This document shows positions 1-40,466 of a stretch of 40,466 nucleotides of DNA, piece by piece. The position numbers were made by a program, and so were the translations under genes. The number at the start of each line of letters is the position of its first letter. Within the stretch, counting starts at the first letter, position 1. This DNA is from a virus. Taxonomy: Duplodnaviria; Caudoviricetes. The stretch covers positions 1 to 40,466 of the IMG/VR virus record IMGVR_UViG_3300031260_000012; one strand, 5' to 3'. The notes below the pieces were generated by a model that ran no database searches, was not told where the DNA came from, and was given only the letters and a program-made list of their open reading frames with translations.

Positions 1-141
1 GTCCTTTCTCCTTCCATTTTGTCATTCTGCGATCGCCGTCTTTCCAGAAAAGCAACCCTTCCGGTCTCGACGGACCCCGGCCTTCCTGCACGCTCAAGAG
101 TACCCCGCCGTCAACAGCTATAGCGCCGTCGATGAAAACCA
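1..141. repeat. 141-bp exact terminal direct repeat (copy 1), probably assembly circularisation overlap
   Basis: Bases 1-141 are identical to 40326-40466, and a reading frame runs seamlessly across the junction. Confidence 0.95.
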
Positions 142-682
142 TCGGCTCATCGTAATCGCGGCGGGCGATGCTTATGGGATCGCCGTTGTATTCTTCCGTC
201 AGTACTTCAACGTCAGCAACCGTGCCAACAAAGCGGGAGACCTCAGGCGGCATCTTGAACTTGGCTTCCGTAACCGTGGTCAGCACTCCGCCTGTCTGCT
301 TGCAGTACTTCTTAACCGTGATCATGTCGCTGTCAGCTTCCCCGGGGAATGCCATCTGCACGGTGAAGTAGATAGTCCCTGCCTGAACTGAAAAATCAGC
401 GGGGACAACTTCTGTCTGCGTACCCTCGGCGTCGTCTACCGTGAGCGTTACCTTCACCTCCTTAAAATCTTCACGGCTTCCCATGCTTGAATTGATACCG
501 AGGATCTTCCCATTCTGCAGGAAATATCCGTCATACTCCGTGACCGGTGAGACTGTAAAATCATTAGCCATTGCTTTTACCTCTTCATATTGTATTGCCG
601 TTTTTGACTGCGGCTCCAATTCACAGTTTACAAAAATTGAAATAAATAGTATAGTAATGATGAGGGCTGTCCTTCCGTTCAC
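1..682 (-). CDS. Putative lipoprotein, ~230 aa, spanning the circular junction (continues at 40325 to TAA at 40315); missing from ORF track
   Basis: Hand translation from GTG at 682 (AAGGAG at 691-696): MNGRTALIITILFISIFVNC-ELEPQSKTAIQYEEVKAMANDFTVSPVTEYDGYF...KWKEKGRLF*. Hydrophobic signal ending in FVNC lipobox. Confidence 0.8.
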   Translation of the reverse strand, partial: MNGRTALIITILFISIFVNCELEPQSKTAIQYEEVKAMANDFTVSPVTEYDGYFLQNGKILGINSSMGSREDFKEVKVTLTVDDAEGTQTEVVPADFSVQAGTIYFTVQMAFPGEADSDMITVKKYCKQTGGVLTTVTEAKFKMPPEVSRFVGTVADVEVLTEEYNGDPISIARRDYDEPMVFIDGAIAVDGGVLLSVQEGRGPSRPEGLLFWKDGDRRMTKWKEKG

Positions 683-701
683 CAACAATACTCCTTGATC
701 T

Positions 702-732
702 TCCCCCCGTTAGCCTTCCGGGGGGATTTTTT
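702..732 (+). terminator. GC-rich hairpin with T-run (possible intrinsic terminator or RNA stability element)
   Basis: TCCCCCCG(702-709)/CGGGGGGA(719-726) followed by TTTTTT on the + strand, although both flanking genes are on the - strand. Confidence 0.5.
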
Positions 733-1261
733 AATCCTTCTGCATGGGCATTATTATTGCCTCGATGTTGTCGGCAACGTTTACAAATCTGATTGCCTTA
801 TCGTGATTGAGGAAATAACACTCCCATACGTAACCCGACATATCGCTGAGGAACTTGAGGTCAACAACGCTGTTTGATTTCAGAAGGAAGCTGCCTATTC
901 CCCGAGAATTCAGATACACATTCCTTTGGCAGAAATCGAAATCCCCTATGTGCGTGTTTTCCAATGTGGAATCATATACTTTCTTCCAGTTTAGAAAGTC
1001 GTTACCTTCCTTCTCGTCGAACGATAAAACGATAGCATCCTTTCCGATGTCGATATTATAGAACCCCTCTTTCATGTCCTCGTCGAAAACTTTCATTATG
1101 TGCATGCGCTTTCCGTCTGTAGCGATTATTTTCCCATCATCGACGAAACACTTTTGAAACTGTGGTCGATAACCATTCGTGTCTAACGCGCTCTGTAAAA
1201 AGCGGATATTCTTTGCAAGCCTGCTTTGTTTCTTCTTCTCGATTCTTACAAAATTATTCAT
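731..1261 (-). CDS. Protein with DNA polymerase III beta-clamp-like segment
   Basis: YRPQFQKCFVDDGKIIATDGKRMHI resembles the DnaN central-domain RP..L......ATDGHRL motif; C-terminal IIMPM resembles the clamp's terminal lvMP motif; 176 aa, about half a DnaN. Confidence 0.55.
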   Translation of the reverse strand: MNNFVRIEKKKQSRLAKNIRFLQSALDTNGYRPQFQKCFVDDGKIIATDGKRMHIMKVFDEDMKEGFYNIDIGKDAIVLSFDEKEGNDFLNWKKVYDSTLENTHIGDFDFCQRNVYLNSRGIGSFLLKSNSVVDLKFLSDMSGYVWECYFLNHDKAIRFVNVADNIEAIIMPMQKD

Positions 1262-1493
1262 TCTTCAATTCCTCCCTTACAATCTCCCTGATATAATCAG
1301 CCATATCATCATATTCTTTCTGCTGCATCCTTTTGTCATATCCCTCTTTTCTTTTAATCCATTCCTCAAATGCTACAAACCCGAAAACATGCCTATGCTT
1401 CATGTCTTTTATGTACGGCATAGCCCGCTTCATCATGCTTTCCGGTACGTCAAATTGTATCCTGACGCTTTTCTCTTCGCTCTCGATACACAA
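1254..1493 (-). CDS. Hypothetical protein (79 aa)
   Basis: GGAGG at 1502-1506 before TTG; overlaps start of next gene. Confidence 0.7.
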   Translation of the reverse strand: MCIESEEKSVRIQFDVPESMMKRAMPYIKDMKHRHVFGFVAFEEWIKRKEGYDKRMQQKEYDDMADYIREIVREELKNE

Positions 1494-1559
1494 GACATCA
1501 ACCTCCTTGTTATCATCGAAACCCAGTACTATTTAGTACTACTGATAGTGATAATAGAT

Positions 1560-1576
1560 GGGGGCATAAAGCCCCC
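1560..1576. terminator. Hairpin downstream of recT
   Basis: GGGGGC-ATAAA-GCCCCC; no strong U tail. Confidence 0.4.
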
Positions 1577-1588
1577 GTATGCTATTCC

Positions 1589-2404
1589 TTAGAATATCTC
1601 CGGCTGCTCTTCTTCCTTCTCTTCTTTCGGCGGCGCGGCAACAGGCTTTTCCTCTGTCTTGCCGGTTTTCGCTTTCAGCTTTTCTTTGACAGTCTCGGCG
1701 GTCGATTCTTTCGGCGTTACGTCCCGGGTCTGCTCCGTCATATCGTAAAACTGATCGTCTCGCATAATTACCCGCTCAATATCGGTACTCATGGGCAGGC
1801 GCTTTGCAAGTCTGCGTGTTACGGTTTTCTTTGCCATCTCTTCCCACCATTGCGACCAGGGGCCATTGTTCTTTGCCTTGGAGACGTTACGTACCTTCTC
1901 AATTTCCCGGACTGTCATCACTTCGAGATACTTCCCGCCGTCTTTTGTCCTGGCCATTGCATAGACTGCTTTTACCTTATCGCTGTCATTTTCAAGATTC
2001 GGGATGTGTTTAAAGTGCGGCCCTTCCTCGTCGTTCCAATATTCAAACTTATCGCCGTCATAGACTACGTTTGCCATGATGCTTTCCAATTCCCCGGACT
2101 GCCTGATCTTCTTGTGCACCCCTGCTATCATCGGCATGTATGCAGCCTGATCGCCGAACTTTACAAGAGCAGCCTCCCTGCCGTCGGGAATAAGTCCGTC
2201 TTGTGCGCAATCCAATACTGACTGCAGGAGACTATCCCGGTTTACCCGCAGTAGGTCCGGGTACTTCTGAACGGCCATGACCGTGATGCGCATGAACTTC
2301 TCTTTTGTCACGTGATCTGGTAGCAAGCTCTCGATCTTGCGGCTATACGCTGCAATCTGATGCTCAAACTGAGCCACCGGTGACAATGCTTTTTCTTCTG
2401 CCAT
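1589..2404 (-). CDS. recT: RecT-family single-strand annealing protein
   Basis: LLPDHVTKEKFMR, CAQDGLIPDGREAALV, ANVVYDGDKF, GPWSQWWEEMAKKTVTRRLAKRLPMS motifs; start moved to ATG 2404 (AAGGAG at 2413-2418). Confidence 0.93.
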   Translation of the reverse strand: MAEEKALSPVAQFEHQIAAYSRKIESLLPDHVTKEKFMRITVMAVQKYPDLLRVNRDSLLQSVLDCAQDGLIPDGREAALVKFGDQAAYMPMIAGVHKKIRQSGELESIMANVVYDGDKFEYWNDEEGPHFKHIPNLENDSDKVKAVYAMARTKDGGKYLEVMTVREIEKVRNVSKAKNNGPWSQWWEEMAKKTVTRRLAKRLPMSTDIERVIMRDDQFYDMTEQTRDVTPKESTAETVKEKLKAKTGKTEEKPVAAPPKEEKEEEQPEIF

Positions 2405-2409
2405 TGTAA

Positions 2410-2622
2410 TTACTCCTTGTCTATTTTGTGAGCCGTCCACATACGGCCCCTATTTATATATCCTAAAATTGTTCTAAAGGTCATAGACGTAATAAAGCCT
2501 GAATGCTTGGGATTACTTATTATGCTACCGATGTAAAAAAACTTTTCCCCATGATCTAAAAGCTGCACAAGATCGGCCATTGATTCTACCTGCCTGCCTA
2601 ATTCATATTTCTTCTTGCTCAT
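2410..2622 (-). CDS. Hypothetical protein (70 aa)
   Basis: ATGA overlap with the exonuclease stop; fills the gap to recT. Confidence 0.65.
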   Translation of the reverse strand: MSKKKYELGRQVESMADLVQLLDHGEKFFYIGSIISNPKHSGFITSMTFRTILGYINRGRMWTAHKIDKE

Positions 2623-3536
2623 CGAAAAACCCTTGTACTCGATTCTTTTTTATACTGTTCGTATAAATCGCCGTGATCCTTCTGAAAAGCCTTGCTGTCA
2701 AACCTTCTTGCAGTCTGCCATTTCCATGTATGTGCTTTCTTCCCTGCGATATTAAGTACGGCATGGTCTTCCATGTATTTCTGTATCTCAAACTTTACGG
2801 TATCTATCTTGGCGTCGATGTTTTTAGCGGCAGTTTTATACGCTGACAGCTTCCGGGCCATCTCTTCAATTTCCGGCGTCGCCTCTATTGCATCGTCAAC
2901 GGTATCTTTCCAGCGGCGCTGTAGGTCTGTAAGGTTCTGCGGTTCCGGGCGTATTCCCTTTGTAAAATTATCCCAAAAGTGAGCGTAGACCTCAATCATC
3001 ATATCGGCTATTTCTTTATCAAACTCAAAGCGATAGACCTTGAGACTGTTACCGCCGACAACCGCAGCAAGATCGCAGCCATGGCGGAACTGCGGGAATA
3101 GCGTGTAATGATGCCCCTGGATGTAGTAGTATTCCGGGACTTGATCTGTGTACTCTTCCCCCCAATCTCCGAATCGGAAAACCATGCTATCGACGTTCTT
3201 ACATTCAAGCACTTTTTTCTTGCCTACGATTCTACGGTCAACGTTAGCCCGTATAAAATCGTACTTGTCATGCACCAGGATTCTATTGACGTTTGCGATC
3301 CGCTCCCCTTCCCGGTCGGCATACCATTCCGCTATGACGGGCTCCATACGGCGGCCTGCTTCCATTCTCTCGGTATCTTCTGCCGGCGGAATTTCTCCCT
3401 TTTTCTCAGAATAGACTTGATCGGCAGTCTTGTACGGATTCATTCCCATGATAGCAGCACCGTCGCTTCCGCCTATACCGTGTGATCTTTCGGCAAGCCA
3501 TTCCTCACGGCTCATATCTTTTTTGTCTATGTCCAT
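2619..3536 (-). CDS. YqaJ-like viral recombinase/exonuclease (RecT partner)
   Basis: WLAERSHGIGGSD, GRRMEPVIA, ANVDR...LECKN, VPEYYYIQ motifs. Confidence 0.93.
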   Translation of the reverse strand: MDIDKKDMSREEWLAERSHGIGGSDGAAIMGMNPYKTADQVYSEKKGEIPPAEDTERMEAGRRMEPVIAEWYADREGERIANVNRILVHDKYDFIRANVDRRIVGKKKVLECKNVDSMVFRFGDWGEEYTDQVPEYYYIQGHHYTLFPQFRHGCDLAAVVGGNSLKVYRFEFDKEIADMMIEVYAHFWDNFTKGIRPEPQNLTDLQRRWKDTVDDAIEATPEIEEMARKLSAYKTAAKNIDAKIDTVKFEIQKYMEDHAVLNIAGKKAHTWKWQTARRFDSKAFQKDHGDLYEQYKKESSTRVFR

Positions 3537-3554
3537 GTCATACTCCTTGATAGT

Positions 3555-3582
3555 ATTGTATCACATTGTACTAATTAGTCAA
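3555..3582 (-). promoter_or_regulatory. Sigma70-type promoter for exonuclease-recT operon with TACAATGTGATA box
   Basis: TTGACT-16 nt-TACAAT with TGn extension, followed by AAGGAG RBS. Confidence 0.7.
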
Positions 3583-3587
3583 GTATT

Positions 3588-3662
3588 TTCCCCGCGCCGG
3601 ACTTGAACCGGCAGACCGCGCCGGGCCGCTTTACGCGTCTCATCGCCTGCGGATACGGGGGA
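3588..3662 (-). ncRNA. Degenerate tRNA-sized element with intact T-arm
   Basis: GCCGG-TTCAAGT-CCGGC T-arm; partial acceptor-like pairing TCCCC/GGGGA; D and anticodon arms not canonical; overlaps the VRR-NUC 3' end. Confidence 0.35.
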
Positions 3663-3951
3663 TGATCTTTTCCACTTCTTCTACACTGCGAACCGTGTAT
3701 ACCTTCTGTAAGTGCATATTCAGGACAGCGTGCATATCGTCCTGTTCTGCCGATGTTTTCCCGTCGCTTGTTTTTATTTCAAGCCATACCTGGTACCCAT
3801 GGCGTATACACAAAAGATCAGGCGTACCGGCAGGCGCAAGGCGGATATGCCGGTTCCCCTTGCGCACTGTCCCGGCGTTCATGCGGAAAACAAGAAAGCC
3901 GTTAATCTGTAGGAATTCTATGATCTGTTTTTGTATTTCTGATTCAAGCAT
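3640..3951 (-). CDS. VRR-NUC domain nuclease
   Basis: ESEIQKQI...GTPDLL...LEIKT...SAEQ...VRSVEEV pattern. Confidence 0.9.
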   Translation of the reverse strand: MLESEIQKQIIEFLQINGFLVFRMNAGTVRKGNRHIRLAPAGTPDLLCIRHGYQVWLEIKTSDGKTSAEQDDMHAVLNMHLQKVYTVRSVEEVEKIIPRIRRR

Positions 3952-4061
3952 TTTACCTCTAAAATAATGCCGGGGCGATAATTCCCGGCTGCACGGCTAT
4001 TACTACTGTTGCCCTGAGCAACGCAGCAGGGCCTTGACCGTAGCCAACAGCAAACGGTTTA

Positions 4062-4218
4062 TGGAACCGGCAGGATTCGAACCTGCATGACAGCAGTACC
4101 GTCTTTATGCGCTGCTCCACATAGAGACTGGTGTGTAGATTGTCACGTCTACTTTACGGGGTTAACCTGATAGGCATATAGTCCCCGGCGTCTACCATTT
4201 TTATTCCGCCACGGTTCC
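4062..4218 (-). ncRNA. 157-nt tRNA-like RNA with expanded, pseudoknot-capable middle domain
   Basis: Perfect 7-bp acceptor GGAACCG/CGGTTCC plus discriminator A; Leu-type D arm GCGGAA..GGTAGACGC; T arm GCAGG-TTCGAAT-CCTGC; ~100 nt between D and T arms with no canonical 7-nt anticodon loop. Confidence 0.75.
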
Positions 4219-4283
4219 AAATTGCCCCTGATTCCCCGGGGCCGGTAGGGGGAAAACTGGGAACCCCCATTGTATGCCAACCG

Positions 4284-4397
4284 TCAACGACGGAGTAAGG
4301 CCTCACTTGCGCGTTTCGACCAATAGTAGGCCGACACCATGTTACCATTACGGCGGAAGATTTCCGCAAGGCTTGAATAGATTATGTAGGTTTTCAT
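4284..4397 (-). CDS. Small peptide (37 aa) MKTYIIYSSLAEIFRRNGNMVSAYYWSKRASEALLRR
   Basis: Directly follows a promoter and AAGGAG RBS; below ORF-track length cutoff. Confidence 0.65.
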   Translation of the reverse strand: MKTYIIYSSLAEIFRRNGNMVSAYYWSKRASEALLRR

Positions 4398-4423
4398 TCA
4401 ATCTCCTTAACCTTGATATACTA

Positions 4424-4452
4424 ATAGTATTACATTGTAGTATAACTGTCAA
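4424..4452 (-). promoter_or_regulatory. Sigma70-type promoter for peptide + RNA cluster with TACAATGTAATA box
   Basis: TTGACA-17 nt-TACTAT. Confidence 0.8.
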
Positions 4453-4589
4453 CTATTATCTTCATCTTTTTTTATTTTTTTCGGCCTTCCGCCTTTTTTG
4501 CCGTTTTCCCTGGAAGCGGCTTTTTTTGCTTCTGATTTTGATTTCCCGCCGAGCCTTCCAAGCTCCTGCGCTGCTTGATTCTTTGACAT
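4449..4589 (-). CDS. Small basic protein (46 aa) with GRLGG/ENGKKGGRP motifs, possibly DNA-binding
   Basis: MSKNQAAQELGRLGGKSKSEAKKAASRENGKKGGRPKKIKKDEDNS*, AAGGAG RBS; not in ORF track. Confidence 0.75.
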   Translation of the reverse strand: MSKNQAAQELGRLGGKSKSEAKKAASRENGKKGGRPKKIKKDEDNS

Positions 4590-4631
4590 AAATGCTCCTT
4601 ATTTGTGCCCCCATTGCGGGGGCTTTATTGT

Positions 4632-5084
4632 CTATCGTGTTGCTATCATCATGGCCGCTTCTGAAGCGTTCCAGCATCGTCCAACAAAAGAGCCAGAGTC
4701 TCCGGATTCCCATACTGTGATCCCTCTTCCGTCGTCGTTTCCTATCATATAATTAGTCCCTTCTACATCTATCAGATAATTGTCTTTTACTTGTGCAAGC
4801 GCCTTTTCAACTGCCGGAGTCATCGCAGATTTTATTTCCTTTTCCACTGAATCGGCATACCGTACAAAGGTAAAAGTATTTCCACCGCAAAGAACTTCAC
4901 CAGTAGCATGGTCATAGTGTACATTGCTAAACTGAATAGCGAACTCTTCAACTGCTTTTTTATTCACAGAAGCATCACGAATAGTAAAAATTATCCGTGA
5001 ATAGTTTGCGCTTACGCTTACCATTCTTGCATTGTAACCTAATTCCTCTTTAAGTTGTTTCCTGATTTCCTTAACGTCTTTCAT
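4632..5084 (-). CDS. Early protein, possibly LPD29-like (polyvalent-protein-associated domain)
   Basis: AAGGAGG RBS; KEIRKQLKE...VSVS...TIRD pattern recalls LPD29; family call is tentative. Confidence 0.5.
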   Translation of the reverse strand: MKDVKEIRKQLKEELGYNARMVSVSANYSRIIFTIRDASVNKKAVEEFAIQFSNVHYDHATGEVLCGGNTFTFVRYADSVEKEIKSAMTPAVEKALAQVKDNYLIDVEGTNYMIGNDDGRGITVWESGDSGSFVGRCWNASEAAMMIATR

Positions 5085-5110
5085 GTCGTCCTCCTTAACC
5101 TTATAAATAT

Positions 5111-5139
5111 AGTATATACCTAACCGGTTAGGTTGTCAA
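5111..5139 (-). promoter_or_regulatory. Near-consensus promoter whose spacer is a perfect 16-bp palindrome (operator)
   Basis: TTGACA-ACCTAACCGGTTAGGT-A-TATACT; palindrome at 5118-5133. Confidence 0.85.
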
Positions 5140-5177
5140 GCGCAAAGTGATATTATTTTTACGTTTTTTTCCGTTTG

Positions 5178-5206
5178 TTGACATGCCCCACATATAGGGG
5201 TAGTCT
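5178..5206 (+). promoter_or_regulatory. Putative promoter of lysis cassette
   Basis: TTGACA-17 nt-TAGTCT, then GAGG RBS before ATG 5221. Confidence 0.6.
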
Positions 5207-5220
5207 ATACAAGAGGCGCT

Positions 5221-5574
5221 ATGGATCAGGAAATAAAAGATTATTTAGACCAGCTTGAAAAACAACTAACAGGGCTCTTTGCAGGCATGGAAAAACGACT
5301 CGAAGAGAAGATTGAAAACTTTATCCGGCAATCAAGGTCAGAACACAACAACATCAGCGAACAGCATAGAAATTTCCAGGCTGATATCAAGCAGCTATAT
5401 GGCAGGACTGATCTACTTGAGAAAAACCATATAATGGTAGAGGGTAGGGTCAAAAACCTTGAGGAACAGTCTGAGAAAAAGGAAGTGTCCGGACGATTCC
5501 GCTGGGAAATTGCCGTTGCACTCGGTAGCATTGCCGTCGCTATTGTGTCGGTCATATTCGGGGGTGGAGGATGA
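5221..5574 (+). CDS. Coiled-coil protein with C-terminal TM helix (holin/XhlA-like lysis accessory)
   Basis: Heptad-rich body, terminal WEIAVALGSIAVAIVSVIF; first gene of coupled cassette. Confidence 0.6.
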   Translation: MDQEIKDYLDQLEKQLTGLFAGMEKRLEEKIENFIRQSRSEHNNISEQHRNFQADIKQLYGRTDLLEKNHIMVEGRVKNLEEQSEKKEVSGRFRWEIAVALGSIAVAIVSVIFGGGG

Positions 5575-6017
5575 TACTACAACGGGACGTTAGGCTGCTG
5601 CCGGAGATCCAGGAACAAGGCTGCTATTTCATGTCAATTTGTTTTTTTATCAACAAATTTAAAAACAACGCATGGACTACTGACGGGCTGAATGAGTTTT
5701 ACAAAACTATGGTACATATCGGCGCTATAAATGCCGACGGAGATTTTACCAGCGTAGCCGAAGATGATTCAATGATCATGGACCCTGAACGTATTTTCCG
5801 CATGAAGGGACTTGACGTCAGATACAACGACCGTCATGATCCTCCGTCTTACACTTGCGATTCTAATGAGTTTGAGATTCTCAAATTTACCAGGGGACGC
5901 TATGCGCACTTTGTCTGTGGAGACGGTGCCGGCCATGTAACGTACGATCCATGGGGTGATAGTAATACCGTCAGATTCGGGGCGCTCCATAGCAAGCGGA
6001 TATTCAGGAGGTTGTGA
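5571..6017 (+). CDS. DUF261-like papain/C39-fold cysteine hydrolase, candidate endolysin
   Basis: Q...IQEQGCYFMS, HFV, YDPW give a Gln/Cys/His/Asp arrangement; lies between membrane-protein genes. Confidence 0.6.
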   Translation: MILQRDVRLLPEIQEQGCYFMSICFFINKFKNNAWTTDGLNEFYKTMVHIGAINADGDFTSVAEDDSMIMDPERIFRMKGLDVRYNDRHDPPSYTCDSNEFEILKFTRGRYAHFVCGDGAGHVTYDPWGDSNTVRFGALHSKRIFRRL

Positions 6018-6256
6018 TGCTGTCAAAGATATGGACCGGTCTTGACCATAAGGGGCGCATTGCCACCGTTATAGGATTTCTGTTTTCAATCCCTTACAAT
6101 GCCCGGTTTATGTACCATTTTTTTACCGGGGTTATTTACACCAGGGAACAATTGGAGGCGGTTATTATTGTCAATGTGCTTGCGATGATATGGTTTATCC
6201 TGCCGTCGAAAATTATCATAGAAGGGCCGAAAATTAAAATATCTGTGGAGGATTAA
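6014..6256 (+). CDS. Two-TM small membrane protein, putative holin
   Basis: Two hydrophobic stretches, 80 aa, charged C-terminus. Confidence 0.6.
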   Translation: MMLSKIWTGLDHKGRIATVIGFLFSIPYNARFMYHFFTGVIYTREQLEAVIIVNVLAMIWFILPSKIIIEGPKIKISVED

Positions 6257-6628
6257 ATGCGATGTATTATATTATTTTGCATATTATTGTCATTGCTATG
6301 GGTGCCTATATATTCTACAGCTCCAGAAGAAATGACGGACGCGGAAATAGTAGCGGAGTTGATAGAAAACTTAGAGAAGCGAGAAGCGATCTTGACCGAG
6401 AGAGAAGCAGACTTGAACAGGAGAGAGGAGCTCTTGCAACAGAAAGAGCAGCTCTTGAGCGAGAGAGAGAGCGCCTTGACGCAGAGACTGACTTGGCAAA
6501 GCGAGATAGAAAACTACTGGAAGAATTACAAAAGCGAATCGGAAAAACAAATACGGGGTAGTTTCTTGCGCGGTTTATTTTACGGGGCGACAGCCGGGAC
6601 CATCGCCGCCTTGGTGTTTGACTATTAG
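6257..6628 (+). CDS. Signal peptide + coiled coil + C-terminal TM protein (spanin-like)
   Basis: MRCIILFCILLSLLWVPIYS signal, long E/R/L heptads, terminal GLFYGATAGTIAALVF; GGAGG RBS. Confidence 0.65.
   Translation: MRCIILFCILLSLLWVPIYSTAPEEMTDAEIVAELIENLEKREAILTEREADLNRREELLQQKEQLLSERESALTQRLTWQSEIENYWKNYKSESEKQIRGSFLRGLFYGATAGTIAALVFDY
6262..6561 (+). CDS. Nested out-of-frame N-terminal TM + coiled-coil protein (i-spanin-like)
   Basis: MYYIILHIIVIAMGAYIFY anchor then heptads; entirely within 6257-6628 in another frame. Confidence 0.55.
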   Translation: MYYIILHIIVIAMGAYIFYSSRRNDGRGNSSGVDRKLREARSDLDRERSRLEQERGALATERAALERERERLDAETDLAKRDRKLLEELQKRIGKTNTG

Positions 6629-7131
6629 AATTCCTTCCACTCTTCCGGCGTCTCATTGTGAGCCTTCCAGAACCATGTTTTGTCTCCGTAATGCTTTCGC
6701 TTCGGCGCTGCATAGAAAGGCGGGAGATAGGTCACGATATCGCCACGGTGGACAAGAGACAGCATCCGTCTTTTTATAATTCCCATTCGTCGCCTGTTGC
6801 AAAACTTTGGAGAATTGATAGTTATAAGATATGCACTTTCGCAGTCAATAAAATATAACCATCTCAATATTCCACCGATAGCACCTCCTGCCGATAGTCC
6901 TAATATGTGTATATCGTTATCTGGTAATTCATGCATCCTTATGAATGCATATAGTTTTTTCGCTTCCTTGAGCCACCCCGCATGGAACCCTTCTTTCCGC
7001 CACATCTTCAAGTTTATCAGCCAGTCCCACCAATGATTAGAACCGTATATCTTGATTTTGAGTGCGCGGTTTTCAACCCAGATTTTAGCCTCTACTCCCC
7101 GGGCTCCGTCGTCGTAGCCGTATTTAATCAT
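6625..7131 (-). CDS. Lipase class 3 (alpha/beta hydrolase)
   Basis: GS...DWLINL, FHAGW, GLSAGG nucleophile elbow, TINSPK, VHRGDIVTYLPP, terminal H; start moved to ATG 7131 overlapping the HTH gene end. Confidence 0.85.
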   Translation of the reverse strand: MIKYGYDDGARGVEAKIWVENRALKIKIYGSNHWWDWLINLKMWRKEGFHAGWLKEAKKLYAFIRMHELPDNDIHILGLSAGGAIGGILRWLYFIDCESAYLITINSPKFCNRRRMGIIKRRMLSLVHRGDIVTYLPPFYAAPKRKHYGDKTWFWKAHNETPEEWKEF

Positions 7132-7300
7132 TCTCTTCTGCCTTCTGCAGTATAAACTCCTGCGTAATAGGCTTCGGAGTCCGTGCCCCAGATTCCCAGC
7201 TTGCAATGGTAGCCTGCGGGAAGCCTATGAGCCTGCCAAACTCAACTTGAGTAAGCCCTTTCTTGTTCCTGAGCGTCTTAATCTTTTCTGCAAAATCCAT
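7124..7300 (-). CDS. XRE/Cro-like HTH regulator (58 aa); missing from ORF track
   Basis: MDFAEKIKTLRNKKGLTQVEFGRLIGFPQATIASWESGARTPKPITQEFILQKAEEND*, AAGGAG RBS. Confidence 0.92.
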   Translation of the reverse strand: MDFAEKIKTLRNKKGLTQVEFGRLIGFPQATIASWESGARTPKPITQEFILQKAEEND

Positions 7301-7306
7301 ATATTT

Positions 7307-7363
7307 CTCCTTGACATATAATCACTTTGTAGTATACTGGTACTTAGATCAAACGTCAAGGAG
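7307..7363. promoter_or_regulatory. Overlapping divergent promoters sharing a palindromic -10
   Basis: + strand TTGACA(7311)-16-TATACT(7333); - strand TTGACG(7359)-17-TATACT(7336); AGTATACT at 7331-7338; flanking inverted repeat CTCCTTGAC/GTCAAGGAG. Confidence 0.8.
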
Positions 7364-7369
7364 TATTAC

Positions 7370-7864
7370 ATGCGAAAAATCACACAAGAGAAACTGAACA
7401 AAAAATTGAGCCTACACAATATGTGGCTCAATAGAGAGAAGGGAGGAGAAAGGCTCGTACTTGTTGATTACGACCTGAGCGACAGCGACCTGAGCGACAG
7501 CGACCTGAGCGACAGCGACCTGAGCGGCAGCAACCTGAGCGACAGCGACCTGAGAGGCAGCAACCTGAGCGGCAGCAACCTGAGCGGCAGCAACCTGAGA
7601 GGCAGCAACCTGAGCGGCAGCAACCTGAGAGGCAGCAACCTGAGCGGCAGCAACCTGAGCGACAGCAACCTGAGCGGCAGCAACCTTGATTTCTCCTGTC
7701 TGCCGCTATGGTGCGGAGGTCAATTCAGGGCTGATGATCGAATTTGCAAACAGCTTGTCGCTCATGTTGTGCGTATCATGGAGCTGTCAGAGATTGATCA
7801 GCCGGAACTTATCGAAGCCATGAACAAATACAAGGCTGGATGGCACAGAGAAAGCAAGTTCTAA
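7370..7864 (+). CDS. Pentapeptide repeat protein
   Basis: LHNMWL..GGER N-terminus, 14 x S[D/N]L[S/R][D/G] repeats, LDFSCLPLWCG C-terminal motif. Confidence 0.92.
   Translation: MRKITQEKLNKKLSLHNMWLNREKGGERLVLVDYDLSDSDLSDSDLSDSDLSGSNLSDSDLRGSNLSGSNLSGSNLRGSNLSGSNLRGSNLSGSNLSDSNLSGSNLDFSCLPLWCGGQFRADDRICKQLVAHVVRIMELSEIDQPELIEAMNKYKAGWHRESKF
7472..7681 (+). repeat. 14 x 15-bp tandem repeat (RACCTGAGMGRCAGC)
   Basis: Directly visible; encodes the pentapeptide repeats. Confidence 0.95.
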
Positions 7865-7873
7865 GGAGTTATT

Positions 7874-8011
7874 ATGATTATCGAAAAAGCTACATTACGG
7901 CGATGCCCTAAGTGCGGAGGTATTCTCTATGTCCAGTACCACCGGCAGAAAAACGGTGCACAGCGGTATATCAAAACGTACTGCGGCAAGTGCGGATGGA
8001 GGTTAAAATGA
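7874..8011 (+). CDS. Small Zn-ribbon protein (45 aa)
   Basis: MIIEKATLRRCPKCGG...YCGKCGWRLK*, AAGGAG RBS; not in track. Confidence 0.75.
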   Translation: MIIEKATLRRCPKCGGILYVQYHRQKNGAQRYIKTYCGKCGWRLK

Positions 8012-8238
8012 GCAAGAGATATAAAGGCGTGACAACCTGGAACGGCTTAGAGGTAGAATATGAGATAGTTTGCGGAGACTGGGAGGGAGACGATACCATA
8101 CCGAATGGCAAAAATGAGATCCCCCCTTACGTTGACGTACTAATTGTCAAGTCCCCTGAGGGCGAGGATATAGCTGATCTGTTCTGTGACAATGCTATTG
8201 ATAATCTTGAGATTGAAATATTGGAGGGGCATATATGA
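8008..8238 (+). CDS. Acidic hypothetical protein (76 aa)
   Basis: GGAGG RBS, ATGA coupling; strongly D/E-rich. Confidence 0.75.
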   Translation: MSKRYKGVTTWNGLEVEYEIVCGDWEGDDTIPNGKNEIPPYVDVLIVKSPEGEDIADLFCDNAIDNLEIEILEGHI

Positions 8239-8351
8239 TTGATTATGGCCTGATTTTCGACGGTATAATTATTGCGACTAAAGTCTGCATAGGAATGCTA
8301 ATCTTAGGATTTGTTCTACTCATTATTTATTCGATATTCTGGAGGGACTAA
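8235..8351 (+). CDS. Small single-TM peptide (38 aa)
   Basis: MIDYGLIFDGIIIATKVCIGMLILGFVLLIIYSIFWRD*, GGAGG RBS, coupled on both sides. Confidence 0.65.
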   Translation: MIDYGLIFDGIIIATKVCIGMLILGFVLLIIYSIFWRD

Positions 8352-8539
8352 TGCGAAAAGGTAAGCCTTGCAAATTATGCGGTGCGGTTAATTGCGGAAT
8401 GGAATGTGAAGAGGGTACCGGGCCGATTGGCACGCACGGACGGAAAGAAACAATACTAAGGTGGCCCGAGATTATGGCACAGGTAGAAAAAAACATGAAA
8501 AATCAAGGGCGCGAAGGTGCGCACAACAAGAGGTGGTAA
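8351..8539 (+). CDS. Hypothetical Cys-containing protein
   Basis: GGAGG RBS, CKLCG..C..C. Confidence 0.65.
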   Translation: MRKGKPCKLCGAVNCGMECEEGTGPIGTHGRKETILRWPEIMAQVEKNMKNQGREGAHNKRW

Positions 8540-8540
8540 G

Positions 8541-11201
8541 ATGGGGCAGCAGATGAGTTACATTGATTTTCTGAAAAGCAAAATGACAATAGCACCAGAA
8601 ACGGGATTCGACATCGACCCGGGAGAGGTCAATCCGGTACTTATGCCGCACCAGCGGGACAGCGTAGTATGGGCAGTCAAGGGCGGACGGCGCGCATTGT
8701 TTCAGTCTTTCGGTCTTGGTAAAACTATCCAGCAGATTGAAATACTTCGGCTGATTTTAAAGCGCATGGGCGGGAAAGCTCTTATCATTGCACCCCTGGA
8801 AGTCAGACACGAGTTTATCCGTGACGGGAAAAATCTATTGCAAATGGATATTCGCTACGTAAAGACGGCGGCAGAGTGTGAAGCAGCAGGCGACGGTATT
8901 TTAATTACAAACTATGAGCGGGTCCGCGACGGCGACATTGACCCGAACTATTTCATAGCCTGTTCCTTGGATGAGGCGTCAGTATTACGCGGATACGGGA
9001 CAAAGACCTATCAGACGTTCCTCACAAAGTTTGAGCGGGTACGATTCAAATTTGTGGCAACGGCGACGCCATCCCCGAACAAATATAAAGAGCTGATCCA
9101 TTACGCCGGATACCTGGGGATCATGGATACCGGGCAGGCGCTGACCCGCTTCTTTCACAGAGATTCTACGCAGGCGAACAATCTCACACTGTATCCGCAC
9201 AAGGAAGAAGAATTCTGGCTTTGGATGTCGACCTGGGCCCTGTTTATCACGAAGCCTTCAGACCTGGGATATGATGATACCGGCTACGATCTGCCGCCTC
9301 TGCAACTGATAGAGCATGAGGTCGGAGTCGATCATTCCACCGCCGGCGTTGAGGATGATGGACAAGCTAAAATGTTCCGCGATGCTGCAATCGGATTGAA
9401 AGATGCAAGCCGTGAGAAGCGGGAAAGTATCGGGGCGCGTGTCGCTAAAATGAAGGAGATAATAGACGCGGATCCTGATAGCTCGTACATAATCTGGCAC
9501 GACCTGGAAGATGAGCGGAAGGCCATAAAAAAGGCTCTACCTGAATCAAAATGGATTTACGGGAGTCAGAACGAGGAAGAGAGGGCGCAGAATAGCATAG
9601 ATTTTGCAGAGGGCAGAATACAGTACCTTTCCACAAAGCCCCGTATATCTGGCTCAGGCTGTAACTTCCAGCGGCACTGTCACAAGGCTATTTACCTGGG
9701 GATAGGGTACAAGTTTAACGACTTTGTTCAATCAGTCCACCGCATCTATCGTTTCCTACAGACCGAACAGGTAGAAATCCACGTAATTTATTCAGAATCC
9801 GAACACTCAATATATCAGACTCTTATGGGGAAATGGGATAAGCACAAGCACCTGGTCGATCAAATGACGGCGATTGTCAGGGAGCATGGGCTTAATTCTA
9901 CAGATGCAATCGAAAAGCTGGAACGCTCTATTTGGAGTAGCACGGCAACCGAGAAGGGTAAAAACTGGACGGCGGTAAACTCGGATAATGTCATCGAACT
10001 TTTGAAAATGGAAGATGAAAGTATCGATCTTATTCATACGTCAATCCCATTTTCTAATCATTACGAGTACACGCCTACTTACAACGATTTCGGCCACAAT
10101 GTCGATAATGATGCTTTTTTCGAACAGATGGATTATTTGACGCCGGAGCTTATGCGAGTGTTGAAGCCTGGGAGAGTAGCGGCAATCCATGTCAAGGATC
10201 GTATCTTATTTGGAAATGCTACCGGTACCGGAATGCCGACTCTTGACCCGTTCAGCGATCTTACAACCATGCACATGATAAAACATGGTTTTCAATATTT
10301 TGGAAGAATTACAGTTGTAACCGATGTTGTAAGGGAGAACAATCAGACTTACCGACTCGGCTGGACAGAGCAAACAAAAGACGGTACCAAGATGGGCGTA
10401 GGATGTCCAGAGTATATATTACTTTTTCGTAAGCTTCCCACCGACACAAGCCGGGCTTATGCTGATGAGCCAGTTGTGAAAAATAAGTTTAGGGAATACA
10501 AAAATGTATGTGGTAATTGTGGAGAAGTATTCGACAAAGAAATTAAGTTTAAAAAGGATGATGATTTTCCAGATCTTGAAATATGCCCGAACTGCGGAAG
10601 CCTGGGAAAAATTGAAAAGATCTATAAGGAGAATGACGTTGACTTTTACCCACGGTCTCGCTGGCAGATCGATGCTCACGCATTCTGGAGATCATCCGGT
10701 GACAGGTTACTTACCAGCAAAGAGTTAGCGCAAGTATCTGTCTCAGACTTACAGTCAGTCTATCGCAATCAATCACGACAAGAAGTTTATGATTACAAAA
10801 AACATGTAGATCTTGCCGCAGAATTAGAAGAGAGAAAAAAGCTGCCGGCATCTTTCATGGTAGTAGCCCCTGGATCATGGCATCCTTTCGTATGGGATGA
10901 TATAAACCGAATGCGTACCCTGAACGGCGAACAGGCGCGCAAGGAATTGGAGATGCATATCTGCCCGCTCCAGTTTGATATTGTGGAGCGAATAATCAAC
11001 CGCTTTTCAAACAAGGGCGAGACGGTCCTTGACCCTTTCGGTGGTCTTATGACTGTACCATACATGGCAGTTAAGATGGGCCGAAAGGGATACGGCATAG
11101 AGCTTAATTCTATGAGCTGGAAGGATGGTATTTCATATTTGAAAGCGGCAGAGCTTGAGTATAATCATCCCACGCTTTTTGATCTTGAGGGGGTAGTGTG
11201 A
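8541..11201 (+). CDS. SNF2-like helicase / N4-N6 DNA methyltransferase fusion
   Basis: GLGKT, LDEAS, TATP, SVHRIYRF helicase motifs; HTSIPF catalytic-type motif, HICPLQ and VLDPFGGLMT SAM motif; internal CGNCG..CPNCG insert. Confidence 0.9.
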   Translation: MGQQMSYIDFLKSKMTIAPETGFDIDPGEVNPVLMPHQRDSVVWAVKGGRRALFQSFGLGKTIQQIEILRLILKRMGGKALIIAPLEVRHEFIRDGKNLLQMDIRYVKTAAECEAAGDGILITNYERVRDGDIDPNYFIACSLDEASVLRGYGTKTYQTFLTKFERVRFKFVATATPSPNKYKELIHYAGYLGIMDTGQALTRFFHRDSTQANNLTLYPHKEEEFWLWMSTWALFITKPSDLGYDDTGYDLPPLQLIEHEVGVDHSTAGVEDDGQAKMFRDAAIGLKDASREKRESIGARVAKMKEIIDADPDSSYIIWHDLEDERKAIKKALPESKWIYGSQNEEERAQNSIDFAEGRIQYLSTKPRISGSGCNFQRHCHKAIYLGIGYKFNDFVQSVHRIYRFLQTEQVEIHVIYSESEHSIYQTLMGKWDKHKHLVDQMTAIVREHGLNSTDAIEKLERSIWSSTATEKGKNWTAVNSDNVIELLKMEDESIDLIHTSIPFSNHYEYTPTYNDFGHNVDNDAFFEQMDYLTPELMRVLKPGRVAAIHVKDRILFGNATGTGMPTLDPFSDLTTMHMIKHGFQYFGRITVVTDVVRENNQTYRLGWTEQTKDGTKMGVGCPEYILLFRKLPTDTSRAYADEPVVKNKFREYKNVCGNCGEVFDKEIKFKKDDDFPDLEICPNCGSLGKIEKIYKENDVDFYPRSRWQIDAHAFWRSSGDRLLTSKELAQVSVSDLQSVYRNQSRQEVYDYKKHVDLAAELEERKKLPASFMVVAPGSWHPFVWDDINRMRTLNGEQARKELEMHICPLQFDIVERIINRFSNKGETVLDPFGGLMTVPYMAVKMGRKGYGIELNSMSWKDGISYLKAAELEYNHPTLFDLEGVV

Positions 11202-11350
11202 AACCAAAAAAAACATATCAGACGTGTCCAGCGTGCGGCTGGATGAACAAATACGATGAGACAAAAGTAATCAATCGGTCAGGTGGTAGGGTGACAATCG
11301 CTTGCAGTAATTGCGGGCACGTACTGTATTTTATGGAGGAGAAAAAATGA
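11198..11350 (+). CDS. Small Zn-ribbon protein (50 aa)
   Basis: GTG start, CPACG...CSNCG; coupled on both sides; not in track. Confidence 0.7.
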   Translation: MKPKKTYQTCPACGWMNKYDETKVINRSGGRVTIACSNCGHVLYFMEEKK

Positions 11351-11631
11351 ACGAGAAGAAAGGTAATTTTCCTGCATTTCCTTGTGTTCAGAAAGTAATA
11401 ACAGGATATATAGCTGAGGCTCCCATATCTTTCGGAAACAGTGGAACGGTAAACGAAAAGCCAATCTATGAAGAAATACAGCATTACGGTATGACACTAC
11501 GCGATTATTTTGCAGCTAAGGCTATGCAAGGATATTGTACGAGCAAAGATTTTTCAGAGATACCATGGGAAAAAATAGCAAGATGGTCATATATGCAAGC
11601 AGATGCCATGCTTGCGGAGCGGAAAAAATGA
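11347..11631 (+). CDS. Conserved phage protein (PAFP...GMTLRDYFAAKAMQG family)
   Basis: Widely seen phage motif; GGAGG RBS. Confidence 0.85.
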   Translation: MNEKKGNFPAFPCVQKVITGYIAEAPISFGNSGTVNEKPIYEEIQHYGMTLRDYFAAKAMQGYCTSKDFSEIPWEKIARWSYMQADAMLAERKK

Positions 11632-11783
11632 AATCAAAGACAGAAGAGTTTAAATGTATTAAATGCGGGGCGCTTGTCACCAGGGTATTAGACCGGGACA
11701 GGCGGAAACTCTGCACGGCGTGCGCACTTAATATGCACTACGGACGATTTGAAAACAAAGGGAGTATGATAACGCATCTATGA
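11628..11783 (+). CDS. Small Zn-finger protein
   Basis: CIKCG...CTAC; ATGA coupling. Confidence 0.65.
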   Translation: MKSKTEEFKCIKCGALVTRVLDRDRRKLCTACALNMHYGRFENKGSMITHL

Positions 11784-12034
11784 ACACTAACGAGATTTAC
11801 CGATTGATCGAGCATGAAAAATTAAGAGCGGAGGGCTTGCACAAATGGCCACGGGACATAATACATGCGGTGGCAGTAGTAGGCGAGGAGTCCGGGGAAG
11901 CTACACAAGCGGCGCTGAATTATTTGTACCACGGAAAGGATAAGGGAAAAATAAGAACTGAAATAATTCAGACTGCTGCAACGTGTATACGATTACTTGA
12001 GAATTGGGATAATTACAATGAATGTCTTCCTTAA
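11780..12034 (+). CDS. MazG-like nucleotide pyrophosphohydrolase-fold protein
   Basis: VVGEESGEA...EIIQTAA helical acidic motif. Confidence 0.6.
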   Translation: MNTNEIYRLIEHEKLRAEGLHKWPRDIIHAVAVVGEESGEATQAALNYLYHGKDKGKIRTEIIQTAATCIRLLENWDNYNECLP

Positions 12035-12194
12035 GATCATTGATAATTTCCCGGAACACGTTGAGGAATTGGTAGAGCGTGCCGCAATCATGGAATACCA
12101 TGGCGGTTACTCCCGGGAGAAATCGGAGCAATTAGCGGCGGCCAGGATCATGGATAAATACGAATTATGGGAGAAGGTATGGCAATTGAAATAA
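12018..12194 (+). CDS. Hypothetical protein (ERAAIMEY.GG motif)
   Basis: Recurrent phage motif. Confidence 0.7.
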   Translation: MNVFLKIIDNFPEHVEELVERAAIMEYHGGYSREKSEQLAAARIMDKYELWEKVWQLK

Positions 12195-12379
12195 CAACGG
12201 TGACCGCATACTTTTCGCTTGTCATGCTGATTGCAGGGTTTTTGTCTGGATACGTCGTCAAGGATTCAATGCTTGAAGAGGAACGGGAGGAAAAGCAACG
12301 TATCATAGATTCGTATAATAAATTATATATTGAGAGATTGAAGGAGAAAGCGGATGGACAAAGAGAAACAGGTGTTTGA
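12179..12379 (+). CDS. Small membrane-anchored protein
   Basis: N-terminal TM, charged tail. Confidence 0.6.
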   Translation: MAIEITTVTAYFSLVMLIAGFLSGYVVKDSMLEEEREEKQRIIDSYNKLYIERLKEKADGQRETGV

Positions 12380-12920
12380 AGAGTGGCGCGATATACCTGG
12401 ATTTAATGGTAAGTATAAGATATCGACCGATGGGAAGGTTATGTCATTTTCTGGTCGCGGATGCAATCCTAAACTTTCTACCGTAGGAAGGTTAATCCAT
12501 ATATCACCGAATAAGAACGGATACCCTACTGTTTCATTGTCTCGCGATGGCCAAAGAAAACCTTATCGCGTTCATCGCTTAATGGCCTCTGCTTATCTTG
12601 ACGGATTCTGCAACGATTTAGAAGTAGATCATATAAACGGGATAAAGACAGATAATAGAGTCGAAAATCTTCGCATGTGTACCCATTCGCAAAACAACCG
12701 CAATCGCAGGTCATCTAAACTATCGCAGTCTAAATACATTGGTGTTTATCCTGGAAGCACCGGCGAGGCTAATCCGTGGGAAGCGAGCATAAGGACCGAT
12801 TATGGTAGGGTCTACTTGGGAAGGTTCCCAACTGAAGAGGCAGCTGCGGCCGCATATAATCAAGCTGCTCTGAAATACCACGGTGATTTTGCAAGATTAA
12901 ATACAATTAACAAGGTCTAA
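12354..12920 (+). CDS. NUMOD4-HNH-AP2 homing endonuclease
   Basis: EEWRDIPGF..Y.IS..GKV; VHRL; VDHING.K.DNRVENL; YLGRF.TEEAAAAAYN.AA...HG.FA.LN. Confidence 0.92.
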   Translation: MDKEKQVFEEWRDIPGFNGKYKISTDGKVMSFSGRGCNPKLSTVGRLIHISPNKNGYPTVSLSRDGQRKPYRVHRLMASAYLDGFCNDLEVDHINGIKTDNRVENLRMCTHSQNNRNRRSSKLSQSKYIGVYPGSTGEANPWEASIRTDYGRVYLGRFPTEEAAAAAYNQAALKYHGDFARLNTINKV

Positions 12921-12937
12921 ACCGAGGAGGTGGAAGG

Positions 12938-13237
12938 ATGAAGGAAACCAAATTGCGTGAAGTATCAAAGTGTGCCTTATGTGGAAATGCTTTTGGCAAA
13001 ACAGGGCTGCCGCTATTTTACCGTGTACGAGTGCAGCGATATGCTTTAAATGTTGAGGCATGTAAGCGCCGGCAAGGATTGGGGTTAATGCTCGGAGGAG
13101 CACTTGCAATGGTAATGGGAACTGATGAGGATTTAGCAGACAAGATACACGAGACAGAGTTTACGGTGTGCGAAGATTGTGCAAGCAATAAACGTTTTCC
13201 CGTTGCGCTACTCGCAGAAAGGGAACAGGAAGAATGA
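12938..13237 (+). CDS. Hypothetical Zn-binding protein
   Basis: CALCG...CEDC; RBS present. Confidence 0.7.
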   Translation: MKETKLREVSKCALCGNAFGKTGLPLFYRVRVQRYALNVEACKRRQGLGLMLGGALAMVMGTDEDLADKIHETEFTVCEDCASNKRFPVALLAEREQEE

Positions 13238-13581
13238 ACTCCGTTAAAACCCCTGAAATCTGGCAAGAGTGCGGAAAGTGCAGCGGTAGTGGAAATATAG
13301 ATATAAGCCCGCTTGTCAACGTGACAATGTGGAAACGTTGCCCTCACTGCGCCCACTCACCATTACCAGGCTACCGTGCAATCCTCTACACCCCGGAACG
13401 ATGGGAACAAGCGGGCGGTGTGCTGCATGATGATCTGCGTGTCTGGTTCAAAGATCATTATTTGGCGAAGTGGGTAAATGATTCATATAAATCAGCGATG
13501 ACTTGGAAAAATCCATTATACTTTCAGATTATAGTTTCGACCACAGCGATCACAATGAAGGATTTGGAGGAGATAACATGA
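13234..13581 (+). CDS. Hypothetical protein with DnaJ-like CxxCxGxG motif
   Basis: CGKCSGSG...CPHC. Confidence 0.7.
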   Translation: MNSVKTPEIWQECGKCSGSGNIDISPLVNVTMWKRCPHCAHSPLPGYRAILYTPERWEQAGGVLHDDLRVWFKDHYLAKWVNDSYKSAMTWKNPLYFQIIVSTTAITMKDLEEIT

Positions 13582-13685
13582 ATACAACGATAGATATTTT
13601 ATTGTTTCTCGCGGGTAGTATTATAGGAATTATGGCCGGTGACGCTTTATATAGACTATATAAAGCAGTAAAAAGAAAACGATGA
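13578..13685 (+). CDS. Small TM peptide (35 aa)
   Basis: MNTTIDILLFLAGSIIGIMAGDALYRLYKAVKRKR; GGAGG RBS. Confidence 0.65.
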   Translation: MNTTIDILLFLAGSIIGIMAGDALYRLYKAVKRKR

Positions 13686-13701
13686 AGGATCTGGAGGAGA
13701 T

Positions 13702-14097
13702 ATGATTGAAGTCTGGAAAGATATCCATGGGTATGAAGGTTTATATAGAGTTTCTAATATTGGAAGGGTTAAAAGCTTAGACAGGGTTGTTACTGATAAA
13801 AACGGTAGAGACGTTCCGTGGAAGGGGAAAATCCTACGCCTCCGGGTTGGGGCAAAGGGATATATCTATGTGTGCTTGAGTAAAGATTGCACGACCAAAC
13901 AGCACAGAGTACACAGGCTCGTTGCAAAAGCTTTTATCCAAAATGTTAATAACAAGAAACAGATAAACCATATCGATGGGAAGAAAAATAATAATAAAGC
14001 GACAAACCTTGAATGGTGTACCTGTAAAGAAAACATAAGACACGCATTTATTACAGGTTTGAATACTGGTAGAAATGCAACAAAGAGGAGTGCTTGA
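13702..14097 (+). CDS. NUMOD4-HNH endonuclease
   Basis: EVWKDIHGYEGLYRVSN.GRVKS; VHRLVA; INHIDG.K.NN...NLEW. Confidence 0.92.
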   Translation: MIEVWKDIHGYEGLYRVSNIGRVKSLDRVVTDKNGRDVPWKGKILRLRVGAKGYIYVCLSKDCTTKQHRVHRLVAKAFIQNVNNKKQINHIDGKKNNNKATNLEWCTCKENIRHAFITGLNTGRNATKRSA

Positions 14098-14099
14098 AA

Positions 14100-14411
14100 A
14101 TGGCTGAATTACTACCGTGCCCGTTTTGTGGCGGGGATGCTAAATTAGGGGAAAACTTTGGAAGAATGGCCGTCAACTGTACATGGTGTGAAGCGTCTTT
14201 ACGCAGCAACGAAGTTTGCGGTGATGGGTCTGATGTGGTCGAGAGGTGGAACACCCGCAACGATGAGGCCGCCCGACAAGAAGAGCGGGATAGATGTGCC
14301 GATTATATTCAATTACAAGCTCAAGCGTATAGAACCGGGACTCCATTAGGAGACAAGCTTTACAAATTAGCAAAATCCATCCGCGACATGGAGGATGATA
14401 AGAAATGCTGA
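14100..14411 (+). CDS. Lar-family restriction alleviation-like Zn-finger protein
   Basis: ELLPCPFCGG...CTWC...WNTR. Confidence 0.75.
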   Translation: MAELLPCPFCGGDAKLGENFGRMAVNCTWCEASLRSNEVCGDGSDVVERWNTRNDEAARQEERDRCADYIQLQAQAYRTGTPLGDKLYKLAKSIRDMEDDKKC

Positions 14412-14743
14412 AACTTGACTTTTCAAAAACAATTTACAATCAACTTGCGTCAGCCGCACTTGATGAAATAAAAGATCATCCTCACACAGAAGATGAAATC
14501 AGATGGTATTTATCGGGAATAGCTTTTGTAGCAGCTAATTTTTTCTCTGTCAGGCAGCAGATAAGACAAGAAGAGCGGGAGACGATAAAAGAATTGATCA
14601 ATGAGTTCTTTGATATCTATGAATCTGATGGAGTAGAGTTCTGGGTAGAGATTGATTCAGAGGATGGAGCGGAAAACATATACAAACGTTTTCAGAGTTG
14701 GAAAGAGAGAGCTGAAGCAATCCGCAAGCGAGGGGAGAAATGA
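14405..14743 (+). CDS. Hypothetical protein
   Basis: Coupled ORF in operon. Confidence 0.7.
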   Translation: MLKLDFSKTIYNQLASAALDEIKDHPHTEDEIRWYLSGIAFVAANFFSVRQQIRQEERETIKELINEFFDIYESDGVEFWVEIDSEDGAENIYKRFQSWKERAEAIRKRGEK

Positions 14744-14973
14744 AAATAGTAGGATATATGTGTTCAACGCCACTCTACGAATACAACGGATGGACGTTTG
14801 AATATAACCAATACCACACAGGCCCCTGGCCGGTCCGCAAAGACGGAGAATTGTATAAGCGATGTGGCGACAAGTTTTATAATGACATTGATGGCTTCCT
14901 GAAAATGTCGCAGGACGAGCGCAATAAACACAGAGTAGGCGGCGGTTGTGATCCGCTTGTGAGGGAGGAATAG
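14740..14973 (+). CDS. Hypothetical protein
   Basis: ATGA coupling, RBS. Confidence 0.7.
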   Translation: MKIVGYMCSTPLYEYNGWTFEYNQYHTGPWPVRKDGELYKRCGDKFYNDIDGFLKMSQDERNKHRVGGGCDPLVREE

Positions 14974-15249
14974 ATGAGTAAATGCAATTGCAAAGTCTGC
15001 CAGTACAGCAGAAAATATGACAGGATGATTGAAAGAATAAAAGACCCACCGGCGAAAGAGTTTTTTGAAGACCTGTATGACCGCTATCTTATGGAATCAG
15101 AAGAACGTGACATGCTGGAAAATCTTGCACTACCACGCGAGAAGAAAAAGCGGGAAGATTTAATAACTGCATTTAATGCAGTAATTTCAGCATGCAGCAA
15201 CCCGGAAGAAATAACGTTACTGTTTGAGAATGCAAGGAATAAACTATGA
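14974..15249 (+). CDS. Hypothetical protein
   Basis: GGAGG RBS; CxCxxC N-terminus. Confidence 0.7.
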   Translation: MSKCNCKVCQYSRKYDRMIERIKDPPAKEFFEDLYDRYLMESEERDMLENLALPREKKKREDLITAFNAVISACSNPEEITLLFENARNKL

Positions 15250-15647
15250 CACCGCTTGAAAGCTATGAACCAGGAACAGATATCCGGCCATTCCTTCACA
15301 AAATATCCCAGCCGCCTAAAAAAGAATCATCACACCAGGGAGGAGTAAAGGTCCATGAAAAAGATTATGATAAAAAATATATAAATATGAAAAAAGCGGT
15401 TGCGGCACAGAGAAAGATTGCACTCGAAAAAGGAAACGAGCTTCGAGAGTACCGTATGAAAAAAGAAATCAATATAAACGATTTAGCGAAAAAATTAGGA
15501 TGTGCAAGCAAAACAATCATTGTTGCTGAAACTACAACCGGCGTATTGACGCAGAAGCAAGTTTATAAACTACAACCATTTTACGGAGATCTTGTGAATC
15601 ACTTTTTAACGGTAAGGGGGGAAGATTGGAAGACGCTGCAGAAATAA
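15246..15647 (+). CDS. XRE-type HTH protein
   Basis: LREYRMKKEININDLAKKLGCASKTIIVAE. Confidence 0.7.
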   Translation: MTPLESYEPGTDIRPFLHKISQPPKKESSHQGGVKVHEKDYDKKYINMKKAVAAQRKIALEKGNELREYRMKKEININDLAKKLGCASKTIIVAETTTGVLTQKQVYKLQPFYGDLVNHFLTVRGEDWKTLQK

Positions 15648-15704
15648 AAAAACTTATCGAGGCGATGATTGAACGATTATCAAATATTTTAGAGGGAGAA
15701 AATA

Positions 15705-15977
15705 ATGCAGGAAAATAACGATCAATGCGGAGCGCTTTGGATCAAGGAAGGTCAGCGCGGAAAATACATGTCAGGCGTAATTGAAATAAACGGAGAGAAA
15801 ATAAATATCGTTGTATTTAAAAATGGATATAAAAAAGAGGACAAGCATCCTGATTATAGAATATTAAAATCACGGCCGAAAAGTGAACAGTACGGAAATT
15901 CCGAACAGTTGCCGGACAAACAATTCCAGCCGGAAAGTAAGGAGAGCGGATATGAAGACGATCAAATTCCTTTTTAA
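15705..15977 (+). CDS. Putative single-stranded DNA-binding protein
   Basis: GALW...KYMSG.I...K.PDY core with acidic DDQIPF SSB-type tail. Confidence 0.7.
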   Translation: MQENNDQCGALWIKEGQRGKYMSGVIEINGEKINIVVFKNGYKKEDKHPDYRILKSRPKSEQYGNSEQLPDKQFQPESKESGYEDDQIPF

Positions 15978-16392
15978 TTTTCTAATTGTTTTAATATTTC
16001 TTATTTCCTGCAGCTCAGGAGGAGCGGGGACCACTGCGACAGACACAGAGCCGGAAGAGGACCCGCCTGTAGAAATTGAACAGGACTATGAATTATTCGG
16101 GTTCTGGACTGATCCGCATAAAACGCGGGAATTCGTATTTTCTGAACTCGGAGCATATTACACCGATGCAGGCTACTTTGTTGATAAGCCAGATACCGTT
16201 ATTTACAACAGCATGGAGTGGCACACCGACAAGGCGCAGTGGAAGTTATACATGACCGACAGGGATACCGGGCAGGAATACGTCCGTGATTATTACGTTG
16301 TTTATTATGGCCACTTGCACCCGGATAATCTCTTATACATGAAGGAAGAATCATCGTCTACTTTTACGCTATGGGAAAAGATTGTCTATTGA
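15952..16392 (+). CDS. Putative lipoprotein
   Basis: MKTIKFLFNFLIVLIFLISC-SSGG, flexible acidic tether; AAGGAG RBS. Confidence 0.8.
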   Translation: MKTIKFLFNFLIVLIFLISCSSGGAGTTATDTEPEEDPPVEIEQDYELFGFWTDPHKTREFVFSELGAYYTDAGYFVDKPDTVIYNSMEWHTDKAQWKLYMTDRDTGQEYVRDYYVVYYGHLHPDNLLYMKEESSSTFTLWEKIVY

Positions 16393-16417
16393 TTTTAGTT
16401 TAGGACTGTGGTAAATT
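16389..16417 (+). promoter_or_regulatory. Putative promoter of replication operon leader
   Basis: TTGATT-17 nt-TAAATT with TGn extension. Confidence 0.55.
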
Positions 16418-16580
16418 ACTGGTGTCGCGTGAATCTGCCGATAAGCGCGGCGCCGGTGTTACCGGTAAACAGTAGGGACAGCCTCTTATTATATGTGGCC
16501 CTGTCCCTTGATCTAAGGTTTCCTACTACCTTTTTTCATTCGGGAAGGCAGCGGGGCCATGTATAATAAGGGGTTTTTTT
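16418..16580 (+). ncRNA. Structured leader RNA with 24-bp G-U-rich helix and U-tract
   Basis: 16481-16504 pairs fully with 16551-16574 when G-U is allowed; followed by T-run and ATG; further hairpins upstream and inside. Confidence 0.7.
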
Positions 16581-16781
16581 ATGTCAGAACAAAACAAAGA
16601 AAGAGATTACTTGCTCGTCGAGGTGGAGGATCTTTTTAAGAAGTATCAAATACTAATAAATAACAAAGAAGAGTTTGTAAATATAAAAAGGTATGTGCTT
16701 AATACCTACGGTGAAACTGCGGAAATTAAGAAGGTTTTACTCGTTAATATCAAAGAACAATCTACACTGTTTGAGGCTTGA
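16581..16781 (+). CDS. Hypothetical protein (66 aa)
   Basis: First ORF after the leader RNA. Confidence 0.6.
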   Translation: MSEQNKERDYLLVEVEDLFKKYQILINNKEEFVNIKRYVLNTYGETAEIKKVLLVNIKEQSTLFEA

Positions 16782-16783
16782 GT

Positions 16784-17512
16784 ATGGACTGGTTTAAACA
16801 TGATACAACCGCTTTGAATGATGCTAAATTGAAGAAGATCATAAAGAACTATGGAGTGACAGGGTACGCTATTTATTTCCACTGCCTTGAGCTTATAGCC
16901 GGGAACGTGAATAAAAGTAACATAACATTTGAGCTTGAACATGACAGCGAAATAATAGCCGATGACTTAAGGATAATGGGCAATGGCGACAAATCAGGCC
17001 AGCAAATCGTAGAAGAAATAATGCGATACATGGTCAGTCTTGATCTTTTCCAATCGATTGATAATCGTATTTTCTGCTTTAAATTACTAAAAAGAATGGA
17101 TCAGTCCATGACATCTAATAGAGATTTTAGAAAAATGATAGTAAAAGCGAAGGAAAATCATGATATCGTCATGATAGAGTCATGTCAGAATCATGGCGAC
17201 GTCATGAAAGAAGAGATAAGAAGAGATAAGAATAGAAAAGAAGAGAAGAGAATAGATATAACAAACAAAAACCAACACCTTGATCATGTTTACCTTACTG
17301 AAGATGAATACAACAGGATTGTCTCAGATTACGGAGAAGACGAAACGAACAGGATGATTCAGAAACTCGACACATACCTTGAGGATCACCCGGAAAAACG
17401 TATCGACGGAAAGAAGCCGTATCATAGCCACAATAAGACCATGCGGACCTGGGCTAACAGCGACAAGAAAGACCAGAACGTAAGCACAAGAAAAGGAACG
17501 GTTATTGTATGA
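16784..17512 (+). CDS. Phage replication initiator / replisome organiser
   Basis: WFKHD..A.ND.KL...YG..GYAIYF..LE N-terminal domain; low-complexity EEIRRDKNR linker; C-terminal V.LTEDEY..Y....RTW domain; contains iterons. Confidence 0.8.
   Translation: MDWFKHDTTALNDAKLKKIIKNYGVTGYAIYFHCLELIAGNVNKSNITFELEHDSEIIADDLRIMGNGDKSGQQIVEEIMRYMVSLDLFQSIDNRIFCFKLLKRMDQSMTSNRDFRKMIVKAKENHDIVMIESCQNHGDVMKEEIRRDKNRKEEKRIDITNKNQHLDHVYLTEDEYNRIVSDYGEDETNRMIQKLDTYLEDHPEKRIDGKKPYHSHNKTMRTWANSDKKDQNVSTRKGTVIV
17158..17260. other. Candidate replication origin (iterons + purine tract)
   Basis: TCATG at 17158, 17169, 17180, 17191, 17202 (exact 11-bp phasing), followed by an A/G-rich tract. Confidence 0.65.
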
Positions 17513-17769
17513 CACTCGAACAGTTGAAAGATAACATAGCGGCATACTACGGAGAATATAAAAATGATTTTGTTCGAGACACTGCCTATGCTTATCTTGA
17601 AAAATACCCGAACGATTATGAAAAACTATGGAAAGAGATAATCCGTACATGCAGTTATATTTATAACAAACCGCCTGATGTTTATTTCTTTGAGATTGCG
17701 AATAGAAAAGTAAGAGAGTTAAACAAAGACGATGACTGGCTCATGAAAGAAATCAGGAAAGCGGAATGA
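17509..17769 (+). CDS. Hypothetical protein (possible helicase loader/adaptor)
   Basis: Coupled between initiator and helicase; function from position only. Confidence 0.6.
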   Translation: MTLEQLKDNIAAYYGEYKNDFVRDTAYAYLEKYPNDYEKLWKEIIRTCSYIYNKPPDVYFFEIANRKVRELNKDDDWLMKEIRKAE

Positions 17770-19481
17770 ACGTACAGGAATATCTTACAAAAAAAGGATA
17801 TGACTATAACGTCATAAACAGACCTGCAGGGCCACAAGCAGTTATGAACTGCCCTAAGTGCGGAGACCGGGAAAAAAAGTTTTCTATAAATACTGAGACA
17901 GGCGCTTTTAATTGTATGCATCTTAATAACTGCGGATGGAAAGGATCATTCAGGGATTTTCAAATATTCCATAACGATGAGCCTACAGGTTTAATAGGTG
18001 ACAATAATTTTTCAGTTAAAAAAAGGGAATATGATATACCGAAGAAAAAAACAGAGGATGTAAACAAGGAAATATATATCTGGTTTAATAAGCGCGGTAT
18101 ATCGAAAAATACTGTTGATCATTTTCGTATTGGAAAATATCAGAATCAGATAGCCTTTAAGTTTTATGAAAATGGCGTATTTAAGAATTGTAAATATCGA
18201 GACATGAAAGAAAAGAAATTCCACCAGGAAAAGAACGCTGCACCAGTATTATACAACCGCGATAATGTACCGGAAGAATCGGAAGAGCTTATTATCTGCG
18301 AGGGTGAAATTGACGCTTTAACATGGCATCAGTACGGGTTTCATTCCGTTGTATCTATCAATTCAGGGGCGAACGACAAGCGATGGATTGAATATAATTT
18401 CAAATGGCTTGAACGATTCAAAAAGATATTTTTATCAATGGACATGGATGAAGCTGGACGGAAAGAAGTTGAAGAAATATCGAATAGGCTTGGGGCATGG
18501 CGGGTTTATGATATTGAATTGCCTTATAAAGATTGTAATGAATGCCTACAAAATAAAGTTGATAAGGAAACAATTACAAACGCTCTATTAAACGCAAAAG
18601 GATTTGACAGGGAAGAAATAGTCTGTGCCGTTGAATACAAAGAGCTTATAATAAAAAATATGCTTGAACCTGAAAAAGACTACGGGAGAAAAACGGGAAT
18701 AGAGCTTCTTGATAATAAACTAAAAGGGTGGAGAGGTGGAGAAATAACAGTTTGGACGGGAAGGAACGGATCAGGAAAAACAACAGCGATAATGGAAGTT
18801 TTAATTCTTGATATTATCAACGAAGCAAAAAAAGGCAATCTATTACCTGGATGCTTAGGGTCTTTTGAAATGAGGCCAGAAGTTTTGTTATCATGGGGTA
18901 CTCTTCAGTTACAATATTTAAATGGTCACATAAGAAATCCTGATGGAATAACAAGATTAGAAATAGAAAAACTTATCGAGAGTATTTTCTGGCAGATGTA
19001 CGTGATAAATATTAAAGACGTAATCAGTGAGGATATGTTATTTGATCTTTACGAGTTTGCAGCCCAGAAATACGGATGTAAAGTTTTTATCCTTGATAGC
19101 CTTATGCGCGTAAGATTGAAAAATAAAAAAGACAAGTACGAAGGACAGGCACACTTTATGGATCGTCTTGCGCGTTTCGCTGATAAATTTGACTGCCATG
19201 TTCATCTTGTTGTACATCCGCGAAAAGGAGAAAAGGATACTGATGCACCAGATTCTTCAGCTGTAAAGGGTGCCGGAGAAATAACAGATATAGCTCACAA
19301 TGTAATTTCAATATATAGACTATCAGACGATCAAGTTGAGAAAATAGCAAACGAATTAAACATATCAAAAAGTAACGCGCCGACAAGTTTATGGCATTTA
19401 CACAAGAACAGGATGCACGGCCTAACAGGATCAAAAAGAATGATTTTTGACGAACAATACAAAATATTCAAGGAGTTTTAA
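17766..19481 (+). CDS. T7 gp4/Twinkle-like primase-helicase
   Basis: CPKC..C..C Zn domain, EGEIDA and DMDEAG TOPRIM, GRNGSGKT Walker A, ILDSL, HPRK, KNR. Confidence 0.93.
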   Translation: MNVQEYLTKKGYDYNVINRPAGPQAVMNCPKCGDREKKFSINTETGAFNCMHLNNCGWKGSFRDFQIFHNDEPTGLIGDNNFSVKKREYDIPKKKTEDVNKEIYIWFNKRGISKNTVDHFRIGKYQNQIAFKFYENGVFKNCKYRDMKEKKFHQEKNAAPVLYNRDNVPEESEELIICEGEIDALTWHQYGFHSVVSINSGANDKRWIEYNFKWLERFKKIFLSMDMDEAGRKEVEEISNRLGAWRVYDIELPYKDCNECLQNKVDKETITNALLNAKGFDREEIVCAVEYKELIIKNMLEPEKDYGRKTGIELLDNKLKGWRGGEITVWTGRNGSGKTTAIMEVLILDIINEAKKGNLLPGCLGSFEMRPEVLLSWGTLQLQYLNGHIRNPDGITRLEIEKLIESIFWQMYVINIKDVISEDMLFDLYEFAAQKYGCKVFILDSLMRVRLKNKKDKYEGQAHFMDRLARFADKFDCHVHLVVHPRKGEKDTDAPDSSAVKGAGEITDIAHNVISIYRLSDDQVEKIANELNISKSNAPTSLWHLHKNRMHGLTGSKRMIFDEQYKIFKEF

Positions 19482-19483
19482 CA

Positions 19484-19708
19484 ATGACAATGGCAATCGT
19501 AATTGAACAGTTATTGACAGCTAAGGCACAGGGACGGGAGATAGTAGGGATTGAAGCTGGAAGTAATTTCAAGGTTATGTTGTGCAATGAATACAGAACG
19601 ATGAAACTGCCTGAAAGTGTAAAGGAAACGTTCTGCGGTTTGCCGATTACATGGAATTATGAGATTGATAACTACCAGTTTATCGAGCAGGTAGCGTTTA
19701 ATTTTTGA
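19484..19708 (+). CDS. Hypothetical protein
   Basis: AAGGAG RBS. Confidence 0.7.
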   Translation: MTMAIVIEQLLTAKAQGREIVGIEAGSNFKVMLCNEYRTMKLPESVKETFCGLPITWNYEIDNYQFIEQVAFNF

Positions 19709-19717
19709 GGATCTAAA

Positions 19718-20269
19718 ATGAAAGTAGCAGTATTATGTGAATATAGCGGAATCGTTCGGGACGCTTTTATCAAACAAGGGCACAATGCAATTAGTTGCGA
19801 TATTCTTCCGACAGAATCAGATGGTCCTCACATTCAAGGTAATTTATTTGATTATGACTGGAGCGGTTACGATCTTATAATAGCGCATCCTCCGTGTACT
19901 TATATCGCAGTTTCTGGAAACCGTTATTATGCAGGAACAGAAAAGCGAAAAAAGGCTGCCGAGTTTATTCGCATGATATGGGATATTCCAGTTGATAAAA
20001 TGTGCATAGAAAACCCTGTAGGGCAAATAAACAAGTATTTACCTTTTATGCCAAAACCGCAGTATATACAGCCTTGGCAATTTGGACATGGGGAAACTAA
20101 AAAAACAGGATTATGGAAAAGGGGGCTACCTGATCTTATGCCTACAAATATTGTAGAAGGTAGGGAACAAAGAATATGGAAAATGCCGCCGTCTAAAGAT
20201 CGCGGAAAAATAAGGTCACGTTTTTATGAAGGAATTGCAGAAGCTATGGCTATTCAGTGGACCACTTGA
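19718..20269 (+). CDS. Short DNA cytosine methyltransferase-like protein
   Basis: CEYSG, SCDI, HPPCT catalytic, IENP motifs. Confidence 0.75.
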   Translation: MKVAVLCEYSGIVRDAFIKQGHNAISCDILPTESDGPHIQGNLFDYDWSGYDLIIAHPPCTYIAVSGNRYYAGTEKRKKAAEFIRMIWDIPVDKMCIENPVGQINKYLPFMPKPQYIQPWQFGHGETKKTGLWKRGLPDLMPTNIVEGREQRIWKMPPSKDRGKIRSRFYEGIAEAMAIQWTT

Positions 20270-20294
20270 AAATAAACACATAGGGCGGTATTAT
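20266..20294 (+). promoter_or_regulatory. Putative leaderless promoter
   Basis: TTGAAA-17-TATTAT-7 nt-ATG(20302). Confidence 0.6.
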
Positions 20295-20301
20295 TTTAGG
20301 T

Positions 20302-20796
20302 ATGGCAGAGCTAACGACTAATGACAATCTATATGATATATTTAATAGTAAAAATCATTTCAAAAATGAAAAACATATGTCGGATTACATAGAAGATAAT
20401 ATAAGGTTATTTTGTAAAGAAATTCTTGAAGACGAATATATAACCCATAGCAGAGAATATGTATTTGAATCTGGATGGCGAAAGAGGAACGGAAACAGTG
20501 TAAAAAAAGGAGAACACAATACAAGACTTGATTTTCTGATTATTTGTAAAAATGATAATTATGCTGTAGAAGTGAAAAATCCAAAACAAATTAGAAGTTC
20601 TCTTGTTAACGCTATATCTCAGATTATGAATTATCAATACGAGATAGAAAAAAGAAGTATAAGGGCGTCGCTTGTTTTAGTTTCTTCTAAACATTCTGTA
20701 AGATTCGTTGAACTTGTACGGCATTTCGGACTTAAATTTAGATACATATTATTCAATAAGGATTATTCAGCAGAATATGAATGGATTAACGACTAA
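20302..20796 (+). CDS. PD-(D/E)XK-fold nuclease-like protein, AT-rich
   Basis: E...REY...RLDFL...VEVK...AISQIMNY pattern. Confidence 0.7.
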   Translation: MAELTTNDNLYDIFNSKNHFKNEKHMSDYIEDNIRLFCKEILEDEYITHSREYVFESGWRKRNGNSVKKGEHNTRLDFLIICKNDNYAVEVKNPKQIRSSLVNAISQIMNYQYEIEKRSIRASLVLVSSKHSVRFVELVRHFGLKFRYILFNKDYSAEYEWIND

Positions 20797-21193
20797 ACAA
20801 AAAATATTTATAGCTGAATATCTCAAGGATTTTAACGGTACAAGGGCCGCAATAACTGCAGGATATTCTAAAGATTCTGCCGCCGTGATCGCTCATGAAA
20901 ACTTAAGAAAACCGAATATTGTAAAAGAGATAAGGAAGGCCATTGAAGAGAGCACTGATATAGATTTGATAACCTTAAAACATAGAATATCTGGCGAATT
21001 GTCGAGACTCGCCTTTTCGGATGATGATATATATGCGGTATACAATAAGGATGGAGAACTATCAGGTTATAGATTTTCTGATAAAATAAAAGCACTTGAA
21101 TTACTCGGAAAATATGTTTCTATGTTTACCGACAAATTAGAAATCGAAGGAAATATAAACCTTGTCAGCAACGGCCCAGAAGACGACCTATAA
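20777..21193 (+). CDS. terS: Terminase small subunit
   Basis: LTTKQKIFIAEYLKDFNGTRAAITAGYS...ENLRKP; DKIKALELLGK. Confidence 0.92.
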   Translation: MNGLTTKQKIFIAEYLKDFNGTRAAITAGYSKDSAAVIAHENLRKPNIVKEIRKAIEESTDIDLITLKHRISGELSRLAFSDDDIYAVYNKDGELSGYRFSDKIKALELLGKYVSMFTDKLEIEGNINLVSNGPEDDL

Positions 21194-22406
21194 AAAAATA
21201 GAGCCTACCGTCAAACAGCTTGAAGCGTTAAAAATAATATCAAAAAACAGGGTCACTAATTTAGCCGGCGGCTCACGTTCTGGCAAAACGTTTATAGCTC
21301 TTTATGCAATGATATGGCGGGCATTAAAATATCCACGTACCAGGCAGCTTGTGGCGCGGTTTAGATTCAGCCATGCAAAACAGGCAATATGTTACGATAC
21401 CATGCCGAAGATTTTAGAAATACTAGGTATGCGCGATAAAGTGCGGCTCAATAAAACAGACTGGTTTTATGAATTCCCGAACGGCTCAACTATCTGGATA
21501 GGCGGTCTTGACGATAAAGAGCGGCTTGAAAAAATCCTTGGTAATGAATATTCAACTGTTTTCCTTAATGAGGCAAGCCAGATTTCATATGATGCCTATG
21601 AGATGATTATTACACGGCTTAACCCTCCGCGCGGGATAAAGGGGAAAATAATAATCGACTATAACCCGCCGAGCATTCAGCATTGGGGATACAAAATGTT
21701 TATAAAAAAACAATTCCCGGATGGTAGGCCGCTCCCTGGCGATGATTATGCAAGCATCCTCATGAACCCGCAGGACAACATAGATAATATTTCCGAGGAT
21801 TATATCAAAACGCTTGAAAGCCTGTCGGTAAATAAGCGTAAGCGATTCCTTGAAGGTCAGTATTCAGTTGATAGCGGATCATTATGGAAACGCGGATGGA
21901 TACGGTATGACGATAATATACCGGCTCTATGGCGCGTAGTTGTCGGGGTGGACCCTGCCGGGACGGTAGATGGAGACGAGGTCGGAATTATTGTATCGGG
22001 GCAGTTTGAGGATAAGTATTATATACTCGATGATTATTCCTGCCATGGGACACCGAACGAGTGGGCCGCAGAAGTAGCGGCGGCGTATAACAAATGGGCG
22101 GCCGATGTGGTAGTTGCGGAAAAGAACTACGGCGGGGACATGGTGGAATCGACGATAAAAAACGCACAGCCGACAATCAATGTAAAACTTGTGAACGCTT
22201 CACGCGGGAAGGTTGTCCGTGCAGAACCGATAAGCGCGTTGTATGAGCAGGGGAAAGTATTCCACCGTATACCGTTCATCGAACTTGAAGACGAATTATG
22301 TATATTTGAACCTGGGATGGATCAGTCTCCGAATAGACTTGACGCTATGGTATGGTCAATAACGGAATTAAGCGGGGAAGGATACTCAATGCTTGACGTT
22401 CTTTGA
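21162..22406 (+). CDS. terL: Terminase large subunit
   Basis: GGSRSGKT, FLNEA, YNPP, VGVDPA, SPNRLDA. Confidence 0.95.
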   Translation: MSATAQKTTYKKIEPTVKQLEALKIISKNRVTNLAGGSRSGKTFIALYAMIWRALKYPRTRQLVARFRFSHAKQAICYDTMPKILEILGMRDKVRLNKTDWFYEFPNGSTIWIGGLDDKERLEKILGNEYSTVFLNEASQISYDAYEMIITRLNPPRGIKGKIIIDYNPPSIQHWGYKMFIKKQFPDGRPLPGDDYASILMNPQDNIDNISEDYIKTLESLSVNKRKRFLEGQYSVDSGSLWKRGWIRYDDNIPALWRVVVGVDPAGTVDGDEVGIIVSGQFEDKYYILDDYSCHGTPNEWAAEVAAAYNKWAADVVVAEKNYGGDMVESTIKNAQPTINVKLVNASRGKVVRAEPISALYEQGKVFHRIPFIELEDELCIFEPGMDQSPNRLDAMVWSITELSGEGYSMLDVL

Positions 22407-22410
22407 ACAA

Positions 22411-22439
22411 TTGACCGTATATCAAAATAGGGGTAAGGT
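22411..22439 (+). promoter_or_regulatory. Putative leaderless promoter of portal
   Basis: TTGACC-17-TAAGGT-6 nt-ATG; TAAGG could alternatively act as RBS. Confidence 0.45.
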
Positions 22440-22445
22440 ACAAAC

Positions 22446-23825
22446 ATGGCACGGAGAAAATCGAATAACGGGCAGCGTTTTACAAATAGCCTCACGGAGA
22501 TGGGGATTCAATTATCAATGCTAAATGGGACAACCGGCGGGAGCACGCTGTCAAGTTATGGTACGGCCGCTTTCTCAAATAATTATTCCCTCCTAACGCT
22601 GAACCGCATAATCCTTACCTACATGTACACGGGGAACGGTATTTTCCAGACTGCTATTCAGCTTCCAATTCAGGACGCAATCGGGAAAGGCGTTGACATA
22701 CAGTCCGGTGAACTCGATAACGATGACATCGATGAGGTTATGAGCTATTGGGAAGATATTGGCTTATGGAATGCCGTGTTGAATTACTGGACATGGGTCC
22801 GGCTTTACGGTGGTGGCGCCCTGCTTGTGAACAGCAATCAGGACCCGCAGAAACCGCTGAACCTGAACACACTCAATAGAACCCCGCTTGACTTCTACGA
22901 TATAGACCGCTGGCAGCTTGACACAAATCAGGCCATATTTGACGATTGGGATTCTTACAGTCTGTCAGCATCAAACAACAACGATATGATTTATCTATAC
23001 GGCGAGCCCATCCATGAAAGCCGATTTTTACGTTCCAAGGGAAAACGGGCCCCGCATTATGTCCGTCGGGTACTACGTGGCTGGGGAATGAGTGAAGGTG
23101 AACGGATGATCCGTGACCTGAACTTGTACCTTAAAACGCAAGATGTACTGTATGAAATACTCGATGAGTCGAAGGTTGACGTCTACAAAATAAACGGCCT
23201 TGCTCAGAAGCTTATGCAATCCGGGGGAACGGCTAAAATAACGCAGCGGGTACAGGCGGCTAATGAAATTAAAAATTACGTCAATGCTCTGGTTCTCGAT
23301 AGTCAGGAAGATTACGAGCAGAAAAGCATGAGCTTTGCCGGGCTTGCCGAAGTTATGAATCAGAACAGAATGGGCGTATCTGCGGCCTTGCGTATTCCTA
23401 TGGCTAAATTGTTTGGAGAAGCGGCTTCCGGATTTTCAAGCGGTGAGGATACGCTACAGAATTATAACGCAATGGTAGAGAGCGAGATCAGAGCACCGCT
23501 TAAGCCTGTTATACGTAAGCTTTTGAAAATCACTATGGCCCATGTTTTAGGCTATGTTCCGTCGTTTACGTTTGATTTTCCATCACTCAGGGAATTAAAG
23601 CCGGAAATTGAGGATCAGATAAAAACAGGGGATACGAACCGTATACTGTCCCTATTTGATCGTGGAATCATTGACAGTCAAGAAACTATGGAATCACTCA
23701 GAAAAGCAGGCGTCATCGACATCGAGACAAAGGCTGAACGCGGACTTGTACAGAACCCGGTAGCGCCAGCGGGGGAAGAAGAAATTCCGACCATGAGCGA
23801 TCCAGTTAAACCAGTAGCGGAATGA
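22446..23825 (+). CDS. Portal protein (DUF1073-like)
   Basis: RLYGGG, IHESR, GWGMS, IPMAKLFG....G.SSGE...NY; follows terL. Confidence 0.9.
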   Translation: MARRKSNNGQRFTNSLTEMGIQLSMLNGTTGGSTLSSYGTAAFSNNYSLLTLNRIILTYMYTGNGIFQTAIQLPIQDAIGKGVDIQSGELDNDDIDEVMSYWEDIGLWNAVLNYWTWVRLYGGGALLVNSNQDPQKPLNLNTLNRTPLDFYDIDRWQLDTNQAIFDDWDSYSLSASNNNDMIYLYGEPIHESRFLRSKGKRAPHYVRRVLRGWGMSEGERMIRDLNLYLKTQDVLYEILDESKVDVYKINGLAQKLMQSGGTAKITQRVQAANEIKNYVNALVLDSQEDYEQKSMSFAGLAEVMNQNRMGVSAALRIPMAKLFGEAASGFSSGEDTLQNYNAMVESEIRAPLKPVIRKLLKITMAHVLGYVPSFTFDFPSLRELKPEIEDQIKTGDTNRILSLFDRGIIDSQETMESLRKAGVIDIETKAERGLVQNPVAPAGEEEIPTMSDPVKPVAE

Positions 23826-24835
23826 TAAAATTACAGGAATCAGATTACAAAATAATTGAAGATCAACTCATAGAATTATTTTACGAGTGGTATTATAAAC
23901 CGATTCTCGATTTAATGAGCGATAAGCGTTTTAATCAACTCTACAATTCAAACAGTGCGCTAATCACTGCAATCAGACGCGGAACAGTAAAATACAAAGA
24001 CGGGGTGTTTACCGGATCGTTTAATTCCCGCATATCAAAAGAGCTTTCCAGGTTCGCAAAATACAACGGACGCAAGAAACAATGGGAAGGCATGGCCCCG
24101 CCTGATGTAACAGCTGCTGCGATGATTGCCAATGATAAAATGCGGAAATTAAACGAGCGCATAAAGGATGAGCTGAATACCATGGAGGCCCGGGTACAGT
24201 CTGCGATAAATAATCTCCCGCTCCGTGTTGAGGAAGTAATCAACGATATCGACGGACGATTAGTCAAAGAAGTAAAGGGAATAACCGTTCTACCTGAAAT
24301 AACCGAAGATATGCGGAAAAGTCTCACGGAAAAGTATACCGAGAATATGGAGCTCTATGTCAGAAACTGGAACCCGGAACAAATAAAGCGGCTCCGTGTG
24401 ATGGTGGAAAATAATATCCGAAAAGGCTTAAACCGGCAGGATATGCAAGATGCCATTATGTCAGAGTTTGGCACCACCAGGGCGAAGGCTCAATTCTTAG
24501 CCAGGAATGAAGTCAGCCTATGGCTATCAGAAATGCGCAACGAGCGGTTCAATGATGCCGGTATTGAGATTTACAAATGGTCAACGTCAAATGATTCCCG
24601 GGTTGTAGGCACCCCCGGCGGGAAATGGCCTGAACCCTCGAAGGGACACGGCAACCATTACCTGATGCAATCTAAATACTGCCGCCTCGATGATCCTACA
24701 GTTTACGCCGATAGTCTCAATGATGCGAAGGCCGGTAAGTGGAAAAGCAAGCTGGCAATCGGAGCGGGAGACAAACACCCCGGGCAGGAATACTTGTGCC
24801 GCTGCGGGATGATACCGGTACTTTTGCCTAAATAG
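23822..24835 (+). CDS. Minor head protein (SPP1 gp7/Mu F-like)
   Basis: AQFLARNE, YKWSTSNDSRV, HPGQEYLCRC. Confidence 0.9.
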   Translation: MIKLQESDYKIIEDQLIELFYEWYYKPILDLMSDKRFNQLYNSNSALITAIRRGTVKYKDGVFTGSFNSRISKELSRFAKYNGRKKQWEGMAPPDVTAAAMIANDKMRKLNERIKDELNTMEARVQSAINNLPLRVEEVINDIDGRLVKEVKGITVLPEITEDMRKSLTEKYTENMELYVRNWNPEQIKRLRVMVENNIRKGLNRQDMQDAIMSEFGTTRAKAQFLARNEVSLWLSEMRNERFNDAGIEIYKWSTSNDSRVVGTPGGKWPEPSKGHGNHYLMQSKYCRLDDPTVYADSLNDAKAGKWKSKLAIGAGDKHPGQEYLCRCGMIPVLLPK

Positions 24836-24864
24836 TAAACAAACATATAGCAAACAAATGTTAC

Positions 24865-24894
24865 TTGACAATTGTATAGCATTTACTCCATTAT
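24865..24894 (+). promoter_or_regulatory. Putative leaderless promoter of head operon
   Basis: TTGACA-18-CATTAT-6 nt-ATG(24901); no SD. Confidence 0.6.
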
Positions 24895-24900
24895 TAAACC

Positions 24901-25962
24901 ATGAGCGTCAAAACGCAAAAGGTCAGAAACGCGGCCCCGAAAAAATACAAAGCGAGGATGATTGCCCCCGGGCTTGTCAACTACGACGATCTTGGAATAG
25001 GTAACGTCCTTGTGCGTAAACCGGCACTTGATAAGATCAATCCGGGATGGACGGGGAAGCCAGTGTTTAACATGACCCACCGGGACGTATCGGAAATAGA
25101 GGCGTTCGATTTCCGCAACGAGGACCCGGAGAATTTCGCGGACGGTATCATAACGGACGTTAAGTACGATGAGGCGAGCGGGTGGTACGTCGCTGAGTTT
25201 TTAGCATGGGATGCGGAAACGCAAGAGACCCTTGACCTAAAAGACCGGACAGGAAAGCCGCTGTACAGTGTGTCGTGCGCGTACACAGTAACCGAAGAGG
25301 ACGAGACCGGAGGGGAGTACAACGGTATTCCCTTCACGTCGGAGGTTCTTAACGGGCGCGCAGATCACTTGGCCATTGTAAATAACCCGAGATATCCTGA
25401 TGCGATACTGCTGGAGAACGCTAAACCCGATAAGGAGAAACCTATGGGATTCAAACTATTTTTGAACAAGGGCAAGGAAGAGGCCGACGCGAAAAAGCGT
25501 AAGAACGAACTGCCGCCTCCTGAACCCGAAGAGACCGAGGAGGATGTCGAAGTGGACGGTTACGTTGAAATGGAGAACGGCGAAAAAGTCCCCATGAATG
25601 AGCTTGTCGCTGCGTATAATGAGAAAATGAAAAACGCAGAGGAAGAGGAAAAAGCTTACAGCATGGAGGATGAGGTTGTAATCAATGGCGAGACCATGAA
25701 AGTCAAAGACCTTGTGGCCGCTTGCGGATACGGCACTCAGCAGGAAAACGCCGAAGCGCCGACCGATGAAAAAGCCGAGGATGTTGTTGACGAGAAAAAG
25801 CAGGTCAGCAACTCGAAGAAAGAGAAAAACGAGAATTTCCGCAAGGTAGCCAATGCGGCCAAAGGCGATGAGGCCCCGGCGGATAGAAACGTCAACACCG
25901 CATCGAAGCGCCTTGAGCGCGGCAAGCAGCGGTACACCATACCCAAAAAGGGGGTTAAGTAA
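24901..25962 (+). CDS. Prohead protease/scaffold (DUF2213-like)
   Basis: GKPV...H, VSCAY, DHLAIV..PR; acidic scaffold C-half. Confidence 0.85.
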   Translation: MSVKTQKVRNAAPKKYKARMIAPGLVNYDDLGIGNVLVRKPALDKINPGWTGKPVFNMTHRDVSEIEAFDFRNEDPENFADGIITDVKYDEASGWYVAEFLAWDAETQETLDLKDRTGKPLYSVSCAYTVTEEDETGGEYNGIPFTSEVLNGRADHLAIVNNPRYPDAILLENAKPDKEKPMGFKLFLNKGKEEADAKKRKNELPPPEPEETEEDVEVDGYVEMENGEKVPMNELVAAYNEKMKNAEEEEKAYSMEDEVVINGETMKVKDLVAACGYGTQQENAEAPTDEKAEDVVDEKKQVSNSKKEKNENFRKVANAAKGDEAPADRNVNTASKRLERGKQRYTIPKKGVK

Positions 25963-26450
25963 TGGCTTTGCAGAATCTTAATCAGTTCGCCCAGACTCCT
26001 GTAGTCGGAAAACTGGCAGACGATACCACCGGGCGCGCATTTACGCTGACCTGTCGTTTCAAGGATGCGCAGACTACCGCCAACGATCTTGAGCCCGGGA
26101 CCCCGGTAAAGCTTGTTGACCTCGGCGCAAGTGATTTCTCCAGTCCCCCGATTGTCGATTTCATGGCCGATGACAATGACGGCGGCGCGTTCGGCGTATC
26201 ACTCTGGGACACGAAGAAGAACCCGAAGGAAGACGGCGACATTGTGCAGGTCGCCCTCGAGGGTGCGATTGTTTACCTTGAGGCATCGGCCGCTATCGAG
26301 CGCGGCGCTTCTGTCGCTGCCGTACTCGCGGCTCCCGGCGAGATTGTAACTGCAACCACTGAGGATGTACTTGGTGTAGCGCTGGATAAAGCCGCAGCCG
26401 ACGGGGATGTAATCCGCGTAAGAATCAAGCCCGTAGCGGTGAGCACCTAA
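25962..26450 (+). CDS. Head decoration/cement protein
   Basis: Between scaffold and capsid; GVALDKAAADGDVIRV. Confidence 0.75.
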   Translation: MALQNLNQFAQTPVVGKLADDTTGRAFTLTCRFKDAQTTANDLEPGTPVKLVDLGASDFSSPPIVDFMADDNDGGAFGVSLWDTKKNPKEDGDIVQVALEGAIVYLEASAAIERGASVAAVLAAPGEIVTATTEDVLGVALDKAAADGDVIRVRIKPVAVST

Positions 26451-26464
26451 GGAGGGGATGAAAG

Positions 26465-27520
26465 ATGAAAGGTAACATAGGACTTGTGGGCAGACTTTTG
26501 AAAAACGCGGGGGTTGTCCCTGATTACGTAGGCGGACGGCGCTTGACCAATGCTAACGGCGATATCGACCCGGCATCAAGCGGATACCGGTATATCATCG
26601 ACACATTGAGCTATATCCGGTCAAGCATAATTGACCAGGTATTTTATGAGGTGTCTATCGGCGATTATCTCCCGATGGACGTAGGCGAAGCCGCATGGAT
26701 GGAAGAGATAATCCAGAATGTGAACTTCTACCAGGGCGGTAGTTTTTACGAGGGTGACGCTGATATTCAGGCTGACACCGGACGGCTTGCACAGGTAGGG
26801 GCAGGACTTGATAAGGTTCGCATGGACGTCAAAACCTGGGCGAAGGCCACAGGCTGGACTATTATGGAGCTTTCCAAGGCTGCTGCTGCTAACAATTGGG
26901 ATGTTGTCGAGGCAAAACTCAAGAGTCTCAAGAAGAACTGGGACCTTGGTATTCAGGAAACAGCTTTCCTCGGGCATCCTGACGGAACCCTGACCGGGCT
27001 TCTGAATGACAGTGAGGTAAATATCAATACCACGCTGATCACCGAGCCTCTTTCCGGCATGACCGGGACTGAGTTTCAGGCTTTTATAGCCGGGCTACTC
27101 GGTGCCTACTGGACCAATTCGCAGAGTACCCGCCTGCCGGATACCTTCGTTATGCCGACCGACGATTATCTGGGACTTGCTTCTGCGGCTTCCCCGGATT
27201 ACCCGAACATTAGTAAACTTGAGTACATGCTGAACGCATTCCGCAAGATGACCGCTAATGAGGGATTCCAGATTCTCCCGCTGGCATACGCACAGGATGA
27301 TTTCAACGCTGACCGGGGAATCGAAAAAAACCGGTATGCACTGTACCGGAACGACCCCGATACCCTGAAAATGGCTATCCCTGTTGATTTCACCATGCTT
27401 GAGGCTGACACTACCAATAAGATCAACTGGCAGCAGGCTGCCTACGGACAGTACTCCGGCGTACTGATTAACCGGAAACGGGAAGTCTTGTATTTTGACG
27501 AAACCGCACCGAGCACTTAA
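26465..27520 (+). CDS. Major capsid protein (DUF2184-like)
   Basis: 351 aa, AFLG....TGLLN, PDTFVMP; strong RBS; followed by terminator. Confidence 0.9.
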   Translation: MKGNIGLVGRLLKNAGVVPDYVGGRRLTNANGDIDPASSGYRYIIDTLSYIRSSIIDQVFYEVSIGDYLPMDVGEAAWMEEIIQNVNFYQGGSFYEGDADIQADTGRLAQVGAGLDKVRMDVKTWAKATGWTIMELSKAAAANNWDVVEAKLKSLKKNWDLGIQETAFLGHPDGTLTGLLNDSEVNINTTLITEPLSGMTGTEFQAFIAGLLGAYWTNSQSTRLPDTFVMPTDDYLGLASAASPDYPNISKLEYMLNAFRKMTANEGFQILPLAYAQDDFNADRGIEKNRYALYRNDPDTLKMAIPVDFTMLEADTTNKINWQQAAYGQYSGVLINRKREVLYFDETAPST

Positions 27521-27539
27521 GAAACAGCATGAGGTAATT

Positions 27540-27566
27540 AGCCCCTGGGAAACCGGGGGCTTTTTT
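27540..27566 (+). terminator. Intrinsic terminator
   Basis: GCCCCTGG-GAAA-CCGGGGGC-TTTTTT. Confidence 0.9.
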
Positions 27567-27567
27567 A

Positions 27568-27596
27568 TTGCACTGAACGTCAAAATGTAGTACGGT
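27568..27596 (+). promoter_or_regulatory. Putative leaderless promoter
   Basis: TTGCAC-17-TACGGT-6 nt-ATG(27603); no SD. Confidence 0.5.
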
Positions 27597-27602
27597 AATC
27601 CT

Positions 27603-28064
27603 ATGCACGACCTTATAATCATGGGACACGGTAACGGCTGGCGAAACATCGTAAACGAGAGCGCCCGCGAAGTGTGGGCGGTGCTTTCTGTATACGGCAA
27701 TTATAAACAGGCAGATAAGTATTTCGATATTCACAAAATGACGAATGCAAAGCTTGAGAAATTGCGCAAGATCATACCGCCTGACAAGCTTTTCCGCGCA
27801 GAGGATTTTCCGCATAACGACCTCATAAAACAGTTTGGCCCTTTCTTTCAATCTTCTGTCTCGTGGATGCTTGGATACGCATGCCAATTAGGATACACTG
27901 ATATTAAGATGGTTGGCGTAAACATGGAACACGGGACAGAGTACGGCAGGCAGCGGGATTCTTACTTTTACATGGTCGGCCAACTTGCTGCCCGTGGTGT
28001 GACTGTTTACACTGACCGAAAATCAGGAGTATATTTGAGTACAGAAATGTACGGAGGAGTTTAA
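27603..28064 (+). CDS. Hypothetical protein resembling MptE/Maf/sialyltransferase-like Rossmann domain
   Basis: LIIMGHG near N-terminus; SSVSWMLGYACQLGYTDIKMVGVNM. Confidence 0.5.
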   Translation: MHDLIIMGHGNGWRNIVNESAREVWAVLSVYGNYKQADKYFDIHKMTNAKLEKLRKIIPPDKLFRAEDFPHNDLIKQFGPFFQSSVSWMLGYACQLGYTDIKMVGVNMEHGTEYGRQRDSYFYMVGQLAARGVTVYTDRKSGVYLSTEMYGGV

Positions 28065-28068
28065 CAAA

Positions 28069-28350
28069 ATGGCTACATTGTATAACAAGGGAAAACGGAC
28101 GTGGAAGCTTGCGAAGGACCTGAAGGAACTACGGCCCGGTAAGCGCATGGATGTCGACAAGAAGCTGGCACAGAAATACATCGTCCTCTACCCGAAGGAA
28201 TTCGAGTTGATGGATAGCGTCGAAAAGTCAGAGCCGAAGCGCAAGCCCCGCAAGCAGAAGTCAGAGCCGAAGCGCAAGCCCCGCAAGCAGAAGTCAGAAC
28301 CCGAGACGGTAAACGCTGAGGATGTCGAAGTAAACCTTGAGGAAGAATAA
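28069..28350 (+). CDS. Small head-region protein with basic tandem repeat
   Basis: GGAGG RBS; KSEPKRKPRKQ x2. Confidence 0.75.
   Translation: MATLYNKGKRTWKLAKDLKELRPGKRMDVDKKLAQKYIVLYPKEFELMDSVEKSEPKRKPRKQKSEPKRKPRKQKSEPETVNAEDVEVNLEEE
28225..28298 (+). repeat. 33-bp tandem duplication (2 copies + partial)
   Basis: AAGTCAGAGCCGAAGCGCAAGCCCCGCAAGCAG x2, then AAGTCAGA. Confidence 0.92.
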
Positions 28351-28769
28351 TGATTACGATAACCGCCACCGATTTCAAAAGCTATTTTGACCGGGGTCAA
28401 TTTACCTACGGGACTACCCTACCTGATATCCGTGACACCGATATTGACAGGGCGATAGCAGAAGCAGAGGCGGTTTTCAATCATGATCTTTATCCAACCG
28501 AAACAGTAGAGAACCTCGCCCTGTTGTACCTGACTGCCCATTACTTGCAAGGTGATACCGACGCTGCTGATTCAGGAGGCCAGGGTCAGCTCTTGCAGAC
28601 GTCCAGATCGGCAGACGGGATATCCGAGGGGTTACACATCCCTGAGTGGATACAGCAGGGTGAGTTTTCGATTTATGCCACGACATACTACGGGATTAAG
28701 TTTCTCATGCTGTCGAAGCCCTATCTTGATGGCGCTGTCTACAGTGTGCCCGGGGGGACGCAGTTTTGA
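28350..28769 (+). CDS. Head-tail adaptor (DUF4054-like)
   Basis: LYLTAHYL, TTYYG..F. Confidence 0.85.
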   Translation: MITITATDFKSYFDRGQFTYGTTLPDIRDTDIDRAIAEAEAVFNHDLYPTETVENLALLYLTAHYLQGDTDAADSGGQGQLLQTSRSADGISEGLHIPEWIQQGEFSIYATTYYGIKFLMLSKPYLDGAVYSVPGGTQF

Positions 28770-29263
28770 GCTTTTCCGAGCGGTACGGTGACAGCGTGGT
28801 ACAGGGCGATTTCTCACAGCTTGAAAAACTCGTCGAGGGGCTGAGCGCCAAACATTACGTTGATGTAGGAATCATTGGAGAAAACACCGAGACTGAGAGC
28901 GGACTGACCATTGCCGGTATCGGCGCCGTCCATGAGTTTGGAACCGACAAGGCCGGGCGGGGGAACAGCACAACGATACCTGAACGCTCATTCATCCGCA
29001 TGCCGTTGAACAAGAAACAAGGCGAGATACAAAAACAAGTTGAGGGCCGGCTTGAAGGACACCTTGCCCGGGGCGACGTGAAGGCGGTTTTCAAGGATAT
29101 CGGCGTAGCTGCCTACGGTGCAATCCAAGAGGCTTTCGATACTCGGGGATTCGGTACATGGAAAGAGAACGCTGATAGCACGGTACAGCGCAAGGGGAGC
29201 GACGCGCCGCTTATTGACGATGGCACACTCCGTCAGTCTATATCATCTGAGGTAGGCCCATAA
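28766..29263 (+). CDS. Neck/tail completion protein
   Basis: HEFG...IPERSFIR, NA.ST..RKGS..PLID.G.LRQSI. Confidence 0.85.
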   Translation: MSFSERYGDSVVQGDFSQLEKLVEGLSAKHYVDVGIIGENTETESGLTIAGIGAVHEFGTDKAGRGNSTTIPERSFIRMPLNKKQGEIQKQVEGRLEGHLARGDVKAVFKDIGVAAYGAIQEAFDTRGFGTWKENADSTVQRKGSDAPLIDDGTLRQSISSEVGP

Positions 29264-29610
29264 TGGCAGTGCCGCAGTTAGGACACGTTTTACGCGGATG
29301 GACAACTCAGCAGACGGTAACACTCGTGACAAAGTCGATAGACCCCGATACTCATAAAACCGTAAAGGTTGAGACAACCGCAGTATACCGTGTCAACCGG
29401 CAGCCAGTCCCCCAGCAGAAAATAGACCAGAAGCAGGACGGGGAACGAGACTGGAAATGGTGGAGTTTTATAATCAGGGGGAAAGTGTACCTGTCAAAAG
29501 ATGACCGCGTAACAATAGCCGGGGTGAAATACCGGATAATGAACGGGTCGGACTGGTCTCAAAGTGGGTTCACGAAGTTTGAAGCCGTGGAGGATTATAC
29601 CGATGCCTGA
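29263..29610 (+). CDS. Head closure-like protein
   Basis: Position; YRI....DWS..GF motif. Confidence 0.7.
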   Translation: MAVPQLGHVLRGWTTQQTVTLVTKSIDPDTHKTVKVETTAVYRVNRQPVPQQKIDQKQDGERDWKWWSFIIRGKVYLSKDDRVTIAGVKYRIMNGSDWSQSGFTKFEAVEDYTDA

Positions 29611-30100
29611 GGTTGATGTCATACTTGCCAACATAATCCGGGATCACATGGGAATCGACGGTTCCCGAATTGCGCTATATAATCAGAATTTCAATAAGCC
29701 TAAGGACGACGATATATTTATCGTTATCGCAACCGAGAATAAAAGAGTTGTCGGAAATATATTTAATTTTGACAGCGACGTCGACGAGGAAGTATTAAGC
29801 ACCACATTTTACACCACGCTTAATATTGAGATAACCAGCCGTGACGATAGCGCGAAATTGCGGAATCATGAAATACTCATGGCGCTTAATTCCACGATAT
29901 CGCAACAGGCGCAAGAGACGAACACAATCAGAATATACCGGACAGGCTCTATCCTTGACCTGTCTACCATTGACGGTGCATCGGCCTTGTACAGGTACCA
30001 GATTCCCGTTATTATATCCCATGTGGAAACAAAAAGAATGGCGGTAGCGCCAATAGACAAATTCCAGCCAATAACTACGGAGGTAGAGAGAAATGGCTAA
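29603..30100 (+). CDS. Tail terminator/neck protein
   Basis: Position before sheath; GGAGG RBS. Confidence 0.7.
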   Translation: MPEVDVILANIIRDHMGIDGSRIALYNQNFNKPKDDDIFIVIATENKRVVGNIFNFDSDVDEEVLSTTFYTTLNIEITSRDDSAKLRNHEILMALNSTISQQAQETNTIRIYRTGSILDLSTIDGASALYRYQIPVIISHVETKRMAVAPIDKFQPITTEVERNG

Positions 30101-31571
30101 AATTGACATTAGCAATGTAATCACGGTTACGCTTCTATCGGCGTTACGAGGATTACAGAACCTTAACACATCGGTACTTGCACTGTTCACCGATGAGGAG
30201 CCGGTTACTACCCTACCGGATGGATACGGTATATACCGCAATCCTACGGCGGTAGCAAATGACTGGGGGAGCACATCAGACGCGTACACGTATGCTAACC
30301 GGATTTTCTCGCAGACTTTGAACCCGGTATCAGGCGGCGGCTATCTTGTAATCATCCCGCTTGACCAGACAGCGGCGGCAAGTGCGGCCACGCTAAGAAG
30401 TACGGCTCCGGTAAATCTGCTTAATCTGACCGGCGTTGATTATGAGATCAATGCGGCAATAGATGGTGGTGTTGCTGCTGACCTTACCATCGGAGAGCTT
30501 GACCTATCGAGTGTTGAAGCAGCCGAGACAAGCCTGAATAGTACAGAAGTTTCAGCGGCCGGAGTTACCTTTTCTATAAGCGGAGATTTGACAGCCGCTA
30601 CTATTACACTTGCAAGCGATACGACTGGCGCAACGTCCAGCCTCCTACTTGACGACGCTACCACCGGGACCGATATCGCCGGGCTCTTGAACCTACAAAA
30701 GGGCGTTACTGCAACCGGAGCTGATGCTGGAGTTGAACGGGTCAAGGATGCAATCCTGAGGACTGCCGGCAGTATCAACTATTTCGGGATTATCTTGAAT
30801 CAGAAACTTGCCGACGCAGAACTTACCGAGACTGCCGCACTAATGCAGGGGCTTGATAAACTACTATTTGTAGGATCGAACCTGTCAGCCGACGTTACCG
30901 GTATTTTTACCACTCTAAAAAATGCAGGTTACACGCATACCCGCTGTCTGTATTATTCGATCAGCGAGACTAAAGCTCTTGAGTTTGCAGCCGGGTACGC
31001 AGGGCGCGGCCTGTCTGTCAATTTCGACGGAGTGAATACGGCCCAGACGATGCACCTGAAAGAGATAACCGGTATGATCGCCGACACTGGGTTGACTGAA
31101 ACGCTACTCAATACTGCTAACCGGGCGGGCGTCGATGTGTACGCTGATTTCGGAGTGCCGAAGCTTTTCACCTCCGGGGCAAACGAATACTTTGATTTTA
31201 TTTACATGCAGCTTGCGTTCAAGAACCGCCTACAGATTGCAGGTTTCAATTTCTTGGCTACTACAAATACGAAAATCCCACAGACTGAAACTGGAATGAA
31301 CAACTTGAAAAACGCTTATCGTGAAGTGTGTAAGGATTTCGTGGAAAACGGCTCTTTCGCACCTGGTACATGGAACGACGCTACGACCTTCGGGAACCCC
31401 GAGGACCACCGTCGCAATATTGCAGACTTTGGCTATTATATTTACAGTGTGCCGATCACCGAACAATCGCAGCTTGAACGGGAAAGCCGCGTAGCCCCTG
31501 CCGTGTATATCGCCGGTAAGTCTGCCGGGGCGATCCATAAGGGCGACGTGGTCGCCTTCATTGAGAAATAA
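30093..31571 (+). CDS. Contractile tail sheath (DUF3383-like)
   Basis: KIPQTETGM, G.FAPG.W, GYYIY, R..R.AP, AGAIH. Confidence 0.9.
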   Translation: MAKIDISNVITVTLLSALRGLQNLNTSVLALFTDEEPVTTLPDGYGIYRNPTAVANDWGSTSDAYTYANRIFSQTLNPVSGGGYLVIIPLDQTAAASAATLRSTAPVNLLNLTGVDYEINAAIDGGVAADLTIGELDLSSVEAAETSLNSTEVSAAGVTFSISGDLTAATITLASDTTGATSSLLLDDATTGTDIAGLLNLQKGVTATGADAGVERVKDAILRTAGSINYFGIILNQKLADAELTETAALMQGLDKLLFVGSNLSADVTGIFTTLKNAGYTHTRCLYYSISETKALEFAAGYAGRGLSVNFDGVNTAQTMHLKEITGMIADTGLTETLLNTANRAGVDVYADFGVPKLFTSGANEYFDFIYMQLAFKNRLQIAGFNFLATTNTKIPQTETGMNNLKNAYREVCKDFVENGSFAPGTWNDATTFGNPEDHRRNIADFGYYIYSVPITEQSQLERESRVAPAVYIAGKSAGAIHKGDVVAFIEK

Positions 31572-31585
31572 GGAGGATTGAGTAT

Positions 31586-32038
31586 ATGAGTGTTTCACTA
31601 ACCGGAGAAGATACCACCATTATCAATGGCAGGATTTTACGGGACCTGGCCGACGGCGATTGTGTCGCTATCGATGTTCCTAACAACATAGCAGAGCAGA
31701 AGGTCGGGAAAAACGGAAATATACTTGTGGCCTTCAACGCTACGGGAAAAACTGTCAATGTAACCATGCGGGTTATCGCTGGTAGCGCAGACGACAAGTT
31801 TCTCAATTCTGAGTACGCCTCTTTTATCAATGACCCCGCAAGCTTCCCGATGTTTGAGGGTGAGTTTATCAAACGTGTCGGCGACGGCTCCGGGAACGTC
31901 AATAATATTGTCTACTCCCTGGGCAAGGGCGTACCGCAGAAAATGCCGGTGGTCAAAGAGAACAAGGAAGGCGACACGGAGCAAAGTGTCGCTATCTGGA
32001 TGCTACAGTTTGCCAACACTGACAGGGCTATTGCATAA
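31586..32038 (+). CDS. Tail tube protein
   Basis: 150 aa after sheath; S.DDKFLN motif. Confidence 0.8.
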   Translation: MSVSLTGEDTTIINGRILRDLADGDCVAIDVPNNIAEQKVGKNGNILVAFNATGKTVNVTMRVIAGSADDKFLNSEYASFINDPASFPMFEGEFIKRVGDGSGNVNNIVYSLGKGVPQKMPVVKENKEGDTEQSVAIWMLQFANTDRAIA

Positions 32039-32430
32039 TGGGATTTGACAAGAAAAAGTTACAGATTACAAAGGCGACGTTTGACGATGCTTTCGATTTA
32101 CAGGACGCAATAAGCCGGGCCGTAAAAGGTAACCGGCTTAACGTCCCCGAGGGCATGGAATCGGATATCGACGTTTCCTCTTTCCTTGACGCAGCATTGT
32201 CCACAATTTCCAGCAGGGAAGTACGTGACTGCCTTTTCCGTTGTGCTGAGCGTGCCCTGTACGATAATCAGAAAATCAACAAGGATTTTTTTGAGAAAGA
32301 GGATAACCGGGAGCTGTACTATCCCATTATGATCGAGATAGTAAAGGAGAATGTCGGCCCTTTTATCACGGGTCTGCTTTCATCGTTCGGGGGCCCCGGA
32401 CAGATAGAAACCTTCCTAAAACGGAAATAA
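32038..32430 (+). CDS. Tail assembly chaperone (G-like)
   Basis: Between tube and tape measure; contains slippery site. Confidence 0.8.
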   Translation: MGFDKKKLQITKATFDDAFDLQDAISRAVKGNRLNVPEGMESDIDVSSFLDAALSTISSREVRDCLFRCAERALYDNQKINKDFFEKEDNRELYYPIMIEIVKENVGPFITGLLSSFGGPGQIETFLKRK

Positions 32431-32603
32431 AAGTCTCTGATAAAATGCTTGCGGCATTGCGTATTGCAAAGGCTGGGTATTACAGCGGAGACCCCGAGAA
32501 GGTTTTAAAAGCGAAAGTAGACCATGTACTAATGGTTCTGGATTATGAAAAGTTTACAATTGATTTTGAAGATGTTTATTATGAGATAAACAAGGCCCGG
32601 TAA
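32358..32603 (+). CDS. -1 frameshift extension of tail assembly chaperone (GT-like)
   Basis: C_CCT_TTT heptamer at 32358-32364 in correct phase; -1 frame open to TAA 32601-32603 (...MLAALRIAKAGYYSGDPEKVLKAKVDHVLMVLDYEKF...). Confidence 0.8.
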   Translation, partial: PFYHGSAFIVRGPRTDRNLPKTEIKVSDKMLAALRIAKAGYYSGDPEKVLKAKVDHVLMVLDYEKFTIDFEDVYYEINKAR

Positions 32604-32622
32604 AAAGCCGGGCTTTTCTTTT
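32595..32622 (+). terminator. Intrinsic terminator
   Basis: GCCCGG...CCGGGC-TTTTCTTTT. Confidence 0.8.
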
Positions 32623-32627
32623 GTCTA

Positions 32628-32656
32628 TTGATACCATACAAAATACAAGTTATTAT
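32628..32656 (+). promoter_or_regulatory. Putative leaderless promoter of tape measure/baseplate operon
   Basis: TTGATA-17-TATTAT-6 nt-ATG(32663). Confidence 0.65.
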
Positions 32657-32662
32657 TGAGTT

Positions 32663-34126
32663 ATGACGATAGCTAAGCTATTTGCGAGAATAGGATTACA
32701 GACAGACGAGGCAAAGGCCAAAAGTTTCGACCGCTCAATTCGTGCGGTCAAGATCGGCATGGTCGGAGCCGCAACCGGGGCCGTTGCATTTTCCGTAAAA
32801 TTAAAACAATTAACCGACCAGGCTTTTGAGGCTGCCGCAGCTTTCAAGCAATTTGAAGCCGAGACCGGCGGAAGCGCACAGGAGCTACAGAAGTGGCAGG
32901 CGGTTGCCAATCAGACGAATAATAGCGCTGAGGCCGTCACTGCGTCGATTAAAGCGATAGCCGCTAATCAGGAAAAGATAAAACTTGGTCAGGGAAATAT
33001 TTCCGGGTACCAGCTCTTAGGGATAAGCCCGGCAAGTGATCCCTTTGAAATATTGGAACAACTGCGGATAAAGACTGCCGGGCTTTCTCAGGCCATGAAA
33101 AAAAACGCCTTGCAGCAGATGGGCGTATCTTCTGAACTCATCCAGGTACTTGAACTAACAAACGATGAGTTTGATCGCATGGCCGCTAATGCGTTTATCG
33201 TCCCGCCGTCTGCAATAGATGCGCTTGATAAAGCCCGGGCAAGCGGACAGATGCTTGGTAACGCTGTCCGGTATATAAGACAAATGATAGCGGCGAACCT
33301 TTCTCCGGCAATCGATGAACTGAATAAAAAAATAGCATTGTGGATAAAACAGAATCAGGACGGAATAATAAAAACAATTCAGACTATTTTTGGCTGGATA
33401 AATAGATTCATAACTGCAATGTACAGAACCGCTACCATGATAGACAAGGGAGTAAGATCCACGATTGGATGGTCAAACGCTATTAAAATTTTAATAGGCG
33501 CGATTGCCTTGCTTAATTCGGCGCTTTTGTTTTCTCCAATCGGCGCATTTATCGCGGCCATTGCTATGCTTGTACTTGTGATGGAAGACCTGTATGTATA
33601 TTCTAAAGGTGGAAAGTCTTTATTCGGCAGGATGATGGAGCAATTCCCGCAATTGGAAAACGCTTTGAAAGGATTATGGCAAATGCTAAAAGATATCGGC
33701 GCCGTCTTAAAAACTGTTTTCGGCGGCGGTGATCTTGGAAGCATACAGGGAATACTCGATGAATGGGGATTATGGGGCGACATAATAGAGGGTATAATAG
33801 AAGGACTTAGGAAAATACGCGAATGGTTTGCGACCGCTGAATATGACGCAGAGACCGGTGAATTCGGAAACGTCCCGGGATACCTTAAAGCACAGATGGC
33901 AGATTTTATGCAGCTTTTTACCGATCCTGTCGGATGGGCGAAAGAAGGAATTGAGGCCGGTAAAAATGTAATCGGTGGATTGTTCGGCGGTGGAGGCGGT
34001 AGCGCTACCACGAATAATGTCAACGTAAATATCAATACTTCCGGGAACGTAGACGGTGAATCGGTGCAGCGTGAAATGCAAAGAGCTTTTAATTCAAGCA
34101 ACGTCCAGCGGGGGAATACTGAATGA
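32663..34126 (+). CDS. Tape measure protein (short)
   Basis: Ala-rich helical, hydrophobic segments, EDLY.Y..GGKS.FG motif; position. Confidence 0.85.
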   Translation: MTIAKLFARIGLQTDEAKAKSFDRSIRAVKIGMVGAATGAVAFSVKLKQLTDQAFEAAAAFKQFEAETGGSAQELQKWQAVANQTNNSAEAVTASIKAIAANQEKIKLGQGNISGYQLLGISPASDPFEILEQLRIKTAGLSQAMKKNALQQMGVSSELIQVLELTNDEFDRMAANAFIVPPSAIDALDKARASGQMLGNAVRYIRQMIAANLSPAIDELNKKIALWIKQNQDGIIKTIQTIFGWINRFITAMYRTATMIDKGVRSTIGWSNAIKILIGAIALLNSALLFSPIGAFIAAIAMLVLVMEDLYVYSKGGKSLFGRMMEQFPQLENALKGLWQMLKDIGAVLKTVFGGGDLGSIQGILDEWGLWGDIIEGIIEGLRKIREWFATAEYDAETGEFGNVPGYLKAQMADFMQLFTDPVGWAKEGIEAGKNVIGGLFGGGGGSATTNNVNVNINTSGNVDGESVQREMQRAFNSSNVQRGNTE

Positions 34127-34917
34127 GTATTTCAAATATTGCGCAGAGGTCAAATACGGGAATATCTTCTGTCCGTGATTACGTCGATGAAAAAGCGGGG
34201 GCGGCTGTTGTTTCTCCGAAAAATTCCAAAGGTATTCAGGGATGGGTATTCGATATATTAACCAGGGAAAGCATCGACCTGAACGCAGAAATTACAGACC
34301 ATGTTGTACAGAGCGGATCTTTTCTGTCTGACCATGTTGTTATAAAGCCGCGCCGGATTACACTATCAGGTTTAATCGGCGAGAATGTTTTCAATACTCC
34401 CGGGGCAGCCGAAGCCCTGCAGGAATTACAGAACAAGCTTGAGGTAGTGGACGCTTACGGCGGTGCATATACGGACGGAATGACGCAGAAATTACAGGGC
34501 GCAATTACGCAGGCACAAACGGCGGTTGATCAATTAAATAATACGCTGAATAAAACGCAGAGCGTAATAAGTGCCTTTGCCGGTGAATCATCGGAACAAA
34601 CACGGCAGCAGCGATTATATCAGCAGTTACTCGCAGCGTTTAAGGTAAAATATATTGTTACTGTTCAGACCTGGCTTGATTATTACGATAACATGGTTAT
34701 TGAATCAATCAGCGCAACGCAGGACGAAGTCACGGAACAAATAACAGATATCAGTGTAACGCTTAAAGAGGTGCGTTTCGAGGAATTGGAATTCGTAAAC
34801 TATGATGAAAGGCTACAGCCTCCACGGGAACAGATACAGAAGGCTGGCGAAGAGGACGCAGGGAAAGCACAGGGAGAACTTGCAAGCGCAGCCTATAAAT
34901 TGACGGCGGGTGAATGA
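34123..34917 (+). CDS. Baseplate/tube initiator protein (Dit-like)
   Basis: ITDHVVQSGS.LSDHV..KP; Y.NM.I.SI. Confidence 0.8.
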   Translation: MSISNIAQRSNTGISSVRDYVDEKAGAAVVSPKNSKGIQGWVFDILTRESIDLNAEITDHVVQSGSFLSDHVVIKPRRITLSGLIGENVFNTPGAAEALQELQNKLEVVDAYGGAYTDGMTQKLQGAITQAQTAVDQLNNTLNKTQSVISAFAGESSEQTRQQRLYQQLLAAFKVKYIVTVQTWLDYYDNMVIESISATQDEVTEQITDISVTLKEVRFEELEFVNYDERLQPPREQIQKAGEEDAGKAQGELASAAYKLTAGE

Positions 34918-35264
34918 TGATAACGATACAAGGACTTTCAAGTAATCCTATACAGACATTCCAGGTAACAAGCGAGGATGGAATTATAATTGATATCACT
35001 ATCCGATATCACGCTTCATCCTCAATGTGGTTTGCAGATATTTCAACTGAGGATTTTACAGTAAACGGTTTACGCCTTTGCGCTAATAATAATCTATTGC
35101 GGCAGTTTGAGAATATAATTGATTTCGGTTTACTTGTATCAGCGCCGGAAGGAACAGAGCCTATTTTAATAAACGATTTTGCAACCGGACGATGTACGCT
35201 TAATATTCTATCCGCTGCCGACGTCGTACAATTAGAATCTCTTTATGTGGAAGCTAATCAGTGA
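34914..35264 (+). CDS. Baseplate plug-like protein
   Basis: P.QTF, W..DI, NLL.QF; position. Confidence 0.7.
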   Translation: MMITIQGLSSNPIQTFQVTSEDGIIIDITIRYHASSSMWFADISTEDFTVNGLRLCANNNLLRQFENIIDFGLLVSAPEGTEPILINDFATGRCTLNILSAADVVQLESLYVEANQ

Positions 35265-36139
35265 ACTGGATACGCGATTATGTTATTTTAATTCAACGGC
35301 CCGATAAAAAGACTCTTGAGATCAGGCCGCCTTTTTCCATGAAATGCGATATACAGAAGAGTACAACCGCATCCGCTAATCAAGCATCGGTTACGCTTTA
35401 CAATTTACGTAAAGATATACGCAACGGTATTTATAAAGATCGCTATACTATTTCGGAATATTGGCAGATCAGAATATATGCAGGGTACAAGGGTAAAGTA
35501 TTAGACCTTATTTTCCAGGGAAACATAATGCAAGCGTCAAGCGTAAAACAGAATACTGATTGGATAACAACGCTTGAGTGTTTCGATGGACTGTACGGAA
35601 TACAGAACGGTGTTACAGCGCAGACGTTCGGTAAAAATGTAGACCTGTCAGAAGTTGCACTCGGAATAATAAATACCATGCAGAACATTGAACCCGGCGC
35701 AATGGGTAGCCCTGTCGATGGGAAAACGGGACCGAGGGGATTATCCCTTATAGGGAATTCTAAAGATATGCTTGACGGCATTGTAGAGGGAAAATACTTC
35801 ATTGATTCAGAGCGGATAAATATTTTAGACGATGACGAGGTAATTATTGGCAAAGTCCCGCTACTTGATGAGGGCCGTTTATTCACGTCGCCTAAACGGG
35901 GTGACACAAGTCTTACCGTTCAGACTCAGCTTTTCCCAAAAGTGCAATTAGGATTATATACGGAGCTCCGCAGCATAAGCGGTATCTATAACGGACAGTA
36001 TAAAACAATTGCGTTCAAGCATAGCGTGACAGTCTCTTCTGCAGAAGCGGGCGACGCAATAACCGAGATTACTTTATACACCGGACAGAAACTTTTCCAG
36101 GAGGTGGCGCGTGTCAGGTCTACAACTGCCGGAGCCTGA
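35261..36139 (+). CDS. Baseplate hub protein
   Basis: N.A...YNL, AGY, IF.G.I, C.DG. Confidence 0.8.
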   Translation: MNWIRDYVILIQRPDKKTLEIRPPFSMKCDIQKSTTASANQASVTLYNLRKDIRNGIYKDRYTISEYWQIRIYAGYKGKVLDLIFQGNIMQASSVKQNTDWITTLECFDGLYGIQNGVTAQTFGKNVDLSEVALGIINTMQNIEPGAMGSPVDGKTGPRGLSLIGNSKDMLDGIVEGKYFIDSERINILDDDEVIIGKVPLLDEGRLFTSPKRGDTSLTVQTQLFPKVQLGLYTELRSISGIYNGQYKTIAFKHSVTVSSAEAGDAITEITLYTGQKLFQEVARVRSTTAGA

Positions 36140-36725
36140 TCTTGACGATATACTGGAACAATTAAGTAACGATATATTCGCGAGTCTTAATTGCGTTCAG
36201 ATCGGAAAAATAGAAAAGGTAAATAATAATCAAACAGTTGAAATAATGATCCAGGTAAAGCGGCGCGTACCGACCGGGACTATAAACTATCCCATGCTTG
36301 TGGACTGCCCCTATGTTATAATGCAGGGCGGCGGGGCGTATCTTGATATGCCGATTCAAGCAGGCGATTATTGCCTTGTACTTTTCAACGACCGGAATAT
36401 TGATACGTGGTGGAGTACTGCAAACGTTAAGGAACCCCGTGACCGCAGAAAACATAGCCTGTCCGATGGTATTGCACTTGTCGGGATAAATCCTGAAAGC
36501 TCATCGCTTGAAACAGATGGCCAGGTAGTCCGCTTGCTCGGAGCGTCGGGCCCGGGAAGTGAGGAATTCGCAGCACGTCAAAACGATGAGATAACCGTAG
36601 ACGCTACAACTGACCCCGCATTATTTTCATGGTTCAACGCGGTAGCAACGGCAACAGGGACTACCGCTCCGACATCAATTACTGGTAAGATATCTGGTGG
36701 CAGTACGGAGGTAAAAATAGGATGA
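36111..36725 (+). CDS. Baseplate spike (Gp138-like)
   Basis: PIQAGDYCLVLFNDRNIDTW, R.HSLSDG. Confidence 0.88.
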   Translation: MSGLQLPEPDLDDILEQLSNDIFASLNCVQIGKIEKVNNNQTVEIMIQVKRRVPTGTINYPMLVDCPYVIMQGGGAYLDMPIQAGDYCLVLFNDRNIDTWWSTANVKEPRDRRKHSLSDGIALVGINPESSSLETDGQVVRLLGASGPGSEEFAARQNDEITVDATTDPALFSWFNAVATATGTTAPTSITGKISGGSTEVKIG

Positions 36726-37069
36726 TAATTCGCAACCTAACGGCAACCGGAGACTGGACATTTGGCAGGGGACAAAGCGATTATTTACGAGATCTCCCGG
36801 CGTTTAAATTAAACTTGCGTACACGATTAAAATCATGGAAAGGTGACTGTTTCTACGCTACTGCCGAAGGTGTAGACTGGAATAATTTTCTTGACATAGG
36901 CACAAAGGATTTGCTTGATCGAGATATAAAGCGGGTAATTTTACAGACAGAAGGCGTATTGAAAATAACAGAATATATAAGTACACTCGATAGAGATGAT
37001 AGGGACGTTTCAATAAACTGTACGATTACTACAATTTTCGGGACCATCACAATTCAGGAGGTCTTGTAA
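36722..37069 (+). CDS. Baseplate wedge/sheath initiator (gp25-like)
   Basis: R.L...GDWTFG.G, RL....G.CF....GVDW. Confidence 0.8.
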   Translation: MIIRNLTATGDWTFGRGQSDYLRDLPAFKLNLRTRLKSWKGDCFYATAEGVDWNNFLDIGTKDLLDRDIKRVILQTEGVLKITEYISTLDRDDRDVSINCTITTIFGTITIQEVL

Positions 37070-37216
37070 ATGAGTGACATTGACGAGAACTTAGGCAATC
37101 TTGACGACTGCTGGGTTACGCAAGCAAACGATCAATTCCAATGTATTGTAGAGGATAACTTGACAGCCCTGTCTTTTTTTAAGATTGTTATGCAGGGCCA
37201 TGTAGTGAGGGAATAA
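37070..37216 (+). CDS. Small ORF (48 aa) in baseplate operon; not in track
   Basis: AGGAGG RBS; MSDIDENLGNLDDCWVTQANDQFQCIVEDNLTALSFFKIVMQGHVVRE*; TAATG coupling to next gene. Confidence 0.6.
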   Translation: MSDIDENLGNLDDCWVTQANDQFQCIVEDNLTALSFFKIVMQGHVVRE

Positions 37217-38403
37217 TGCCAACGACGTTTGACAAAAATGGATTGACGATTGAAACACTAACCGAAATACGCGAAAACTTAGAAGCGGAATTCCGCAGTA
37301 TTTACGGCGACGATATAAACCTTGATCAAAACTCACCAGACGGGCAATTACTGAATATATTGGCACAGGCTAAAATAGATTTGCTTGAACAGTTACAAAA
37401 GATCAACGCCGGATTTGACCCCGACCAGGCAGAAGGCCGTGTACTCGATCAGCGGGTGAACCTGAACGGAATACAGCGGAACGGTGGAACCTATACGCTT
37501 GTACCCGTGGAGTTGACAGTTGATAGGGCGCTTAATCTTGTGGGACTTGATGATCAGTCCGACGAATTAAACCCGAATATATCGAACTTGTACACGATAA
37601 AAGACGATAACGAAAATGAGTATTATCTATTGGAATCGCAGGCTATTGCTTCCCCCGGGACTGATACCTACACTTTTAGGGCGGCCAGGATCGGAGCGGT
37701 ACAGGTAAGCGTCAACACGATTACAACACCAGTTACAGTTATCGCCGGGATTACAAATATAAATAACTCTTCCGGGGCATCCACGCAAGGAGTAGACGAA
37801 GAATCAGACTTTGACTTGAGGGAGCGCCGTAAAATATCGACGGCCATAAGTGCTACCGGATATCTTGAAGCAATCGAGGCTGCCATAGCAAATATTGACG
37901 GCGTGTCGGCTTCCATCGTATTGGAAAACACAACTGACACAACCGATTCAAATAGTATCCCTCCTCATTCAATATGGGCGATTGTCGAGGGAGGAGATAA
38001 TACCGCAATCGGGACGGCGATCTATGCGAAGAAATCCTCAGGCTCAGGAATGAAGGGCGCGGTAGAGGTAGAAATTCCGCGGCCGAACGGGACGACATTT
38101 ACCGCTAAGTTTGACCGGCCAATTGACGAGGATTTATATATCAGGTTTTCCATTCAGCTACCTGGTGGCGGCGTAATTGACACCGATAGTATAAAGGCGC
38201 TGATTGTAGAGAATATACAATGGGGAGTGGGAGCCGATGCGGTGGCTTCAACAGTTACAAGCTATGTGCAGTCTCTCAATCCCCGCTACCAGATAAGCGC
38301 CATGGAAGTAAGCGCCGACAATGCTACATGGTTTGAAGTGTTGGCACCGTCAAGCCCGGGTAACAGATTCGTAAACTCGACGGCAAGGATAAGTATAAGC
38401 TGA
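37216..38403 (+). CDS. Baseplate J-like protein
   Basis: SPDGQL, FDP..AEG..LD, G.DEESD..LR.R, IPPHSI..IVEGG. Confidence 0.9.
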   Translation: MPTTFDKNGLTIETLTEIRENLEAEFRSIYGDDINLDQNSPDGQLLNILAQAKIDLLEQLQKINAGFDPDQAEGRVLDQRVNLNGIQRNGGTYTLVPVELTVDRALNLVGLDDQSDELNPNISNLYTIKDDNENEYYLLESQAIASPGTDTYTFRAARIGAVQVSVNTITTPVTVIAGITNINNSSGASTQGVDEESDFDLRERRKISTAISATGYLEAIEAAIANIDGVSASIVLENTTDTTDSNSIPPHSIWAIVEGGDNTAIGTAIYAKKSSGSGMKGAVEVEIPRPNGTTFTAKFDRPIDEDLYIRFSIQLPGGGVIDTDSIKALIVENIQWGVGADAVASTVTSYVQSLNPRYQISAMEVSADNATWFEVLAPSSPGNRFVNSTARISIS

Positions 38404-39125
38404 TGGATCAGGAATTAGTCCAGTATTATATCAACCTGCTCATTATCCAGTACCAGAATCAGCCTAAGGCACGGGCGACGATTGAGGCGGTTATCTCAAC
38501 TCTCATGCTGTACGACATGATGATATCGGTACGGGATGGCTATGATCTTAATACGGCAGTAGGACGGCAGCTTGACATACTTGGTAAATACCTTGGAGAG
38601 GATCGCACAATTACCGGGGCTACCTTTACCCGTGAGTATTTCGGTTTTTCTGAATATGGCGACGTCTCCCCGTTTGATTTTAATCCGTACATTGTTTACG
38701 GCGCTACACCGCCAGATGTGCAGTACCGTCGGTATGAGGAAAGCTCACAATCACTGTACGATCTCAATGATGATGAGTACCGGCAGATATTGCGGTTCAA
38801 GCTTGTACAGAATTACAGTGATGCAAGCAATCAGGATATTGACGATTTCTTAGATGCGTATTTTGGTTCAAGCGTTATATTCACCGACCGGGAAAATATG
38901 ACAGTCTCCTACATCTTCCAGGATACGGTAGAAAAGCTTGTCACCATTGCACGAAGCGAGGGGCTATTACCGCGTCCCGCAGGAGTTGGCTTGTCCGTCT
39001 CCTTTGTACCTGATATAAATAATTTGTATACGTTTAGCCTGTACGGCACGGATGCGCCGGATTTCGGCGTAGGATATTCAGAATACGGGGTTACCCCGGT
39101 AGGGAGTTGGTTACAATATGGCTGA
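38403..39125 (+). CDS. Baseplate wedge (DUF2612-like)
   Basis: LLIIQY...PKA, TAVG.QLD.LG, L.DDEYR, LPRPAGV. Confidence 0.88.
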   Translation: MDQELVQYYINLLIIQYQNQPKARATIEAVISTLMLYDMMISVRDGYDLNTAVGRQLDILGKYLGEDRTITGATFTREYFGFSEYGDVSPFDFNPYIVYGATPPDVQYRRYEESSQSLYDLNDDEYRQILRFKLVQNYSDASNQDIDDFLDAYFGSSVIFTDRENMTVSYIFQDTVEKLVTIARSEGLLPRPAGVGLSVSFVPDINNLYTFSLYGTDAPDFGVGYSEYGVTPVGSWLQYG

Positions 39126-40284
39126 GATAGTTAGAAAAGAACAAAAGATATTCGGTGAGTCAGGCGGTACATCAGAATTTGGACAATTCGGGTCTGATGC
39201 GGCAGGGACTCCGACTACGACAAAAGACTTAGACCAGATACAGGCGCTTAGTCAATTCGCAGGTGGATGGTACGACGCAACTGCAAACGCCGCAGAGCCT
39301 CCGCGTATACAGGACAGAAACGGACTTGATTATCTTATGACAACGCAGCTGGCCTACCTTCTGCAGAAGGGCGTACCGGAATGGCTGGACAGTGCTACAC
39401 AACGGTACTACGCCGGGAAGTCTATCGTCTCCCGTTCCGACGGTATTTATATGGCAATCTTGGGCGACGATTCCACGAACATAAACGCACAGAAAGATCC
39501 TGAAACCGAACCGCTATGGTGGGCTCTTATTTATCAGAAACCAGCCGTTGAATCATGGGACGCAACGGAATCGGTAACATACGAAAGCGCAGGGGTAGTT
39601 GTTGAACGTTTCGGCAAACACTTCACATCAACAGGTCTCACAGGCAACACAAACAAAGATCCGATAAACCCTGCAAACATAAACTATTGGTATCCGTCTC
39701 CCGGAATCGACAAGCTGATTGATATGTTCATATCCGGCGAAGTAGTCCGTGGCGGCATGCACAAGGTCAACAATCTTGGCGACGCTGATTACTCGACAAG
39801 CCTCTTACTCGACAAGGCGACATTCGGCGGCACGACCTATGAGTTTTACCGCGTGGCTCTTGACGGTACCGTTGTAACAGGAGATGCAACACTTGAAGGG
39901 ATTCTTAATACTCTGTCGGGTACGCTCTATCCTCATGCTGATATTTTTGCCCCAGATAATCTCGGAACCCGTACGCTTGTTGATATGCGAGGGCGTGGAG
40001 TAGCTTCCATGACAACCGGGGGCGGTGAGGCTGATACGCTTGGCGAGGTTCGGGATGATCAGATGCAGGGGCACCATCACTACGATAACGTCAACACGGT
40101 ACTAACAAACACGCCAGGAGCTCAAAACTATGCTGTGACTGGCGGCGCTCAAACATTCGCTGATCTAACCGTTACCGATCCTAAAACTGACGGAACCAAC
40201 GGAACCCCTCGCACCGGAGCAACCACCCACGGCGCCGACATCGTGGAAGGAATCAAGTACATCATCGTGATGAAAGCAGCGTAA
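39118..40284 (+). CDS. Tail fibre / receptor-binding protein with collar-like C-terminus
   Basis: N-terminal baseplate attachment (QLAYLLQKGVPEW); DMRG, DQMQGHHH, TDGTNGTPRTG. Confidence 0.8.
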   Translation: MAEIVRKEQKIFGESGGTSEFGQFGSDAAGTPTTTKDLDQIQALSQFAGGWYDATANAAEPPRIQDRNGLDYLMTTQLAYLLQKGVPEWLDSATQRYYAGKSIVSRSDGIYMAILGDDSTNINAQKDPETEPLWWALIYQKPAVESWDATESVTYESAGVVVERFGKHFTSTGLTGNTNKDPINPANINYWYPSPGIDKLIDMFISGEVVRGGMHKVNNLGDADYSTSLLLDKATFGGTTYEFYRVALDGTVVTGDATLEGILNTLSGTLYPHADIFAPDNLGTRTLVDMRGRGVASMTTGGGEADTLGEVRDDQMQGHHHYDNVNTVLTNTPGAQNYAVTGGAQTFADLTVTDPKTDGTNGTPRTGATTHGADIVEGIKYIIVMKAA

Positions 40285-40316
40285 AAATAAGCCCCCGTAA
40301 TTGGGGGCTTCTAATT
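40283..40316. terminator. Terminator between convergent tail fibre and lipoprotein genes
   Basis: AAGCCCCCG-TAAT-TGGGGGCTT; T-rich tail on the - strand. Confidence 0.8.
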
Positions 40317-40325
40317 AAAACAGTC

Positions 40326-40466
40326 GTCCTTTCTCCTTCCATTTTGTCATTCTGCGATCGCCGTCTTTCCAGAAAAGCAACCCTTCCGGTCTCGACGGAC
40401 CCCGGCCTTCCTGCACGCTCAAGAGTACCCCGCCGTCAACAGCTATAGCGCCGTCGATGAAAACCA
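40326..40466. repeat. 141-bp exact terminal direct repeat (copy 2)
   Basis: Identical to 1-141. Confidence 0.95.

Follow-up and report, generated by a model that had tools for sequence, protein, structure and literature searches.

The closest natural precedent for the RNA described here is species 1 RNA of phage T4 (rnaC, NC_000866.4 positions 70908-71046, annotated at 139 nt). In the available text of the sources, RNAC and its companion RNAD are stable RNAs without an assigned role (PMC9697503, PMC3014915), and RNAC is reported to be expressed late (PMC12685909). A man-made counterpart is the tRNA scaffold of Ponchon and Dardel, in which the acceptor, D and T arms are kept and cargo replaces the anticodon arm; such constructs are reported to be processed and stable in E. 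coli (PMC3753655). Among the bacterial Y RNAs, one YrlA with a 7-pair acceptor is described as being cut by RNase P and receiving CCA (PMC4201824). Allo-tRNAs and other irregular tRNAs have been reported from bacteria and phages, and some of them are said not to be used in translation (Mukai et al., PMC5389517). The interrupted tRNA genes of Lak phages, as far as the examples displayed go, keep both strands of the anticodon stem, and a single excision gives back the tRNA (Devoto et al. 2019, PMC6784885).

Surveys of viral RNA come near the class treated here. Among 10,006 viral motifs, Fremin et al. list five candidates described as tRNA-like (PMC10690425), and the supplements of that work may hold members of the family described below. 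The accessible part of a 2026 preprint on intergenic clustering mentions no tRNA-like families (10.64898/2026.10.21.760802). A literature search, outside whose reach most subscription papers lie, returned no description of a class with a leucine-type tRNA shell and a variable insert, and the RNA is apparently an undescribed, widespread variant of the tRNA mimic.

The window, meaning the whole stretch of 40,466 nucleotides analysed, is a complete phage genome on a single contig with a 141-base terminal repeat. Contractile-tail and head genes lie on the plus strand, and a leftward block carries small genes, an endonuclease, a RecE-like exonuclease and RecT. No integrase was found among the 55 proteins scanned, and ARAGORN calls no ordinary tRNA or tmRNA gene anywhere in the 40-kb genome. 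One gene matches DUF261, presumably a spirochaete family and as such a weak hint on the host. The genome also encodes a 46-residue basic ORF with repeated KGG motifs and no family match (4449-4589, minus strand), an 894-residue helicase fused to a DNA methyltransferase (8517-11201, plus strand), a second methyltransferase (19718-20269) and a Lar-like protein (14094-14411). The features of the locus are as follows, in the direction of the minus strand.

4424 to 4452, minus strand: nearest sigma-70-type promoter consensus, TTGACA-17-TACTAT (10/12), covered by the related contig of runs X4 and X5
4284 to 4397, minus strand: 37-codon ORF lying between the promoter and the RNA, preceded by an AAGGAG ribosome-binding-site-like sequence; no match in PHROG or Pfam
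4219 to 4283, minus strand: 5' leader, nearly unchanged in relatives with other alleles of the RNA
4062 to 4218, minus strand: whole tRNA-shell RNA gene, 157 nt, from G1 to discriminator A73
4212 to 4218, minus strand: acceptor 5' strand, 7/7 Watson-Crick pairs with 4069-4063, pair probability 0.66-1.0
4188 to 4211, minus strand: U8, G9 and the Leu-type D arm (A14, A15, G18G19, A20a), the D arm proper being 4209-4188
4157 to 4187, minus strand: insert hairpin 1 at the anticodon-arm position, with a 5-pair G-C stem, a 21-nt loop and an inner 4-pair stem
4135 to 4152, minus strand: insert hairpin 2, 5 pairs and an 8-nt loop, pair probabilities 0.76-0.80
4101 to 4128, minus strand: insert hairpin 3, with a 6-nt loop on a stem of 10 pairs (one of them a wobble) and one C-A mismatch, probabilities 0.93-1.0
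4088 to 4096, minus strand: 3' linker whose sequence is complementary to two loops, those of hairpins 3 and 2 (candidate pseudoknots), or alternatively to 4153-4149 (nested)
4087, minus strand: U48, predicted partner of A15 (Levitt pair); U in 61/61 insert types of the family
4070 to 4086, minus strand: T arm, 5-pair stem and UUCGAAU loop
4062 to 4069, minus strand: acceptor 3' strand and discriminator A73
3640 to 3951, minus strand: endonuclease / Holliday junction resolvase-like gene (phrog_93, phrog_5702), downstream of the tRNA-shell RNA
3589 to 3660, minus strand: second, minimal tRNA-like element of about 70 nt, with a 6-pair acceptor-like stem, a perfect T arm and then an A

As read from the sequence, 4218-4062 is a real RNA gene that keeps the tRNA elbow and does not decode. 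A preliminary description of this DNA had reported a perfect acceptor, a Leu-type D arm, a T arm and no CCA end, and all of these are present on the minus strand, with UAA following the discriminator A at 4062. The three hairpins it proposed for the insert are likewise recovered by folding. The fold of the whole RNA has a z-score of -2.74, equalled by 1 of 200 shuffles, and the full shell occurs in 0 of 400 Markov-simulated genomes. The insert comprises 101 bases without a 7-nt anticodon loop and has no source elsewhere in the genome (best match 11 bases). No single deletion within the gene restores a tRNA, as compared with 41 of 200 shuffled middles for which one can. The D loop is irregular in carrying five extra A's, which make the D arm the longest, and the only one of that length, among 99 family sequences. 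ARAGORN calls no gene here and Rfam gives no match at curated cut-offs; the weak matches below cut-off (tmRNA, YrlA, mascRNA) rest on the T arm and acceptor.

Set against tRNA-Leu (RF00005), the RNA has the 7-pair acceptor, the D arm and the T arm, and lacks the 5-pair anticodon stem with its 7-nt loop. E. coli LeuRS is reported to need A73, A15-U48, G18G19 and A20a and neither the anticodon nor the variable arm (PMC9976931), in agreement with the earlier statement that the enzyme reads the elbow and A73. All of these determinants, as defined by the E. coli rules, are present in the window's RNA. A group I intron was considered and set aside: Rfam returns no intron match at E values up to 10, and an insert of 101 nt is, as had been noted, too short for one. 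Similarity to tmRNA (RF00023) lies in the acceptor and T arm that close a long pseudoknotted middle; the score, however, is 12.7 bits against a cut-off of 47, only two stems match and ARAGORN calls no tmRNA. The window's RNA differs from tmRNA in having a D stem, A3-U70 instead of G3-U70 and less than half the length, so the earlier exclusion of tmRNA holds; G3-U70 is found in 1 of 57 core types of the family.

YrlA (RF02553) similarly joins a tRNA elbow with a Levitt pair to another module, but its T arm precedes its D arm whereas the window's RNA has D before T; the match scores 21 bits against 69, and Ro60 is not among the PHROG hits of the 55 proteins. With the allo-tRNAs the RNA shares a non-standard tRNA shape occurring in phages and bacteria, and it departs from them in its 7/5 branch, Leu D arm and lack of an anticodon (allo-tRNAs have 8/4 or 9/3 branches, a Sec-like D arm and an anticodon). 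The resemblance to the Lak-phage tRNA 'introns' is that of oversized phage tRNA-like genes that surface as intron calls; in contrast to those, the gene in the window cannot be restored by one excision, and 4 of 61 family types are of the Lak kind. T4 species 1 RNA is a phage RNA of similar size with a canonical T arm, acceptor-like pairing of its ends and a large structured middle. It has no Leu-type D-arm motif, though, forms 5 of 7 end pairs by our reading, and stands in a tRNA cluster whereas the window's gene stands alone among early genes; homology between the two was rejected since only the T loop is shared. The engineered scaffold, in its published form, is man-made, based on tRNA-Lys3 and fitted with a single hairpin, while the RNA in the window is natural and Leu-type, with both the anticodon arm and the variable region replaced; the comparison is one of how the molecules would work.

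The preliminary description had further proposed that the linker following hairpin 3 is complementary to the loops of two hairpins, giving a double pseudoknot. Nine Watson-Crick pairs are indeed available to 4096-4088, in which 4096-4092 would pair with 4116-4112 in the loop of hairpin 3 and 4091-4088 with 4145-4142 in that of hairpin 2. Shuffling reached this number in 5 of 4000 cases for the whole insert and in 56 of 20000 for the linker only (nominal p 0.001-0.003), a statistic that was defined after the complementarity had been seen and in a family with hundreds of members. The last linker-loop pair of the original proposal does not stand, as it takes U4087; this base corresponds to tRNA position 48, and A15 is its most likely partner. 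Moreover, U4092 is claimed by both candidate knots, and when the insert is folded alone CUGCU pairs with AGUAG (4153-4149) in a nested helix rather than with a loop. The nested alternatives differ from the three-hairpin form by 0.8-2.9 kcal/mol, and the z-score of the insert's own fold is only -1.4. From A-helix geometry, the full 11-pair hairpin 3 would leave 4 bases to span the stem, sterically a tight fit if the stem does not open in its lower part. The fold of the window's insert is without covariation support because no homolog of it was found in IMG/VR, the JGI metagenomes, GTDB or the GenBank phages.

As a trait of the class, the double pseudoknot is not borne out. Of 53 insert types, 11 have a match of 4 or more pairs between a loop and the linker, where shuffling gives 10.3 +/- 3.7; matches of 5 or more pairs are found in 2, against 2.0 expected. 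The double case occurs once, against 0.17 in shuffles. Only a slight excess is seen when the last 12 insert bases are paired with the rest of the insert (5.2 pairs versus 4.6 shuffled, with 36 of 54 above their own null). Taken for the window's RNA alone, formation of at least one of the two candidate knots is somewhat favoured, and joint formation of both is doubtful; the double pseudoknot is unproven, a fair hypothesis and not a result.

The RNA had also been credited with its own upstream promoter, which could not be confirmed. The nearest consensus lies 206 bases away, none is found directly upstream, and the 37-codon ORF intervenes. The promoter at 4452-4424 is likely to drive the operon, and the RNA would therefore need to be cut from a longer transcript. 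The leader folds no better than its shuffles. Downstream, between the RNA and the endonuclease gene, two further hairpins (4031-3990 and 3984-3964, minus strand) lie in a stretch that is nearly identical in related contigs; the fold of 4065-3960 has a z-score of -2.0.

Comparison with related sequencing runs provided direct views of other alleles at this site. Contigs of runs X4 and X5, from two studies, match 4397-4216 and 4084-4027, that is the flanks together with the T-loop end, and carry 145 other letters in place of 131, for a predicted RNA of 171 nt. The first 30 of those 145 letters are common to X2 and X4. In X7 and X12 a third sequence runs from 4216 onward, of which only the 5' end is seen. 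By eye, neither the second nor the third allele has the Leu D-arm motif, and each can form a small stem-loop at the D-arm position. The window's insert was seen in none of the seven DNA runs with cover that were compared (the cover of X14 stops short of the gene). The boundary at 4218-4216 is common to relatives with different alleles, and at least two other sequences start at the same base of the locus, which is good evidence that the slot is exchanged. That the shared leader stops exactly at the first bases of the RNA supports both 4218 as the 5' end and an exchangeable slot. Since the other alleles differ in the D arm as well, the whole RNA and not the insert alone may be the unit that is swapped.

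The surrounding region is a hotspot of small module exchange: related contigs have 223 letters inserted before the 37-codon ORF (window 4398) and 125 letters replacing 16 before the endonuclease gene (3952-3967). Pattern searches found no further copies, with 0 matches for the insert-specific pattern in IMG/VR, 0 for the leader patterns in IMG/VR and the JGI metagenomes, and 0 for the downstream pattern in metagenomes. Six matches to the leader patterns in GTDB were all unrelated by blastn. Among GenBank phages blastn gave short T-arm matches only, with no record covering more than 13% of the query. Searches with the neighbouring proteins returned 26 distant nucleases at 39-56% identity and, in another search, 1 distant match; two records whose capsids are 98-99% identical are fragments that do not include this stretch of the genome.

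The window's gene belongs to a large set of phage loci. A pattern requiring a Leu D arm followed after 85-115 bases by a T loop matched at least 120 loci in IMG/VR, from an estimated 490 stretches, and two further patterns added 6 and 70 loci. A detector that demands at least 6 acceptor pairs, from whose scan loci L121-L153 lay outside, gave 174 hits and 121 unique sequences. Setting aside 21 canonical tRNA-Leu genes and one sequence with a short middle left 99 non-canonical sequences in 61 insert clusters, and removal of four restorable Leu(UAA) genes left 57 core types. Inserts were clustered at 66% identity, near the shuffle level of 0.63, and a few of the 61 clusters may therefore be wrongly joined. 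Of the 120 loci taken from the first pattern, 62 are represented among the unique sequences; the remainder includes duplicates, and many of the non-represented loci inspected are adjacent pairs of ordinary tRNAs.

The same detector finds the window's gene and 56 other insert types, all with a Leu D arm, a paired acceptor, U48 and a T arm. The core types measure 93-184 nt, have no anticodon loop, cannot be restored by one deletion and include 1 that encodes ACCA. U48 is present in all insert types, including 47/47 where the search pattern left it free and 57/57 core types. Forty-six different acceptor 5' strands occur among the 61 types, and 58 of the 61 are fully paired in a set selected for at least 6 pairs. 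A73 is found in 47 of 61 types and is absent from 14 of the 57 core types. Because the search pattern prescribed the D-arm motif, conservation of that motif is not independent evidence. The shell thus appears, on this comparison, to be under RNA-level selection, with varied acceptor strands kept paired and U48 universal.

The inserts behave differently. The best similarity of the window's insert to any other is 0.64, against 0.63 for shuffled copies, so that it is unrelated to them and, judged by its sequence, unique among the members compared. A single acceptor strand occurs on 13 insert clusters, and a single insert is found behind four different acceptor strands. Within a 14-sequence subfamily compensatory pairs occur at 3 insert positions. 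In a 7-sequence subfamily one pseudoknot pair appears as A-U, U-A and G-C, while the two pairs flanking it are broken in 3 of 7; this covariation is drawn from few, related sequences and includes only one varying pseudoknot pair. Across 54 inserts the median fold z-score is -0.86, with 10 of 54 below -2. It had been laid down in advance that unconserved inserts in homologs would speak for a decayed tRNA. Across the family the inserts are indeed unconserved, but inside subfamilies they show compensatory changes, and inserts that are unrelated across the family yet keep their structure within subfamilies point to exchangeable cargo rather than decay.

Thirty of the 61 types have no ordinary tRNA or other T-loop motif in a flank of up to 1 kb, and 21 have a tRNA neighbour. 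The earlier suggestion of a possibly undescribed phage ncRNA class agrees with the absence of an Rfam family of its own, both in the scan of the window and in that of 40 family loci, for which Rfam returned only generic tRNA matches and one unrelated int-alpA. Several variants were encountered in the survey. The four interrupted tRNA-Leu(UAA) genes (L002, L043, L062 and L076, about 1490-1645) hold inserts of 52-68 bases in the anticodon loop, all encode ACCA and each is restored by one deletion; two of their inserts are themselves tRNA-shaped with an ACCA end of their own. The 3' ends of the 57 core types are often A-C-N-A where N is not C (ACAA 11, ACTA 7, ACGA 4, against ACCA 1), which may reflect a decayed CCA or avoidance of C75. 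Four 184-nt members (L008, L086, L089 and L097) have a second D-arm-like and T-arm-like motif in the insert, a shell within a shell. Small arrays are formed in L185, L026, L009 and L049, where several different members lie within 3 kb per contig (three in L185). In a related phage (G010), L251 carries at about 1478-1610 (minus strand) an oversized tRNA shell with a non-Leu D arm and an insert of about 70 bases, directly behind a TTGACA promoter and missed by ARAGORN; from this case the family may extend beyond Leu shells.

The reading that we favour, at roughly even confidence, is that the tRNA half is a natural scaffold, cut out of a transcript and protected as a tRNA would be, and that the insert would act on a host factor. 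Transcription would start at 4452-4424 within the leftward operon. RNase P would cut before G4218, and 3' trimming and CCA addition would follow to yield a stable RNA of about 160 nt, by analogy with what is reported of engineered scaffolds (PMC3753655) and of one YrlA (PMC4201824). Charging with leucine would be possible by E. coli identity rules, without decoding. The weakest steps come next: the insert would adopt a compact aptamer-like fold, its 3' linker probably tied back into one or both loops; it would, in a purely conjectural step, bind a host protein, most likely one involved in defence or translation stress, and disable it; and the payload would be swapped by recombination as hosts change. 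The anatomy of shell and insert, the phage-wide family and the exchange at the locus (three alleles, compared at the 5' end) are observed. Folds conserved within subfamilies, inserts unrelated between them and exchange in an early region together fit a payload under diversifying selection. Against the scaffold stand the weak z-score of the window's insert and the five extra A's of its D loop, which could be early decay.

The strongest competitor, which we regard as unlikely though not negligible, makes the shell the working part: a decoy for enzymes that read the acceptor, CCA or elbow (defence nucleases, LeuRS, EF-Tu), with an insert that only blocks decoding. Only the shell is shared by every one of the 57 insert types, the window's RNA retains the four determinants of E. 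coli LeuRS, and tRNAs are common targets of defence, with Cas12a3 reported to cut mimics of the acceptor stem and tail (PMC12851939, PMC12409363). Yet A73 is missing in 14 of 57 types, acceptor sequences vary freely, and the two other alleles at the locus are without the Leu D-arm motif. A filler would not need 40-130 bases with compensatory changes, and the counter-defence tRNAs in the available part of the literature are decoding replacements (PMC12409363), a role impossible for the window's RNA.

Improbable is a processing signal, in which RNase P cuts at the shell would punctuate or control the operon jointly with the minimal element at 3660-3589. The position of the RNA inside an operon with no promoter directly before it would suit such a role, as would a second acceptor-plus-T-arm element 400 bases downstream. 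That element, found in 0 of 400 simulated genomes, lacks a clear D arm or anticodon arm, shares sequence with the final codons of the endonuclease gene, ends just before a promoter at 3582-3555, has a fold z-score of 0.07 and gives no Rfam hit; any link to the main RNA would be conjectural. A signal has no need of a 100-base insert, the allele exchange would be left without reason, and 21 of 61 types lie beside ordinary tRNA genes. Least probable, by a little, is a functionless tRNA-Leu that has decayed or been interrupted, for instance by an intron or a nested tRNA, or that survives as the relic of an attachment site. For it speak the start of hairpin 1, which resembles that of a tRNA-Leu anticodon arm (GGGGA-CU), the irregular D loop, the intron-tRNA calls that ARAGORN makes for 50 of 61 types when introns are allowed, and the 4 of 61 types that are true interrupted tRNA-Leu(UAA) genes. 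Against it, no single excision restores an anticodon arm in the window's gene, whose acceptor and T stems are both perfect, and the anticodons that ARAGORN assigns across the family belong to many different amino acids. The genome has neither an ordinary tRNA gene nor an integrase among the 55 proteins scanned.

A bolder form of the scaffold reading, put forward tentatively, would make the family a tRNA-scaffold display system: a constant tRNA half presenting hypervariable, aptamer-like and often pseudoknotted effectors that are cassette-exchanged at fixed slots and disable host defences, with the window's gene as a doubly knotted cassette and T4 species 1 RNA as a distant case. Standard annotation misses the Leu-shell genes (ARAGORN finds 3 of 61 types) or gives them arbitrary anticodons (50 of 61, as intron tRNAs), and tRNA counts of phages can be distorted. 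Direct evidence that alleles are exchanged at a single site comes from the locus in the window. Should the insert prove to be the active part, phage RNAs in their hundreds would make up a natural collection of compact folds with targets in the host, and the role of T4 RNAC and RNAD would gain a testable frame.
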